This document shows positions 1-64,000 of a DNA stretch of 64,000 nucleotides, one piece after another. Under the pieces are notes generated by a model. That model was not told the DNA's origin. It searched no databases and saw only the letters and a list, made by a program, of their open reading frames with translations. Every line of letters starts with the position of its first letter. The stretch's first letter is position 1. Source of the DNA: Vicinamibacteria bacterium (GTDB taxonomy: Bacteria > Acidobacteriota > Vicinamibacteria > Marinacidobacterales > Marinacidobacteraceae); contig OZ241322.1 of assembly GCA_965199715.1 (NCBI GenBank), positions 2,189,486 to 2,253,485 of the forward strand, given 5' to 3'. A program made the position numbers and the translations under genes.

Positions 1-326
1 TTCCCCTCGAGATCGACCGCGAAGATGTAGATGTCGCCCACCTTCCAGTCGCCCTCGTCGCGGAAGTTCGCATCGAGAAACGCGAACGCGTCATCGGGCG
101 CGGCGGCGTCGAGGGCGGCCACGGTCTCGGCTACGAACGCCTCGAGCGACTCGCGGTCCATGACATCGGACGCGCTCGTCTCGGGCGGGGCCGGCGCCGG
201 ATCAGGGAGGGGCGCCGGGGCCGGGGCGGGCGCGGGAGTCGGCGCCGGGCTGGCGTCGTCGTCGCAGCCGGCGGCGAATGACAGCGAGAACGCCGCGAGG
301 GCGGTCAGCACGCGAAAACGCTTCAT
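1..326 (-). CDS. Secreted lipoprotein, partial (C-terminus lies beyond window start)
   Basis: Reverse-complement translation from the ATG at ~324-326 gives MKRFRVLTALAAFSLSFAAGCDDDASPAPTPAPAPAPAPLPDPAPAPPETSASDVMDRESLEAFVAETVAALDAA... This is a signal peptide plus AAGC lipobox followed by a Pro/Ala linker. The ORF runs off the window edge, so it is absent from the ORF track. Confidence 0.45.
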   Translation of the reverse strand, partial: MKRFRVLTALAAFSLSFAAGCDDDASPAPTPAPAPAPAPLPDPAPAPPETSASDVMDRESLEAFVAETVAALDAAAPDDAFAFLDANFRDEGDWKVGDIYIFAVDLEG

Positions 327-405
327 TTCAGTCTCCCTTGGTCGCTCCGAAAGCGGCCGACAAGCTACTACACGGGGCGCGGCGAACGCGTAGCATTCTC
401 CGGCC

Positions 406-2301
406 ATGGGAAGGCTCGACGCGCGTCCGGTTCGGGGCGAGGATCTGCGCCGCTTCGAGCGGCGGCTGTTCCGCGACGTCCGCACGCTCGAACGGCTGAT
501 CCAGACCGGCCGCATCGAGAAGGACGTCCATCGGGTCGGCGTGGAGCAGGAGATGTTCCTCGTCGGCGACGCCTTCCGCCCGGCGCGGGCGGCGATGGAG
601 GTGCTCGACGAGCTGGACGATCCCAGGTTCACTACGGAGGTCGCGCGCTTCAACCTCGAGGCCAACCTCGACCCGATGCTCATCGAGGGGAACTTCCTCC
701 GGCGGATGGAGGCGGAGCTCGAAGCGGCCATGACCCGTGCCGCCGAAGCCGCCGGGAAGGTCGGCGTGGACGTCTGCCTGACCGGCATTCTCCCGACGCT
801 GCGGCTCTCCGATCTCACCCTCGAGAACCTCACTCCGCTCCCGAGGTACCGCACGCTCAACGAGGCGCTGTCGCGGGTGCGGGGCGGGGCGCCCTACACC
901 GTCCACATCGGCGGCGTGGACGAGCTCCACGCCACGCACGACAACGTGATGCTGGAGAGCTGCAACGCCAGCTTCCAGGTGCACCTCCAGGTGGGAGCGG
1001 AAGAGTTCGCCCGGGTGTACAACCTCGCCCAGCTCGTCGCCGCGCCGGTGCTGGCGCTGTCCGCGAACGCGCCCCTGCTGTTCGGACGCCGACTCTGGCG
1101 GGAGACTCGGATCGCGCTCTTCCAGCAGGCGATCGACACCCGCACCGCCGGCCCGCACGAGCGCCAGCGCGCCGGCCGCGGCGCGTTCGGGCGCGATTGG
1201 ATCCGCGGCGGCGTGCTCGACATCCTTCGGGACAACATCGCCCGCCACGCCGTGCTCCTCGACGCCGGCGAGGAGGACGATCCGGACGAGGATCCGCCCC
1301 GGCTCTCGGCGCTGTGCCTCCACAACGGCACCGTCTGGCGCTGGAACCGCCCCTGCTACGGGATCACCGATGGCAAGCCGCACCTGCGTATCGAGAACCG
1401 CTACCTCCCGAGCGGGCCGAGCATCCCCGACCAGGTCGCGAACGCGGCGCTGTGGCTGGGCCTGATGAGCGGGCTGTCGGGGGAGGGCGCGGATCCCGCC
1501 GACCAGATGGCGTTCTCCTACGCGCTTGAGAACTTCGTGGCGGCCGCCCGGCTCGGGCTCAAGGCCGAGATGCACTGGACCGACGACCGGCACTGGCGGA
1601 TTGGCGACCTGCTGGAGCAGGAGCTGCTTCCTCGGGTCCGCGAAGGGCTGGCGCGCAAGAACGTCGATCCGGCCGACGTGGACCACTACGTCGGCATCCT
1701 CGAGGAGCGGACGCGCACCGGGCGGACCGGGGCGTTTTGGATCCTCGACGGGTACAACCGCATCCGCCGCCAGGCCTCCCGCTCGGAGCGGATGAGCGCG
1801 ATCACCGGGGCGATGCTGCGGCAGCAGCGCCGGGGCGAGCCGGTCGCCCGCTGGGAGCCGCCCGCGCCCGAGGACGCCGGAAGCTGGAAGCACCACTACA
1901 TGCGCGTCGAGCAGTTCATGACCACCGAGCTGAGCACCGTCCACCCCGACGAGTCGGTGCGCCGCGCCGCCATCCTCATGGACTGGGGGCGGATTCGGCA
2001 CATTCCCGTGGAGGACGACGACCGGCTGGTCGGGCTCGTCTCCTACCGGACGATCATCAAGCTCGTCGCCGAGAGCGGCCTCGAGGAGGACGAGCTGCTC
2101 TCCGTGGGCGCGGTCATGAAGACCGACATCGTCACGATCGGCCCGCACACGTCGTCGGTCGAGGCCATCCGCATCATGAACGACCGCGGGGTCGGAGCGC
2201 TGCCGGTGGTGCAGGAGGAAGGGCGCCTCGTCGGGATCGTCACCGAGCACGACTTCACCCTCATCGCCCGGAGCCTGCTCGAGGAGCGGCTGAGCGAGTA
2301 G
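406..2301 (+). CDS. Glutamate-cysteine ligase family 2 (YbdK-like carboxylate-amine ligase) fused to a C-terminal tandem CBS domain pair
   Basis: 631 aa. The N-terminal ~470 aa have a GCS2-like pattern (VGVEQEMFLV, NASFQVHLQV, RLWRETRIALFQQ). The C-terminal ~150 aa are a CBS pair (TTELSTVHPDESVRRAAILM...IPVEDDDRLVGLVSYRTII and VMKTDIVTIGPHTSSVEAIRIMNDRGVGALPVV...LVGIVTEHD). Confidence 0.8.
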   Translation: MGRLDARPVRGEDLRRFERRLFRDVRTLERLIQTGRIEKDVHRVGVEQEMFLVGDAFRPARAAMEVLDELDDPRFTTEVARFNLEANLDPMLIEGNFLRRMEAELEAAMTRAAEAAGKVGVDVCLTGILPTLRLSDLTLENLTPLPRYRTLNEALSRVRGGAPYTVHIGGVDELHATHDNVMLESCNASFQVHLQVGAEEFARVYNLAQLVAAPVLALSANAPLLFGRRLWRETRIALFQQAIDTRTAGPHERQRAGRGAFGRDWIRGGVLDILRDNIARHAVLLDAGEEDDPDEDPPRLSALCLHNGTVWRWNRPCYGITDGKPHLRIENRYLPSGPSIPDQVANAALWLGLMSGLSGEGADPADQMAFSYALENFVAAARLGLKAEMHWTDDRHWRIGDLLEQELLPRVREGLARKNVDPADVDHYVGILEERTRTGRTGAFWILDGYNRIRRQASRSERMSAITGAMLRQQRRGEPVARWEPPAPEDAGSWKHHYMRVEQFMTTELSTVHPDESVRRAAILMDWGRIRHIPVEDDDRLVGLVSYRTIIKLVAESGLEEDELLSVGAVMKTDIVTIGPHTSSVEAIRIMNDRGVGALPVVQEEGRLVGIVTEHDFTLIARSLLEERLSE

Positions 2302-3582
2302 CTAGCGCAGCGGGAACAGCGCGGCCAGCAGGATCACCTCAATCACGCCGAGGACGCCGAGCAGCGCGATTCCGGCGCTCCACGTCCGGAACGTCTCGCG
2401 CTCGCTGAATCCGGCGAGCCGCCCGACCACCCAGAACCCCGAGTCGTTCATCCACGAGCCGATCATCGACCCGAACCCGATCGCGGCGAAGAGATAGCCG
2501 GGGTGGAACGGGAGATCCGGCCCGACCGCGCCCGCCATGATCGCCGAGCCGGTCAGGATCGCGACCGTCCCCGATCCCTGCGAGACCTTGAGCACGACGG
2601 CGACGCCGGCGGCGAGGAGCAGCGTCGCGGTTCCGGCGGCCTCGAGACTGCGCAGCGTCTCCTCGATCCCCGCGCCGGCGAGCGCGAGCCCGAACGCTCC
2701 GCCGGCGGCGGTGATGAGGATGATGGGTCCGGCCTCGACCACCGCCGGGCCGAGCTCCCGCACCGGGGCTCTTCGGGACCTGCCGAGGAGGAGCACGCCG
2801 GCGACCGCCCCCAGCAGCAGCGCCGCGTTCCGGTGGCCGAGGACCGCGAGCGCCGTAGCGTCCGACGCCGACGCCGCCGTGATGAGGACGACGGGAAGCA
2901 GCACCGGCAGGAGCGACGCGGCGAGCCCCGGCGCGTCCCGGACGGCCGGCGGTTCGCCCGCGTCCCGCAGCGTCCCCGCCGCGATCCGCCGGGAGAGGAC
3001 GATCGCCAGCGCCGCGGGCGCCGCGCCGAGCGCCAGCCCGAACCCGACCGCGGTCCCGAGATCGATGCCGAGCGTGTCCGCCATGGCGAGCGGCCCCGGC
3101 GTCGGCGGGGCGAGCGAGTGGGTGGCCACGCCTCCGATCGCGATCGCGGCCACGAAGTGCGCGTAGCGGCCGGGCGCCCGCCGCCCGAGCGCCCGCGCCA
3201 ACGGGACGAGAAGGAAGAACACGGTGTCCACGAACACCGGGATCGCGAGGATCCAGCTCGCGGCGAGGAGCGCCCACGCCGCCCGGCGCTCCCCGAAGGC
3301 GCCCAGCAGCGCGCGGGCGATGCAGTCGGCGGCCCCGCTCGCTTGGAGGCAATGGCCGATCACCGCCGCCAGCGCGATGGCGATCCCGATGGCGCCCGCC
3401 ACGGACCCGAATCCGGCGGCGCTCGCGTCGAGCGCGGCGAGAAGCCGCTCCGCCCAGCCGGCGCTCGAGGGCGCGAGCGTCCCCGCGACGATGGCGCCGA
3501 GAATGAGGGCGAAGAAGGGATGCAGCCGCAGCCAGCCGATGAGCGCCACGACGAGCGCCGTGGCGACGACCAACGGGACCAC
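2302..3582 (-). CDS. GntP-family permease (gluconate:H+ symporter-like)
   Basis: 426 aa with about 12 predicted TM segments and a Gly/Ala-rich GntP-like pattern. GTG start lies 4 nt after the upstream BNR gene stop (TGAGCGCGTG), so same-strand and operon-like. Confidence 0.8.
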   Translation of the reverse strand: MVPLVVATALVVALIGWLRLHPFFALILGAIVAGTLAPSSAGWAERLLAALDASAAGFGSVAGAIGIAIALAAVIGHCLQASGAADCIARALLGAFGERRAAWALLAASWILAIPVFVDTVFFLLVPLARALGRRAPGRYAHFVAAIAIGGVATHSLAPPTPGPLAMADTLGIDLGTAVGFGLALGAAPAALAIVLSRRIAAGTLRDAGEPPAVRDAPGLAASLLPVLLPVVLITAASASDATALAVLGHRNAALLLGAVAGVLLLGRSRRAPVRELGPAVVEAGPIILITAAGGAFGLALAGAGIEETLRSLEAAGTATLLLAAGVAVVLKVSQGSGTVAILTGSAIMAGAVGPDLPFHPGYLFAAIGFGSMIGSWMNDSGFWVVGRLAGFSERETFRTWSAGIALLGVLGVIEVILLAALFPLR

Positions 3583-3586
3583 GCGC

Positions 3587-6500
3587 TCAGCGCCCGGGCG
3601 CGATCATCGGGGGAAGTCCGGCGGCCCCGAGCTCCGCGTTGAAGGCGTCCAGTTCCCCGGTCGAGAGCTGCTGGAACCGCTCCCGCGTCGCCGCCAGCTC
3701 CTCCTCGTAGAGCGCGAGCACCTCGAGGTGTTGGTCGGTGGGGAGGTGGTCGCTGCCGCCGACGTAGCCGTGCAGGCTCACCAGCTTGGCGTGGAGGCGC
3801 CGCGGCCAGCGCAGGTTGTCCTGCGCCGCCTCGCCGCCGGTGAGCCGCAGTTCGAAAAAGCGCGCCTCGAGTTCCATGAGGGCGCTCTCGTACTCCGACG
3901 CGGTGGTCCGGATCGAGGCCGACTGAGCGATCGCGCGGCGCTCGGCGATCTGCTTGCGCAGCCACTCGACGCCCTCGATCATGTCGCCCACCTCCACGAC
4001 CATCGCCTGGATGCGCGCCAGCGTCCCGGTCTGGGTTTGGATCTCGGCGTCCGACGCGGGCGACCGCGGATCGCGCCGCACCGCGAGCGGCTGCTCCAGC
4101 GTCGTTTCGCCGACCGTGAGCCGCACCGCGTAATCGCCGGGAGGCATGAGCGTCGCGACCGGACGGGATTCGGTGAGCAGCCGGAAGCCGCGCGCCGGGA
4201 GCACCTGGTTCGGGCTGTCGCGGGGCGGGGTGCGCAGCCGGGGCTGGCGGGTCGCGCCGTTGCGCAGGTTCCAGACGACCCGGTGCAGTCCGGGGCCGCC
4301 CGGCGCGTCGAGGGCCCGCACCAGCTCTCCGTCGCCGTCGAGGATCTCGAGGGAGACCTCGCCCCTTTCCGCCAGGCGGTAGTGCAGCGTGGCGCCGTAG
4401 GGCGGGTTCTGGCCGGCTCCGGGATCCTCCGGCTGGCTCATCGGGGCCGACCGCAGCCGGAACCGCCACGCCTCCCTCGGGCGGAAGAGCTGCGGGCCGT
4501 CGGGATCCTCCGTCCACTCCCGCAGCGGGGTCATGTCGTCGAGGATCCAGAACCCGCGTCCGTAGGTGGCCGCGACCAGATCGCCGAAACGCTCCTGGAT
4601 CGTCAGCCAGTGCACCGGCGCGCGCGGCAGGTTCGTTTGCAGCGGGCGGAACGACTCCCCGTCGTCGAAGGAGACGTGAACGGCGTTCTCGGTACCGAGG
4701 AACAGCAGGCCCGGACGCTCCGGATCCTCGCGGATCGCATGCGCGTAGCTGTGGGTCGTCTTGGGCAGGTCCCGCCCGAGGCGGGTCCAGGTGGCGCCGT
4801 AATCCGTCGTCCGGTACGCCCACGTCTCGTTGTCGCCGAGCTGGTGGAGGTCCACGGTCACGTACGCCTTTCCGGCGGCGTAGCGCGAGGGCTCGATATT
4901 GCTGAACGTCCCCAGCGCCGGCACGCCGGGGAGGTTCTCGGACACGTCCTCCCAGGTTTCGCCGCCGTCGCGCGTGACGTGCAGCTTCCCGTCGTTGCTC
5001 CCCGCCCATAGAACCCCCGCCGCATGCGGCGACTCGGCGATCGAGAACAGCACGGCGGCGTAGGTGGGGCTCACGTCGTCGAAGGTGAGCCCGCCGGTCT
5101 TCAATTGGAGCGCCGCGTCGTCGGTCGTGAGGTCGGGGCTGATCGCGGTCCAGCTCTGGCCGGAATTCGTGGTCAGGTGGACGCGCTGGCTCCCCGCGTA
5201 CACCCGGTTCGGGTCGTGCGGCGAGATGTGGATCGGGAACGTCCACTGGAAACGGTCGCGCAGCTCGCCCGCGGCCCACCCCTCCGGATTGTCGGGCCAG
5301 ACGCTCACGTTCCGGGCCTGGCCGGTGCGCTCGTCGAACAGCTCCAGAATCCCCTCGTAGCAGCCGGACCACACGCGCCCGGAGTCGCTCGGGTCGGGAA
5401 TCGCGAAGCCCGACTCGCAGCCGCCGACCGGACGCCACGCGCCGATCGGGATCCCGCCGGACGCCAGGCTGTTGGACGGTCCCCGCGACGACGGGCCGTC
5501 CTGCCGGTTGCCCATGACCCGGTACGGGATCTCGTCGTCCGTGTACACGTGGTACATCTGGGCGATCGGCAGGCGCGGACGCATCCAGGTCTCGCCCCGG
5601 TTCGTCGAGATGCTCACGCCGCCGTCGTGGCCGACGATCATCCGGTCGGGGTCGTCGGGAGCGATCCACATGTCGTGATGGTCGCCGCCGGAGTCGTTGC
5701 GGAACGTGGTGCGGCCCCCGTCCAGCGTGGTCATGTGCCGAGTGGCGAGGAAGTGCGCCTCGTCCGCGTCGTCGGGCGCGGCCACGACCCGCGTGTAGTA
5801 GTGCGGCCGCTGGTTCAGCGCGTGGTCCGGGTTCACCATCTCCCACGTTTCGCCGAGGTCGTCCGAGCGCCAGAGCACGCCGTCCTGGTCGTCGAGCGGC
5901 GCGAAGAGCTCGTTGGAGCTGGTCTCGATGAGCGCGTAGATCCGCCTCGGGTCGGCGGGGGTCATGGCGAGCGCGATCTTTCCCATCGGCCCGGTCGGGA
6001 GCCCGTCCCCTTCGAGGCGCTCCCACGTCTCGCCGCCGTCGAGGCTGCGGAAGACCCCGCTGCCGGGGCCGCCGCTCTCCCGGCCCCACGTCCACATCCG
6101 CATCTGCCACATGGCGGCGAACAGGATGCGCGGGTTCGCCGGACTGAGGACGACCTCGGACGCGCCGGTGTTCTCGTCCACGAAGAGCGTCCGCTCCCAG
6201 GTCGCGCCGCCGTCGGTCGTGCGGAAGATCCCGCGCTCCTCCTGCGGCCCGTAGAGGTGGCCGAGCGCCGCGACCCACGCCGTGTCGGGGTCGTCCGGAT
6301 GGGTGACGATCCGCGAAATCCGCCCCGTGCCCTCCAGCCCGACGTGGGTCCAGGAGTCGCCCCGGTCGGTGGAGCGCCAGACCCCGTTCCCCAGCGAGAC
6401 GTTGCTGCGGATGTGAGCCTCGCCGGTTCCCGCCCAGACGACGTTCGGATCGGCGGCGGAGACCGCGAGCGCCCCGATGGACAGCACCGGCTGGTCGTCG

Positions 6501-6718
6501 AACACCGGAGTCCAGTGGACGCCGCCGTCGTAGCTGCGGAAGACCCCGCCCGACGCGGCCCCGAAGTACCAGGTGTGCGGCTCGCCGTGCACCCCATGCA
6601 CCGAGGTGACCCGGTTGCCGACCGGACCGATGTGTCGCCAGCGCAGCGCGGCGAAGGGATCGTCGGCGGCCGCGCCGGCCGCGAGGAGCAGGGACAGAAG
6701 GAGGAGGGGAGCCCGCAT
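3587..6718 (-). CDS. Secreted BNR/Asp-box repeat protein of the sortilin-VPS10 / xyloglucanase-like beta-propeller family
   Basis: 1043 aa. Signal peptide MRAPLLLLSLLLAAGAAADDP. Many Asp-box motifs (SxDxGxTW: YDGGVHWT, STDRGDSWT, TTDGGATWE, SLDGGETWE, SDDLGETWE, TRDGGETWE, TTDYGATWT, FDDGESF). Confidence 0.8.
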   Translation of the reverse strand: MRAPLLLLSLLLAAGAAADDPFAALRWRHIGPVGNRVTSVHGVHGEPHTWYFGAASGGVFRSYDGGVHWTPVFDDQPVLSIGALAVSAADPNVVWAGTGEAHIRSNVSLGNGVWRSTDRGDSWTHVGLEGTGRISRIVTHPDDPDTAWVAALGHLYGPQEERGIFRTTDGGATWERTLFVDENTGASEVVLSPANPRILFAAMWQMRMWTWGRESGGPGSGVFRSLDGGETWERLEGDGLPTGPMGKIALAMTPADPRRIYALIETSSNELFAPLDDQDGVLWRSDDLGETWEMVNPDHALNQRPHYYTRVVAAPDDADEAHFLATRHMTTLDGGRTTFRNDSGGDHHDMWIAPDDPDRMIVGHDGGVSISTNRGETWMRPRLPIAQMYHVYTDDEIPYRVMGNRQDGPSSRGPSNSLASGGIPIGAWRPVGGCESGFAIPDPSDSGRVWSGCYEGILELFDERTGQARNVSVWPDNPEGWAAGELRDRFQWTFPIHISPHDPNRVYAGSQRVHLTTNSGQSWTAISPDLTTDDAALQLKTGGLTFDDVSPTYAAVLFSIAESPHAAGVLWAGSNDGKLHVTRDGGETWEDVSENLPGVPALGTFSNIEPSRYAAGKAYVTVDLHQLGDNETWAYRTTDYGATWTRLGRDLPKTTHSYAHAIREDPERPGLLFLGTENAVHVSFDDGESFRPLQTNLPRAPVHWLTIQERFGDLVAATYGRGFWILDDMTPLREWTEDPDGPQLFRPREAWRFRLRSAPMSQPEDPGAGQNPPYGATLHYRLAERGEVSLEILDGDGELVRALDAPGGPGLHRVVWNLRNGATRQPRLRTPPRDSPNQVLPARGFRLLTESRPVATLMPPGDYAVRLTVGETTLEQPLAVRRDPRSPASDAEIQTQTGTLARIQAMVVEVGDMIEGVEWLRKQIAERRAIAQSASIRTTASEYESALMELEARFFELRLTGGEAAQDNLRWPRRLHAKLVSLHGYVGGSDHLPTDQHLEVLALYEEELAATRERFQQLSTGELDAFNAELGAAGLPPMIAPGR

Positions 6719-6730
6719 GGGCGAAGTTTC

Positions 6731-7606
6731 CTACGCCCGGGCGGCGACCGGGTCCGGACCCCGGAACGTCACCCGCCACAGCAGCCGGTCCTCGGACTCG
6801 TCGAACGGGGACGCGGCGTGCATCGCGCACCGGTTGTCCCACACGGCGAGATCCCCCGGCCGCCAGTCCTGACACACCGCGAAGTCGGGGCCGGTCGCGT
6901 GGCGCTCGAGGCGCCGGACGAGCGAGCGGCCGGCGTCCGGGTCGAGGCCGCTCACGCTCCGGACATGGCAACCGGGAACGCACAGCGCGTCGCGCCCCGT
7001 CTCGGGGTGCCGGACGATCAGCGGGCGGACGACCGGCGGGTGGGTCCGGCGGACCTCGGGAGGAAGCGGCGGCCGGTGCGGGTTCGTGCGCCGGAGCAGG
7101 TCGTCGAGGAAGGCGTAGGAGTGCACCCCGTAGCGGCCCGTCGCTTCCTCGAGCAGCGCCGTTGGAAGCGCGTCGTGCGCGTGGGCCATGCCGGCGAACC
7201 AGGTGCCGCCGCCCGAAGCGGGGTGCGTGCGGACGTGGAAGATGGAGCCGGCGGGCTGCGGGACGCGGAAGCTGTCGTCGGTGTGCCACTGGACGCCGCC
7301 CGGCTCGGCGCGGACGAACAGCGAGCGCAGCCTGCCGGTCGCCTTCTCGCGCAGGTTGCCGAGGCGGAGGATCTCCGGATGGCCGGGGAGGAGGAACCCG
7401 GGGTCGTATTTCTCGTTGCGCTCGAGCGAGCCGAAGGCGCGGCAGAACGGGAGGAAATCGTCGGGTTCGAGGAGGCCGCCGCCCCGCAGGACGAGGAGGC
7501 CGCCGGATTCGAGCCAGAGCGCCCGGAGCGGGGCGAGGTCGCGCCCGAGCCGGAAATCGGGAACCAGCCGGCCGAAGCCCGACGGCGTGAGCGGAGCGGC
7601 GCTCAC
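6731..7606 (-). CDS. TauD/TfdA-family Fe(II)/2-oxoglutarate dioxygenase
   Basis: The C-terminal ~290 aa of track ORF 6731..8134 carry TauD-like motifs (WHTDDSF, HVRTH..GGGTWFAGMAHA, WDNRCAMHAASPF). The N-terminal 175 aa of the track ORF are Arg-rich and overlap the upstream gene. I chose the GTG at 7604-7606, which overlaps the M28 peptidase stop (GTGA), as the start. Confidence 0.75.
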   Translation of the reverse strand: MSAAPLTPSGFGRLVPDFRLGRDLAPLRALWLESGGLLVLRGGGLLEPDDFLPFCRAFGSLERNEKYDPGFLLPGHPEILRLGNLREKATGRLRSLFVRAEPGGVQWHTDDSFRVPQPAGSIFHVRTHPASGGGTWFAGMAHAHDALPTALLEEATGRYGVHSYAFLDDLLRRTNPHRPPLPPEVRRTHPPVVRPLIVRHPETGRDALCVPGCHVRSVSGLDPDAGRSLVRRLERHATGPDFAVCQDWRPGDLAVWDNRCAMHAASPFDESEDRLLWRVTFRGPDPVAARA

Positions 7607-9039
7607 CCGCCGTGGGGCAGTCGGTCCGGCATGTCGGCGAGGACGTAGCCGAGCACGGCGAGCATCCCGACGGCTCGCCGGAAGTGGTCCGGGTCCACCT
7701 TGTCGAGCGTGTCCGACTCGGTGTGGTGCCAGTCGAAGTAGTGCTCGCCGACCGTGCGGAACCCGATGCCGGGCACGCCGTCGGCCATGAGCGGGCCGAT
7801 GTCGGCGCCCCCGCCGCCTCGGGCCATCAGTTCGGCGTCGATGCCCGAGAAGAGGCTGCCGATGGGCCGGAGGATGGAGAGCGCCTCGTCGTAGGGGCCG
7901 TCCTCGCCGGAGACCCACTGGAGGCCGATCCCGAAGCCCACCGGCCGCTCGGCCCCGCCGTCCATCTCGATCGCCGCGACGTGGCCGCCGATCGCGTCGC
8001 CGACGTACTCCCGGTAGGCGCGGCCGCCGCGCAGGCCGTTCTCCTCGTTGGTCCAGAGCACGACCCGCAGCGTGCGCCTCGGCCTCAGTCCGAGCCGGTG
8101 CAGGAGCGTCAGGCCGTGCCAGGCGGCGACGCACGCCGCGCCGTCGTCATGCGCCCCATGGCCCACGTCCCACGAGTCGTAGTGGCCGCCCATGACCACG
8201 ACCTCGTCGGGAAGCTCGCTTCCGGTGATCTCGGCCATGACGTTGTGGGAAAGCGCGTCGGGAAGGATTTCGTTCGACATCTCGAACCGCAGCCGGATCG
8301 GCATGCCGAGGTCATCCATCCGCCGCAGGGCCTCGGCGTCCTCCACCGTGAGCGCCGCCGCCGGGATGCGCTGGAGGCCGTCCTCGTACTGCATGTTCCC
8401 GGTGTGCGGCGTGTGGAGGCTGCTCCCGGTCGCCGAGCGCACGAGACTCGCCACCGCGCCCATCCGCGCGGCGCGCACGGCCCCCATGCGGCGGTAGGCG
8501 CCGGTGCCGCCGTATCCCGTCCAAGGGACCGCCCACACGACGATCTTGCCTTCGACCTCGCTGCGCGGCATGGCCTCCAGTTCCTCGAACGAGCGGGCCA
8601 CGACCGCCTCGGTCGTCAGGCCTCCGTCCGGCGTCCCGACGCTTCCCCCGAGCGAGAGGATGCGGAGGTCGCGTTCGAGGTGGGGTTCGTCGGCGAGAAG
8701 CCGGAGCGAGGCCGGCCCGCGAACCCAGTGGGGCACCTCGACTTCCTGGAGGTGGATCTTCTCGAGTCCCTCCGCCCGCATCGTCTCCGCCGCCCAGTCG
8801 ATGGCCTGTTCGAGCCCGGCGGAACCGCTTAGCCGGTGGCCGATCCGCAGCGAGAGGTGCTCGAGCTTCGCCCAGCCGTCCACGTCCACGAGCGCCGCGC
8901 CGAGGACGCGCCCGGCGACTTCGCGATAGCGGTCGGCGAGCTCGTGGCGGTCCCCCGGAAAGCGCTCCGGGTCCGGCGGCTGCGCCCAGGCGGGGGCAGT
9001 CAGGAGGAGCGCGGTGAGAAGCAGGCCGATGCGTCGCAT
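7603..9039 (-). CDS. M28-family zinc aminopeptidase with N-terminal signal peptide
   Basis: Start taken at the second Met (MRRIGLLLTALLLTAPAWAQ is a signal peptide). M28 metal-ligand motifs present (GGHYDSWDVGHGAHDDGAA, NEENGLRG, DWHHTESDTLD). Confidence 0.8.
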   Translation of the reverse strand: MRRIGLLLTALLLTAPAWAQPPDPERFPGDRHELADRYREVAGRVLGAALVDVDGWAKLEHLSLRIGHRLSGSAGLEQAIDWAAETMRAEGLEKIHLQEVEVPHWVRGPASLRLLADEPHLERDLRILSLGGSVGTPDGGLTTEAVVARSFEELEAMPRSEVEGKIVVWAVPWTGYGGTGAYRRMGAVRAARMGAVASLVRSATGSSLHTPHTGNMQYEDGLQRIPAAALTVEDAEALRRMDDLGMPIRLRFEMSNEILPDALSHNVMAEITGSELPDEVVVMGGHYDSWDVGHGAHDDGAACVAAWHGLTLLHRLGLRPRRTLRVVLWTNEENGLRGGRAYREYVGDAIGGHVAAIEMDGGAERPVGFGIGLQWVSGEDGPYDEALSILRPIGSLFSGIDAELMARGGGGADIGPLMADGVPGIGFRTVGEHYFDWHHTESDTLDKVDPDHFRRAVGMLAVLGYVLADMPDRLPHGG

Positions 9040-9082
9040 CGGCGGAGAATAGACTCGACAGGTTCCTCGCCGGAGGTGATCC

Positions 9083-11092
9083 ATGCGCTTTCTTCTGACG
9101 CTGCTCGCCGCGTTCGCCGTGCTGCCCGCCGCCGCGCAGGACGGCAGGCGGAACCTCGAACTCGAGGACTACCTCTCGTGGGAGGCGGCGCGGAACCCGC
9201 AGATCGCTCCCGACGGCGGCCTCGTCGCCTACGAGCGGCGGTTCGTGGACGCGGTCAACGACCGGTGGAACACGGAGATCTGGGCCATGGCCCCCGACGG
9301 TGGGAACCACCGGATGCTGGTCAAGGGCTCCGGGCCCGTCTGGTCCCCCGACAGCTCCCGGATCGCGTTCATCCGATCCGGCCAGATCTTCGTGATCGGG
9401 ATCGGCGGCGCGCAGCAGGAAAGCCAGGTCACGCGGATCGAGAACTCGCCTTCGGATGTCCGCTGGCGCCCCGACGGCGAGGCGCTCCTCTTCCGCGCGG
9501 TCGCTCCGCCCGCCCCGGACGACGCCTGGAGCATCGACATGCCGGAGGCTCCGGAGGGCGCGGAGTGGACCGGTCCGCCCCGGATCGTGACTCGCCTCAA
9601 CTACCGCCGGGACGGTTCCGGGTACACGCCCGCGGGATACCGGCACATCTTCCTCGTGCCGGCGGACGGCGGAACGCCCCGGCAGCTCACCTCGGGCGAC
9701 TACCACCACGACGGCGCCCGGTTCCTCGGCGACGGCGGCGGCATCGTCTTCAGCTCGCTGCGGACGACGGACGCCGAGCACGCCTGGCGCGAGTCGGAGA
9801 TCTTCAAGCTGGACCTCGAGAGCGGCGATCTCACCGCGCTCACCGACCGGGTCGGCCCCGACTCGGGACCGGTCCCGAGCCCCGATGGCGAGCACGTCGC
9901 GTACACGGGAATGGACTTCACGACGGACACCTACCGCGAGGAGACGCTTCAGGTGATTCGCGCCGACGGGAGCGGCGCGGCCGTGCTGGCGACCGAGATG
10001 GGGCGGCGGCCGGGTGTCGTCGGATGGGCCGCCGACGGGAGCGGCGTGTACTTCAACGCGCAGCTCAAGGGGACGAGCAACCTTTACTTCGCCCCGCTCG
10101 ACGGCGAGGCGCGCCCGGTCAGCGCCGGGAACCACATGCTCTCCGTGTCGTCGGTCTCGAACGACGGGACGGCGGTGGGCGTGCGCACCTCGTACCACAA
10201 CCCCGGCGACCTGGTCTCGTTTCCGGTGGATGCGCCCGACCGGGTCGCGAGCCTCCACCAGACCAACGCGTCGTTTCTCGCCGACGTCCGGCTCGGGGAC
10301 GTGGAGGAGGTCTGGTACAAGGCGCCGGACGGCCTCGACGTCCACGGCTGGATCGTGAAGCCGCCGGACTTCGACCCGAGGCGGAAGTACCCGCTCATCC
10401 TGCGCATCCATGGCGGCCCGCACGCCATGTACAACTCCGGGTTCGACTTCAAGAACCACGACCACGCTGCCAACGGGTACGTGGTGCTGTACACGAACCC
10501 CCGCGGCAGCAGCGGTTACGGCAGCGCGTTCGGGAACGAGATCAAGAACGCCTATCCGGGGGAGGACTACGACGACCTGATGGCGGGCGTGGACGAGGTG
10601 ATCTCGCGCGGGTACATCGACGAGCGGAACCTGTTCGTTTACGGCGGCAGCGGCGGCGGCGTGCTCACCTCGTGGATCGTGGGCCGCAACGACCGGTTCA
10701 CGGCGGCCGTCGCGAAGGCGCCGGTGACCAACTGGCTGAGCTTCGTGGGCACCACCGACGGCGCTTCGTGGTACCGGAACTTCGAGAAGATGCCGTGGGA
10801 CGACCCCGAGGAGCACCTGCGCCGCTCCACGCTCATGTACGTCGGGAACGTGACCACGCCGACCATGCTCATGACCGGCGACCGCGACCTGCGCACGCCG
10901 ATGGAGCAGACCGAGCAGTACTACCGCGCGCTCAAGATGCGCAAGGTGCCGACGGCGATGGTGCGCCTCACCGACGGCTGGCACAGCCGCAGCCTCCCGC
11001 CGACGAACTTCCTGCGGGTCCAGTTGCTGCTGCGCAAGTGGTTCGAGCGCTTCGCCGTGGGGGACGAGATGACGACCGACCAGCAGGACTGA
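9083..11092 (+). CDS. S9-family serine peptidase (prolyl oligopeptidase / acylaminoacyl-peptidase type) with N-terminal TolB-like beta-propeller
   Basis: 669 aa. Signal peptide MRFLLTLLAAFAVLPAAAQ. Propeller repeats (WSPDSSRIAF, PSPDGEHVAY). Catalytic domain GGSGGG nucleophile elbow (VYGGSGGGVLTS), followed by D and H triad residues (GDRDLRTP..DGWHS). Confidence 0.85.
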   Translation: MRFLLTLLAAFAVLPAAAQDGRRNLELEDYLSWEAARNPQIAPDGGLVAYERRFVDAVNDRWNTEIWAMAPDGGNHRMLVKGSGPVWSPDSSRIAFIRSGQIFVIGIGGAQQESQVTRIENSPSDVRWRPDGEALLFRAVAPPAPDDAWSIDMPEAPEGAEWTGPPRIVTRLNYRRDGSGYTPAGYRHIFLVPADGGTPRQLTSGDYHHDGARFLGDGGGIVFSSLRTTDAEHAWRESEIFKLDLESGDLTALTDRVGPDSGPVPSPDGEHVAYTGMDFTTDTYREETLQVIRADGSGAAVLATEMGRRPGVVGWAADGSGVYFNAQLKGTSNLYFAPLDGEARPVSAGNHMLSVSSVSNDGTAVGVRTSYHNPGDLVSFPVDAPDRVASLHQTNASFLADVRLGDVEEVWYKAPDGLDVHGWIVKPPDFDPRRKYPLILRIHGGPHAMYNSGFDFKNHDHAANGYVVLYTNPRGSSGYGSAFGNEIKNAYPGEDYDDLMAGVDEVISRGYIDERNLFVYGGSGGGVLTSWIVGRNDRFTAAVAKAPVTNWLSFVGTTDGASWYRNFEKMPWDDPEEHLRRSTLMYVGNVTTPTMLMTGDRDLRTPMEQTEQYYRALKMRKVPTAMVRLTDGWHSRSLPPTNFLRVQLLLRKWFERFAVGDEMTTDQQD

Positions 11093-11439
11093 CCGGTTTC
11101 TCTGGAGCGGTGGCGGCCAGTCCGCGTTCGCCGCGTCCCCGTGTCGGTCCTCAGTGGGACGGTCTGCGGATTCCGGCGGCCGGCCGGACCCGGACTCCGT
11201 CCAACCCGGACCCGGGTGGCGACCTCTGGCGGCCAACTCCTCGGGCGCAGGGTCCTCGAACCGGTGCGCCTGTCTCGCCTCATCCACTCATCGCGCCCGA
11301 TCTCCATGTTGGCGTTGAGGTCGTCGCGAATCTTCCGCATGAGCGCGAGGCCGCGGAGCCCCGGCGCGGCGCAGTCAACCGGCATAGTCCACCATCGCGG
11401 GCGCGGTGATCTCGACAGCGGGATGGCCGAGACTCCGGT

Positions 11440-11814
11440 TCACGGCGTTGTAGGTGGCCCGGTCCGGAAACCGGTCCATGGGCGTGAAGCACCAAGAGGC
11501 GAGGCAGTCCGCCCCTGCGAGAGTGGGATGGCGACGTGGAGGGCGTCGGTGCGGTGGTTCGGGCTGCATGCGCCGACCTCGATGTAGGCGTCGGCGAGCC
11601 GGTCGGCCTCGCGCGAGGCCCGCACGACTTCCACATGGGCGTCGGGGACGCCGCCCATGATCGAGCGAACGGGCCTCGGAGCTCCGGCGAGCTCGTGAAG
11701 CGCCACGTCGGAGATGACGAGGACCGCGAGTCCTCGCCGGATGGCGCCGAGCAGCCGGTGCGTCGGACGATCGAACAGCTCGTCCTCGAGACCGGCGAGC
11801 ACGGTCGTGTCCAT
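11440..11814 (-). pseudogene. VapC-like PIN-domain toxin remnant (C-terminus frameshifted)
   Basis: The terminal 124 aa of antisense ORF 11440..14487 read MDTTVLAGLEDELFDRPTHRLLGAIRRGLAVLVISDVALHELAGAP...ADRLADAYIEVGA. This matches PIN/VapC signatures (LDTxVL N-terminus, ISxxxLxEL, DAxI). The expected C-terminal TxDxDF-like segment (TPMDRFPDR) appears only in another frame (ORF 11375..11569). No antitoxin is recognisable. Confidence 0.3.
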
Positions 11815-11924
11815 GTGCGTCCGCGGCTGCCGGATCGGCGGGGGCGGCTCTTCGGCGACGACGTGGAGACCCTCGGGCACGAGGCCACGCGCGCGATCGT
11901 CGCCGCCGGCGGCTCCGCGTCCGG

Positions 11925-12560
11925 GACGGCGCGGGACGCCTTCGTCGTTCCGATTCCGGGCCGCATCACGGCTCTCGAGCGCGACCTGGAGGCGGCGGCG
12001 GAGGCCGAACGCCCGGCCCTCGAGCGCGAGTTGGCCACCACGAGGGCCTACGGCGAGGCGCTCGCCGAGATCGCGCCGGTCCCGCCCACGATGACGCTCG
12101 CCGAGCGCATGACCCTCCACCGGGGCGGCCACGAGATCCAGTTGCTGTGGTTCGGCCGCGGCCACCCGCCTGGAGACGTGGTGGTGTTCCTGCCCGAGCG
12201 GCGCGTGCTCGTCACCGGCGACCTGATTCCGTTCGGACTTCCGTTCATGGGCGACGGGTTCCCCGAGTGGGGCGACACGATCCGCGCCGTCGCCGAACTG
12301 GACTTCGAGGTCGTCCTGCCGGGCCACGGCCCGCCGTTCGAGGGTCGCGAGCGCCTGCCGCATCCGGCGGCGTACCTGGACGATTCTGGGCGGGCGCGGC
12401 CGAGGCCCGCGAGACGGGCCTCTCGGCCGAAGAGGCCGCCGCGACCCTCGACCTGACCGCCCACGCCGCCAACTACCCGTCGATCGACGGGCCGGGCGCT
12501 CCGCTGATCGCGGTCGAACGCGCCTACCGGCTGCTCGCGGAGAATCGCGACGGAGGGACT
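11925..12560 (+). pseudogene. MBL-fold metallo-hydrolase fragment (N-terminal half missing, C-terminal frameshift)
   Basis: Frame of ORF 11536..12456 contains the MBL C-terminal motifs (HRGGHEIQLLWFGRGHPPGDVVVFLPERRVLVTGDLIPFG, VLPGHGPPFEG). No HxHxDH motif is found in any upstream frame. After PHPAAYLDD the protein-like sequence continues in the +2 frame (GRFWAGAAEARETGLSAEEAAATLDLTAHAANYPS...) and runs into the next gene without a stop. Confidence 0.35.
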
Positions 12561-12600
12561 CGCCGTTGCCAGCGGGCCGCCGGCGGCCCAAAATGGGCGC

Positions 12601-14514
12601 ATGAGACGCACGCTTCCGGGACTCGTGTCCCTCCTCGTCCTCTCCGCAACGGTCGCCGGAGCGCGGCCCCAGAAGCCGGTGCTCCACGGCCGCCACTGGA
12701 TGGCCATCACCGGCAAGCCGCTCGGCGCGACCGCGGGCGCCATGATCTTCCAGCAGGGCGGGAACGCGGTGGACGCGGCCTGCGCCATGCTGGGCGCGAC
12801 CGCCACCATGTTCGACGCGCTGAGCTGGGGCGGCGAGACGCAGGCGCTGATCTGGCACCCGGAGCTCGAGAAGGTCATAGGAATCAACGCGCTGGGCGTC
12901 GCGCCCACCGGCGCCACGCCCGAGTTCTTCCGCGGGCGGGGGATGGACTACCCGCCCGCCGTGGGCCCGCTCGCGGCGGTGACGCCGGGCACGCCGGGCG
13001 GGCTCATGGTCATGCTCGCCGAGTACGGCACGATGTCCCTCGCCCAGGTCCTCGCGCCCTCGATCCAGATGGCCGACGGCTACCCGATCGAGGCGGCGGC
13101 GGCGCGCGGCATTCAGCGGGGCGCGGACCGCATCGCCGAGTGGCCCTACTCGCGGCGCACGCTGCTCCCGCACCGGGACTCGCGCTCCGGCTCCTCCGGC
13201 CCGCAGGACGAGACCGGCAACTACTGGGACCGGGAGGACTCGACGACCCGCGAGTTCAACGCCGGCGGGCCGCTTCCGGGCGAGATCTTCCGCCAGCCCG
13301 AGCTCGCGAACACGCTGCGCAAGCTCGTCGAGGCCGAGGCCGAGGCGCTCGCGGCCGGCATGGACCGCAAGGCCGCCATCCTCGCCGCCTACGACCGCTT
13401 CTACAAGGGCGACATCGCCGAGGAGTTCGCCCGCGGCGTCCAGGAGCAAGGCGGCATCATCACGACCGACGACCTCGCCAACTGGAAGGTCCACATCGAG
13501 GAGCCCGTCTCCACGTCGTACCGGGACGTCGAGGTGTACAAGCTCACCCACTGGGTGCAGGGGCCGGTGCTCCTCCAGGCGCTGAACATCCTCGAGCCGC
13601 TCGACGTCGGCTCGATGGGCTACAACAGCAGCCGCTACATCCACACGCTCTACCAGGCGATGAGCCTCGCCTTCGCCGACCGCGACTTCTACTACGGCGA
13701 CCCGTACTTCCCGCCCGAGGAGCCCATCATGGGGCTGCTCTCGAAGGACTACGCGGCGCTGCGGGCGGAACTGATCCGGCCCGACCGCAACGACCCGCAC
13801 ATCGGCCCCGGCGATCCGTACCCGTTCCAGGGTGGCGAGAACCCGTTCGGCGAGTATCTCGACCGCTTCTCGGGCGGAACGGGCCAGCCGACCACGGAGG
13901 AGGAGCGCGAGGAGTTCCTCGATGGATTCCTCGCCGGCACGACCTCGATCCAGGCCGCGGACGCCTCGGGCTGGGTGGTCTCGGTCACGCCGAGCGGCGG
14001 CTGGCTCCCGGCGGTCCTCGCCGGCGAGACCGGCATCGGCCTCAGCCAGCGCATGCAGAGCTTCGTGCTCGACCCGGCGATGAACCCCTACAACGTTCTC
14101 GAGCCGGGCAAGCGCCCGCGCGCCACGCTCACCCCGAGCCTCGCGCTCAAGGACGGCGCCCCCTTCCTGTCGTTCGCGGTCCAGGGCGGCGACGGGCAGG
14201 ACCAGAACCTGCTGCAGTTCTTCCTGAACGTCGTCGAGTTCGGGATGAACGTGCAGGAGGCCGCCGAGGCCGCCAATTTCAACAGCTACCAGATGCGCAG
14301 CTCGTTCGGCGCCCACGACTCCGACCCGGGCTCGATCCTGCTCCACGACGACACCCCGCCGTGGACGCGGGGCGAGCTCGAGAAGATGGGCTACCGCCTC
14401 CGCTTCGCGCCGCGCACTTCGGGGCCGATCAACGCCATCTGGTTCGACCGCGTCCACGGCACCTTCTGGGGCGGGTCCAGCCAGCACGGCGAGGACTACG
14501 GGGTGGCGTGGTGA
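12601..14514 (+). CDS. ggt: Gamma-glutamyltransferase
   Basis: 637 aa. Signal peptide, then GGT family pattern (GGNAVDAACA, autoprocessing-site region TTHYSVVD-like context TSIQAADASGWVVSVTPSGG, C-terminal GGSSQHGEDYGVAW). Confidence 0.9.
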   Translation: MRRTLPGLVSLLVLSATVAGARPQKPVLHGRHWMAITGKPLGATAGAMIFQQGGNAVDAACAMLGATATMFDALSWGGETQALIWHPELEKVIGINALGVAPTGATPEFFRGRGMDYPPAVGPLAAVTPGTPGGLMVMLAEYGTMSLAQVLAPSIQMADGYPIEAAAARGIQRGADRIAEWPYSRRTLLPHRDSRSGSSGPQDETGNYWDREDSTTREFNAGGPLPGEIFRQPELANTLRKLVEAEAEALAAGMDRKAAILAAYDRFYKGDIAEEFARGVQEQGGIITTDDLANWKVHIEEPVSTSYRDVEVYKLTHWVQGPVLLQALNILEPLDVGSMGYNSSRYIHTLYQAMSLAFADRDFYYGDPYFPPEEPIMGLLSKDYAALRAELIRPDRNDPHIGPGDPYPFQGGENPFGEYLDRFSGGTGQPTTEEEREEFLDGFLAGTTSIQAADASGWVVSVTPSGGWLPAVLAGETGIGLSQRMQSFVLDPAMNPYNVLEPGKRPRATLTPSLALKDGAPFLSFAVQGGDGQDQNLLQFFLNVVEFGMNVQEAAEAANFNSYQMRSSFGAHDSDPGSILLHDDTPPWTRGELEKMGYRLRFAPRTSGPINAIWFDRVHGTFWGGSSQHGEDYGVAW

Positions 14515-16625
14515 CGCGCCCGCTGCTCGCCGCGCTGCTCGTCGCGCATCCGGCGGCGGCGCAGGAGCCCGCGACGATCGAGGTCACGCCCGCCGAACTG
14601 GAGCTGCGCGCCGGCGACACGGCGCAGCTCGAAGCCGTCGTCCGCGACGCGGACGGCATGGTCGTCGAGGACGCCGAAGTCCTCTACCTGCCGCTGTACG
14701 GCCAGTACTGGAACCTCGAACACCGCACCTGGGGCTTCAACATCTTCAAGGTCTCGCCCGACGGCGAGGTCTCGACCCGCGCTCCGGGCGACTTCGAGAT
14801 CATGGTCCGGGTCGTCGAAGGCGGCCCCGACCGCTCGGCCCGCGACGCCGAGGCGGACGGTTACGTCGAGCAGCGCGTCCCGGTGACGATCCGCCCGGCG
14901 CCCGTGGCCTCGCTGACGCTTTCCGCCGCGGGACCGCTGTACGCCGGCACCGAGGTCGTCGTGGAGGCGGACGCCGTGGACGCGATGGGCGACCCGGTCC
15001 AGGGTCTCACCGTCGCGTTGGCGAGCTCCGACCCCGCGATCGCGCTTCCGGTCTCCCGGCCGCCCACGACCGCCCGCGAGCCGACCCGCGGCCTCGTCCG
15101 CCTCGTCGGCCCGGGAACCGCGACGCTCACGGCGACCGGCGGCGACGCGACCGCCTCGATGGACGTCGAGGTCCTTCCGAACCCGGTGACCCGCCTCGAA
15201 ATCGAGGCCGATCGCGAGATGGTCCGCACTGGCGACGTGGTGACCTTCACGGCCACGGCGTTCACCGAATCCGGCGAGACCGGCGCCGTGCCGGTGGGCT
15301 TCAGCGTCTCGGCGGTGACCGACTCGATGGGAGCGGGCGGTCCCTCGACCGGGCTCGTCACTCCCGACGGACGCTTCGTGGCCGACCTCCCCGGCGTGTA
15401 CACGGTGGTCGCCCACACCGGCGGCGCCTCCGCATCGCAAGGGATCCAGGTCGGCGACCGGAATGTCCGGCGGCACATCGAGCTGGTCGGGCACGGCCGG
15501 GTCAGCGACCGCGCGACCTCGGATCTCTGGGTATGGGAGGCGCCGAACGGCCGCGACTACGCGATCACGGGCACCCACAGCGCCGAGGGCCACGCCTACA
15601 TCTGGGACGTGACCAACCCCGAGAGCATCGAGATCGCCGACGTGGTCAAGGTGGACGCCCGCACCGTGAACGACGTGAAGATTTCCGAGGACGGCGCGAC
15701 CGCGGTGATCTCCCGCGAGGGAGCCTCGAACCGCCGCAACGGGCTCGTCATCCTCGACGTGTCCGACCCCTCGGTCGGCGTGCGCGTCCTCGCCCGCTAC
15801 GACGACCAGCTCACCGGCGGCGTCCACAACACCTTCATCCACGAGGGGCACGTGTACGCGCTTTCGGGCGGACGACGCTTCGACATCGTCAACATCGAGG
15901 ATCCGGCGGCGCCCCACCGGGTCGGCAGCTTCGCGCTCGACAGTCCGGGCCGCTCCATCCACGACGTCTGGGTCGTCGAGGGCGTGGCCTATTCGGCCAA
16001 CTGGAAGGACGGCGTGGCCGTGATCGACGTGGGCGGCGGAACCCGCGGCGGATCCCCTCAGAACCCGGTGCTCATGGGCCAGTTCCCGTTCCCCACCGGA
16101 TGGAACCACGCGGTCTATCCCTACCGCAGCGAGTCCACCGGCAAGCTCTACATCTTCGCCGGCGACGAGGCGGCCCGCACCGGGCGCTACAGCCCGCAGG
16201 CGGAGATCGGGACCGGGACCCCCGGCTACGAGAACGAGCCCACCCGCTGGCGGGGCTGGATCCACATCCTCGAATGGGACGAGGACTTCGAGAGCCCGGC
16301 GCGGCTCGTGGGGCGCTACGAGGTGCCCGAGGCGGGCAGCCACAACATCTGGATCGAGGACGACGTCATGTACGTCGCGTTCTACAACGGCGGCCTCCGG
16401 GTCGTGGATGTCTCGGGCGAGCTGCTCGGCAACCTCTACCGCCAGGGCCGCGAGATCGCCCGATTCCTTCCGCTGGACCCCGAGGGCTTCCTGCCGAACG
16501 CGCCGCAGGTCTGGGGCGCGCAGCCGCACAAGGGCCACATCTTCTTCTCGGACCGGAACTCGGGCCTGTGGGCGGTCCGCCTCGTCGAGGCCGCGGACAT
16601 GGCCGCGACCGACGCGCAGCAGTAG
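14511..16625 (+). CDS. Secreted Big_2 (bacterial Ig-like) domains plus LVIVD-repeat beta-propeller protein
   Basis: GTG at 14511 overlaps the ggt stop (GTGA). Signal peptide MTRPLLAALLVAHPAAAQ. Ig-like segments (TIEVTPAELELRAGDTAQLEAVVRD). LVIVD repeats (GLVILDVSDP, FDIVNIEDP, VAVIDVGGG, LRVVDVSGE). Confidence 0.75.
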   Translation: MTRPLLAALLVAHPAAAQEPATIEVTPAELELRAGDTAQLEAVVRDADGMVVEDAEVLYLPLYGQYWNLEHRTWGFNIFKVSPDGEVSTRAPGDFEIMVRVVEGGPDRSARDAEADGYVEQRVPVTIRPAPVASLTLSAAGPLYAGTEVVVEADAVDAMGDPVQGLTVALASSDPAIALPVSRPPTTAREPTRGLVRLVGPGTATLTATGGDATASMDVEVLPNPVTRLEIEADREMVRTGDVVTFTATAFTESGETGAVPVGFSVSAVTDSMGAGGPSTGLVTPDGRFVADLPGVYTVVAHTGGASASQGIQVGDRNVRRHIELVGHGRVSDRATSDLWVWEAPNGRDYAITGTHSAEGHAYIWDVTNPESIEIADVVKVDARTVNDVKISEDGATAVISREGASNRRNGLVILDVSDPSVGVRVLARYDDQLTGGVHNTFIHEGHVYALSGGRRFDIVNIEDPAAPHRVGSFALDSPGRSIHDVWVVEGVAYSANWKDGVAVIDVGGGTRGGSPQNPVLMGQFPFPTGWNHAVYPYRSESTGKLYIFAGDEAARTGRYSPQAEIGTGTPGYENEPTRWRGWIHILEWDEDFESPARLVGRYEVPEAGSHNIWIEDDVMYVAFYNGGLRVVDVSGELLGNLYRQGREIARFLPLDPEGFLPNAPQVWGAQPHKGHIFFSDRNSGLWAVRLVEAADMAATDAQQ

Positions 16626-16631
16626 GGAGGA

Positions 16632-17861
16632 TCAGCCGGGACCGGCGGCCGGGGCGCCGCGGCGGATGCCGCCCACGACGGTGAGCAGATCCTCCACGTC
16701 CCGGTCGCCGAAATCCCCGTCGCTCGTGGCGTCGGCGATCGCCCGGGCGGCGCGCCAGACGTCGAGGATCCCGAGCCTGCCGTCCCGGTTCAGGTCACCG
16801 AGCGTGTCGAACGCGGCGTCGATCTCCTCGCCCCGCCGGTCGGCGTCCGGGCGCAGCGCGTCGTGGGACAACTGCCGCAACTGCTGGATCGCGGCGGCGC
16901 GCTGGCCGCCGGGATCCACGATGTAGCCGAGAAACCCGAACAGGCCGAGGCTCAGGCAGACCCCGCCCGCGGCCGCGGTCCCGAGCACCAGCAGGCCGAG
17001 CCGCCGCCGTCCGACGGACACCCGCTTGAGGTCGTCGCCGATGGAGAGAGCTTCGGGCGGGGGCGGGGGAAAGTCGGGGGCGACGCCCGGGGGCGGAGAC
17101 GTCCGCTGCATCCGCCGCACCCAGACGGTCAGCACGATCGCCAGAATGCCGAGCGCGGGAACGAGGATGCCGGGCGGGGTCCACACGGGCTCGCCCAGCG
17201 TGTCGAGGTCGGCGAGGTTGAACAGCAGGAGAGCCGCGGCGTTGTGGAAGAAGTGGATCGCGATCGGGACGAGGATGCTCCCGGTGGCCGCCGCGGCGAT
17301 CCCGAGGACGACCCCGGCCACGAAGTAGTTGGGCAGGATCAGCCCGTGCATCACCGTGAACAGCAGCGCGGTGACGCAGATCGCCCCGGCCCGGCCGAGG
17401 CGGTGGAGCCCGGTCTGGATCACGCCCCGGAACAGGAGCTCCTCGGACACGGCGGCCCCGACGCAGACCCCGGCGAGCCGAATCCCCCACTCGATGAACC
17501 CGTCGGCGCGGATCATCTGGTTGAGGCTCTCGAGGAAGGCCGGATCCAGCGGCATGACCTGCTGGGCGAGGTTCGCGAGCTGGTCGCTGACCACGAAGAG
17601 CCCGAGCGCCACCGGCGCCGACAGCAGGAGATCCGACAGCCGCGCCGGGCGGAGCAGGAACACCGGGTACGGGCGCAGTCGGAACACCCGGATCGCGCCG
17701 ACCGCGATCACGAGCGTCGCCGCCGGGATGAGCAGCATCGCGACCTCGATCGGGAGGCCCGACCGGCCCAGCAGGAAGCCCAGCCCGAGGATCGACGCCA
17801 GCGCGGTCAAGAAGGTCAGGAAGACCTGCGAAGCCGTTGCGACGCCGAGGCGTTTCTTCAC
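16632..17861 (-). CDS. CPBP-family (CAAX protease-like) intramembrane protease with C-terminal dockerin-like Ca-binding repeat
   Basis: The membrane core carries CPBP motifs (EELLFRG, FTVMHG, HFFHNAAALL). The C-terminal soluble tail has a DxNxDGxxxxxD dockerin/EF-hand-like loop (DLNRDGRLGILDVWRAARAI) and a second degenerate copy (SDGDFGDRDVEDLL). Confidence 0.7.
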   Translation of the reverse strand: MKKRLGVATASQVFLTFLTALASILGLGFLLGRSGLPIEVAMLLIPAATLVIAVGAIRVFRLRPYPVFLLRPARLSDLLLSAPVALGLFVVSDQLANLAQQVMPLDPAFLESLNQMIRADGFIEWGIRLAGVCVGAAVSEELLFRGVIQTGLHRLGRAGAICVTALLFTVMHGLILPNYFVAGVVLGIAAAATGSILVPIAIHFFHNAAALLLFNLADLDTLGEPVWTPPGILVPALGILAIVLTVWVRRMQRTSPPPGVAPDFPPPPPEALSIGDDLKRVSVGRRRLGLLVLGTAAAGGVCLSLGLFGFLGYIVDPGGQRAAAIQQLRQLSHDALRPDADRRGEEIDAAFDTLGDLNRDGRLGILDVWRAARAIADATSDGDFGDRDVEDLLTVVGGIRRGAPAAGPG

Positions 17862-17876
17862 GTATCGCGGTGGTAA

Positions 17877-20654
<2,778 letters not shown>

Positions 20655-20663
20655 GATGCATGC

Positions 20664-20852
20664 ATGGCTTCGTTTCTTCTCTGGGCGCTCCTGTTCGTCG
20701 TCTGCTGGCCGGTCGCGCTGCTCGCGCTCGTCCTGTGGCCCGTCGTCTGGCTGCTGCTCCTGCCGTTCCGTCTGCTCGGAATCGCCGTCGATGGCGCGTT
20801 CTCGCTGCTGCGGGCGATGGTGACCCCGCCGGCCCGGGTGTTCGGTGGCTGA
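20664..20852 (+). CDS. Small hydrophobic membrane protein (62 aa), hypothetical
   Basis: MASFLLWALLFVVCWPVALLALVLWPVVWLLLLPFRLLGIAVDG: two TM helices. It is 10 nt after ligA and overlaps the amidase start by 8 nt. Confidence 0.4.
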   Translation: MASFLLWALLFVVCWPVALLALVLWPVVWLLLLPFRLLGIAVDGAFSLLRAMVTPPARVFGG

Positions 20853-22221
20853 CGTCCTCCGGCGCGAGCTGGCCGGGCTCGATGTCGCGCCGCTGACTTC
20901 GGGCGCGCTCGCCGGACGCTGGCGCAAGGCGTCGCTTCCGCCGCTGCCCGGCCCGTGCGAGCCCGGAGCGATCGCGCGGCTGCGCGAGAACCCGGGCGAC
21001 GCGGCCGAACAAGCCCGCGCCCGCGCCGCGGGCGACGAACTGGGGGCGTTCATCCGGGTGTGCGCCCCAGCGTCCGAGCGCGTCGAGGGGCCTCTCGCCG
21101 GGATCCCGTTCACGGTCAAGGACATCGTGGACGTGCGCGGGCTCCCGACGACCTCCGGTTCGCTCTTCCCCCGCGACGCCGAAGCGGACGCGCCGGCGTG
21201 GGCGCGGCTCGCCACCGCGGGCGCGATCCTCATCGGCAAGACGAACCTCCACGAGTGGGCGTTCGGGCTTACCGGCGAGAACCCGCACTTCGGAACGATC
21301 CGCAACCCGGCGGACCGCCAGCGGAGCGCGGGCGGCTCGTCGTCGGGGTCGGCCGCCGCGCTGGCCGCCGGAATCGGCTACGGCTCGATCGGCACCGACA
21401 CCGGCGGTTCCATCCGGATTCCGGGCGCGCTCACCGGAACCGCCGGCCTGAAGCCCTCGTACGGGCGGGTTTCCGCCGAAGGCGTGACTCCGCTCTCGTG
21501 GAGCCTCGACCACGTGGGGCCGATGGCCCGGACCGCCGCCGACCTCGACCTCATCTGGTCGGTTCTCGCCGGAGTCCCCGAGCGGGCGGCCACCCGGTCG
21601 CCCCGCCCGCTCGACGGAATCCGCCTCGGCGTTCCCGAGACCTTCTTCTTCGAGAATCTCGTCCCCGAGGCGAAGGCGGCGACGGAAGCGGCGATCCGCG
21701 CCCTCGAAGGCCTCGGCGCCGCGCCCGAATCGGTCGCGATCCCCGAAATCGCCCTCGCGGCCCCGGCGCGCAACCTGATCGCCTTCGCCGAGGCGGCGGC
21801 GTTCCATCGGGAGCGCATGCGCCAGCGCCCCGGCGACTTCGGCGCCGACGTGCGGCGGAATCTCGAGGCCGGGGGCCGGATCGCGGCGGACGACCTCATG
21901 GCGGCGCTCTCGGCGCGGCGCCTCGTGACCGACGCCGTCTCGCGGACGCTGCGCGACGTGGACGCCCTCGTGGTCCCGACCGCGCCGACGGGCGCGCCCC
22001 GCATCGGGGCGGCCGAGCTGGACAACGGCGAGCCGGTCCGTCCGGGGCTGATGCGGCTCGTCGGCCCGTTCAACCTGACCGGACACCCGGTCGCGCAGGT
22101 TCCGGCCGGCCGGGACGCCGCCGGGCTCCCGCTCGGGGTCCAGATCGTCGGGCCGCACGGCGGCGAGGATCGCGTCCTCGGGATCGCCCGATGGCTGGAG
22201 GCGGTACATTCCGCAAGGTGA
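20845..22221 (+). CDS. Amidase-signature family amidase
   Basis: 458 aa. Motifs GPLAGIPFTVKDIVDVRGLPTTSGS and GGSSSGSAAALAAGIGYGSIGTDTGGSIRIPGALTG (Ser-cisSer-Lys catalytic region). Confidence 0.8.
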   Translation: MADVLRRELAGLDVAPLTSGALAGRWRKASLPPLPGPCEPGAIARLRENPGDAAEQARARAAGDELGAFIRVCAPASERVEGPLAGIPFTVKDIVDVRGLPTTSGSLFPRDAEADAPAWARLATAGAILIGKTNLHEWAFGLTGENPHFGTIRNPADRQRSAGGSSSGSAAALAAGIGYGSIGTDTGGSIRIPGALTGTAGLKPSYGRVSAEGVTPLSWSLDHVGPMARTAADLDLIWSVLAGVPERAATRSPRPLDGIRLGVPETFFFENLVPEAKAATEAAIRALEGLGAAPESVAIPEIALAAPARNLIAFAEAAAFHRERMRQRPGDFGADVRRNLEAGGRIAADDLMAALSARRLVTDAVSRTLRDVDALVVPTAPTGAPRIGAAELDNGEPVRPGLMRLVGPFNLTGHPVAQVPAGRDAAGLPLGVQIVGPHGGEDRVLGIARWLEAVHSAR

Positions 22222-23006
22222 AGCTGCTCGAAGGGAAACGAGGTCTGATCGTCGGGGTAGGGAACCGGCGGTCCTTCGCGTGGGGCGTGGCGCAGGCGGC
22301 GGCCCGCGAGGGCGCCCGGCTCTCGCTGAGCTTCCAGAACGAGCGGCTGGGCCGCAACGTCAACAAGCTGGCGGCCGGGATCCCGGGTACCGGGACGCTG
22401 CCGCTCGACGTGGCCGACGACGCCCAGTTGGACGCGGCGGTGGAGTCGGTCCGCGAGCAGCTCGGCGGCCTCGACTTCCTCGTCCACTCGGTGGCCTTCG
22501 CGCCCCGCGACGAGCTCGTCGGCGCCTTCGCCGCGACCTCGCGCGGCGGCTTCGGCCTCGCGCTGGACATATCTGCCTACTCGCTGACCGCGCTGACGGC
22601 GCGGTTCCGCTCGATGCTCGGCGAGGACGACGGCGGCGCGGTGGTCACGCTGTCGTACCTCGGGGCGGAGCGGGCGTTTCCGAACTACAACGTCATGGGG
22701 GTCGCCAAGTCGGCGCTCGAGTCCTCGGTGCGCTACCTCGCGAGCGACCTCGGCCCCGAGGGGATCCGGGTGAACGCCATCTCCGCGGGGCCGGCGAAGA
22801 CGCTGGCGTCGTCCGCCGTCGGCGGGATTTCGCGGATCGTGGACCACTACCGCGCCCACGCCCCGCTCCGCCGCGCCACGACCCCCGACGAGGTGGGGGA
22901 CGCGGCCGCCTTCCTGCTCTCGCCGCTGGCGCGCGGCGTGACCGGCGAGGTCCTGCACGTGGACAGCGGCTTCCACGCGATCGGCGCGACGCTCGGCGAT
23001 GGCTGA
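22218..23006 (+). CDS. fabI: Enoyl-[acyl-carrier-protein] reductase (NADH) FabI
   Basis: GTG overlaps the amidase stop (GTGA). MKLLEGKRGLIVGVGNRRSFAWGVAQAAAREGARL, then the Tyr-x6-Lys region (YNVMGVAKSALESSVRYLA) and the NAISAGP motif. Confidence 0.85.
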   Translation: MKLLEGKRGLIVGVGNRRSFAWGVAQAAAREGARLSLSFQNERLGRNVNKLAAGIPGTGTLPLDVADDAQLDAAVESVREQLGGLDFLVHSVAFAPRDELVGAFAATSRGGFGLALDISAYSLTALTARFRSMLGEDDGGAVVTLSYLGAERAFPNYNVMGVAKSALESSVRYLASDLGPEGIRVNAISAGPAKTLASSAVGGISRIVDHYRAHAPLRRATTPDEVGDAAAFLLSPLARGVTGEVLHVDSGFHAIGATLGDG

Positions 23007-24222
23007 CGAGCTCATCTACGACTGGAACCGGCCGGATCCCGAAAACGTCTGGAAGCCGCGGAACCCGGTCCTGCTGAACGACGAGACGCTCCGGGACGGG
23101 CTCCAGAGCCCGTCGGTGGTCTCGCCGCCCATCGAGCAAAAGGTCCGGGTGCTGCATCTCATCGACGCGCTCGGCGTCCAGTCCGCCGACATCGGCCTGC
23201 CGGCGGCGGGGCCCCACGTGGAGTCGCAGGTGCTCCGCCTCGCCCAGGAGATAGTGAGCGCGAAGCTGCAAGTCCGCCCCAACTGCGCCGCCCGGACGCT
23301 CGTCGCCGACATCGAACCCATCCACCGGGTCTCCGAGAAGGTCGGCATCCCGATCGAGGTGGCCGCCTTCATCGGCTCCAGCCCGATCCGCCAGTACGCC
23401 GAGGAGTGGGATCTCGACTTCCTGCTGCGCCAGACCGAGAAGGCGGTGACGTGGTCGGTGCAGCGCGGGCTTGCGGTGGAGTACGTCACCGAGGACACGA
23501 CCCGCGCCCGCCCCGAGACCGTCCGCAAGCTGTATCTGGCCGCGATCCGCTGCGGCGCCCGTCGCGTCGTGGTCTGCGACACCGTCGGCCACGCGACTCC
23601 CGACGGCGTGACCCGGCTCATCCGATTCGTGCGCGAGGTGATCGACGAGAGCGGCGCCGACGTGCAGCTCGACTGGCACGGCCATCGGGATCGAGGCCTT
23701 TCGGTGCCCAACAGCCTGACCGCGATCGAGGCCGGGGCCGACTGCGTCCACGGCACCGCCATCGGCATCGGCGAGCGCTGCGGGAACACCCCGATGGACC
23801 AGCTCCTCGTGAACCTGAACCTGCTCGGTTGGACCGACAACGACCTGTCGGCGCTGCGCGACTACTGCGAGGCGGTCGCCGAGGCCACCGGAGTTCCCAT
23901 TCCCGCGGGGTACCCCGTCGTCGGTCGCGACGCCTTCCGGACCGGGACCGGGGTCCACGCCGCGGCCATCATCAAGGCGAGGGAGAAGGGCGACGACTGG
24001 CTCGCCGACCGGGTGTATTCGGGAGTCGCCGCCGGCGACTACGGGCTCCGCCAGAAGGTCGAGGTCGGGCCGATGAGCGGTCTCGCGAACGTGACGTACT
24101 GGCTGCGCCAGCACGGCCACGCCGCCACGGACGAGCTGGCCGCGAGGGTGTTCCGCGCGGCGAAGAGCGCCGACCGGGTGCTCACCGACGCCGAGATCGA
24201 GGGAGTCGTCAGGAGCGGCTGA
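22999..24222 (+). CDS. HMGL-like / LeuA-family pyruvate-carboxyltransferase-domain protein (2-isopropylmalate / homocitrate / citramalate synthase-like paralog)
   Basis: 407 aa. DETLRDGLQS substrate-binding motif, HGHRDRGLSVPNSLTAIEAGADCVHGTAIGIGERCGNTPMDQLLVNL metal-site region. No C-terminal allosteric domain. 8-nt overlap with the fabI stop. Confidence 0.75.
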   Translation: MADELIYDWNRPDPENVWKPRNPVLLNDETLRDGLQSPSVVSPPIEQKVRVLHLIDALGVQSADIGLPAAGPHVESQVLRLAQEIVSAKLQVRPNCAARTLVADIEPIHRVSEKVGIPIEVAAFIGSSPIRQYAEEWDLDFLLRQTEKAVTWSVQRGLAVEYVTEDTTRARPETVRKLYLAAIRCGARRVVVCDTVGHATPDGVTRLIRFVREVIDESGADVQLDWHGHRDRGLSVPNSLTAIEAGADCVHGTAIGIGERCGNTPMDQLLVNLNLLGWTDNDLSALRDYCEAVAEATGVPIPAGYPVVGRDAFRTGTGVHAAAIIKAREKGDDWLADRVYSGVAAGDYGLRQKVEVGPMSGLANVTYWLRQHGHAATDELAARVFRAAKSADRVLTDAEIEGVVRSG

Positions 24223-25066
24223 CCGCGAGGCCCACGCCCTCGTGGATCAGCCGCGCGGCCAGCAGCAGCGTCCGCTGCTCGGCGTCCCCGCCCGGGCACG
24301 CCTCGACCACGTCCATCCCGGCGAGGCGGAACCGCCGCCCGATCTCGTGGACGAGGTCCAGCCCGGCGCGGGCGGAGAGTCCGCCGGGCACCGGATGCGC
24401 CACCGCCGGCGCGAAGGCCGGATCGAACCCGTCCATGTCGATCGTCAGGTACACGCGGGCGCCGTCGGGGAGATGGTCGAGGAACGACGTCCGGCGCGCG
24501 GCCTCCCGGGCGGTGATGGAGCGCACGCGGCCGGGATGGGCCTCGCGCAGCGCGAGCTGGACCGGGTTCTCCGTGCGGACCCCGATCTGGGTCACGCTGC
24601 GCACCCACGGGAACTCGAGCAGGCGCGCGGCGACGCAGGCGTGGGAGTCGCGGTTCCCCTCGAAGTCGGGATACATGTCGGGGTGCGCGTCCCACTGGAC
24701 CACGTGCAGGTCGCCCCGGCCCTCGAACGCGGCGACGAGCGGCGGAGTGATCGCGTGGTCGCCCCCCAGAACGAACGGAACCCGCCCGGCGTCCAGCTCG
24801 GGGGCGACGGCCTTCCGGTAGCGCTCCTTGTCGGATTGGAATCCCTCGGCCGAGGGTTCGAGGTCGCCGAGGTCGTACAGCGCTCCCGCGCAATCGACCA
24901 TCGCCTCGGTGCACGAGTTGTGGCAGTCGCCGTCGTAGGCGACCCGGATGGCCGGCGGGGCGTCGGAACAGGCGCTGCGGAAGGTGGACTGCGTGGCGTC
25001 CCGGACGCCGAGCAGCGAGGCGGGAGCGTCCGGATGCTTCGTGAGGAGGCCGGCGAACGGGATCAT
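24209..25066 (-). CDS. Ureohydrolase-family enzyme (agmatinase/arginase/formiminoglutamase-like)
   Basis: 285 aa. Mn-binding motifs GGDHAITPP, DAHPDMY, DMDGFDPAFAPAV. Its 3' end overlaps the LeuA-like gene by 14 nt (convergent). Confidence 0.8.
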   Translation of the reverse strand: MIPFAGLLTKHPDAPASLLGVRDATQSTFRSACSDAPPAIRVAYDGDCHNSCTEAMVDCAGALYDLGDLEPSAEGFQSDKERYRKAVAPELDAGRVPFVLGGDHAITPPLVAAFEGRGDLHVVQWDAHPDMYPDFEGNRDSHACVAARLLEFPWVRSVTQIGVRTENPVQLALREAHPGRVRSITAREAARRTSFLDHLPDGARVYLTIDMDGFDPAFAPAVAHPVPGGLSARAGLDLVHEIGRRFRLAGMDVVEACPGGDAEQRTLLLAARLIHEGVGLAVSRS

Positions 25067-25093
25067 CCGGCAAGGCTACTAAGCTCCCCGCCG

Positions 25094-26524
25094 ATGCCGA
25101 AGCCGCCGCGCCCCGCCGTCGGGGCGATGCTCGTTCGGGGCGGCCGGACGCTGCTCGTGCGGCGCTCGCCGAAGCTGCGCGCCTTCGCGAACTTCTGGGC
25201 GTTTCCCGGCGGCACAATCGCCCGGTCGGACTCCGGCCCCGCCGAGGCCGCCGCCCGGGAGGTCTTCGAGGAGACCGGAGTCCTGCTGGCGCGGGGCCGC
25301 GATCCCGCCGTCCCGCTGGACCCGCTGCGCCGGGCGCTGCTGGCGGAGGAGATTTCGTTCGCCGAGGCGCTGCGGCGGACCGGCGCGACGCTGCGCGACG
25401 CCGACTTCGTCGAGGTCGAGTCGCTCACCACCCCCGAATCCGCCCCGTATCGCTTCGAGACCCGGTTCTTCCGGCTGCCACTCCCCGACGACGCCGAGGT
25501 CTCCGTCTGGCCGGGCGAGATCGTGGACTCGGCGCTCGCGACCCCCGAGGAGGCGCTCGCCCGCTGGCGAGACGGCGCCATGGCGCTCGCGCCGCCGATC
25601 ATCGGTCTCCTCGAGCGCTGGTCGGACGACGACGCCCAGTACCGCGAGCGGAACCGCGTCGAGCGGGCGCGCCGCCCGGTCGTCCGGTTCTCGCCCGGAT
25701 GCGCGGTGATTCCGTGCCGGACGCGCACGCTCCCGCCGGCGACCCACACGAACGCGATCCTCATGGGGACCTCCCGGCGCTTCCTCGTGGATCCGGCGCC
25801 CGAGGATCCGGACGAACGAGCGATGCTCTTCGAACTGGTGGACCGCCTGCTCGGTGCCGACCGGCTCGAGGCGGTGCTGGTCACCCACCACCATCCGGAC
25901 CACGTGGGATCGGTCGCGGCGGCCGCCGAACGCTACGAAGTTCCCGTCGGGGCGCACCGAGAGACCCTCGCCCGGCTGCCGGCCTTTCCCGGCGCGACCC
26001 GCGCGCTGGACGAGGGCGACGTTCTCGATCTCGGGACCGCGCCCGACGGCTCGCCCGACTGGCGCCTTGGGGTCCAGTTCGTGCCCGGCCACGCGCCCGG
26101 GCACCTTGCGTTCGTCGAGAGCCGCTACGGCGCGATGATCCTTGGCGACATGGTCTCGTCGATCTCGTCGATCCTGATCTCGCCCGAAGACGGCGATCTG
26201 GGCCAGTACATGGATTCGCTGCGCCGCCTCGCCGGCGAGTGCCGGGGGATGGCGTATCCGGGCCACGGGACGCCAGTGGTCGATGGCCCGGGGCTGCTCG
26301 CGAAGCAGGTCAAGCACCGGGAAGCTCGGGAGGCGGCGGTGCTGGACGCGCTCGGGGAGCGTCCGGCCGCCCTCCGCGAGATCGGGTTGCGCGCGTATCC
26401 GGAAGTCCCCGAGTCGGGGCCGGTGCGCCGTATGGCCGAGACCGCGCTGACCTCCGGCCTGCTGAAGCTGGAGCGGGAGAATCGCGCGCGGCGCGGCGGG
26501 GACGGCTGGGCGCTCGCCGGCTGA
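25094..26524 (+). CDS. NUDIX hydrolase domain fused to MBL-fold metallo-hydrolase domain
   Basis: The N-terminus has the Nudix box (GGTIARSDSGPAEAAAREVFEETGVLL). The C-terminus has the MBL motif VLVTHHHPDHVGS plus downstream His (VPGHAPGHLAF, YPGHG). Starts 28 nt from the divergent agmatinase-like start. Confidence 0.75.
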   Translation: MPKPPRPAVGAMLVRGGRTLLVRRSPKLRAFANFWAFPGGTIARSDSGPAEAAAREVFEETGVLLARGRDPAVPLDPLRRALLAEEISFAEALRRTGATLRDADFVEVESLTTPESAPYRFETRFFRLPLPDDAEVSVWPGEIVDSALATPEEALARWRDGAMALAPPIIGLLERWSDDDAQYRERNRVERARRPVVRFSPGCAVIPCRTRTLPPATHTNAILMGTSRRFLVDPAPEDPDERAMLFELVDRLLGADRLEAVLVTHHHPDHVGSVAAAAERYEVPVGAHRETLARLPAFPGATRALDEGDVLDLGTAPDGSPDWRLGVQFVPGHAPGHLAFVESRYGAMILGDMVSSISSILISPEDGDLGQYMDSLRRLAGECRGMAYPGHGTPVVDGPGLLAKQVKHREAREAAVLDALGERPAALREIGLRAYPEVPESGPVRRMAETALTSGLLKLERENRARRGGDGWALAG

Positions 26525-26526
26525 AC

Positions 26527-27801
26527 CTACTCGGCCGTGCTGCCGGGCACTGTGTTCCCGGCGATCACGACGCGCTCGATCGTGCGCAGCGCCGCGATCC
26601 CGTCGAGTGGGTTCTCGCGCAACACGATGAAATCGGCCCACTTGCCGGGAACTAGCTCGCCCACTTCGTCAAAATCCAGACACCGCGCCGCGTCGCGGGT
26701 GGCCGAGAGGAGGATCTGTTCGGCGCTCAGCCCCGCCTCGGCCATCTCGGCGGTCTCGATGTGCTCGAAGTAGCCCTGGAAGCGCGCCGGCGGCCCGGTG
26801 TCGGTGCCGAACGCGATGGTCACCCCGGCGTCGGCCACGGCCTTCACGTTGGCCATCGCGATCGGGTAGTGCTCCCGATAGCCCTGCGCGGACGGGCTCG
26901 CGGCGACCCGCGCCATGCGCTCGGGATCCCGCAACTGGTCCAGCACCGCCGGATCGGCGTCCTTCAGGAAGAACGGGTCGTCGAAGAACTCGGGCACGTC
27001 GGCGTACACGAAGGTGGAGATCTCCCGCACCAGCGTGGGCACGTAGCAGACGCCCTTTTCCAGCATGAGGTCGAGAAACTCCTGATCGACCGGCTGGTCG
27101 CGCACGCTGTGGGCGATCAGCCCCGACCCCAGGCGCAGCGCCTCCTTCGCGTCGTCCAGGTAGAAGATGTGGGTCGTGACCCGCTTGCCGGCCTCGGCGG
27201 CGAGCGCCATGACCCGCTCGATGGTCTCCGACGGCACCCGCTCGTTCGCGCCGAGGTTCGTGTCGATCCGCATCTTGAGGAAGTCGGCGGGCAGCGCGAG
27301 GCTCTCGGTCACGATCGCCTCGGCCTCCTCGGGCGAGCCGCTCGAGACGATCCCCCCGCCGATCCAGATGCGGGCGCGGTCCAGCGACTCGTCCTGCTCG
27401 TCGCGCAGCGCCGCCGCCTCCGGCCCGTCGCCGCCCAGCGAGGCGATGCTCGTGACCCCGTAGCGGGCGTAGAGCGCGAGCTGCCGGACGAGGTTCTCGC
27501 GAGTGTAGTGCCCGCCTTCCAGACCCATCACGTCGCCCACGTGCCCGTGCGCGTTCACGAAGCCGGGAATGACGGTCATCCCCGAAAGGTCCGTCACCTC
27601 GGCCCCGGCGGGAACCTCGACCGCGCCCGCCGCCGAGACCCGTCCGTCGCGCACGACGAGAACCGCGTCCTCGACGGCAGCCGCGCCGGTCCCGTCCCAC
27701 AGCGTGATCCCGGTGTAGGCGGTGACTCCCTCGAGCGGGGGCGGCGGCTCGGGGCCGCAGCCGAGCAGGGCGATCAGGGCGAGGGGCAGGGAAAGGCGCA
27801 T
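26527..27801 (-). CDS. Amidohydrolase-family lipoprotein (COG1228 imidazolonepropionase / Xaa-Pro dipeptidase-like)
   Basis: Start taken at the internal Met giving MRLSLPLALIALLGCGPE (lipobox). Metal-site motifs IPGFVNAHGHVGD, THIFY, AFGTDTG. The IS256 element ends ~78 nt upstream of its start codon. Confidence 0.75.
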   Translation of the reverse strand: MRLSLPLALIALLGCGPEPPPPLEGVTAYTGITLWDGTGAAAVEDAVLVVRDGRVSAAGAVEVPAGAEVTDLSGMTVIPGFVNAHGHVGDVMGLEGGHYTRENLVRQLALYARYGVTSIASLGGDGPEAAALRDEQDESLDRARIWIGGGIVSSGSPEEAEAIVTESLALPADFLKMRIDTNLGANERVPSETIERVMALAAEAGKRVTTHIFYLDDAKEALRLGSGLIAHSVRDQPVDQEFLDLMLEKGVCYVPTLVREISTFVYADVPEFFDDPFFLKDADPAVLDQLRDPERMARVAASPSAQGYREHYPIAMANVKAVADAGVTIAFGTDTGPPARFQGYFEHIETAEMAEAGLSAEQILLSATRDAARCLDFDEVGELVPGKWADFIVLRENPLDGIAALRTIERVVIAGNTVPGSTAE

Positions 27802-27878
27802 GGGAACCTCCGGGGGCGGCTGAGCATATCCGTGGGCCGTAGTGCCTCCGGCGCTTTCGCCCGGAGAAGGGACTGTCC

Positions 27879-27899
27879 GTAATTCCGTGTTTGGGGGCC
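27879..27899. repeat. IS256-family left terminal inverted repeat
   Basis: GTAATTCCGTGTTTGGGGGCC pairs with the right end (16-nt perfect core TTCCGTGTTTGGGGGC... allowing 3 mismatches over 21 nt). Confidence 0.5.
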
Positions 27900-27926
27900 A
27901 TGGCATGAAGTCCGGGAGGACGAGGC

Positions 27927-29177
27927 GTGGCACGCGCACGACAGCTACGAGGGCCGCGCCCGCGGAAGGGGCGGATCAGCGACCGGCTGCTGGATGAGCT
28001 ACTGGCGGGGGAGGACCCGACCGAGGCCTTCCACGACGGGAAGCTGGTCGCCGAGTCGAAGAAGGCGCTCAGCGAGCGGATCCTCGGGGCCGAGATGGGC
28101 CCGCATCTGGACCGCAAGGCGGAGCGGGCGGCGGGGAACCACCGGAACGGGCACAACCGGAAGCGGGCGCTCGCGGGCGACGTGGAGCTGGATCTGGCGG
28201 CGCCCCGGGATCGCCACGGGACGTTCGAGCCGCAACTGGTGGAGAAGTGCGCCCGGCGGCTGCCGGGGTTCGACGAACAGGCGATCTCGATGTACGGGCG
28301 GGGGATGGCGACGCGGGAGATCCAGGGCCGCGTGGAGCAGTCGTACGGGATGAAGGCGTCGGCGGAGACGATCTCCGCGGCCACCGAAACGGTAGCGGAG
28401 GATGTCCGGGAGTGGCGCTCGCGCCCGCTGGAGGCGACCTGCGCGCTGGTGTTCTTCGACGCGCTGCGGGCGAAGATCCGGGACGGGGGCCTGGTGCGGA
28501 ACAAGGCGGCGTGCATGGCCATCGGGGTGACCTGCGGGGGCCGGAAGGAGGTTCTGGGGTTCTGGATCCAGGAGACGGAGGGGGCGAAGTTCCGGCTGGG
28601 GGTGATGAACGAGCTGAAGGGCCGGGGGGTCCGGGACGTGCTGATCGCGGTGGCGGACGGGCTGAAGGGCTTCCCGGAGGCGATCGAGGCGGCGTTCCCG
28701 CAGGCGCTCGTGCCGAAGTGCGTGGCGCGCCTGATCCGGCGGTCGCCGCGCTACGCGTCGCACAAGGAACGGCGGGAGCTGGCGGCGGCGCTGAAGACGA
28801 TCTGCCGCGCGGCGACGGAGGCGGCGGCGGAAGCGGCGCTGGACGCGGTGGAGGACGGGCCGTGGGGTCGGAAGCATCCGGCGATCCCGGCGATGTGGCG
28901 GCGTGCGTGGACGCAGGCGATCCCGTTCCTCGCGTTCTCGGAGCCGATCCGGCGGGCGATCTACACGACGAACGCGATCGAGAGCCGGAACAGTTCGGTG
29001 CGGCGTGCGGTGCGGACGCGGGGATGCTTCCCGCACGACCGTGCGGCGGCGAAGTTGATCTGCCTGGCGCTGCGGCGGGCGCAGGCGGCGTGGAAGCGGC
29101 CGCCGCGGTACTGGCGCGAGGCGCGGGCGGAGTTCGCGATCCGGTTCGGGGCGCGGTTCCAGCCGGATGACCCCTGA
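27927..29177 (+). CDS. IS256-family (Mutator-type) transposase
   Basis: 416 aa with hallmark IS256 transposase blocks (DRKAERAAGNHRNGHNRKRAL, DRHGTFEPQLVEK, DEQAISMYGRGMATREIQGRVEQSYGMKAS, VFFDALRAKIRDGGLVRNKAACMAIGVTCGGRKEVLGFW, DVLIAVADGLKGFPEAIEAAFP). GGGAGG RBS 8 nt before the GTG start. Confidence 0.9.
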   Translation: MARARQLRGPRPRKGRISDRLLDELLAGEDPTEAFHDGKLVAESKKALSERILGAEMGPHLDRKAERAAGNHRNGHNRKRALAGDVELDLAAPRDRHGTFEPQLVEKCARRLPGFDEQAISMYGRGMATREIQGRVEQSYGMKASAETISAATETVAEDVREWRSRPLEATCALVFFDALRAKIRDGGLVRNKAACMAIGVTCGGRKEVLGFWIQETEGAKFRLGVMNELKGRGVRDVLIAVADGLKGFPEAIEAAFPQALVPKCVARLIRRSPRYASHKERRELAAALKTICRAATEAAAEAALDAVEDGPWGRKHPAIPAMWRRAWTQAIPFLAFSEPIRRAIYTTNAIESRNSSVRRAVRTRGCFPHDRAAAKLICLALRRAQAAWKRPPRYWREARAEFAIRFGARFQPDDP

Positions 29178-29330
29178 GCGCCCGACGGCGAGTTCCCCTC
29201 GGCCTTCCTCCGCTCCGCCGACTCAGCCCGGATCGGCCCCGGCGCACCCTCGGCGGCCCGCCGTTCCGGCCCGGCTCACCCCGCTGGTACCGTCAGACGC
29301 GCCCTGGCGACGGGGGCGAAGAAACATCTA

Positions 29331-29351
29331 CGCCCCCAAACACGGGAATCC
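29331..29351. repeat. IS256-family right terminal inverted repeat
   Basis: CGCCCCCAAACACGGGAATCC is the reverse complement partner of the left IR. Confidence 0.5.
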
Positions 29352-29482
29352 TGATACCTCCGTTCAAGGATCTGCCCACCCGCGCGGCGGGAGTCCGCGA
29401 CGGCTACTCGCCAAGAACGCACGAACTGGGCCGACGCTACAAGGAGCGCTGTGACTTCGAATGCGGGTGCCGTGGGGTTCCG

Positions 29483-29734
29483 TTGACGAACGGGGACGCG
29501 AAACTCCTCGACTTGCACCACATCAACGGAGTGACGCAGGACAACAACTGGGCGAACCTCATGGCGCTATGCAAGCTGTGTCACGCGGGGCAGCCGCAGC
29601 ACGGCCGCCTGCAGGCGTCCGAGGAGGACGAACGTCGGATTCGCGAGCTGCGCAACCGCAAGAACGGGAATCGCGGCGAGGACGACCAACTCGGCCCGGC
29701 GGTGAGCGGACGCGGGGTAGGCTCCGCGCCGTGA
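29483..29734 (+). CDS. HNH endonuclease-domain protein, N-terminus apparently truncated or displaced by the IS256 insertion
   Basis: A complete HNH motif is present, but its first Cys pair lies upstream of the first canonical start: ...GVRDGYSPRTHELGRRYKERCDFECGCRGVPLTNGDAKLLDLHHINGVTQDNNWANLMALCKLCH. The frame is open back to the IS right IR at ~29352, with only CTG/ATA codons available. The track ORF begins at TTG 29483. Confidence 0.5.
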   Translation: MTNGDAKLLDLHHINGVTQDNNWANLMALCKLCHAGQPQHGRLQASEEDERRIRELRNRKNGNRGEDDQLGPAVSGRGVGSAP

Positions 29735-29769
29735 CCGTCTCCCCGGCCTCCGTCCTCGGCCGCCAGAGC

Positions 29770-30615
29770 ATGTGCGGGCGGCTCCTCGAGGTGCTCGTCA
29801 TCGCGCCGCAGGGGGCCATGTGGAGCCATCCCGCGGGCTACCGGGAACTCGGCTACCTGCATCCGCCCGAACCAGACTTGGCCGCCCGGCAGCATCGTGC
29901 GCTGCGCTCCGAACTGGCCGGGTTCGGCGCCAGGGTTCGCGAAGCCGCGCCGACGGGGCTGTCCGCCGACGCGGTGTATTGCCACGACGCCTCGTTCCCG
30001 ACGCCCCGGGGCATGGTGCTGATGCGCATGGGCAAGCCGGCGCGGGCCGCCGAGCCGGAGGCGCATCGGGCGCTCTACCGTGAAATGGACATTCCCGTGA
30101 TCGGCGCGATCGAGGCGCCGGGGGTGATGGAGGGCGGCGATCTCGTCTGGCTGGACGAGCGCACGGTGCTCGCCGGGGAGGGTTACCGGACCGACGCGGC
30201 GGGGATCGCGCAGCTTGCCGCGTTGCTCGCTCCCGACGGCGTGGAGGTGATCGCGTCGGCGCTGCCGCACGGGGACGGGCCGGCGTGCTGCCTCCACCTG
30301 ATGTCCCTCATCAGCGTGCTCGACTCGCGGACGATGGTCGCCGATCCGCGCTTTCTCGCCGTGCCCACGATGAAGCTGCTGGAGGATCGCCGGTTCCGGC
30401 TGATCCCGATCGTGGACGAGGAGCGGGAGACCATGGCTGCGAACGTGCTCGCGCTCGGCCACGGGGAGCTTCTCGCGATCGAGGCCAACGAGCGCACGAA
30501 CGAGCGGCTCGAGGGCGCCGGGTTCCGGGTCCGGACCTATCCCGGCTCGGAGATCAGCCAGAACGGTTCGGGCGGTCCCACCTGCCTCACGCGACCGATC
30601 CGGAGGGCGCAGTGA
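29770..30615 (+). CDS. DDAH / amidinotransferase-superfamily enzyme (dimethylarginine dimethylaminohydrolase / arginine-deiminase-like fold)
   Basis: ~281 aa. C-terminal catalytic Cys motif SEISQNGSGGPTCLTRPI is typical of the guanidino-group-modifying enzyme superfamily. The overall order of blocks resembles DDAH. An alternative GTG start at 29731 overlaps the HNH stop (GTGA). Confidence 0.7.
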   Translation: MCGRLLEVLVIAPQGAMWSHPAGYRELGYLHPPEPDLAARQHRALRSELAGFGARVREAAPTGLSADAVYCHDASFPTPRGMVLMRMGKPARAAEPEAHRALYREMDIPVIGAIEAPGVMEGGDLVWLDERTVLAGEGYRTDAAGIAQLAALLAPDGVEVIASALPHGDGPACCLHLMSLISVLDSRTMVADPRFLAVPTMKLLEDRRFRLIPIVDEERETMAANVLALGHGELLAIEANERTNERLEGAGFRVRTYPGSEISQNGSGGPTCLTRPIRRAQ

Positions 30616-30884
30616 AGCGGCGGAAGCTGGCGGGGTTCCTGACTTTCCTCGCGTTTCTCCTGCTCGTCGCGTACGTCGTCCGTTCCACCATGAGCATGGG
30701 CGGCTCCCGTTGCGAGGTCACGATGACGATGAGCGGTCGGACGGCCACGGTCGGGGCCCGGGGGGCGACGCCCGCCGACGCGACTCGGGCCGCGATCACC
30801 GGGGCCTGCGCCCGGATCGCCAACGGGCGCACCGAGAACATCCTCTGCCTCGACTCACCGCCGCTCGCCGTCTCCTGTCAGTGA
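30612..30884 (+). CDS. Small membrane-anchored Cys-containing protein (90 aa), hypothetical
   Basis: GTG overlaps the DDAH-like stop (GTGA). MKRRKLAGFLTFLAFLLLVAYVV TM anchor, then a soluble tail with 4 Cys. Its 3' end overlaps the convergent minus-strand ORF by ~30 nt. Confidence 0.4.
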   Translation: MKRRKLAGFLTFLAFLLLVAYVVRSTMSMGGSRCEVTMTMSGRTATVGARGATPADATRAAITGACARIANGRTENILCLDSPPLAVSCQ

Positions 30885-31314
30885 CGCGAGCGGCGTGACC
30901 GTTCCGTCGGGCCGCGCGACGAACGCCTCGGTTGGAGTCTTCCAGACCGCGCGCACCGCGAATCGCCAGCGCCGCGCCCGCGCGACCGTCCCCCGGTCGC
31001 CCGTGGGGGCCATGACCATGACGGCCGCGCGGTCCGGGCCGCGGATCGCGCTCGGCACGGTCACGAGGAACGGCCGCCCGGCCCGGTCCCGCAGCGCCGC
31101 CCGCACGTCGCTGCGCAGTTCGCCGGGACGCTCTTCCAGCCACGATCCGGCGGCGCGGGCGAGGGCGGTGGCTTCCCGGACGACCGCTTCCCGATCCCGG
31201 GCGGCGACGACGCGGCGATCCAGCATCCGCTCCGCCGCCGCGGCGTCGGCTTCGAGACCCTCGGCGATCCGCGCCAGCAGCAGGTGGGCGAGCCGCCGGG
31301 TCGCCGCGCTCACT
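30855..31314 (-). CDS. Hypothetical protein (~153 aa) translationally coupled to the AddAB-fusion gene
   Basis: GTG start overlaps the addAB-fusion stop (GAGTGAGCG = GTGA coupling). MSAATRRLAHLLLARIAEGLEADAAAAERMLDRRVVAARDREAVVREATALARAAGSW...PFLVTVPSAIRGPDRAAVMVMAPTGDRGTVARARRWRF... Not matched to a known family by eye. Confidence 0.4.
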
Positions 31315-34300
31315 CGCTCGCCGACGGCGGCAGCACCTTCAGCTTGTGGCGCTTCCAGTGGATCTCCGGCTGCGGCTTCTTGGCCGTCATCGCCGCCGCG
31401 CCCCACAGATCGCCCGGCAGCAGCTTCGCGAGGCCGCCCGCAGCGGTCGGCGCGCCGTCCTTCTTGAACCCGGTCACGCCGGAAAGCGTCAGGCTGCGGC
31501 GCGCCCGGGTCATCGCCACGTAGAGACAGCGTCGCTCCTCGGCGGCGCTCCGGCCCGCGTCCTGGACCTGCCAGTGGCTCGAGTCGCCGATCAGCGCGAT
31601 GCTCCAGTCCCCCTCGTCGCTCTCCTGGACCCGCAGCCCGGAGCCCCATCCGCCGATCCTCGCGTTCAGATCGACCGCCAGCACGTGGTCGTACTCCAGG
31701 CCCTTGGCGGCGTGGATGGTGAGCACCTGCACCGCTCCCGCCGCCCGCAGCGGCGCCTGGGTCGCGTCGTGGCCGTCGCCGCCCGCCGACTCGAGATGCC
31801 GGGCGGCGTCGGCGAACGTCGCGAAGCCGCTCCGCTCCACTCGCTGGACGTGGTGGAGCGCCTTCTCCACGTTCGCCTCCTGCTGGCGCCCCTCGAACGC
31901 CCCGCCGGTCGCCCGCACCCGGTCGAGATAGCCGGTCTCCTCGAGGATCCGCCGCAGCGCGAGCGACGGCGGCAGTTGGCGCGACAGCTTGATCCACGCC
32001 GGCGCGACCCGGCCGGCCTCCGCCAGCGGGCCGTCCGCTTCGATGCGCCCGTTCAGCAGGTCCGCGAACGGCGTCGCCGCCCCGTGATCCCGGGCGCGAA
32101 GCTCCGCCAGCGCGCCGGCGGGGATCGCGAAGAAGCGCGAGCGCAGCAGCTCGACCGCGCGCAGGTCGGACGACGGGCGGGCGAGGAACCGGCAGAGCCC
32201 GGTCAGGTCGAGCACTTCGGATGAGTCGAAGAACCCGGCTCCCTTGACGAGGTACGTGGGAACCCCGAGCCGCTCCACTGCGTCCCGGTAGAGCCCGAGC
32301 CGGGAGGCGGCGCGGGCGAGGATCGCGATGCGGTCGAGCGGAACCCCCCGGGCGGCGAGCGCCGCGATCCGGGCGGCGACCCGCCGCGCCGCTTCGTCGT
32401 GGTCCTGGGCGACCGCGACCGACAGCGGGATCTCCTCCGCCGGCCCCTCGTCCATCGGGCCGGCCTCTTCGGGGAAGCGGTCGTCGTCGTCGTAGCGGAA
32501 GCTCCAGTCGCGGTCGGCCTCGCGGTCGGCCTGCGCGATCGCGGCTGCCGTGTCGTTCACGAACGAGCGCAGCGGGCCGGTGGAGCGGAAGTTCCACCGG
32601 AGCGCGAGGCGGGGATGGGTCTTCGGGCGCATCCGCTCCCGGATCCAGTTCTCGGTGCGGTTCAGGATCTCGACCCGAGCGCTGCGGAAGCGGTAGATGG
32701 ACTGCTTGTGGTCGCCCACCACGAACAGCGTCGGCGCGCCCAGCCGGCCCCCGGTGACCCGGCGCACTTCCTCGGCGGCCAGCCCCTCGCCGCTCGTCCA
32801 CGGTTCGGCGATCGCCCGGAGCAGCTCCCACTGCGGGTCGCTCGTGTCCTGGAACTCGTCGAGAAGCAGGTGGTGGTAGCGGGACTCCAGCCGGAACCGG
32901 CTCTCGGCGAACTCCCCGGTCGCGCCCAGCAGATTCGTGGCGGCGACGGTGAGATCGTCGAAGTCCATGACCCCGCGGTCTTCCTTGAGCCGCTGGTACT
33001 CCGCCTCGACCGCCTGGAGCAGCCGCCAGACCGGGTCGAACGTCCGCTCGTTCAGCGAGTCCAGCCACTCGACGTTGAACTCCCTGAGCAGCGGCCGCAG
33101 CTTCCTGTACTCCGCCATGACCGGACGAAGGGGACCCTTGAGGTGCTTCGGAGCCGTCTTGAGGCCGAGCGGAATCCACTCCAGCAACGCTTCCCGGTCG
33201 AGCGCGTCGCGGGAGCCGGCCTGCTCCGACAGCTTCAGCGCGAGGCGCACCGGGGTCGGCAGCTTGCCGTCGTAGCCCGCGAGAATCCGCCGCGCGTCGG
33301 CCTCGACCCCGCGGAACCCGTCGCGCAGCGCCGGCCGGGGCCGGGGAGCCCCTCCGGCCGCCGCCCGGCTCTCGAAGGTGCGCCGCCAGGTGAGCCGGTT
33401 CTGCAAGTAACCCGCCGCCACCCCGTCCAGCCGGGCGAGGCTCTTGCCGAGCAGCGGCAGTTCCGCGAGCAGCTTGCGGTCGAAGCCGGTCGCCCCGGTG
33501 AGCACCCGGCCGATGGCCTCGGCCTGCACGACCGGCATCTCGCGCTCGTCCAGCACTTCCGCGCCGGGGGCCACGCCGGCGTCCAACGGGAACTCGCGGA
33601 TCAGCCCGAGGTTGAAGGCGTCGAGCGTCGAGACCTGCACCTCGCCGAGATCGGGGCGGCGGGTCCACTCCTCGCGCATCTCCGGCTGCGCGAGCCGGGC
33701 CACGATCCGGTCCTTCATTTCCGCGGCGGCCTTGCGGGTGAAGGTGAGCGCGAGGACGTTGCGGGGCGGGACCCCGGCGCGGATCAGGTTCACGTACCGC
33801 TCGGTGAGCACCGTCGTCTTGCCGGTGCCGGCGGACGCGGCGAGCACTGCGTGGCGCCTCGGGTCGGCGGCCGCCCGGCGGGCCGCGTGGTCGCTCGGCG
33901 TGAACGCGACCGGGGTCCGGGGCGGGGCCTGGGGCGCCGGCGCCCCAGGGACGAGCGTCCGCGCCGGCTCCGGCTCGTCGGGGAGGTCGGGGCGCAGCGG
34001 CAGCGGGCGGTCGAACGGGCGCAGCCGCGCCGGGAACTCCCCGGCGGCGAGCCCGTCGCGGACCTCCCGGATGCGCTTGTCGATCTCCCCGGCGCCGTCG
34101 TCGCCCACCCACGTGCGGTCCTTGAAGAAGGGAACCACGAACGAGTCCGCGCCGACCAGCCGGGCGTAGAGCCGGGCCTGCAGGCGCGCCGCGTCCTTGC
34201 CGCGCGACGAGCCCGACTTGAGCTCGACGACCCGCAGCCCGTCCGGGGTCCGGTCCACCCGATCCACTTTGCCCCGGACGTGCAGCGCGGGGAGCGACCC

Positions 34301-36625
34301 GGTCGCCGGCTCGACGATCCCGTCCAGCTCGCCTTCGACCTGGACCGGCTGCGCGGGGCCGCGCTCCGCCTCCTCGCGCAGGTACCACTCCAGCGCCGAC
34401 GGATGCGAGTCCCCGCCGAACAACCACAGCTCCTCGGCGGCGGAAGCGTCCTCGCCCATGCCGGGGGCGATCGACGAGCGGAAGCGTCGCCGGTAGAACT
34501 CGAGCGCGTCGTCGATCGTCGCTTCGGTGAGCGGCCCGAAGCGGCGGAAGAACTCGGGCGCGGCTTCCAGCAGCTTGTGGACGCGGTCGCCCCGGGCGAT
34601 CGCGGAGCCGAAGTCGTTCAGCGTCTCTTCCCGGGGGAGCCGCAGCACCCGGTCGAGAAAGAACTGCGCCGGGTTCGCCGCGTACAGCGTCAGCGCCGAG
34701 GGCGACACCCAACGACCGAGGTCCACCGCCGAGGGGGCCGTCCGCTCGAGGCTGCGCGGCAGCGGGACCGCGGCCGGGTCGGGGATCCGTTCGGGAAGGG
34801 AGACCGGCGCGCGCTCCTCCGGGTTCGCCCCGAGCGCCTCGCCGAGGCTCGCGAAGATCGGGGATTCGCCGGCGGGGAAGCCGTCCTCGAGCTCGGCCCG
34901 AGCGAAGCCCGCCGCCTTGCGGGGAAGCGTCGCGAACGCGCGCAGCAGGCGCCGCTCCCGCCGCCGCGCCTCCGAGAGTCGCTTGCGGGTCGCGTCCTCC
35001 AGAACCCTCGTCGGAAGGAAGATGTTCCCGGCGCGGGGGCCGGGCCAGTCGGCGTCGCCGACCCCCAGCAGCACGACGCAGTCGTAGTCGCCGAAGGGGG
35101 CGTCCTCGGCCTGGATCAGGTGGACGCCGTCGCGTCCTCGATACCGGACCGTCCGCTGGCGCCGCAACTGGCGGCGGACGCGGTCCCGGAACCGGGCCGG
35201 CGTTCCGACCGGAGTCGCGGGCAGCGCGGGATCCGCCGCCCGCCGCAGCGCGTCCATGGCCGGCTCCGGCCCGCCGGGAAAGCAGTCCTCGACGAAGCCG
35301 ACGAAGCACTCCACCGCCTCGTGGAAGGGCGTTTCCGGGTTCTGGATCGGCGCGAGCCGGCGGGCGTGCTCGGCGAGCCGGGCGAGAACGCGCGCAGCGA
35401 CCCGCAGTTCCCGCTCCCGGCGTTCGTCGCCTTCCGGCGGTTCGACGAGCTTCCCGAGGTTCGCCGGATCGTGAGTGTCGCGCACGTCCTCGTAGGCCAG
35501 GCGCGGCTCGGCGACGTCGGCGAGCCGCGCCGGGGCGTTCCCGAGCGCCTGGTCGCGAAAGAACGGGCTCCGCAGGAGCGCGAACCCGTTCGAGAGGCGG
35601 CCCGGAGCCTCGGCGAAGGCCAGCGCGTCGTCGAGCGCCGCCGGCCACGGCTCCTCGGCGAGCGACGGCTGGAAGTCGGTCTGGAACGGGATCCCCGCGG
35701 CGGCGAGATCGTCCGCGTACGCCGCCGGGCGCCGCGCCGCGACCGCGCAGCGCTCGTACGAACCGAAGCCCGCGAGCATCGCGGCGGCCGCGCGGGTCTC
35801 GCCGGCGCGGTCGGTCGTCCGGAAGAGGATGGATCCGTCGCCGGGGACGAACAGGCGCGGCGCCGGGGCCGCGACCGAATCGGCGCGGACCTCGTCGGCG
35901 GTCCAGCCCGGCGGGAGCGCGGGCGCCGCCTCGTCCTCCAGCAGCAGGAAGTCGAGCCCGCCGACGATCGTCGCGAGGATCTCCGCGTCGGCGATCCCGA
36001 CGGCGTCCCCGCCGCCGACGCGGACCCGGGACCACGGGGCCTCGGGCGGCCGGGCCAGCAACCGCCGCCGCGCCAGGTCGAGATCGCAGCGGCCCGACGT
36101 CTCGAGCCCCTCGACGTAGCCCCGGTGCGCGGACTCCAGCCAGCCGGTCAACCGCAGCAGCCGTTCCGCCCCCTCGTCGGTCCCCCGGGCCTCTTCGAAG
36201 GTCCGCCGGGCGCGCTCCAGCAGCGCGTGGAACGCCGGCCGGTCCGGCGCGATCGGGCGGTCGCGCGCCTGCTCGTCGAAAAGGCGCAGCAGCGGCCCGG
36301 CTAGGCGCAGCGGATTGCCCTTCGGCGCCCCCGGATCGTCCGCCGCGGCGAGCACCGCGCTCTCCATGAGCAGCGAGCGTTCGAGCGGCGTGGCGAGGGT
36401 TCCGGGCGGGTCGGCGCGCAGCAGCAGCTCGGCGAGAGCCTCCGCTGCGGTCCGAACCTGCGGAAGCTCGGCGGCCGGGCGGTCGGGGGCGAGCAGCCGG
36501 TCGCGCAACGCTCGTTCGAGCGCCCGGCTCGCGCCCGACGACGGAGTCAGGATCAGGCCCGAGGCGTCCCCGGCGAGCCGCTCCCGCAGCGTCCGCCAGT
36601 CCCGACAGCGGACGATCCGGATCAC
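31310..36625 (-). CDS. Fused AddB-like (inactive helicase + PD-(D/E)xK RecB nuclease) and AddA/UvrD-like helicase, single 1771-aa polypeptide
   Basis: Residues ~1-880 have no Walker A but carry the RecB nuclease motif (GKVDRVDRTPDGLRVVELKSGSS). Residues ~890-1771 are a UvrD/AddA helicase: Walker A AVLAASAGTGKTTVLTERY, motif II LLLDEFQDTSDPQWELL, VGDHKQSIYRFR, and motif VI region RRCLYVAMTRARRSLTL near the C-terminus. No C-terminal nuclease domain on the helicase part. Confidence 0.85.
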   Translation of the reverse strand: MIRIVRCRDWRTLRERLAGDASGLILTPSSGASRALERALRDRLLAPDRPAAELPQVRTAAEALAELLLRADPPGTLATPLERSLLMESAVLAAADDPGAPKGNPLRLAGPLLRLFDEQARDRPIAPDRPAFHALLERARRTFEEARGTDEGAERLLRLTGWLESAHRGYVEGLETSGRCDLDLARRRLLARPPEAPWSRVRVGGGDAVGIADAEILATIVGGLDFLLLEDEAAPALPPGWTADEVRADSVAAPAPRLFVPGDGSILFRTTDRAGETRAAAAMLAGFGSYERCAVAARRPAAYADDLAAAGIPFQTDFQPSLAEEPWPAALDDALAFAEAPGRLSNGFALLRSPFFRDQALGNAPARLADVAEPRLAYEDVRDTHDPANLGKLVEPPEGDERRERELRVAARVLARLAEHARRLAPIQNPETPFHEAVECFVGFVEDCFPGGPEPAMDALRRAADPALPATPVGTPARFRDRVRRQLRRQRTVRYRGRDGVHLIQAEDAPFGDYDCVVLLGVGDADWPGPRAGNIFLPTRVLEDATRKRLSEARRRERRLLRAFATLPRKAAGFARAELEDGFPAGESPIFASLGEALGANPEERAPVSLPERIPDPAAVPLPRSLERTAPSAVDLGRWVSPSALTLYAANPAQFFLDRVLRLPREETLNDFGSAIARGDRVHKLLEAAPEFFRRFGPLTEATIDDALEFYRRRFRSSIAPGMGEDASAAEELWLFGGDSHPSALEWYLREEAERGPAQPVQVEGELDGIVEPATGSLPALHVRGKVDRVDRTPDGLRVVELKSGSSRGKDAARLQARLYARLVGADSFVVPFFKDRTWVGDDGAGEIDKRIREVRDGLAAGEFPARLRPFDRPLPLRPDLPDEPEPARTLVPGAPAPQAPPRTPVAFTPSDHAARRAAADPRRHAVLAASAGTGKTTVLTERYVNLIRAGVPPRNVLALTFTRKAAAEMKDRIVARLAQPEMREEWTRRPDLGEVQVSTLDAFNLGLIREFPLDAGVAPGAEVLDEREMPVVQAEAIGRVLTGATGFDRKLLAELPLLGKSLARLDGVAAGYLQNRLTWRRTFESRAAAGGAPRPRPALRDGFRGVEADARRILAGYDGKLPTPVRLALKLSEQAGSRDALDREALLEWIPLGLKTAPKHLKGPLRPVMAEYRKLRPLLREFNVEWLDSLNERTFDPVWRLLQAVEAEYQRLKEDRGVMDFDDLTVAATNLLGATGEFAESRFRLESRYHHLLLDEFQDTSDPQWELLRAIAEPWTSGEGLAAEEVRRVTGGRLGAPTLFVVGDHKQSIYRFRSARVEILNRTENWIRERMRPKTHPRLALRWNFRSTGPLRSFVNDTAAAIAQADREADRDWSFRYDDDDRFPEEAGPMDEGPAEEIPLSVAVAQDHDEAARRVAARIAALAARGVPLDRIAILARAASRLGLYRDAVERLGVPTYLVKGAGFFDSSEVLDLTGLCRFLARPSSDLRAVELLRSRFFAIPAGALAELRARDHGAATPFADLLNGRIEADGPLAEAGRVAPAWIKLSRQLPPSLALRRILEETGYLDRVRATGGAFEGRQQEANVEKALHHVQRVERSGFATFADAARHLESAGGDGHDATQAPLRAAGAVQVLTIHAAKGLEYDHVLAVDLNARIGGWGSGLRVQESDEGDWSIALIGDSSHWQVQDAGRSAAEERRCLYVAMTRARRSLTLSGVTGFKKDGAPTAAGGLAKLLPGDLWGAAAMTAKKPQPEIHWKRHKLKVLPPSASE

Positions 36626-36626
36626 G

Positions 36627-36660
36627 CCGGGAGCCTAAGCCGTTTTCGGTAGGCTCCCGG
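36627..36660. promoter_or_regulatory. Perfect 10-bp inverted repeat (CCGGGAGCCT-N14-AGGCTCCCGG) filling the whole 36-bp divergent intergenic region
   Basis: Read directly in sequence between the addAB-fusion start (minus) and the nagZ-bla fusion ATG (plus). The spacer AAGCCGTTTTCGGT is itself near-palindromic. Candidate shared operator or structured leader. Confidence 0.35.
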
Positions 36661-36662
36661 AC

Positions 36663-39497
36663 ATGTTCCGGCGGACGCTTCTCGCGCTGGGGCTTCTCGC
36701 CGGCGGCTGCGGCGAGGAGAGCGCGGCCCGGCGGACCCTCGAGCGGATGGACCTCGAGGAGCGCGTCGGCCAGCTCGTGATGCCGCGGGCGCCGGCGAGC
36801 TTCCGGCACGACGCGGATCCCGAGTGGCGGGAGCTCCTGGATCTCGCCGCCTCCGGCCGAATCGGCGGGGTCGTCGTCTTCGCGGGGACGCCCGAAGGCA
36901 CCCGCGACGTGACCCGGGCGCTCGCCGCCGCTTCCCCCGTCGCGCCGCTCGTCGCCGCCGACTACGAGTGGGGAACGGCGATGCGCACCGAGGGCGGCCT
37001 GCGCTTCCCGCCGGCGCTCCAGGCGGGGGCCGAGCCGGATCCGGACGCGGCGTACCGGCAGGGCGCGATCATCGCGAGGGAGGCGCGGGCCGTCGGCGTG
37101 CACCTCGTGCTGGCCCCGGTGCTGGACGTGCTCCAGTCGCCGGAGAGCGAGGTCATCGGGATCCGCTCCTACGGGGCCGATCCGGCGACCGTCGGCGCGC
37201 TCGGGGCGGCGCTGATCCGGGGGGTGGAGGAGAACGGCGCGCTCGCGACCGCGAAGCACTTCCCCGGCCACGGCGGCACCGCGACCGACAGCCACCACCG
37301 GCTGGCGCAGGTTCCCGCTTCCCGCGAGCATCTCGAACGCCACGACCTCGCGCCCTTCCGCGAGGCGGTCGCCGCCGGGGTCTCGGCGGTGATGCCGGGC
37401 CACCTCGCGGTGCCGGCGCTCGACGGCCGGGCCGACCGACCCGCGATCCTCTCGCCCGAGATCCTCGGGGGTCTGCTGCGCGAGGACATGGGGTTCGCCG
37501 GGCTCGTGGTGAGCGACGCGCTCGAGATGGAGGGGGCGCGCGGCGGCCGGTTCGACGGCGAGGTCGCGGTCGAGGCGGTGGCCGCAGGCGTGGACGTGGT
37601 CCTCGTTCCGAAGGATCCGCTCGTCGCGTTCCAGTCGCTCGTCCGGGGCGTCCGGGAGGGGCGGCTCTCCGAGGAGCGCGTCGCGGAGGCGGCGCTGCGG
37701 GTGCTGGAGGCCAAGGAGCGGCTCGGCCTGCTCGGCGAGCCGGACGCCCCCGACCTGCACCGCTCGTTCGCCGACCCCGCCGACCGGGAGTGGGTCGAGT
37801 CGCTCTTCGGGCGCGGCCTGACGCTCGTGCGCGATCCCGGCGACCTGCTGCCGCTGTCCAGTCCGGCGCTTCTCGTCGAGATCTCGCGGGAGGGGCCGTA
37901 CGAGCCGGACCGCCGCCCGCTGCGCGAGGAGCTTCGGCGGCGCGGCGCCTGGGCGGGCCGCATCCCGACGCTCGCGCACGGAGCGCTCCCGCCCGGCGCG
38001 CTCGAGGAGCGGGCGGCCCGGGCCGACGCGATCCTGCTCGCCGACTATCGCCGGTACGGATACGGCGTTCCGGACGGATTGCTTCAGGCGCTCGCGCCGT
38101 TCGGCGATCGGCTCGTCGCGGTCTCGTTCGGGAACCCGGTCACGCTCTCGGGGCTCCCCGAGGAGGCGGCTATCCTGCTCGCCTGGGACGGCGCCGAGGC
38201 GAGCCAGCGCGCCGCCGCCCGAGGGCTCTTCGGCGAGGCGGACGTGAGCGGGCGGTTGCCGATCCCGTTCGAGTCCCACGCTCTCGGCGAGGGACAGGAC
38301 CAGCCGGCGGTCCGGCAACGGCTCCGGCGAGCGGACCCCGAGGAGGTCGGCATGAGCGCATCGGGCCTCGACGCCGTGCGGCGGGTCGTCCTCGACGCGA
38401 TCGCCGACGGAACCACCCCCGGCGCCAGCGCGATCGTGGTCCGGCGTGGCCGGATCGTGCTTCAGGAGGGCTTCGGGCGGCAGACGTGGGACGCCGGCTC
38501 GCCTGAGATCGCTCCCGACACGATCTACGACCTCGCCTCGCTGACCAAGGTCGTCGGCACGACGACGCTGGTGATGATGCTGGTCGAGGACGGGCTGCTC
38601 GACGTCTCGCTTCCGGTGAGCGCCTACCTCCCCGAGTTCCTCGACCGCGCCCCGTCGGAAGCGGAGCGCGCCCGGCGCGTTCCGGTCACGGTCGCGGACC
38701 TGCTCGCCCACTCGTCGGGGCTGCCCGCGTGGATCCAGTTCTATCTCGAGTTCGATCCCGAGGCTCGCGGGCTTCCGCTCGAGGACGCCCGCCGGATGGT
38801 GCTGGACCGGATCCTCGGCGCGACCTCCGACTACGAGCCGCGCACCGACGCCGTGTATTCGGACAACGGGCTTCTGCTGCTTGGCGAGATCCTCGAGCGG
38901 GTCTCGGGGTCGCGCCTCGACGTCCTGGCGCAGGACCGGATCTTCGGGCCGCTCGGGATGACGGACACCGGCTATCGCCCGGCGGCGGAGCTCCTGCCCC
39001 GGATCGCGCCCACCGAGGACAACCCGTGGCGGGGCCATGTCGTCCACGGGCAGGTCCACGACGAGAACACGGTCGTTCTGGGCGAAGTCGCGGCGCACGC
39101 CGGGCTCTTCAGCACCACCGGCGACCTCGCGACGTTCCTCCAGATGCTCCTCAACGGCGGCGCGATGCGCGGCGAGCGCCTGCTCCGCGCCGACACGATC
39201 GCCCGGTTCACCCGCCGCGCCGGCCTCGTCCCCGGCAGCAGCCGGGCGCTCGGCTGGGACACGCCGTCGGGCGACCGTTCGTCGGCGGGCGGCTTCTTCT
39301 CGGCCTCGTCGTTCGGCCACACCGGCTTCACCGGCACGTCGATCTGGGTGGACCCCGAGCGCGAGCTGTTCGCCGTCCTGCTCACGAACCGGGTGCACCC
39401 GACCCGCGAGAACGACGGAATCTTCCGGCTTCGGCCGTCGTTTCACGACGCGGTCGCCCGCGCCCTCACGGACCACGATCCCGTTCGGCGCGAGTAG
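36663..39497 (+). CDS. Lipoprotein fusing a GH3 beta-N-acetylhexosaminidase (NagZ-like) domain to a class-C beta-lactamase / DD-peptidase (AmpH-like serine hydrolase) domain
   Basis: Lipobox MFRRTLLALGLLAGGCGEE. GH3 motifs (KHFPGHGGTATDSHH, VVSDALEMEG). The C-terminal half has the SxxK active site (ASLTKVVGTT), YSDNG (YxN) and HTGFTGTS (KTG-like) motifs. Confidence 0.85.
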   Translation: MFRRTLLALGLLAGGCGEESAARRTLERMDLEERVGQLVMPRAPASFRHDADPEWRELLDLAASGRIGGVVVFAGTPEGTRDVTRALAAASPVAPLVAADYEWGTAMRTEGGLRFPPALQAGAEPDPDAAYRQGAIIAREARAVGVHLVLAPVLDVLQSPESEVIGIRSYGADPATVGALGAALIRGVEENGALATAKHFPGHGGTATDSHHRLAQVPASREHLERHDLAPFREAVAAGVSAVMPGHLAVPALDGRADRPAILSPEILGGLLREDMGFAGLVVSDALEMEGARGGRFDGEVAVEAVAAGVDVVLVPKDPLVAFQSLVRGVREGRLSEERVAEAALRVLEAKERLGLLGEPDAPDLHRSFADPADREWVESLFGRGLTLVRDPGDLLPLSSPALLVEISREGPYEPDRRPLREELRRRGAWAGRIPTLAHGALPPGALEERAARADAILLADYRRYGYGVPDGLLQALAPFGDRLVAVSFGNPVTLSGLPEEAAILLAWDGAEASQRAAARGLFGEADVSGRLPIPFESHALGEGQDQPAVRQRLRRADPEEVGMSASGLDAVRRVVLDAIADGTTPGASAIVVRRGRIVLQEGFGRQTWDAGSPEIAPDTIYDLASLTKVVGTTTLVMMLVEDGLLDVSLPVSAYLPEFLDRAPSEAERARRVPVTVADLLAHSSGLPAWIQFYLEFDPEARGLPLEDARRMVLDRILGATSDYEPRTDAVYSDNGLLLLGEILERVSGSRLDVLAQDRIFGPLGMTDTGYRPAAELLPRIAPTEDNPWRGHVVHGQVHDENTVVLGEVAAHAGLFSTTGDLATFLQMLLNGGAMRGERLLRADTIARFTRRAGLVPGSSRALGWDTPSGDRSSAGGFFSASSFGHTGFTGTSIWVDPERELFAVLLTNRVHPTRENDGIFRLRPSFHDAVARALTDHDPVRRE

Positions 39498-39639
39498 CGG
39501 CGGGCGTTTCGACTCTCGCGGCTCCAGCGGGGACGCCGCCCTGAGCGCCGGAAACGCATGATCCTCTGCCCTCGAATGGACTTCCCGCGCCGCGACCGGC
39601 GTCGATGCGGCTCCGCGCGAACCTCGGAGGAGACCAGTC

Positions 39640-41533
39640 ATGAGACATGCGCGCACGTTCCTGGCCGCCTTGGCGGCGCTCGCCGGCGGCGGTAACGGAC
39701 CGTCGGTCGCCCCCACCCCGACGGCGCCCCCGGCGCGGCATCGGACTTCGAGGCGCGGGGCGGCCCCGGCTACGTCGAGTGGACGTGGAGCGGGACGTCC
39801 AGCGACGGCTGGCAGGTCGAGTACAGCGTCGGCGCGGACTTCGAGCCGGGCGCGAACGCGGAGGTCGTCACAAGCCCGAGCTTCCGCATCGACGGCCTGA
39901 AAGAGGACGACGCGGCGCACGCCCGGGTGCGCGTCGCGGACGGCGCGGTCTCCGACGTCGTGCGCGCGACGGCGTTGAAGCCGCCCGAGCCGATCGCGGC
40001 TCCGGTGCACTTTCAGGTCACGGACGACACGGTGACGTGGACCGCGGTGGAGAACGCGTTGAGCTACGAGGTGCTGGTCCGGACCGAGGGCGGAACGTGG
40101 CTCGTCGTGGCGTGCGGCGGGGACGGGACCGTCACTCGGTGCGCCGCGATCGGGCTGGCGTGGGGCGATTCCTTCGAGACGCGGGTGCGGGCGAATCCCG
40201 ATCCTGCGGACGAGGCCCAAGCCTCGAGCACGTGGACTGCCACCCCCGCGGCGACCACGGAGGAGGAAGCAGGCGGCGCAAGCTTCCGGCAGGGAGAAGA
40301 GGAAGACACGAGTCCGCTGAAGGCGCCGCACCAGTTCAATTTCACGACTTCCGACTTGAGCCGGACGACCTTCCTGGTCACGTAGAACTGGAGCCGGGGC
40401 GCGGAGACGTACGAGCTGCGATACCGCGCCAGCGGCGCCGCGGAATGGGTGAGCGGCGCCTGCGCCCATCCCACGTCGGAGGCGTGCGTGGTGACGGGCC
40501 TGACCGACGGGAACGACCACGAAGAGCAGGTCAGCTCGATTCCGCCGGCCTCGTCCTCGCGGCAGCCGAGCGAATGGGGCGAGAGCTCCGTCACGACCCC
40601 CGAGGACACGGGCCCGGTCCAGCTCGCCAAGCCGACTCGGGTTCTCGCCTCGACCACGAGCGCCACGAGCGTGTGGTTCGTCTGGAACCCCGTGGATGCG
40701 GCCGCGATCCACGAGGTGCAGGGAAAGCGCGTCAGCGCGTCCTCGTGGGACGACATGACCTGCACCGGGGACTCCCGCGACACCCCGTGCAATGTCACGG
40801 GACTCTCCCTCCCGCCAGCAGTACGACTTCCGGGTGCGGGGGGCCCGATCCGAACGACGCGAACCTGTCCATCGGGGCGTGGAGCGACACGCTGACCGCC
40901 ACGACCAAGGGCGGCGGAACGGGGACCGGCGCGCTTCCCGCGCCCACCGGCCTGACCGGTTCGTGGAACGTCGCCGTCCCGAGGTCCCTCTTCCTCGCGT
41001 GGAAGCCGGTGGAGAACGCGGTCACGTACGACGTGCAGCACACGCAGATCGGAGTGACCGGCTGCATCAACGAATGCTCCGGGACGACCCGGATGGGCTG
41101 CACGATCGACGGTCCGGCGCGGGCGGCGCTGCGCGAGATCCGCGTGCGGGCGCACCCGGCCTCGAGCGACACGGACCGTTCCACGAGCGACTGGTCCGCG
41201 GGGATCTTCCTTTCGACTCCCTCGGATCCGGGCCCTCCGCGCCTCGGGACTCCGACCGGCTTCAACTCGTCCAACACGGACGCGACCACCGTCTCGCTCA
41301 CCTGGACTCCGGCGTTCGACATCGGTCAGCGGACCTACGAGGTGCGGCTCAAGGCCAGCGGCGGCGACTGGGAGGCCTCGGGTTGCGGCGCGACCGCCAG
41401 CTTCTTCTGCGACGTCACCGGCCTGACCCCCGCGACGGAATACTCGGCGCGCGTCCGGTCGGTTCCGAATTCCGACGAGTTCCGCACGAGCGACTGGAGC
41501 ACGGAAATCAGCTTCACGACATTGAGGCGGTGA
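39640..41533 (+). pseudogene. Tandem fibronectin-type-III-repeat lipoprotein disrupted by at least 3 frameshifts and 1 in-frame amber codon
   Basis: Signal peptide MRHARTFLAALAALAGGGNG. FN3-like modules are readable only by hopping across ORFs 39640..39900, 39927..40385, 40449..40895, 40792..41541 and 39647..41533 (e.g. VTDDTVTWTAVENALSYEVLVRTEGG, NWSRGAETYELRYRASG, PCNVTGLS...YDFRVRG, TYEVRLKASGGDWEASGCGATASFFCDVTGLTPATEYSARVRS). TAG at ~40384 sits inside a module. The frameshifts coincide with C5 and G6-7 runs. Confidence 0.6.
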
Positions 41534-41617
41534 CCTCCTGAGGCCGGGGCCTGGACAGCGACGTCAGTTCGAGCGATTGGGTCCAGGTGAACTTATCGGC
41601 CGCGAACTAGCGCCGCG

Positions 41618-41646
41618 GCGCCCTCCGCCTCTGTTGCGGAGGGCGC
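41618..41646 (+). terminator. GC-rich hairpin (11-bp stem GCGCCCTCCGC / GCGGAGGGCGC, 7-nt loop) downstream of the FN3 locus
   Basis: Perfect inverted repeat read in sequence, with no U-tract. This is plausibly an intrinsic-type terminator or mRNA-stabilising hairpin for a high-GC genome. Confidence 0.35.
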
Positions 41647-41689
41647 TCCCTATCCCCTACGATTTCCGGGCGTTCCTCCCGGAGGCCCC

Positions 41690-42883
41690 ATGAGAGATTT
41701 CAGGAAATTCGTCCCTTCCGCGGTTCTCGCGGCCGCGTTCGTCGGCTTCGGCTGCCAGCCGCCCGCCGAGGACGCCGGCGGCGACATGGACATGATGGAC
41801 CACGGCGGAATGCCGGACTACCACCCGGATCCGACCTGGCCGCTTCTGCCCTCGGACTGGCTGATCGGCGAGGTCTCGGGCATCGCGGTCGATCAGCACG
41901 ACAACATCTGGATCATTCAGCGGCCCCGCACGCTCAACGCCGACGAGGCCGGCCTCGCGCAGGATCCGCCGCTCACCGCGTGCTGCAACCCGGCGCCGCC
42001 CGTCCTCAAGTTCGACGTGGAAGGACACCTGCTCGACAGTTGGGGCGGCGCGAACGGGTACCCGGGCGAGGGTTACGAATGGCCCGCGAGTGAGCACGGC
42101 ATCTTCGTGGACCACAACGACAACGTCTGGGTCGGCGGCAACGGTCCGGACGACCATCAGGTCATCAAGTTCAGCAACGACGGGACGTTCCTCATGCAGA
42201 TCGGCCAAGCCGGCATGACCGAGGGCAGCAACAGCACCCAGTATCTCGGCCGCCCCGCCGACATCGAGGTGGACCCCGAGACGAATGAGGCCTACATCGC
42301 CGACGGCTACCTGAACAAGCGGGTCGTGGTGTTCGACGGGGACACCGGCGAGTACAAGCGCCACTGGGGCGCCTACGGCAACATGCCGTCCGACGACGAC
42401 ACCGGCGGGTTCGAGCCGGGCATGGAGCCGATCGACCAGTTCCGGACCCCGCTCCACGCGGTGCGCGTCGCCCGCGACGGCATGGTCTATGTCGCCGACC
42501 GGGTGAACAACCGCATCCAGATCTTCCAGAAGGACGGCACCTACGTGGACGAGCTGATCGTCGAGGGCAACACGCTCGGCAACGGCTCCACCTGGGACCT
42601 CGAGCTCTCGCACGACGACGCGCAGCAGCACCTGTTCAACGCGGACGGCGCGAACCAGCGCATCCACGTGATCGAGCGCGCCGACATGGAGGTCCTCGGC
42701 CACTTCGGGCGCCGGGGACGGCTCTCCGGGCAGTTCCACTGGGTCCACAACCTCGTCGTGGATTCCATGGGCAACATGTACACGGCCGAGGTGAACCAGG
42801 GCCGCCGGGCGCAGAAGTTCGTCCTCACGTTCGGCCACGATCACAGCGGCGACCCCCACGGCCACGAGGGTCACGGCCACTGA
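41690..42883 (+). CDS. NHL-repeat beta-propeller lipoprotein with C-terminal His-rich tail
   Basis: Lipobox AAAFVGFGCQ. NHL-type repeats (GIAVDQHDNIWI, GIFVDHNDNVWV, ADIEVDPETNEAYIAD, HAVRVARDGMVYVADRVNNRIQIF). C-terminus HDHSGDPHGHEGHGH. Confidence 0.75.
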   Translation: MRDFRKFVPSAVLAAAFVGFGCQPPAEDAGGDMDMMDHGGMPDYHPDPTWPLLPSDWLIGEVSGIAVDQHDNIWIIQRPRTLNADEAGLAQDPPLTACCNPAPPVLKFDVEGHLLDSWGGANGYPGEGYEWPASEHGIFVDHNDNVWVGGNGPDDHQVIKFSNDGTFLMQIGQAGMTEGSNSTQYLGRPADIEVDPETNEAYIADGYLNKRVVVFDGDTGEYKRHWGAYGNMPSDDDTGGFEPGMEPIDQFRTPLHAVRVARDGMVYVADRVNNRIQIFQKDGTYVDELIVEGNTLGNGSTWDLELSHDDAQQHLFNADGANQRIHVIERADMEVLGHFGRRGRLSGQFHWVHNLVVDSMGNMYTAEVNQGRRAQKFVLTFGHDHSGDPHGHEGHGH

Positions 42884-43046
42884 GCCCCGGACCGGAGCCC
42901 GTCGCCGCGGGCTCCGGTCGCTCGCCTTCGCGCTGATCGCGGCGGTAGCGCCGGTCGTTCCGGCGGCGGCGCACGACATCCCGGACGAGATCCGGGTTCC
43001 GGTCTTCATCCGCGACGTCGGGGACGAGAAGCACCTCGTCGCCCGG

Positions 43047-44192
43047 GTGCCGCTGCTCCTGCTGCTCTCGCTGGACGTCCCCAAGCGCGGCGCGGGATTC
43101 CTCGACCTCGAGCGCGCCGGCTCGTCGCTGCGGCGGGGAGCGGAGGCGTTCGCCCGGGAGGCGCCGCTTTTCGACCCGGACGGCGGCCTCCTTCCGTGGA
43201 CCCTCCACGAAGTGCGGGTGGCGCTGCCGTGGGACCGGTCGTTCACGTCGTTCGACGCGGCGCTCGCGAAGGTCCGCTCGGGGCCGCTGTCCGCCGACGA
43301 CCAGGTCTTCTGGAACCAGGGCTTCCTCGACCTCCACCTGAGCTACCCCAATCCCGACGGCAGCGTCTCGGTCGAATGCAACGTGGCTCCCGGATTCGGG
43401 GAGCGAGTGGCGCTCGACGTCATCCACGAGCGGCCGGGCGACGACGGCGAGACCGAGAGCCGGCTCTACCACGTGAGCGTCCGCGAGGGTCGGGTGGTGC
43501 TGGACCCGTCCAGCCTCCAGGCGGCCCGGTATTTCTTCCGGTCCGGCGTGGAGCACATCCTCACCGGCTGGGACCACCTGCTGTTCCTCGGGTGCCTCAT
43601 CGCCCCCTTCGGGCGCCTGGACATGCTGCGGAAGCTGCTGCTGGTAGTGACCGGATTCACGGTCGCCCACTCGGTGACGCTGGTCTCGGCGGCGCTCGGA
43701 CACGCTCCGGCGGCGCTTTGGTTCACCCCGCTCGTGGAGGCCGTGGTCGCGCTGTCGATCCTCTACACCGCGGTCGAGAACTTCTTCGACGTGGGCGCGT
43801 TGCGCCGGGCGCTGCTCGCGCTCGCGTTCGGGCTCTTCCACGGGTTCGGCTTCGCCTTCGCGCTCGGCGAGTCGCTGACCTTCGCCGGCGAGCACGTCCC
43901 GCTCGCGCTCTTCTCGTTCAACCTCGGCGTCGAGGCGGGACAGGTGGCGGTGGTGCTGGCGCTCGTGCCGCTGCTCAGCCTCGCTTCGCGATACCGCCGG
44001 CCGGCGACGCTCGTCTTCTCGGTCTTCGCCGGCCATGTCGCGTTGCACCTCGCCGGAGACCGGCTCGGCGAGCTGCAGGTCGCGTGGAGCCTCGCGGGGA
44101 ACCCGCCGCCGGAGTGGTCGTGGTTCCTGTGGCCGCTCGCGGCGGCCGGAGCGGCCGGCTGGATCCTCGTCTGGCGGCGCCGAGCCGCCTGA
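43047..44192 (+). CDS. HupE/UreJ-family (Ni/Co-binding) membrane protein; true start probably ~150 nt upstream
   Basis: Hydrophobic HupE-like C-terminal domain with conserved His (AHSV, FHGFGFAFALGE, GHVALHL). Upstream in-frame sequence encodes a signal peptide ending AAA|HDIPDE (N-terminal His of mature HupE proteins), but no ATG/GTG/TTG exists between the NHL gene stop and 43047. Confidence 0.65.
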   Translation: MPLLLLLSLDVPKRGAGFLDLERAGSSLRRGAEAFAREAPLFDPDGGLLPWTLHEVRVALPWDRSFTSFDAALAKVRSGPLSADDQVFWNQGFLDLHLSYPNPDGSVSVECNVAPGFGERVALDVIHERPGDDGETESRLYHVSVREGRVVLDPSSLQAARYFFRSGVEHILTGWDHLLFLGCLIAPFGRLDMLRKLLLVVTGFTVAHSVTLVSAALGHAPAALWFTPLVEAVVALSILYTAVENFFDVGALRRALLALAFGLFHGFGFAFALGESLTFAGEHVPLALFSFNLGVEAGQVAVVLALVPLLSLASRYRRPATLVFSVFAGHVALHLAGDRLGELQVAWSLAGNPPPEWSWFLWPLAAAGAAGWILVWRRRAA

Positions 44193-44220
44193 GCGGCGCT
44201 GCTAGCCTTCCGCCCGCACC

Positions 44221-45267
44221 ATGCACGTCGAACGAGTCCAGCGATCCCGCCTCCCCGAGGTGGATCTCGCGAACGTGGATTTCGGTCGGGTGTACAGCGA
44301 CCACATGCTGGAGGCGACGTTCCGCGACGGCGCCTGGGAGGAGCCGCGCATCGTCCCGTTCGGGAACCTGGAGCTCCATCCGGCGACCGCGGTGTTCCAC
44401 TACGCGCAGGCGATCTTCGAGGGCATGAAGGCGCACCTCACCGACGACGGCGAGCCGGTGCTGTTCCGCCCGAGGGAGAACTGGCTGCGGATGAACCGCT
44501 CGGCCCGGCGGATGGTCATGGAGGAGATCCCCGAATCGGTGTTCCTCGACGGGCTGCGCGAGCTGGTTCGCGCGGACCGCGGCTGGATTCCGCCGAACCG
44601 GCACGGCTCGCTGTATCTGCGGCCCTTCCTGTTCGCGTCGGTGCCGTGGATCGGCGTGGGGCCGTCGGGGGAGTACCGGTTCCTCGTCATCTCGGCCCCG
44701 GTCGGGGCCTACTACTCGGGCGCGGTGCGGCTGTTCGTCACCCGGCGCTGGATCCGCGCCGCCGAGGGCGGGATCGGCGAAGCGAAGGCCGCCGGCAACT
44801 ACTCGGCCAGCTACTACGGCATGAAGGAGGCCCGCGAGCATGGCTGCGACAACGTCATGTGGCTGGACGCGAAGGAGCACCGATACGTCGAGGAGTGCGG
44901 CACGATGAACATGATGTTCGTCCTCGGCGACCGGGTCGTGACGCCGAGCCTCGGAGGGACGATCCTGCCGGGGATCACCCGCGACAGCGCGATGCGCATC
45001 CTCCGGGAGCAGATGGGCGTGGAGGTGGAGGAGCGCCCGATCTCGATCGAGGAGGTGGCGGAAGCGGGGGCGGCGGGGACGCTGCGCGAGTGCTTCGGCG
45101 TCGGAACGGCGGCGGTCGTGACTGCGGTCTCGGCGCTCGTCGGCGGCGGCTGCGACGTAGCCGTGCCCGATCCCGGCCCGATCCAGCGCGAGCTCCGGCA
45201 GCGGCTCACCGACATCCGCCTCGGGCGCGCGCCCGATCCCTGGGGTTGGGTGGAACGGCTCGGCTAG
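44221..45267 (+). CDS. ilvE: Branched-chain amino acid aminotransferase
   Basis: 348 aa class-IV aminotransferase pattern (FEGMKAH, GSLYLRPFLFA, EAKAAGNYSASYYGMKEAREHGCDNVMWLD, ECGTMNMMFV, LPGITRDS). Confidence 0.9.
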   Translation: MHVERVQRSRLPEVDLANVDFGRVYSDHMLEATFRDGAWEEPRIVPFGNLELHPATAVFHYAQAIFEGMKAHLTDDGEPVLFRPRENWLRMNRSARRMVMEEIPESVFLDGLRELVRADRGWIPPNRHGSLYLRPFLFASVPWIGVGPSGEYRFLVISAPVGAYYSGAVRLFVTRRWIRAAEGGIGEAKAAGNYSASYYGMKEAREHGCDNVMWLDAKEHRYVEECGTMNMMFVLGDRVVTPSLGGTILPGITRDSAMRILREQMGVEVEERPISIEEVAEAGAAGTLRECFGVGTAAVVTAVSALVGGGCDVAVPDPGPIQRELRQRLTDIRLGRAPDPWGWVERLG

Positions 45268-46463
45268 CGGCGGCGCTCGCGCTCGCCGCGGCCTGCGCCC
45301 CCGCCGAGTCCCCGGTTCCCGGCCTCGACCGGATCGTCCGGGAAGGGCCGGGAGACCTCGAGGGCCTTCGGGTCGGGCTGATCTCGAACCACACCGGGCG
45401 CACGCGGGACGGCGTTCCGGCGGCGCGGGCCCTTCTCGACGCGGGCGTGGAGGTGCGGGTGCTGTTCGGCCCCGAGCACGGGTTCTCCGGAGCCGTCGCG
45501 GCGGGCGACGACGTGGAGTCGGGCCGCGACCCGGGCACCGGCCTGCCCATCGTCAGCCTCTACGGCGCGGAGTTCGCGCCCGATCCGGAGACGCTCGCCG
45601 GCCTCGACGCGCTGGTCTTCGATATCCAGGACGTCGGGGTTCGTTTCTACACCTACATTTCGACGCTGCGCCTCGCGCTCGGGGCCGCGGGCGAGGCCGG
45701 CCTTGGGTTCTGGGTGCTCGACCGCCCGAACCCGAACCGGGGCGACCGGGTCGAGGGGCCGATGCTGGACCCCGCGTTCCGCTCCTTCGTCGGCGCGGAC
45801 CGGCTCCCGCTGCTCCACGGGATGACCGTGGGCGAACTGGCGCTTCTCTTCGGCCATCGCCTCGGCCTCGGCGACTCCGTCCGGGTCGTGCCGGTCGCGA
45901 ACCTGGCGCGGGCGACCCCGTGGGGCGACGCGCCGTGGAACCCGACCTCGCCGAACGTCCCGACGCTGCACGCGGCGCAGGTCTATCCGGCGTTCGGCCT
46001 CTTCGAGGGAGTGGCTCTCTCCGAGGGGCGCGGCACGGCGACGCCCTTCGAGCTCGTCGGCGCGCCGTGGGCGGACCCGGCTCGCTGGCTCGCGAACCTC
46101 GGCGCCGTCCCCGGACTGCGCCTCGAGCCCGCGTCGTTCACGCCGAGGCCTTCCGCCGCCGCGCCCCGTCCCCGGTTCGCCGGCGAGGAAGTCCACGGCC
46201 TGCGGATCGCGCTCGAGGACCTGGACGCCTTCCGCCCGGTTCGGGCCGGCCTCGCCGCCATCGAAGCGGTCCGCGCCGCGCACCCGGACGAGTTCGGCTG
46301 GCGCGAGACCGAGCGCGGCTTCTGGATCGACCGGCTTCTTGGAACCGACCGCATCCGGATGGGGATCGAGGCGGGGGTTCCGGTCTCCCGGCTCATGGAC
46401 CCGGAGGCTCCCGCGGTGGAGGCGTTCCTCGAGGAGCGCCGCCCGTTTCTCCTGTATCCGTGA
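45246..46463 (+). CDS. DUF1343-family lipoprotein (exo-beta-N-acetylmuramidase NamZ-like)
   Basis: TTG start 19 nt before the ilvE stop gives MGGTARLAAALALAAACAPAE (lipobox). DUF1343 blocks (GLISNHTGRTRDG, VLFGPEHGF, DALVFDIQDVGVRFYTYISTL, FWVLDRPNPNRGD). Confidence 0.7.
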   Translation: MGGTARLAAALALAAACAPAESPVPGLDRIVREGPGDLEGLRVGLISNHTGRTRDGVPAARALLDAGVEVRVLFGPEHGFSGAVAAGDDVESGRDPGTGLPIVSLYGAEFAPDPETLAGLDALVFDIQDVGVRFYTYISTLRLALGAAGEAGLGFWVLDRPNPNRGDRVEGPMLDPAFRSFVGADRLPLLHGMTVGELALLFGHRLGLGDSVRVVPVANLARATPWGDAPWNPTSPNVPTLHAAQVYPAFGLFEGVALSEGRGTATPFELVGAPWADPARWLANLGAVPGLRLEPASFTPRPSAAAPRPRFAGEEVHGLRIALEDLDAFRPVRAGLAAIEAVRAAHPDEFGWRETERGFWIDRLLGTDRIRMGIEAGVPVSRLMDPEAPAVEAFLEERRPFLLYP

Positions 46464-47302
46464 TGCGCGAGGCGCCGGTCGCCGCCGGCCTGTTCCTCGC
46501 GACGCTGGCCAGCACGATGTGGGTCGGAGCGCTCTTCTTCGGCTCCGGCGTCGCCTACTCGCTGCCGCTGCTGGCGATCCTCCTCAGCCACGAGGTGGGG
46601 CACTGGCTGACCGCCCGGCGCTGGCGGGTGGACGCGAGCCTGCCGTACTTCCTCCCGATGCCGTTCACGCTGGTGGGCACGCTCGGCGCGTTCATCCGCA
46701 TCCGCTCGCCGTTCCCCGACCGGCGATCGCTGATCGACGTGGGGCTCGCCGGCCCGTTCGCCGGGTTCGTGGTCTGTCTTCCGTTCCTCGCGCTGGGGGT
46801 GGCCGGCTCCCACGCCGGGCCTTCGGTCGAGGACGCGATCCGCTTCGGCGAGCCGCTGCTGTTCCGGATGTTCGCGGCCGCATTCGGGCCGGCGCTCGGG
46901 GAAGGGGAGTCGCTCTACCTGGGTCCGATGGGCCTCGCCGCCTGGTTCGGGCTGCTGGTCACCGCGATCAACCTGCTCCCGATGGGGCAGCTCGACGGCG
47001 GCCACGCGCTCTACGCGGCGTTCCGGGAGCGGGCGCATCGGATCTCGCGCCTCGTCCACCTCGCGATGATCCCGCTCGCGTGGTGGTCCCCCTCGTGGCT
47101 CGTCTGGGGCCTCCTGTGCCTGCTGCTCGGCGCCCGCCGCCCGCACCCGCCGACGCTCGACGACGAGGCGCCGCTGCCGAAGAGCCGCGTCCTCATGGCG
47201 GTCGCCGGAGTCGCGGTGTTCGTTCTGTGCTTCACCCCGGAACCGGTCGTCTTCGACTGGGCGGACGTGCTTCCCGTTGACAGGCCGGGAACCGAACCCT
47301 AA
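46463..47302 (+). CDS. M50-family site-2-protease-like zinc metalloprotease
   Basis: ATG overlaps the preceding stop (TGATG). HEVGH zinc motif in TM helix (LSHEVGHWLTARRW) and LLPMGQLDGGH third-ligand motif. Confidence 0.7.
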   Translation: MREAPVAAGLFLATLASTMWVGALFFGSGVAYSLPLLAILLSHEVGHWLTARRWRVDASLPYFLPMPFTLVGTLGAFIRIRSPFPDRRSLIDVGLAGPFAGFVVCLPFLALGVAGSHAGPSVEDAIRFGEPLLFRMFAAAFGPALGEGESLYLGPMGLAAWFGLLVTAINLLPMGQLDGGHALYAAFRERAHRISRLVHLAMIPLAWWSPSWLVWGLLCLLLGARRPHPPTLDDEAPLPKSRVLMAVAGVAVFVLCFTPEPVVFDWADVLPVDRPGTEP

Positions 47303-47335
47303 CTTTCCCGATGCGGGCCGCGCCCGCACCCCGCC

Positions 47336-48502
47336 ATGACCCCCGAACAACCCGACCGCGTCCGCATCTTCGACACGACGCTCCGGGACGGCGAGCAGTC
47401 GCCCGGATGCAGCATGGGTCTCGACGCCAAGCTCGAGATGGCTCGTCAGTTGGCGCGACTTCGGGTGGACGTCATCGAAGCCGGATTTCCCGCCGTCTCC
47501 GAGGGGGACCGGGAGGCCGTGCGCCGCATCGCCGGCGAGATCGAGGGACCGCGCATCGCGGCGCTCGCCCGCTGCGTGCATGGCGATATCGAAGTCGCCT
47601 GGGAGTCGCTGCGGGAGGCGCCCCGGCCCCGGCTGCATGTATTCCTCGCGACGAGCGCGCTCCACCGGGAGTTCAAGCTGCGGATGGCCCGAAAGGAGAT
47701 CGTCCGCCGGACGGTCGAGTCGGTGGGCCACGCCCGCGGCCTCGCCGGCGACGTGGAGTTCTCGCCCGAGGACGGCTCGCGCACCGAGCCGGACTTCCTC
47801 GCCGAGGTCGTCGAGTGCGCCATCGAGGCCGGCGCGACGACCGTGAACATCCCCGACACCGTGGGCTACGCGATGCCGGACGAGTTCCACGCGCTCATCT
47901 CCCACCTCCGGCGCACCGTCCCCAACATCGGCGAGGCGGTCATCAGCGTCCACTGCCACAACGACCTCGGCATGGCGGTCGCGAACAGCCTCGCGGCGGT
48001 CCGGGCCGGGGCGCGGCAGGTGGAGTGCACCGTGAACGGGATCGGCGAGCGGGCGGGGAACGCCTCGCTCGAGGAGGTCGTGATGAGCCTGCGCACCCGG
48101 CCGGACGTGTACGGCGTCGAGACCGGGGTCGCGACCCGCGAACTGTGCGCGGCCAGCCGCCGCCTCAGCCGCCTCACCGGGATGGCGGTTCAGCCGAACA
48201 AGGCCATCGTGGGCGCGAACGCCTTCGCCCACGAGGCGGGCATCCACCAGCACGGCGTGCTCAGCAACCGCCTGACGTACGAGATCATGGAGGCGGCCGA
48301 CGTGGGGGCCGACAGCGTCCTCGTGCTCGGCAAGCACAGCGGCCGGCACGCGCTCCGCTCGCGCCTCGAGGAACTCGGGTTCCGGGTGGCGGACGAGGAG
48401 ATGAGCGGCGTGTTCCGCGACTTCAAGCGGCTCGCCGACCGGCGCAAGGAACTCGACGACGCCGACCTGACCACGCTCATGGCGCAGCGGCGCCGGGCCT
48501 GA
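47336..48502 (+). CDS. leuA: 2-isopropylmalate synthase (short form lacking the C-terminal regulatory domain)
   Basis: [61 protein letters not shown]. It is followed by leuC and leuD. Confidence 0.85.
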
Positions 48503-48514
48503 CCCCCCCCCCCC
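48503..48514. repeat. Homopolymeric poly-C tract (12 nt) immediately after the leuA stop
   Basis: tga CCCCCCCCCCCC gttccttgcc, read directly from the sequence. Confidence 0.9.
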
Positions 48515-48519
48515 GTTCC

Positions 48520-49038
48520 TTGCCCGCCGCGCGCAGTCCCCGGGAGTCGCTCGAGAAGCGCCCGCTCCGCGTGCTGAAGGGCGTGGTGGAGGCCACGACT
48601 CCCGAGGCGCTCGCGGAGGCGGTCGGCCCGCTGGTGGCGAAGCGCCATCCGATCGAGGACTACCGCGCCGCCGCCCGGATCCTCGTCCGCGAGCGGGAGG
48701 TCGCCCGCGCCGAGCGCACCGGCGAGCCGATCCTCAGCGACGCCGAGAGCGGGGCGCTGCGCCGGGCGGCGAGCCGGCTCATCGGGCTGTCGCGGCCGTC
48801 GCCGCTCGCCGGACTCGCCGAGCCGGCCTTCCGGAAGATCGCCGCCGAGCGGAACCTCGAGAAGCTGGCGGAGCGGCTCGCCGAGCTGGACCCCGACGGC
48901 GGTTGGGAGGCGGCGCCCCGGGTCAGCCCGCTGCTCGCGATCCACCTCATCGCGGTCGTCACCGAGGAGGACCGCCGCTACCGGATCAAGGAGGCGGAGG
49001 ACGCCGCCCGAACCGGCGCGCTTCGGGAGACCGCGTGA
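48520..49038 (+). CDS. Hypothetical protein (~172 aa) inserted between leuA and leuC
   Basis: In-frame TTG 5 nt after the poly-C tract. [35 protein letters not shown]...[34 protein letters not shown]. Helical, not matched to a known family by eye. Its stop overlaps the leuC GTG (GTGA). Confidence 0.45.
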
Positions 49039-50420
49039 GCCGCACTCTCTTCGACCGCATCTGGGACGCCCACGAGGCGCTTCCCGCCGGGTCCGACCAT
49101 CCCGCGATCATCCGGGTGGACGTCCACCTCATCCACGAGGTCACCTCCCCGCAGGCGTTCACGCTGCTCCGCGAGCGCGGCCTTTCCGTCCGCCGACCGG
49201 ACCGGACGTTCGCGACGACGGACCACTCGACGCCCACCCGGTTCCGGGACGGCCGGCCGGTCTGGCTCGACCGGGCCGCGAAGCGGCAGGTAGCCGAGCT
49301 CCAGCGCAACTGCGAGGAGCACGACATCCCGATCTTCCCGCTCGGGGACCGCCGCCAGGGGATCGTGCACGTCATCGGGCCGGAGCTCGGGCTGACCCGG
49401 CCGGGCGACGTGCTCGTGTGCGGCGACAGCCACACGAGCACCCACGGCGCGTTCGGAGCGTGGGCGTTCGGGATCGGGACCAGCGAGGTCGCGCAGGTGC
49501 TCGCGACCCAGCATCTGCTCCAGGAGCGCCCGAAGACGCTCGCGGTGGAGGTCTCGGGCCGGCTCGCCGCCGGGGTGACCGCGAAGGACCTCGCGCTCGG
49601 GATCATCCGCCGGATCGGGGTCGATGGCGGGCGTGGCCACGTCATCGAGTACCGGGGCGAAGCGGTGCGCGGGCTCGGCATGGAAGCGCGGATGACGCTT
49701 TGCAACATGTCGATCGAGGCCGGCGCGCGGGCCGGGCTGATCGCGCCGGACGAGACCGCCTTCGCGTGGATCGAGGGCCGCGAGTACGCCCCGAAGGACT
49801 TCGACGGGGCGGTCCGCCGCTGGCGCGCGCTCGCGACCGACGAGGACGCCGTCTTCGACCGGACCCGGACGCTCGACGCCGGTACGCTCCAGCCGATGGT
49901 GACGTGGGGCACGAACCCGGGGATGAGCTGCGGGGTCGGCGAGGCGGTGCCGGCTCCCGACGGGCCCGAGGCGCGGGCGGCGCTCGAGTACATGGGGATC
50001 GAGCCGGAACGCCCCATCGCCGGGCGCCCGGTGGACGTGGTCTTCATCGGGAGCTGCACGAACTCGCGGATCTCCGACCTGCGCGCCGCGGCGGACGTGC
50101 TGCGCGGCCGGAAGACGCATCCGAACACGACCCTGCTGGTGGTGCCGGGGTCCGTCCAGGTCCGCGACCAGGCGCGGCGCGAGCGGCTCGACGAGGTGTT
50201 CGTGAGCGCCGGCGCCGAGTGGCGCGAGCCGGGCTGCTCGATGTGCATCGCGATGAACGGGGACCGGCTGGATCCGGGCCAGCTCGCGGTTTCGACCAGC
50301 AACCGCAACTTCGAGGGCCGGCAGGGCCCCCGCGGCCGGACGATCCTCGCGTCGCCGCAGACCGCGGCCGCGTCGGCGGTGCGGGGCGCGGTCGCCGACC
50401 CGAGGGAATTCGCCCGATGA
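49035..50420 (+). CDS. leuC: 3-isopropylmalate dehydratase large subunit
   Basis: Aconitase-family motifs ([64 protein letters not shown]). Confidence 0.9.
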
Positions 50421-50944
50421 AGCCCGTCCGCAGCTTCCGCTCCCGCGCCGTGGTGCTGCCGGCGGACCACGTGGACACCGACCAGATCATCCCGGCGCGC
50501 TTCTTGACCGCGACCGGGCGCGACGATCTCGGCGACGCGCTGTTCGCCGACTGGCGGAAGGCCCCGGACTTCCCGCTGAACGGCGCCGCGGACGCGGGAA
50601 TCCTCGTCGCCGGGTCGAACTTCGGTTGCGGCTCCTCGCGGGAGCACGCCGCGTGGGCGCTGCGCGACGCCGGGTTCCGGGCGGTGCTCGCCCCTTCCAT
50701 CGCCGACATCTTCCGGGGGAACGCGATCCGCAACGGCCTCGTGCCGGTCGAGCTTCCCTCCGAGGCGCTCGGGCGGATTCCCACCGGGGCCGAGGTGACG
50801 GTGAACGTGGAGGCCGAGTCGGTCACGCTCCCGGACGGCTCGACCGAGCGGTTCGCGCTCCCCCGGTTCGGGCGGCGCTGTCTGCTTTCCGGGCTCGGGC
50901 CGCTCGACTTCCTGCTGGAGAACCTTCCGGCGACGGATGGCTGA
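50417..50944 (+). CDS. leuD: 3-isopropylmalate dehydratase small subunit
   Basis: ATG overlaps the leuC stop (ATGA). [15 protein letters not shown]-type N-terminus ([17 protein letters not shown]), [17 protein letters not shown]. Confidence 0.9.
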
Positions 50945-51509
50945 GCGAGTTCGCTGCGGCTGGGCCGAAGGGCGCTCCCCGCTCTACGTCCGCTACCACG
51001 ACGAGGAGTGGGGCGTCCCGGTCCGGGACGACCGCGTCCAGTTCGAGTTCCTCGTGCTGGAGTCGGCGCAGGCCGGACTGAGCTGGGAGACGATCCTGAA
51101 GCGGCGCGAGGGATACCGGGAGGCGTTCGCCGGATTCGACCCCGAACAAGTCGCTCGCTTCGACCGGGACCGGATCGGGGAGCTGCTGCTGCGCCCGACG
51201 ATCATCCGCAACCGCGCGAAGGTCGAGTCCGCCGTCGGCAACGCCGCCCGGTTCCTCGAGGTCCAGGCCGAGTTCGGGTCGTTCTGCCGGTACGTCTGGG
51301 GCTTCGTGGGCGACCGCCCGATCGCCCGGCTCCGGCGGACGGACGCGGACGTTCCGGCGACCTCGCCCGAGTCGGACGCGCTCGCCCGGGACATGCGCCG
51401 CCGCGGCTTCCGCTTCGTCGGGCGCACGATCCTGTACGCGCACATGCAGGCCACCGGACTCGTGAACGACCACGTCCTCGGCTGCTTCCGCCGTCGGCAG
51501 TTAGGCTAG
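50937..51509 (+). CDS. tag: DNA-3-methyladenine glycosylase I
   Basis: Tag family pattern (CGWAEGRSPLYVRYHDEEWGVPVRDD, FEFLVLESAQAGLSWETIL, zinc-ligand HMQATGLVNDHVLGCF at the C-terminus). 8-nt overlap with leuD. Confidence 0.85.
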   Translation: MAERVRCGWAEGRSPLYVRYHDEEWGVPVRDDRVQFEFLVLESAQAGLSWETILKRREGYREAFAGFDPEQVARFDRDRIGELLLRPTIIRNRAKVESAVGNAARFLEVQAEFGSFCRYVWGFVGDRPIARLRRTDADVPATSPESDALARDMRRRGFRFVGRTILYAHMQATGLVNDHVLGCFRRRQLG

Positions 51510-51514
51510 GCGGC

Positions 51515-52636
51515 GTGCGCGCGCTGCTCTTGGTCCTCGCCGGCGCGGTCCTCGCGTCGTGCGGCGAGGGAGTCTCCGGAACCCCGGCGCCGCCGCCCGC
51601 CCCGGACCGGCCGCCGCGCCAGATCATCGGCCTCGAGACGGTCGCCCCCCGCACGGAAATCCGGATCGGGCAGGCGGTCGGGCCGCTCGTGGTCTATGGC
51701 GTGTACGACGACGACACGACCGGCACCGTGACGGCGACGCTCGTCTCCTCGGACCCGGGCGTGGTCCGGATCGACGACGAGGGACGCGCCGTGGGCGCCG
51801 GCGTCGGCATGGCGGTCGTGACCGCGAGCTTCGAGGGGTTCGAGACGGAACTGGAGTTCGAGGTCGAGGACCCGATCCCAAGAAGCGTGCGGGACCGCCC
51901 CGACGACCTGAGCGGCCCGCAGATCCACTTCATCTACGCGGTGCCGAGCGATATCGAGGACCGCAACCGGGACCGCTTCGGCGAGCTGGAGCGCTCGGCG
52001 CTGGCCCTTCAGGCGTGGGTCGAGGAGGAGACCGGCCAGCGGCTGCGGATCGACACCTTCGAGGGGCGGCCCGACGTGTCGTTCCTGCGGGCCTCGTTCA
52101 CCCATCAGGAGGGCGACGGCACGGTCGGGCGGACGGTGGCCGATCTCCTCGACGACGCGCAGCGGCTGCAGCTCAGGGGCGACAAGATTCCGGTCTTCTA
52201 CTACGAGGGCCGGGTCGTCGGCCTTTGCGGCAGCGCGTACTTCGGCGGGGGCGGCGCCGTGTACCTCGACTGCTCGGACGCGGAGCTCGGGCGGGACGAG
52301 TTCACCGTCTCCACCTTCGAGGCCGTCATGGTGCACGAGATCTTCCACGTGTTCGGCGCGGTGCCGGAGTGCGCCCCCAACTTCATCGAGGGCTGGCACG
52401 TCGAGGACCTGAACGACGACATCATGTTCGCCGGGACCGACCGGTCCCCCAGGGGCGGGGTGTCCTACATCGACGTGGGGCGCGACGACTACTGGGGCCA
52501 CGGCCGCTCCGACTGCCTCGACGTCAGCCGCAGCCGGTTCCTCGAGCCCGTCTCCGGCTCGGCGCTGCGGGCGGGCTCGGTCGAAGTGCGGATTCCGGGA
52601 CCGGACTGGCCGCTTCGCTGCGGAGTCGGCCGATGA
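51515..52636 (+). CDS. Lipoprotein with Big_2-like Ig domain and an HExxH zinc-metallopeptidase-like motif
   Basis: GTG start 6 nt after tag. Lipobox VLASCGEG. Ig-like segment (VTATLVSSDPGVVRIDDEGRAVGAGVGMAVVTASF). Putative metal site AVMVHEIFHVFG. Confidence 0.6.
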   Translation: MRALLLVLAGAVLASCGEGVSGTPAPPPAPDRPPRQIIGLETVAPRTEIRIGQAVGPLVVYGVYDDDTTGTVTATLVSSDPGVVRIDDEGRAVGAGVGMAVVTASFEGFETELEFEVEDPIPRSVRDRPDDLSGPQIHFIYAVPSDIEDRNRDRFGELERSALALQAWVEEETGQRLRIDTFEGRPDVSFLRASFTHQEGDGTVGRTVADLLDDAQRLQLRGDKIPVFYYEGRVVGLCGSAYFGGGGAVYLDCSDAELGRDEFTVSTFEAVMVHEIFHVFGAVPECAPNFIEGWHVEDLNDDIMFAGTDRSPRGGVSYIDVGRDDYWGHGRSDCLDVSRSRFLEPVSGSALRAGSVEVRIPGPDWPLRCGVGR

Positions 52637-54225
52637 TCCGGCTCCTCCTGCTGGCGGGGCTGGCGCAGGCGCAGCCGGCGGATCTGCTGATCCGGGACGC
52701 GCGGGTCGTCGATGGGACCGGAAGCCCGTGGTTCCGGGCGAACGTGGCGGTGGACGACGGAACGATCGTCTCGGTCGGCGCGGCGACGCCGGAAGCGAGA
52801 GACGTGATCGACGCCCGGGGCCTCGTTCTCGCGCCGGGGTTCGTGGACATGCACGCCCACTCCGAGTACGGGATGATCGTGGATCCGAGAGCGCTCTCGA
52901 AGGCGGCGCAGGGGGTCACCACCGAGGTGCTCGGCGAGCACCTTTCCGCCGGCCCGGTGCTCGGCCCAGCCGTGAACGACCCGATGATGGTCGCGCCGCC
53001 GATCCAGCGCGACTGGACGACGCTCGGCGGCTACTTCGACCGTCTCGAGCGGCAGGGAGTGGGCGTGAACGTGCTCTCCTATGTCGGCTCCGGGCAGGTC
53101 CGGGCGTCGGTGATCGGATACGAGGAGCGCGCCGCCAGCCGCGACGAGATGGACGCGATGAAGGAGCTCGTCCGGGAAGGCATGGAGGACGGCGCCTTCG
53201 GGGTCGCGAGCGGCCTCGCCTACATCCCGAACGCCTTCGCCGACACGGCCGAGCTCACCGAGCTGGCGCGGGTCGCGGCGGGGCTCGGCGGAATCTACGT
53301 GAGCCATCTGCGGGGCGGAGCGGAAGGCCTGCGCGAGGGAATCCGGATCGCCCGCGACGCCGGGACCGCGCTTGAGATCCACCACCTGAACTCGACGTCG
53401 GGCTCCCGCATCCCCGAGTTCGCCCGGATCATCGCCGAGGCGCGGGCGTCGGGGGTGGACGTCACCGGCAACGTGTACCCCTACATCGCCGGCTGGACCT
53501 ACCTGCGGTCGCTGCTGCCTCGCTGGGCGCAGGAAGGCGGGGTCGATCGGATGCTCGGACGGATCGTCGATCCGAACGAGCGGGAGCGCCTCCTCGCCGA
53601 GCTTCGCGCCGGCGAGGCCGAGCGCCCCCGCTGGGGCCGCACGTTCGTGAGCTCGTTCCGCGAGGGGGTGGACGGACTCTCGATCGTCGATCTGGGCGCC
53701 TCCCGCGGAACGTCTCCCGAGGAGGCGCTGCTGGATCTCCTCGTCGAACAGGAGGGCGACGGGTTCCAGATCTCCTTCGGCAACACCGAGGCGAACCTCG
53801 TCCAGGCGCTGGCGCTGCCGTTCACCCACATCGGCTCCGACGGCAGCGCGCTCGCGATCGGGATGCGCACCCCGATGGGCAAGCCGCACCCGCGTTCGTT
53901 CGGGACCTATCCGCGGGTGTTCGCGAAGTACGTCCGCGAGGAGCGGCTGTTCTCGCTGGAGGAGGCCGTCCGGAAGATGACCTCGGCCCCGGCGAACCGG
54001 CTCGGCCTCGCCGACCGGGGCCTGGTCCGTCCGGGGATGCGGGCCGACCTCGTCCTCTTCGACCCGGACGCGGTCGAAGACCGGGCGACGTTCGAGGAGC
54101 CGGAGCGCTACCCGTCGGGGATCCCGTGGGTGTTCGTGAACGGCGTCGCGGTCATTCGGGAGGGGGAGCCGACCGGCGCCCTTCCCGGCGAGGTGCTGCG
54201 CGGCCCGGCGTGGCGCGGCCGCTGA
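52633..54225 (+). CDS. N-acyl-D-amino-acid deacylase (D-aminoacylase) family amidohydrolase, secreted
   Basis: ATG overlaps the preceding stop (ATGA). Signal peptide MIRLLLLAGLAQAQ. Metal-site motifs PGFVDMHAHSEY, VSHLRG, IGSDGSA. Confidence 0.8.
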   Translation: MIRLLLLAGLAQAQPADLLIRDARVVDGTGSPWFRANVAVDDGTIVSVGAATPEARDVIDARGLVLAPGFVDMHAHSEYGMIVDPRALSKAAQGVTTEVLGEHLSAGPVLGPAVNDPMMVAPPIQRDWTTLGGYFDRLERQGVGVNVLSYVGSGQVRASVIGYEERAASRDEMDAMKELVREGMEDGAFGVASGLAYIPNAFADTAELTELARVAAGLGGIYVSHLRGGAEGLREGIRIARDAGTALEIHHLNSTSGSRIPEFARIIAEARASGVDVTGNVYPYIAGWTYLRSLLPRWAQEGGVDRMLGRIVDPNERERLLAELRAGEAERPRWGRTFVSSFREGVDGLSIVDLGASRGTSPEEALLDLLVEQEGDGFQISFGNTEANLVQALALPFTHIGSDGSALAIGMRTPMGKPHPRSFGTYPRVFAKYVREERLFSLEEAVRKMTSAPANRLGLADRGLVRPGMRADLVLFDPDAVEDRATFEEPERYPSGIPWVFVNGVAVIREGEPTGALPGEVLRGPAWRGR

Positions 54226-54962
54226 GCGCGCTCCCGGCGGAGCTTCGGGCGCGCTGCCGGGACGGGAGCTTCCGGGGCACGACCTCGGGGCTCGCTCCCG
54301 GCTTCGCGCAGGCGAACCTCGTGGTCCTCCCCGGCGCGCTCGCCGCCGACTTCCGCCGCTTCTGCGAGCGGAACCCGCGCCCGTGTCCGCTGCTTCACGA
54401 CGCCGAGTCGGGGGCGGACTTCCGCACCGACCTGCCGCGCTACGTGGTGCGCCGGCGGGGAGCGTCGCCCCGCGAAACGCTCGACGCGACCGCCGACTGG
54501 CGCGACGACTTCGTCCCGTTCCTGCTCGGGTGCAGCTTCGGCTTCGAGGCGGCGCTCGTCGAGGCCGGGATTCCGCTGCGCCACCGGGACCAGGGCCGGA
54601 TCGTGCCCATGTACGCGACCCGCCGGCGCTGCGAGCCGGCGGGGCGGTTCCGCGCGCCGCTCGTGGTCACCATGCGTCCGATTCCGCGCCGGCGGGTCGC
54701 CGACGCGATCGCGATCTGCCGGGACTTCCCGCTGGCGCACGGCCCGCCGGTGCACGTCGGCGACCCCGCCGAACTCGGGATCGCGGACCTCGCCCGGCCG
54801 GACTGGGGCGACGACTGCGGGATCGGCCCGGACGACGTCCCCGTCTTCTGGGCGTGCGGCGTCACTTCGCAGCTCGCGGTCGAGGCCGCCGACGCCGAAG
54901 TCTCGATCACCCACGCTCCCGGCCACATGTTCGTGACCGACCTTCCCTCGAGAACCTCATGA
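54210..54962 (+). CDS. DUF1445-family protein (putative hydro-lyase / D-glutamate cyclase-like)
   Basis: GTG start overlaps the 3' end of the D-aminoacylase gene by ~16 nt. N-terminus PAELRARCRDGSFRGTTSGLAPGFAQANLVVLP matches the characteristic DUF1445 start. Confidence 0.7.
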   Translation: MARPLSALPAELRARCRDGSFRGTTSGLAPGFAQANLVVLPGALAADFRRFCERNPRPCPLLHDAESGADFRTDLPRYVVRRRGASPRETLDATADWRDDFVPFLLGCSFGFEAALVEAGIPLRHRDQGRIVPMYATRRRCEPAGRFRAPLVVTMRPIPRRRVADAIAICRDFPLAHGPPVHVGDPAELGIADLARPDWGDDCGIGPDDVPVFWACGVTSQLAVEAADAEVSITHAPGHMFVTDLPSRTS

Positions 54963-57373
54963 CAGCCCGAATGACCGCCGCCGCGCTTCTCGTCGCGGTC
55001 GCCGCCGACGCCCAGTGGACGAACCGGTATCCCAAGCTCGAGGGCTACTCGCACCACGTGTACGCCGAGGGCTACGAACTGCCCATCTTCGCGACCGGCC
55101 CTACGGATCCGGCCCCGGCGCCCGACGGGCGGACGATCGCGTTCGCCGCCCGGGGCTGGCTGTGGCTTCTGGACGAGGAGACCGGGGTCGCGCGAAGGCT
55201 CACGAGCGGCGCGGCGGTGGATTCCCGCCCGGCGTGGCGGCCCGACGGCGCGGCTCTCGCCTTTCTGCGCGACGACAGCCTCACGCTCTCGATCTGGACG
55301 CTGGATCTCGCGAGCGGCGAGGAGTCGCGCCGGTTCGCCGACGACTCCATGGTGCTGGATCCGGCGTGGTCGCCCGACGGCGCGTCGCTCTATTTCAGCG
55401 CCGCGACCGCGGGCGACCTTGACGTCTGGCGGCTCGACGGCGAGACCGGCGAACCGGCGCGGGTCACGACGCGCCGCGGCCTCGAGGTCCGGCCCCAGCC
55501 GCTCGCGGACGGCGGGCTCGCGTACATGGCCAAGGGCCGCGGAACCGGAGACGCGGTGGTCGTGCGCGCCGCCGACGGGACGGAGTCGGTGCTGCGCTCG
55601 GAGTCCATCGCCTCGCAGGCGCGTCCGAGCGCCGATCCCGAGGGCCGGTCGCTCGCCGTGAACTGGCCCGCCGGGGACGGAGCCGACGGCTATCGGCTGA
55701 TGCTGCTGGACGCCGCGGGCGGCGACGCGATCGAGCTCGTCGCGGCGCGGGGGCTCCCGGTGGCCCCGGTGTTCGCCGCCGACGGGAAGTCGGTGCTCTA
55801 CGCCGAGGCCGACGAATCGGAGACGTTCCGGCTCAAGCGGGTCTCCGCGTGGGGCGGCCCGGTGGAGGAGGTTCCGATCCGGGCGTGGGACTACGGCGCT
55901 CCCACCGGGCGGGTCCGGATCGCGACCCGCGCCGGCGGGAAGCCCGTCGCGGCGCGGTTGGCGGTGCTCGACGGCTCGTCGCATCCGGCGGCTCCGGAGT
56001 CCGCGATGGCGCGCTTCGACGGAACCCACGGGCGCATCTACTTCTATTCGCCGGGAACGATCGAGATGGAGCTTCCGGTCGGCGGCGAGGCGCGCGTGAC
56101 CGCGACCCACGGCCTCGCGCACCTTCCGGCGGAGGCGGCGTTCTCCGTCCGCGCCGGCGAGACCGTGACCGTCGAACTTGACTTCGAGCGGATCTGGGAT
56201 TCGACCGGGTATCGGTCCGGCGACCACCACTATCACCTGAACTACGGCGGGCCCACCCGTCTGGACCCGGACGACATGGTCGTGATGCTGGCCGGCGAGG
56301 CTCTCGACGTCGGGACGCCGCTCATGGCGAACCTGCACCACCGGCTGAACGACACGGAGTTCTTCGCCGAGCGGCGGCTCGCGGACGCCCCGGCGTTCGT
56401 GTTCGGGCAGGAGGTGCGGTCCCACTTCCTCGGACACCTGGGGATCGTCGGGCTCGAAAGCGCCTTCCAGCCGTGGTTCTGGGGCCCCGGCTACCCGGTG
56501 TACGCGGACGACGACCGCCCGAATGCGGACGCGCTGGCGCACTCGCGGCGCGAGGGAGCGGTGAGCGCCTACATGCACCCGGTCTCGGTGGAGGCCCCGT
56601 TCGAGGACCCGGGCCTGTCCTCGATCCCGGTGAGCCTGATCCCCGACGCGGTGCTCGGCGACCTCGACACGCTGGAGATCGCGTGCCTGTGGACGAACGA
56701 GCTCGGGACCGCCCGCGTCTGGGAGCGGGTGCTCATGCTGGGCGTCCCGCTCGCCGCGTCCGCCGGAACCGACGTGATGCTGGACTTCCACCGCACCATG
56801 GCGGTCGGGACCACGCGCATCTACGTGGAGGCTCCCGGGCCGTTCCAGCTCGGGCCGTACCTGCGAGCGCTCAAGGCGGGCCGGAGCTTCGTGACCACGG
56901 GGCCGCTCATGGACTTCCGCGTCGGCGGCATGCGGCCCGGCGACGCGGTCGCGTCCGGCGAGACCGCATGGACGCTGGAGCTCGCCTCGACCGGGCCGGT
57001 GGAGACGGTCGAGATTCTCGTGAACGGGGAGATCGTGGAGACGCGGCCCGGCCTTGCGGCGGCCGGGTCGGAACGTCTCGAGGGCTCGGTCACGCTGCCC
57101 GAAGGCGGGTTCGTCGCGGCGCGGGCGCGCGGCGCGGAGGAGGGTTGGCCGGGCATGAACGGCGCCGCCTTCGCGCAGACGTCCCCGATCTGGATCGGAC
57201 GGGTCGGCAGCTTCGACCCGGACGCGGCCAGCCGGGCGGCGACGGATCTCCTGCGGGCGCTCGACGTCGCCGAGGCGCGGGTGGACGCGCGCTACGGGGA
57301 CGCGCCGATCCCCCGCATTCGCGCCCGCTTCGCCATGGCCCGGGAACGGCTCGGCGAGTTTCTCCAGCCTTGA
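54959..57373 (+). CDS. TolB-like beta-propeller fused to CehA/McbA-type (PHP-like) metallo-hydrolase domain
   Basis: ATG overlaps the DUF1445 stop (ATGA). Signal peptide, then repeats (AWRPDGAALAF, AWSPDGASLYF, FAADGKSVLY), then GDHHYHLNYG metal site and a large C-terminal domain. Confidence 0.7.
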   Translation: MTARMTAAALLVAVAADAQWTNRYPKLEGYSHHVYAEGYELPIFATGPTDPAPAPDGRTIAFAARGWLWLLDEETGVARRLTSGAAVDSRPAWRPDGAALAFLRDDSLTLSIWTLDLASGEESRRFADDSMVLDPAWSPDGASLYFSAATAGDLDVWRLDGETGEPARVTTRRGLEVRPQPLADGGLAYMAKGRGTGDAVVVRAADGTESVLRSESIASQARPSADPEGRSLAVNWPAGDGADGYRLMLLDAAGGDAIELVAARGLPVAPVFAADGKSVLYAEADESETFRLKRVSAWGGPVEEVPIRAWDYGAPTGRVRIATRAGGKPVAARLAVLDGSSHPAAPESAMARFDGTHGRIYFYSPGTIEMELPVGGEARVTATHGLAHLPAEAAFSVRAGETVTVELDFERIWDSTGYRSGDHHYHLNYGGPTRLDPDDMVVMLAGEALDVGTPLMANLHHRLNDTEFFAERRLADAPAFVFGQEVRSHFLGHLGIVGLESAFQPWFWGPGYPVYADDDRPNADALAHSRREGAVSAYMHPVSVEAPFEDPGLSSIPVSLIPDAVLGDLDTLEIACLWTNELGTARVWERVLMLGVPLAASAGTDVMLDFHRTMAVGTTRIYVEAPGPFQLGPYLRALKAGRSFVTTGPLMDFRVGGMRPGDAVASGETAWTLELASTGPVETVEILVNGEIVETRPGLAAAGSERLEGSVTLPEGGFVAARARGAEEGWPGMNGAAFAQTSPIWIGRVGSFDPDAASRAATDLLRALDVAEARVDARYGDAPIPRIRARFAMARERLGEFLQP

Positions 57374-57408
57374 CAGGCGAGCGCGTCGGGCCGAGTATCC
57401 GCGCCGGA

Positions 57409-58665
57409 ATGCGACGGATCGCGGGGCTCCTCCTCGTCGCGCTCGCGGCGGCGTCCGCGCCGGAAGCGCAGACGCGGCCCCGGGTGTTCTTCGACTGCTC
57501 CGGCCCCCGGTGCGACTCGCGCTACTACCGGACCGAAATCGCCTGGGTGCACTGGGTGAACGACCGCCAGGACGCGCAGGTGCACCTCATCATGACCAGC
57601 CAGAACACCGGCGCCGGAGGGCGGGAGTACCTGCTGGACTTCGCCGGCGCCGGCGACCACGCGGATTACGTGGACCAGCGCCGCTTTCGTTCGCTGCCGA
57701 CGGACACCGATCGGGAGACGCTCGACGGGATCGCCCGCGCGCTCGCGCTCGGGCTCGCCGCGTTCGCCGAGGAGGCCGGATACCGGGGACTGGTCACGCT
57801 GCAGCCGGCGGACCGGGTCGAGGAGGCGGTGGAGCGCGGCGTGGTCTCCGGCGACGAAGTGGAGGACCCGTGGAACCTGTGGGTGTTCCGGATCGAAACC
57901 GAGGCGGGGATCGAAGGGGAGTCGCAGTCCCGGAGGACGAATCTGGAGGGCGGGTTCTCCGCGTCCCGCGTCACCCCGGACTGGCGGATCCGCTTCTGGG
58001 GCGACGTGAACCACGACCGCTACTCCATCGACCTCACCGACGGGACGTTCGAGGACCACCGGACCGGCTGGGACCTCGCGTCGCGCACCGTGTACGCGCT
58101 GCTCGACCACTGGTCCGCCGGAATCGACCTGAGCGCGTCCCGCAACGTGAACTACAACCAGGACTTCCGCGTCGAAGCCTCGCCGGCGATCGAGTACAGC
58201 GTCTTCCCCTACGAGGAGGCCACGCGCCGCAGCTTCACCTTCTACTACACGCTCGGCCCGGCGTACCGGGACTACGTGGAGCGGACCATCCACGGCGAGA
58301 CCTCCGAGACCAGGTGGGAGCAGGCGATGGACGTCCGCTTCAGCCAGCGGCAGCGATGGGGCAACGCCTCGGTGAACCTGCGGGGGTCGCACTTCCTCCA
58401 CGACCTCGGCCAGCGGCTGGTCCGGCTCGGAAGCTACCTTTCGGTGCGGGTCGTGCGCGGCATCGAGCTCAGCGTCTCGGGCAACGTGAGCTGGGTGAAC
58501 GACCAGATCTACCTGCCCGCAGGCGCGGCGACCGACGTGGAGGCGTTGCTCCAGCTCCAGCAGCGGGCGACGGACTTCGACTACGGGGTCGAGATCGGCT
58601 TCGAGTTCCAGTTCGGCTCGATCTACAACAACGTGGTCAACAACCGGTTCGGCCGCCGCTTCTGA
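57409..58665 (+). CDS. Putative outer-membrane beta-barrel protein (DUF481-like), hypothetical
   Basis: Signal peptide MRRIAGLLLVALAAASAPEAQ. Alternating amphipathic strands rich in Y/W/F. C-terminal aromatic residue (..NNRFGRRF), typical of OMP barrels. Confidence 0.5.
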   Translation: MRRIAGLLLVALAAASAPEAQTRPRVFFDCSGPRCDSRYYRTEIAWVHWVNDRQDAQVHLIMTSQNTGAGGREYLLDFAGAGDHADYVDQRRFRSLPTDTDRETLDGIARALALGLAAFAEEAGYRGLVTLQPADRVEEAVERGVVSGDEVEDPWNLWVFRIETEAGIEGESQSRRTNLEGGFSASRVTPDWRIRFWGDVNHDRYSIDLTDGTFEDHRTGWDLASRTVYALLDHWSAGIDLSASRNVNYNQDFRVEASPAIEYSVFPYEEATRRSFTFYYTLGPAYRDYVERTIHGETSETRWEQAMDVRFSQRQRWGNASVNLRGSHFLHDLGQRLVRLGSYLSVRVVRGIELSVSGNVSWVNDQIYLPAGAATDVEALLQLQQRATDFDYGVEIGFEFQFGSIYNNVVNNRFGRRF

Positions 58666-58940
58666 TGGGTCCCCGAACGCCGGAGATTCTCGAGACCGAG
58701 CGCGCCTACCTGCTCGCCAACGCGAAGGAACTTGCCGCCAAGTATCCTGGGAAGCACCTGCTCATCAAGGGCGAGACCGTTTACGGCGCCTTCGAGACGC
58801 GCAACGAGGGAGTGGATCGCGGGTTCCAGTTGTTCCCGAGGGAGTCGTTCCCGGTGCGCTCGGTGCTGCGCCCGGAGGATCCGGAACCGGTGATCGTTCC
58901 GGTCCTGGCGTTGGGTCTTCCCGTCATTGCCGATCCTTGA
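58665..58940 (+). CDS. Small hypothetical protein (91 aa), possibly DUF5678/DUF4926-like
   Basis: ATG overlaps the preceding stop (TGATGG). MGPRTPEILETERAYLLANAKELAAKYPGKHLLIKGETVYGAFETRNEGVDRGF. Weak family guess only. Confidence 0.35.
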   Translation: MGPRTPEILETERAYLLANAKELAAKYPGKHLLIKGETVYGAFETRNEGVDRGFQLFPRESFPVRSVLRPEDPEPVIVPVLALGLPVIADP

Positions 58941-59114
58941 CGCCAGACTTCCGGCGCCTGGCCGGGATTGGCTCGAGCGGTGCGGTGAGCTCTTTCCGAC
59001 GGCGATCCTGCGGACTTGATCGCCCTGATCGGGCGCGACGCGCTCGAGGGCGCGATCCTCATCTGCAACGGCGTGGACGGCTCGTTCTCGCTCTCCTCCG
59101 TGTAGCCCCGCCCG

Positions 59115-60464
59115 TCAGTGCGGCCGGTCCTGACGGGGGATGAGCAGCAGCCGCTCCGCCCGCGGATCGATGTACCAGGTGGACTCGCCGTCGAACAGCG
59201 CGTCCTCCTCCAGCGCGATCCGCACCTCCTGGCCGCCCCACTCGGGCACCGGAACCCGCGCGTTCAGCTCGATCGAGTGCGCGGTCATCGGGAAGAGCGG
59301 GTAATCGCCCTTTCCGGGCACGCCGTCCTGCCGGTCCCACAGACCGATCGTCGGCCCGGCGCCGTGCCCGTGGTAGCCGATCGGGTGCGTGTAGATGGAT
59401 GCCTTGATCCCCTCCACGCTGGCCTGCTCGAGCGCCGCGCCCAGGATCTCGTTGCCGCTGCGCCCGGCGACGAACTCGGCGGTGAGGACGTCCTGGAGCC
59501 GGTTGCCGATCCGAAGCGCCTCGCGCAGCCCCTCCGGCGCGTCCGTCTCGCCGGGCCGCAGCACGTAGGCGTTCATCTGCGTGTCCGTGTTCAGCCGCAG
59601 GTAGGTGATCCCGAAATCCACGTGGATCAGGTCGCCCGGCAGGATCACGTTCGGCGCCGGCCGGGCCGAGTAGTCCTCGCGCAGTTCCTCCGCGCCGGTC
59701 TCGTGGCGCTGGACCGAGACGCCCGGCTGGAACCACGCCTGCAGCTTGAGTTCGCGGATCTTCTCCCGGTACCACCACGACACGTCGTCGGTCGTCGTCG
59801 CGCCGGGCTGGATCACCTCGCCCGACAGCCCCTCGGAGAGGATCCAGCGGGCGAGCCGCACCACGCCGGGATAGACCTCCATCTCCTCGGGCGTCCTCGT
59901 CTCGAGCCACGCGATCGCGAGCCGCTCGACCCCCTTCAACCGGCTCGCGAGCTCCGGCCCGAGCGCCGCCCGCATCGCGGCGTTCTCGCTCGCCGTGAAC
60001 CCGTCGGCGAGGCCGAAGTCCTCCGACCAGTTGATTCCGATGACGTCGGGGTCGCGCTCCCGCACCAGCTCGGCGACCCGCGCCCACTGGTCGGGCTCGT
60101 TGTCGGGATCCCACGCCCTCGGGATGCCGCCGATGTCGTAACGGGCCACCGCGAGCCGCTCCACGCCCTCGGCCGGACCCCGGTCGTGGAACATCAGCAC
60201 CGTCCGCCGCCGCGCCGCGAGCCACGTGTACGGCAGCATCGTGCGGATCACCGGATCCTCGTTGTACTCGCGGGCGGCCACGATCCACAGGTCCACGCCC
60301 TCCCGCCGCATGATCTCCGGCAGCACCGTCTCGAAGCGGACCTCGAGCCAGCGATCCACGAGCGCAGCGCGTTCGCGCATGGGAAGGACGCTCGGCTGCG
60401 CCGGGGCGACGGACGCCGCGCAGGCGAGCAGCAGGAACGGGGGAAGGACGCGGCGAAGGGTCAC
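59115..60464 (-). CDS. M24-family metallopeptidase (Xaa-Pro aminopeptidase-like), secreted
   Basis: Start taken at the GTG giving signal peptide MTLRRVLPPFLLLACAASVAPAQP. The C-terminal pita-bread fold carries His motifs (HPIGYHGHGAGP, E..ELNARVPVPEWGGQEV) and the N-terminal creatinase-like domain. Confidence 0.75.
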   Translation of the reverse strand: MTLRRVLPPFLLLACAASVAPAQPSVLPMRERAALVDRWLEVRFETVLPEIMRREGVDLWIVAAREYNEDPVIRTMLPYTWLAARRRTVLMFHDRGPAEGVERLAVARYDIGGIPRAWDPDNEPDQWARVAELVRERDPDVIGINWSEDFGLADGFTASENAAMRAALGPELASRLKGVERLAIAWLETRTPEEMEVYPGVVRLARWILSEGLSGEVIQPGATTTDDVSWWYREKIRELKLQAWFQPGVSVQRHETGAEELREDYSARPAPNVILPGDLIHVDFGITYLRLNTDTQMNAYVLRPGETDAPEGLREALRIGNRLQDVLTAEFVAGRSGNEILGAALEQASVEGIKASIYTHPIGYHGHGAGPTIGLWDRQDGVPGKGDYPLFPMTAHSIELNARVPVPEWGGQEVRIALEEDALFDGESTWYIDPRAERLLLIPRQDRPH

Positions 60465-60508
60465 GGGCGGGCTCCTCGGGGGGCCGGAAGGATACCGGTA
60501 CACTCGAA

Positions 60509-62092
60509 TTGCGGAGGCTCTCCATGCGACGACTCGTTCCCTTCCTGCTCGGCTTGGCGCTGACCGGCTGCGCCGAGTCGTACGACGTGATCCTCGTCGG
60601 AGGCGAAGTCGTTGACGGCGGAGGAGAACCGGCGCGGTCGGCGGACGTCGGCATCCGCGGCGACCGAATCGCGGCGGTCGGCGATCTGATGTGGGCGCGC
60701 TCGCCGATGCGGGTGGACGTCTCCGGCCTGACGGTCGTTCCGGGGTTCGTGGACATCCACTCCCACGCGGTCCGCGGGGTCATGCGCCATCCGCTCGCCG
60801 AGAACTACCTCCGCCAGGGGGTCACGACCGCGGTGGGCGGCCCCGACGGCGGCTCTCCGCTGCCGATCGGCGCCTGGCTCGACGACTTCGAGGCCGAGGG
60901 CTCCGCGATCAACATGGCGCTGCTCGTGGGGCACGGAACCGTGCGCCGCGAGGTCCTCGGCATGGAGGACCGGGCGCCGACGCCCGGCGAGCTGGAGACG
61001 ATGCGGGGGCTCGTCGATACGGCGATGCGGGAAGGGGCCTGGGGCCTCTCCACCGGCCTCAAGTACACGCCCGCGGCCTTCGCCGAGACCGAGGAAGTGA
61101 TCGAACTCGCGAAGGTGGCCGCCCGGTATCGCGGCGTCCACATCAGCCACATGCGCGAGGAGGGGCTCGCGCTCATGGACGCGGTGCGCGAGACGATCCG
61201 CATCGGCGAGGAGGGCGGCCTGCCCACCCAGCTCACCCACCACAAGGTCGTCGGGGCGCCGATGTGGGGCCGCAGCGTCGAGAGCCTGCGGCTCGTGGAC
61301 GAGGCGGTCGCCCGGGGCGTGGACGTGACCATCGACCAGTACCCGTACACCGCTTCCTCCACCGGGCTCACGATCCTGTTCCCGGCGTGGAGCCTCGCCG
61401 GCGGCGGCGACGCGCTGCTGGAACGCCTCGCCGATCCCGACCAGCGCGAGGCGATTCGGCTCGCGGTGCGCGAGAACCTCGACGTGGATCGGGGCGGCGG
61501 CAGCCCCGACAATGTCGTGATCGCCCGCTGCGCGTGGGACCCGTCGCTCGAGGGGAAGAGCCTCGGCGACATCCTCCGCGAACGCGGCCTCGAGCCGACC
61601 ACCGACGAGGGCGCGACCCTCGCGCTGGAGCTTCAGGAGAAGGGCGGGTTCGGCGGCGTCTTCCACGCGATGCACGAGGACGACGTGCGGCGGATCATGG
61701 CCCACCCGCGGACGATGATCGCGTCCGACGGCGGCGTGGTGGCCCCGGGAGAGGGCGTGCCCCACCCGCGCAACTACGGAACGTTCGCCCGGGTGCTGAG
61801 CCTCTACGTGCGCGAGGGCGGGCTGTTCAGCTTCGAGGAGGCGATCCACAAGATGAGCCGGATGCCCGCGGACCGGCTCGGGCTCTCCGACCGGGGCCGG
61901 ATCGAGGACGGCGCGATCGCCGATCTCGCGGTTCTGGACCCGGACGCCGTCGAGGAGCATGCGAAGTTCGGGGATCCGCACCACTACTCCACCGGAGTCG
62001 GCCACGTGATGGTCGCCGGCGAGTTCGTGCTGCGCGACGGCGAGGTCACCGGAGCTCGCCCCGGTCGGGCCCTGCGCAACCCGGGCTCGTGA
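60509..62092 (+). CDS. N-acyl-D-amino-acid deacylase (D-aminoacylase) family amidohydrolase, lipoprotein (second paralog)
   Basis: Lipobox LLGLALTGCAES. Motifs PGFVDIHSHAVRG, ISHMRE, IASDGG. Same order of blocks as the 52633 paralog. Confidence 0.8.
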   Translation: MRRLSMRRLVPFLLGLALTGCAESYDVILVGGEVVDGGGEPARSADVGIRGDRIAAVGDLMWARSPMRVDVSGLTVVPGFVDIHSHAVRGVMRHPLAENYLRQGVTTAVGGPDGGSPLPIGAWLDDFEAEGSAINMALLVGHGTVRREVLGMEDRAPTPGELETMRGLVDTAMREGAWGLSTGLKYTPAAFAETEEVIELAKVAARYRGVHISHMREEGLALMDAVRETIRIGEEGGLPTQLTHHKVVGAPMWGRSVESLRLVDEAVARGVDVTIDQYPYTASSTGLTILFPAWSLAGGGDALLERLADPDQREAIRLAVRENLDVDRGGGSPDNVVIARCAWDPSLEGKSLGDILRERGLEPTTDEGATLALELQEKGGFGGVFHAMHEDDVRRIMAHPRTMIASDGGVVAPGEGVPHPRNYGTFARVLSLYVREGGLFSFEEAIHKMSRMPADRLGLSDRGRIEDGAIADLAVLDPDAVEEHAKFGDPHHYSTGVGHVMVAGEFVLRDGEVTGARPGRALRNPGS

Positions 62093-63582
62093 GCGCGTCC
62101 CGCTCGGTCGTCGCCGCCGTCGATCAGGGAACCACCAGCAGCCGTTGCCTGCTCTTCGACCGGAGCGGGCGGGTCGTCGGCGCCGCGCAGCGCGAGCACC
62201 GCCAGATTACGCCGGACCGGGGCCTCGTCGAGCACGACGCGGCGGAGATTCGGGACCGGGTGTTCGAGACCGCCGCCGGGGCGCTCGCGTCCGCCGGCCT
62301 GACCGGCGCGGACGTGGCTGCGGTCGGGATCACGAACCAGCGCGAGACGACGGTCGTCTGGGACCCCGAGACCGGCGAGCCGCTCGCGCCCGCGATCGTG
62401 TGGCAGGACACCCGCACCCGCGCCCTCGCCGACGGATTCGCGGAGAGGGTGGGAGCCGAGCGGCTGCGGGAGATCACCGGGCTGCCCGCGGCGACGTACT
62501 TCTCGGGCCCGAAGCTGCAGTGGCTGCTCCGCAACGTCCCGGATCTGCCGGAGCGGGCGCTCTTCGGAACGGTCGATTCGTGGATTTTGTGGAACCTGAC
62601 CGGGGACCGCCGGCACCTCACCGACGCGACCAACGCGAGCCGCACCCAGATGATGGACCTCGCCGACTGCCGCTGGAGTCCAGAACTGCTGGAGGCGCTC
62701 GGGGTTCCCGCGCGGATGCTGCCGGAGATCGTGCCGTCGTCGGATCCCGAAGCGTTCGGCCGGACGAAGGCGGACGGCCCCTTCGGCGCGGAGATCCCGA
62801 TCGCCGGCGTGATCGGCGACCAGCAGGCGGCGCTCCTCGGCCAGCAGTGCCGCCGGCCCGGCGAAGCCAAGTGCACCTACGGAACCGGCGCGTTCCTGCT
62901 GCTTCACACGGGATCCCGACCGGTTCCCTCTTCTTCGGGGATGCTCACGACGGTCGCCTACGCCGACCGAACCGGGGTCGAGTACGCGCTGGAGGGCGCG
63001 GTGGCGGTCGCCGGGTCGCTCGTCCAGTGGCTGCGCGACCAGCTCGGGTTCGCCGACACGGCGGCCGCGGTCGAGAAGCTGGCGCTCGACGTTCCCGACA
63101 CCGGGGGCGTGTACGTCGTCCCCGCGTTCTCGGGCCTATTCGCCCCGTGGTGGCGCGCCGACGCCCGCGGCGTGATCTGCGGGCTGACCCGGTTCGCCGA
63201 CCGCCGCCACCTTGCCCGCGCCGCCCTCGAGGCGACGGCGTTCCAGGTCGCCGACGTGCTCGAGGCGATGCGCAAGGACACGGGCGAGCCGATTTCCGAG
63301 CTGCGCGTCGATGGCGGGATGACGGTGTCCGACCTGCTGCTCGGATTCCAGGCGGACATCCTCGGCGTGCCGGTGGTGCGCCCCGTCCAGCGCGAGACGA
63401 CCGCGCTCGGGGCCGCGATCGCGGCGGGCCTCGCCGTCGGATTCTGGGAGTCGGGAGCGGACCTCCGCGCCGCGCTCGCCGAGGACGCCCGCTTCGAGCC
63501 GGGCATGGAGGCGGAGGAGCGCGAGAACCGAATGGCCGACTGGCGGCGGGCGGTGGAGCGCAGCCTCGACTGGGCGCGGTGA
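62089..63582 (+). CDS. glpK: Glycerol kinase
   Basis: GTG overlaps the preceding stop (GTGA). FGGY kinase family motifs (VAAVDQGTTSSRCLLFD, GITNQRETTVVWD, KCTYGTGAFLL, GGMTVSDLLLGFQADILGVPVVRP). Confidence 0.9.
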   Translation: MSASRSVVAAVDQGTTSSRCLLFDRSGRVVGAAQREHRQITPDRGLVEHDAAEIRDRVFETAAGALASAGLTGADVAAVGITNQRETTVVWDPETGEPLAPAIVWQDTRTRALADGFAERVGAERLREITGLPAATYFSGPKLQWLLRNVPDLPERALFGTVDSWILWNLTGDRRHLTDATNASRTQMMDLADCRWSPELLEALGVPARMLPEIVPSSDPEAFGRTKADGPFGAEIPIAGVIGDQQAALLGQQCRRPGEAKCTYGTGAFLLLHTGSRPVPSSSGMLTTVAYADRTGVEYALEGAVAVAGSLVQWLRDQLGFADTAAAVEKLALDVPDTGGVYVVPAFSGLFAPWWRADARGVICGLTRFADRRHLARAALEATAFQVADVLEAMRKDTGEPISELRVDGGMTVSDLLLGFQADILGVPVVRPVQRETTALGAAIAAGLAVGFWESGADLRAALAEDARFEPGMEAEERENRMADWRRAVERSLDWAR

Positions 63583-63956
63583 TCCGCCGCCTCCAGACCC
63601 TGAACTTCCGCTGCCTGCGGCACATGGACGTGAAGGCAGAACGGGAACTCGGAGTCTCGTGGGTGCGGGAAGTGATCCAGGCCAAGCGGCACAGGCACAC
63701 GATCCAGAGGAAGGAACTCGACGCCCTACGCGGGTCGCTCTACCGATTCGACGCGGTTCGCGGGACCATCGTGGCTACGTCGAGTTTCTCTAAGGGAGCG
63801 CAGGACGCGGCGTTCGCGCAGGGCGCGGCGCCGATCACGCTGATCGACGGCGAGAAGCTCGTTGATCTACTGGTTGAACACAACATCGGGGTCCGAAAGG
63901 AGTCCGTGGAGTTCCTGACCCTGGACGCGGAAGGGCTGGCTCCGGATGAAGACTAG
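63579..63956 (+). CDS. Chimeric remnant ORF: ~30-aa AAA-ATPase-type N-terminus joined to an Mrr-like restriction endonuclease C-terminal domain
   Basis: GTG overlaps the glpK stop (GTGA). MIRRLQTLNFRCLRHMDVKAE resembles the conserved start of ATP-dependent endonuclease/AAA proteins (xLxLxNFRCF). GTIVATSSFSKGAQDAAFAQGAAPITLIDGEKLVDLLVEHNIGV is the Mrr_cat C-terminal signature. Only 125 aa in total. Confidence 0.45.
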   Translation: MIRRLQTLNFRCLRHMDVKAERELGVSWVREVIQAKRHRHTIQRKELDALRGSLYRFDAVRGTIVATSSFSKGAQDAAFAQGAAPITLIDGEKLVDLLVEHNIGVRKESVEFLTLDAEGLAPDED

Positions 63957-64000
63957 GGCCGCCCGAGCGCCCGCCGAGGACTGATTCGCCGTGCGTCTGT

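What the first reader, a model, noticed from the sequence alone, without database searches (positions are those of the whole stretch)
63579..63956. Chimeric AAA-ATPase N-terminus / Mrr endonuclease C-terminus ORF coupled to glpK at the window edge: likely remnant or edge of a defence locus
The 125-aa ORF starts on the glpK stop codon. Its first 20 residues (IRRLQTLNFRCLRHMDV) look like the invariant N-terminus of ATP-dependent nuclease/ABC-type ATPases (OLD, RecF, SMC-like). The rest is the C-terminal catalytic/regulatory region of Mrr-type restriction endonucleases (GTIVATSSFSKGAQDAAF...ITLIDGEKLVDLLVEHNIGV). That combination in 125 aa suggests an internal deletion that fused two defence genes, or an unusual tiny Mrr-C protein. 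Downstream sequence beyond the window may hold the rest of a defence island.
Basis: partly seen in the sequence, partly recalled or inferred. Interest (0 to 1): 0.5.

Follow-up and report, generated by a model that had tools for sequence, protein, structure and literature searches.

The report
Chimeric restriction-gene remnant after glpK
The small gene after the glycerol kinase gene is a leftover: the last quarter of a large Mrr-type restriction nuclease gene joined in frame to a 16-codon stub that looks like the start of an ATPase gene. It marks the edge of a foreign defence island and is ordinary gene decay, not a new system.

Summary
The 125-aa ORF (63579-63956, +) is real, and its GTG start overlaps the glpK stop (GTGA).

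- **Mrr part.** Residues 16/17-125 are the C-terminal 27% of a 400-600-aa stand-alone nuclease family: HARE-HTH, a middle region, a winged helix and Mrr_cat. PADLOC calls this candidate PDC-S02. The ORF matches profile positions 275-379 of 390 (E=1.9e-40) and Pfam Mrr_cat positions 37-115 of 115. It lacks the first helix and strand of the catalytic fold and every DNA-binding domain.
- **N-terminal stub.** Residues 1-15 show no detectable homology to that family at protein or DNA level. Grafted onto two real OLD/RecF-like ATPases, they restore 13.5-18 bits of AAA_15 score; 14 controls add 0-3.3 bits. Their codon-position GC is host-like (GC3 15/15), while the Mrr part is 63% GC against 73% for host genes.
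- **Context.** An MmeI-family type IIG restriction-modification gene starts at 63991. Three relatives (GlpK 82-84% identical) have none of this after glpK.

The ATPase origin rests on 16 residues. The ORF is most likely inert. Interest is low.

The parts
62089..63582 (+). glpK (glycerol kinase), intact resident gene. Its start overlaps the amidohydrolase stop and its stop overlaps the ORF start, both as GTGA.
   Evidence: Pfam FGGY_N 2.3e-66 and FGGY_C 1.8e-47. Homologues are 82-84% identical in L164-L166, and DNA homology runs up to the stop codon and ends there.
63579..63956 (+). 125-aa chimeric ORF, the subject of the finding.
63579..63626 (+). 16-codon N-terminal stub (V/M-IRRLQTLNFRCLRHM). 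It is not derived from the Mrr/PDC-S02 gene, has host-like codon composition and resembles the AAA_15 (OLD/RecF-type ATPase) N-terminal strand.
   Evidence: No family homology: the HMM gain of 1.5 bits is matched by 106 of 500 shuffles; local protein and DNA tests give p>0.1. Graft test: AAA_15 30.7->48.8 bits and 26.6->40.1 bits, controls 30.4-34.0. GC by codon position is 0.60/0.40/1.00 for codons 2-16.
63618..63629 (+). Recombination junction (codons 14-17, CGG CAC ATG GAC). Homology to PDC-S02 begins at M16/D17, with a possible GACGTG microhomology.
   Evidence: The family HMM alignment starts at residue 16. The PADLOC alignment covers residues 16-120. See also the DNA alignment.
63627..63953 (+). 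3' fragment of a PDC-S02-type nuclease gene. It covers Mrr_cat from the catalytic Asp (D17) through the Q34-A-K36 motif to the C-terminal tail. It lacks helix a1, strand b1, the winged helix and HARE-HTH.
   Evidence: Pfam Mrr_cat residues 17-98 = profile 37-115/115. PDLC04796 275-379/390. Full-length relatives are mostly about 400-500 aa (open frame upstream of the match) with HARE-HTH + wHTH + Mrr_cat. GC is 63% and GC3 79%, against 73% and 93% in glpK.
63991..64000 (+). Start (GTG) of an MmeI-family type IIG/IIL restriction-modification gene that runs off the window. GAGGA lies upstream of the start codon.
   Evidence: The identical Logan contig L001 extends it to 316 codons: MmeI_N 6.7e-45 and MmeI_hel 1e-24; PADLOC REase_MTase_IIG 1.3e-109, profile 2-321/912.

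Best explanation
The ORF is a dead chimeric gene remnant at the left border of horizontally acquired defence DNA inserted just after glpK. Codons 17-125 are the 3' end of a stand-alone HARE-HTH/winged-helix/Mrr_cat nuclease gene (PADLOC candidate PDC-S02, annotated 'restriction endonuclease'). Codons 1-16 are the start of a different, host-adapted gene, most probably an AAA_15-type (OLD/RecF-like) ATPase that was translationally coupled to glpK. An illegitimate recombination or deletion, perhaps at the GACGTG (Asp-Val) microhomology, joined the two in frame. That event removed nearly all of the ATPase gene and about three quarters of the nuclease gene. The product can probably still be made, by read-through from glpK and GTGA coupling. 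It lacks the first helix and strand of the PD-(D/E)xK fold, every DNA-binding domain and the P-loop, so it should be neither a nuclease nor an ATPase. Shown: the domain boundaries, the sharp homology breakpoint, the compositional step, the MmeI neighbour and the absence of this DNA in relatives. Inferred: the ATPase identity of the stub, the recombination mechanism and the lack of function.
For: - **Fragment of a large gene.** Mrr_cat is matched only over profile positions 37-115/115. PDC-S02 is matched at 275-379/390 for the ORF, against 4-381/390 (E=7.5e-131) for the full-length relative L012.
- **Size of relatives.** In nearly all of the 80 genome loci the homologous stretch ends a far longer open frame; the predicted proteins are mostly about 400-500 aa. 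Four relatives scanned carry wHTH + Mrr_cat, and three of them also HARE-HTH.
- **Sharp breakpoint.** The family HMM aligns from residue 16. Residues 1-15 add 1.5 bits, which 106 of 500 shuffles and 399 of 1000 random window peptides equal or beat. Local tests find no protein or DNA similarity to any upstream part of the family gene.
- **ATPase-like stub.** Grafting residues 1-16 onto N-terminally deleted OLD-like ATPases raises AAA_15 from 30.7 to 48.8 bits (native 57.3) and from 26.6 to 40.1 bits (native 42.5). The alignment then reaches profile position 1. Seven shuffles and seven random window peptides give 30.4-34.0 bits.
- **Composition.** For stub codons 2-16, GC3 is 15/15. That occurs in roughly a third of true-frame host windows and about 1% of windows in a non-coding phase (my reading). 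The Mrr part has 63% GC and GC3 0.79; the MmeI fragment has 63% GC; glpK has 73% GC and GC3 0.93.
- **Synteny.** L164, L165 and L166 (GlpK 82-84% identical) have no Mrr or MmeI gene after glpK. All three show different content there, and DNA homology to the window stops at the stop codon.
- **Mobility of the neighbour.** The closest MmeI homologues sit among integrases, IS elements and HigBA pairs.
Against: - The retained core shows no excess decay. It deviates at 3 of 55 columns that are >=90% conserved, and 25 of 76 family members deviate at least as often. The catalytic D17 and Q34-x-K36 are intact and there are no internal stops. This fits a recent event but equally fits selection on the fragment.
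- The ATPase assignment rests on 16 residues with no direct Pfam hit. A gain of 13.5-18 bits would not be significant in a blind search of all Pfam families at all positions.
- Nothing beyond 1 kb downstream could be retrieved, so the extent of the island and the fate of the rest of the ATPase gene are unknown.
- About 12 nt just after the stop codon weakly resemble the native downstream sequence of L165 and L166 (9 of 12 identical by my count on the alignment). That would compete with a foreign or ATPase origin for the first codons.
Confidence: 0.68

Rival explanations
1. It is a PDC-S02 3' remnant, but the first 16 codons are not from an ATPase. They would be fortuitous junction sequence, native downstream sequence or an arbitrary upstream extension of an open GC-rich frame. 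Any real start would be the ATG at 63624 (M16).
For: No Pfam ATPase hit at E<=1. The frame is open for 603 codons regardless of coding. There is weak similarity of 63590-63601 to the sequence after glpK in L165/L166.
Against: The AAA_15 gain of +13.5 to +18 bits reaches profile position 1, while 14 of 14 controls add no more than 3.3 bits. GC3 is 15/15 with GC2 0.40 in exactly this frame, a pattern seen in about 1% of windows read in a non-coding phase of host genes.
Confidence: 0.25
2. It is a functional mini-protein. A trimmed Mrr_cat core, co-translated with GlpK, would act as a small nuclease or as a partner or regulator of the adjacent MmeI-type enzyme.
For: The catalytic D and QxK are kept, and the core is as conserved as in intact relatives. 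The ORF is intact and start/stop-coupled to glpK. No terminator-like site lies between glpK and the MmeI gene.
Against: Mrr_cat profile positions 1-36 (helix a1 and strand b1) and all DNA-binding modules are missing. No other genome shows this architecture as a conserved form. The nearest short homologue, P0002, is half of a frameshifted full-length gene. MmeI is not a conserved neighbour of the family: only 2 weak hits besides the window's own copy among the 81 loci. No neighbour family recurs in more than 6 of 80 loci. Even the full-length PDC-S02 representative tested was not among the candidates that protected E. coli B from T4, T5 or T7 (PMC12881386).
Confidence: 0.07
3. It is not a chimera. 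It would be a diverged but complete small Mrr_cat protein whose N-terminus (IRRLQTLNFRCLR) is the family's own helix a1/strand b1 (LVKRLLEEMNYQNVEV) with an 8-residue deletion of the SGDGG loop, as the global alignment suggests.
For: MAFFT places it that way. BLASTP coverage to P0003-P0005 is 98%. Several aligned residues are conservative matches (L/M, F/Y, L/V).
Against: The similarity is not above chance. HMM gain is 1.5 bits. The best local protein score of 24 is equalled by 56 of 300 shuffles and 42 of 400 random window peptides. DNA similarity is below the control mean. The stub deviates from the consensus at 9 of 11 conserved columns, against 3 of 55 in the rest. Even under this reading the first about 10 residues of a1 (MDPFAFEH), the wHTH and HARE-HTH are still missing.
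Confidence: 0.04

Closest known systems
PADLOC candidate defence system PDC-S02 (profile PDLC04796): single-gene HARE-HTH / winged-helix / Mrr_cat 'restriction endonuclease'
   Same: Residues 16-120 align to profile positions 275-379/390 at E=1.9e-40. The matched segment (query residues 16-125) is 60-75% identical to relatives from many phyla, and the catalytic D...QxK motif is conserved.
   Different: Only the last 27% of the profile is present. HARE-HTH, the middle region, the winged helix and the first 36 positions of Mrr_cat are absent. The N-terminus comes from another gene.
Mrr / type IV methyl-directed restriction enzymes (Pfam Mrr_cat PF04471; PADLOC mREase_IV)
   Same: PD-(D/E)xK catalytic core of the Mrr type with QxK. 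Mrr_cat scores 56.9 bits against a cut-off of 21. mREase_IV scores 58.8 bits over profile 215-300/317.
   Different: The catalytic domain is truncated and there is no N-terminal DNA-reading domain. Modification dependence of this family is untested. HARE-HTH has been proposed as a reader of modified DNA (Aravind & Iyer 2012, as cited in PMC11037411).
AAA_15 / OLD / RecF-SMC-type ABC ATPases (PF13175, PF13476, PF02463)
   Same: The first 16 residues behave as that clan's N-terminal strand (hydrophobic-x-hydrophobic-x-NFR-x-hydrophobic) in the graft tests.
   Different: There is no Walker A or any other ATPase motif and no direct profile hit. At most a 16-codon stub of such a gene is left.
MmeI-family type IIG/IIL restriction-modification enzymes
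   Same: The next gene (from 63991) has MmeI_N and MmeI_hel domains and matches REase_MTase_IIG at 1.3e-109.
   Different: It is a neighbour, not part of the ORF. Only its first 316 codons could be read.

Membership tests
Mrr_cat (PF04471) | Profile match above the gathering score | tested here: met
   56.9 bits against a cut-off of 21, E=2.8e-15
Mrr_cat (PF04471) | Complete catalytic domain (helix a1, strand b1, then the strands carrying D and (E/Q)xK) | tested here: not met
   Only profile positions 37-115 of 115 are matched. Complete-domain relatives match positions 2-115.
Mrr_cat (PF04471) | Catalytic Asp and (E/Q)-x-K motif | tested here: met
   D17 and Q34-A-K36 fall in invariant columns of the family alignment
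PDC-S02 (PADLOC PDLC04796) | Significant match to the profile | tested here: met
   E=1.9e-40, 137 bits
PDC-S02 (PADLOC PDLC04796) | Full-length architecture (HARE-HTH, middle region, winged helix, Mrr_cat; about 390 profile positions) | tested here: not met
   The ORF covers positions 275-379/390, whereas L012 covers 4-381/390. HARE-HTH and wHTH are found in relatives only.
PDC-S02 (PADLOC PDLC04796) | Anti-phage activity | not testable with these tools
   PDC-S02 is a candidate only. One representative tested in E. coli B was not among the candidates that protected against T4, T5 or T7 (PMC12881386).
AAA_15 / OLD / RecF-like ATPase | N-terminal strand motif (h-x-h-x-N-F-R-x-h) at the very N-terminus | tested here: met
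   Grafts add +18.1 and +13.5 bits to AAA_15 and the alignment reaches profile position 1. Fourteen controls add +0 to +3.3 bits.
AAA_15 / OLD / RecF-like ATPase | Walker A P-loop and the rest of the ATPase domain | tested here: not met
   No GxxxxGK[ST] in the 125 residues. No ATPase family hit at E<=1.
MmeI-family type IIG RM (downstream gene) | MmeI_N nuclease domain and helical spacer | tested here: met
   MmeI_N 6.7e-45 and MmeI_hel 1e-24. A D...EQK motif is visible in FIDLFWPGVLLVEQKS.
MmeI-family type IIG RM (downstream gene) | Methyltransferase, target-recognition and C-terminal domains in the same polypeptide | not testable with these tools
   The window ends at 64000 and the only retrievable contig (L001) ends after codon 316. 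No identical full-length protein appeared.

The most novel reading that the evidence does not exclude
The PDC-S02 C-terminal module may be a recurrently re-used cassette and not simple debris. In-frame fusions of its 3' part to unrelated N-terminal stubs are seen in the window (AAA_15-like stub), in P0017 (ABC_tran stub joined at GGVDV) and in P0054 (HsdR-like stub). The retained core shows no excess decay. Such trimmed Mrr_cat proteins could be expressed and selected, for example as modulators or dominant-negative partners of resident nucleases, or as partners of the neighbouring type IIG enzyme.
Probability: 0.06. Interest if true: 0.5.

Novelty: new member of a known kind. Interest (0 to 1): 0.15.

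Why it matters
The biological weight is small. The finding documents how defence islands turn over. A foreign block carrying a type IIG restriction-modification gene sits in a spot after glpK that differs in every related genome examined. At its border lies an in-frame fusion of two broken defence-type genes. For annotation, this ORF should be flagged as a fragment or pseudogene of a PDC-S02/Mrr-type nuclease, not as a 'restriction endonuclease'. One speculative link is a conflict between a possibly modification-dependent (type IV-like) nuclease and an incoming methyltransferase, which would select for loss of the nuclease. Nothing here tests that idea.

Tried and rejected
- **Stub as the family's own a1/b1 with an 8-aa deletion.** The global alignment suggested it. 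It was rejected by the HMM gain test, local protein alignment against shuffles and random window peptides, and a DNA local alignment that scored below the control mean.
- **Stub from the family's winged helix.** By eye, IRRLQTLNFRCL resembles RRRLNNLLDRGL. A scan of 283 aa upstream in 61 full-length relatives gave p of about 0.3-0.9.
- **A conserved short form.** P0002 (112 aa, 74% identical) turned out to be the second half of a frameshifted full-length gene on a 3x-coverage contig.
- **A conserved Mrr-MmeI pair or other conserved neighbour.** Only 2 weak MmeI-like hits besides the window's own copy among the 81 loci. No neighbour family occurs in more than 6 of 80 loci.
- **Synteny from JGI metagenomes.** The best glpK relatives there are only 52-61% identical and so uninformative.
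- **Retrieving the downstream island.** The 2.35-Mb contig's DNA was never returned. The exact glpK product was not on record. The MmeI search returned nothing above 80% identity. The cluster look-up gave no accession.
- **Structure prediction.** The ORF gave pLDDT 42.8 and the complete-domain control P0003 gave 47.4 with the same 23-sequence alignment. The result is uninformative, so no fold search was run.
- **Other scans.** No tRNA was found on L001, the retrieved contig that spans the locus. No promoter-like or terminator-like site was found in 63300-64000. NCBIfam gave no hit for the ORF.
Full report
**Observation.** GTG at 63579 overlaps the glpK stop codon (GTGA), and TAG lies at 63954-63956, giving 125 codons. 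An open frame is weak evidence in this 72%-GC window, because the same frame is open for 603 codons. Homology settles the matter for residues 16-125:
- Pfam Mrr_cat, E=2.8e-15.
- PADLOC PDC-S02, E=1.9e-40.
- 69 homologues at E<=1e-3 besides the identical sequence.

The identical protein is recorded on a 2.35-Mb NCBI/ENA contig and on Logan contigs. The one Logan contig retrieved matches the window with 0 mismatches over 10,422 bases, so the junctions are not assembly artefacts.

**What the Mrr part is.** The Pfam match covers only profile positions 37-115 of 115. I fetched 80 genome loci that encode relatives. They come from Gemmatimonadota, Acidobacteriota, Rhodothermales, Myxococcota, Chloroflexota, Planctomycetota, Latescibacterota, Proteobacteria and others, and many appear to be sponge-associated MAGs, judging by their isolate names. 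In nearly all of them the homologous stretch is the end of a much longer open frame, with conserved sequence far upstream. The predicted proteins are mostly about 400-500 aa.

Four full-length relatives were scanned against Pfam. All four carry a winged helix and a complete Mrr_cat, with a conserved middle region between the N-terminus and the winged helix. Three of them also carry one or two HARE-HTH domains.

PADLOC files this family as candidate system PDC-S02. L012 covers profile positions 4-381/390 (E=7.5e-131), while the window ORF covers only 275-379/390. Plasmid records call relatives 'restriction endonuclease'. The family has no conserved neighbour, since no family recurs in more than 6 of 80 loci. 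It is therefore a solitary, horizontally mobile nuclease gene. The window holds only its last quarter. Helix a1 and strand b1 of the PD-(D/E)xK fold and every DNA-binding module are missing. The catalytic D17 and Q34-x-K36 remain.

**The N-terminus.** A global alignment places IRRLQTLNFRCLR against the family's own a1/b1 (LVKRLLEEMNYQNVEV) with an 8-residue gap. That placement does not survive testing:
- In a family HMM the first 15 residues add 1.5 bits. This is equalled or beaten by 106 of 500 shuffles and 399 of 1000 random window peptides, and the alignment starts at residue 16.
- Local protein alignment to the 43 aa upstream of the catalytic Asp is at chance level. So is alignment to 283 aa upstream.
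- DNA similarity to the 60 nt upstream of the Asp codon in the relatives is below the control mean.
- The stub deviates from the consensus at 9 of 11 conserved columns, against 3 of 55 in the rest.

So there is a sharp breakpoint at codons 14-17.

**Testing the ATPase idea.** I therefore grafted residues 1-16 onto two real OLD/RecF-like ATPases from the fetched loci, after removing their own N-termini.

| Host | Without N-terminus (AAA_15 bits) | With window stub | With native N-terminus |
|---|---|---|---|
| L073 | 30.7 | 48.8 | 57.3 |
| L005 | 26.6 | 40.1 | 42.5 |

With the stub the alignment reaches profile position 1. AAA_23 and DUF2813 also rise, and SMC_N appears among the hits. Seven shuffles and seven random window peptides gave 30.4-34.0 bits. 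A gain of 13.5-18 bits would not be significant in a blind search of all families and positions. It is a strong match for an N-terminus-to-N-terminus comparison with one clan that is common in defence loci.

Independent support comes from composition. In stub codons 2-16 the GC content by codon position is 0.60/0.40/1.00. A run of 15/15 at the third position occurs in roughly a third of true-frame 15-codon windows of the host genes and in about 1% of windows read in a non-coding phase (my reading). The rest of the ORF has GC3 0.79. The stub thus looks like genuine, host-adapted coding sequence in this frame, joined to compositionally foreign DNA.

**Context.** GC drops from 73% in glpK to 63% in the Mrr fragment, and stays at 63% in the next gene. 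That gene starts at 63991. On the identical contig L001 it reads for 316 codons as MmeI_N + MmeI_hel, and it matches PADLOC REase_MTase_IIG at E=1.3e-109 over profile 2-321/912. Its closest homologues (about 80% identity) lie among integrases, IS elements and HigBA pairs, and are themselves fragmented.

Three relatives with 82-84% identical GlpK share the upstream peptidase gene, and L164 also keeps the amidohydrolase gene. None carries an Mrr or MmeI gene after glpK, and each differs at that spot:
- L164 has a 150-nt tandem array.
- L165 has a remnant of an AAA_16 gene.
- L166 has that AAA_16 gene intact and convergent.
- In L164 and L165 a convergent ABC-transporter operon follows.

DNA homology to the window ends at the glpK stop codon. 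The spot after glpK is therefore a variable site in this clade, and the window's content is an insertion.

**Mechanism, with shown and inferred steps.**
- Shown: the ORF is an in-frame join of a 16-codon host-like stub and the 3' quarter of a PDC-S02 gene, at the edge of foreign DNA that continues into a type IIG restriction-modification gene.
- Inferred: the stub is the start of an AAA_15-type ATPase gene once coupled to glpK. The same GTGA overlap links the amidohydrolase gene and glpK.
- Inferred: illegitimate recombination, possibly at GACGTG, produced the fusion.
- Inferred: the product is inert, because it lacks a1/b1, all DNA readers and the P-loop.

No terminator-like or promoter-like site separates glpK, the ORF and the MmeI gene, so read-through transcription is plausible.

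**Evidence that cuts the other way.** The retained core is no more decayed than intact relatives. It has 3 deviations at 55 conserved columns, and 25 of 76 members have at least as many. That fits a recent event but does not exclude selection. Structure prediction could not help: the ORF scored pLDDT 42.8 and a complete-domain control scored 47.4 with the same shallow alignment.

**Comparison with known families.** The ORF is a fragment of PDC-S02/Mrr_cat, not a member in the functional sense, because the completeness tests fail. It carries only the N-terminal motif of AAA_15 ATPases. PDC-S02 itself is an unvalidated candidate. One representative tested in E. coli B was not among the four of eight candidates that protected against T4, T5 or T7 (PMC12881386). 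HARE-HTH has been proposed as a reader of modified DNA (Aravind & Iyer 2012, cited in PMC11037411). A clash between such a nuclease and an incoming methyltransferase could in principle favour its loss. That is speculation.

**Verdict.** The ORF is a chimera of an ATPase-like N-terminal stub and an Mrr-type C-terminus, sitting at the edge of a defence locus. It is ordinary gene decay in a defence island. The novelty is that of a new (broken) member of a known kind, and interest is low (0.15).

Noticed in passing
L164:9463-10198: In a relative's genome, a 150-nt tandem repeat (4.9 copies, 91% matches) starts inside the last 44 nt of glpK and fills the gap to the convergent ABC-transporter gene. 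The site after glpK is rearranged differently in each of the four genomes compared.
   Followed up: partly
L083:41-565 (P0017) and L169:822-1208 (P0054): Two other in-frame chimeras keep the PDC-S02 3' end. One has an ABC_tran N-terminal stub of about 60 aa joined at the shared GGVDV. The other has an HsdR-like 36-aa stub joined after the QAKRH motif. Their Mrr parts are nearly identical to each other. Both sit on short metagenome contigs, so assembly chimeras are not excluded.
   Followed up: partly
L027:9806-10339 (P0018); L045:609-890; L077:5671-5985: Further truncated or frameshifted copies of the same nuclease gene occur in MAGs. L027 is truncated at its 5' end and carries an unrelated N-terminus that I judged, by eye only, to resemble a transposase. 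The broken copy in L077 is followed directly by an AAA_15-like ATPase gene (from 6177).
   Followed up: no
window:62089-62092: The amidohydrolase stop and the glpK start overlap as GTGA, the same 4-nt coupling as between glpK and the chimeric ORF.
   Followed up: yes
L167:5308-8121 and L168:5279-7293: The closest MmeI-type homologues (about 80% identity) are each preceded by a HigB-like toxin/HTH pair about 110 bp upstream. They lie among integrases, IS elements and a TrwC relaxase gene. Both MmeI genes are broken: one is split into 412-aa and 116-aa pieces, and the other is cut short beside IS21-type genes.
   Followed up: no
L002-L081 (80 genome loci): The C-terminal 110 aa of the PDC-S02 nuclease are 60-75% identical across MAGs of at least nine phyla, many apparently sponge-associated. 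There is no conserved neighbouring gene. This pattern points to frequent horizontal transfer of a solitary gene.
   Followed up: partly
L165:6411-6575: A 54-aa ORF with a weak GmrSD_N hit lies next to the peptidase gene upstream of glpK in a relative. It may be another defence-gene remnant at this locus.
   Followed up: no
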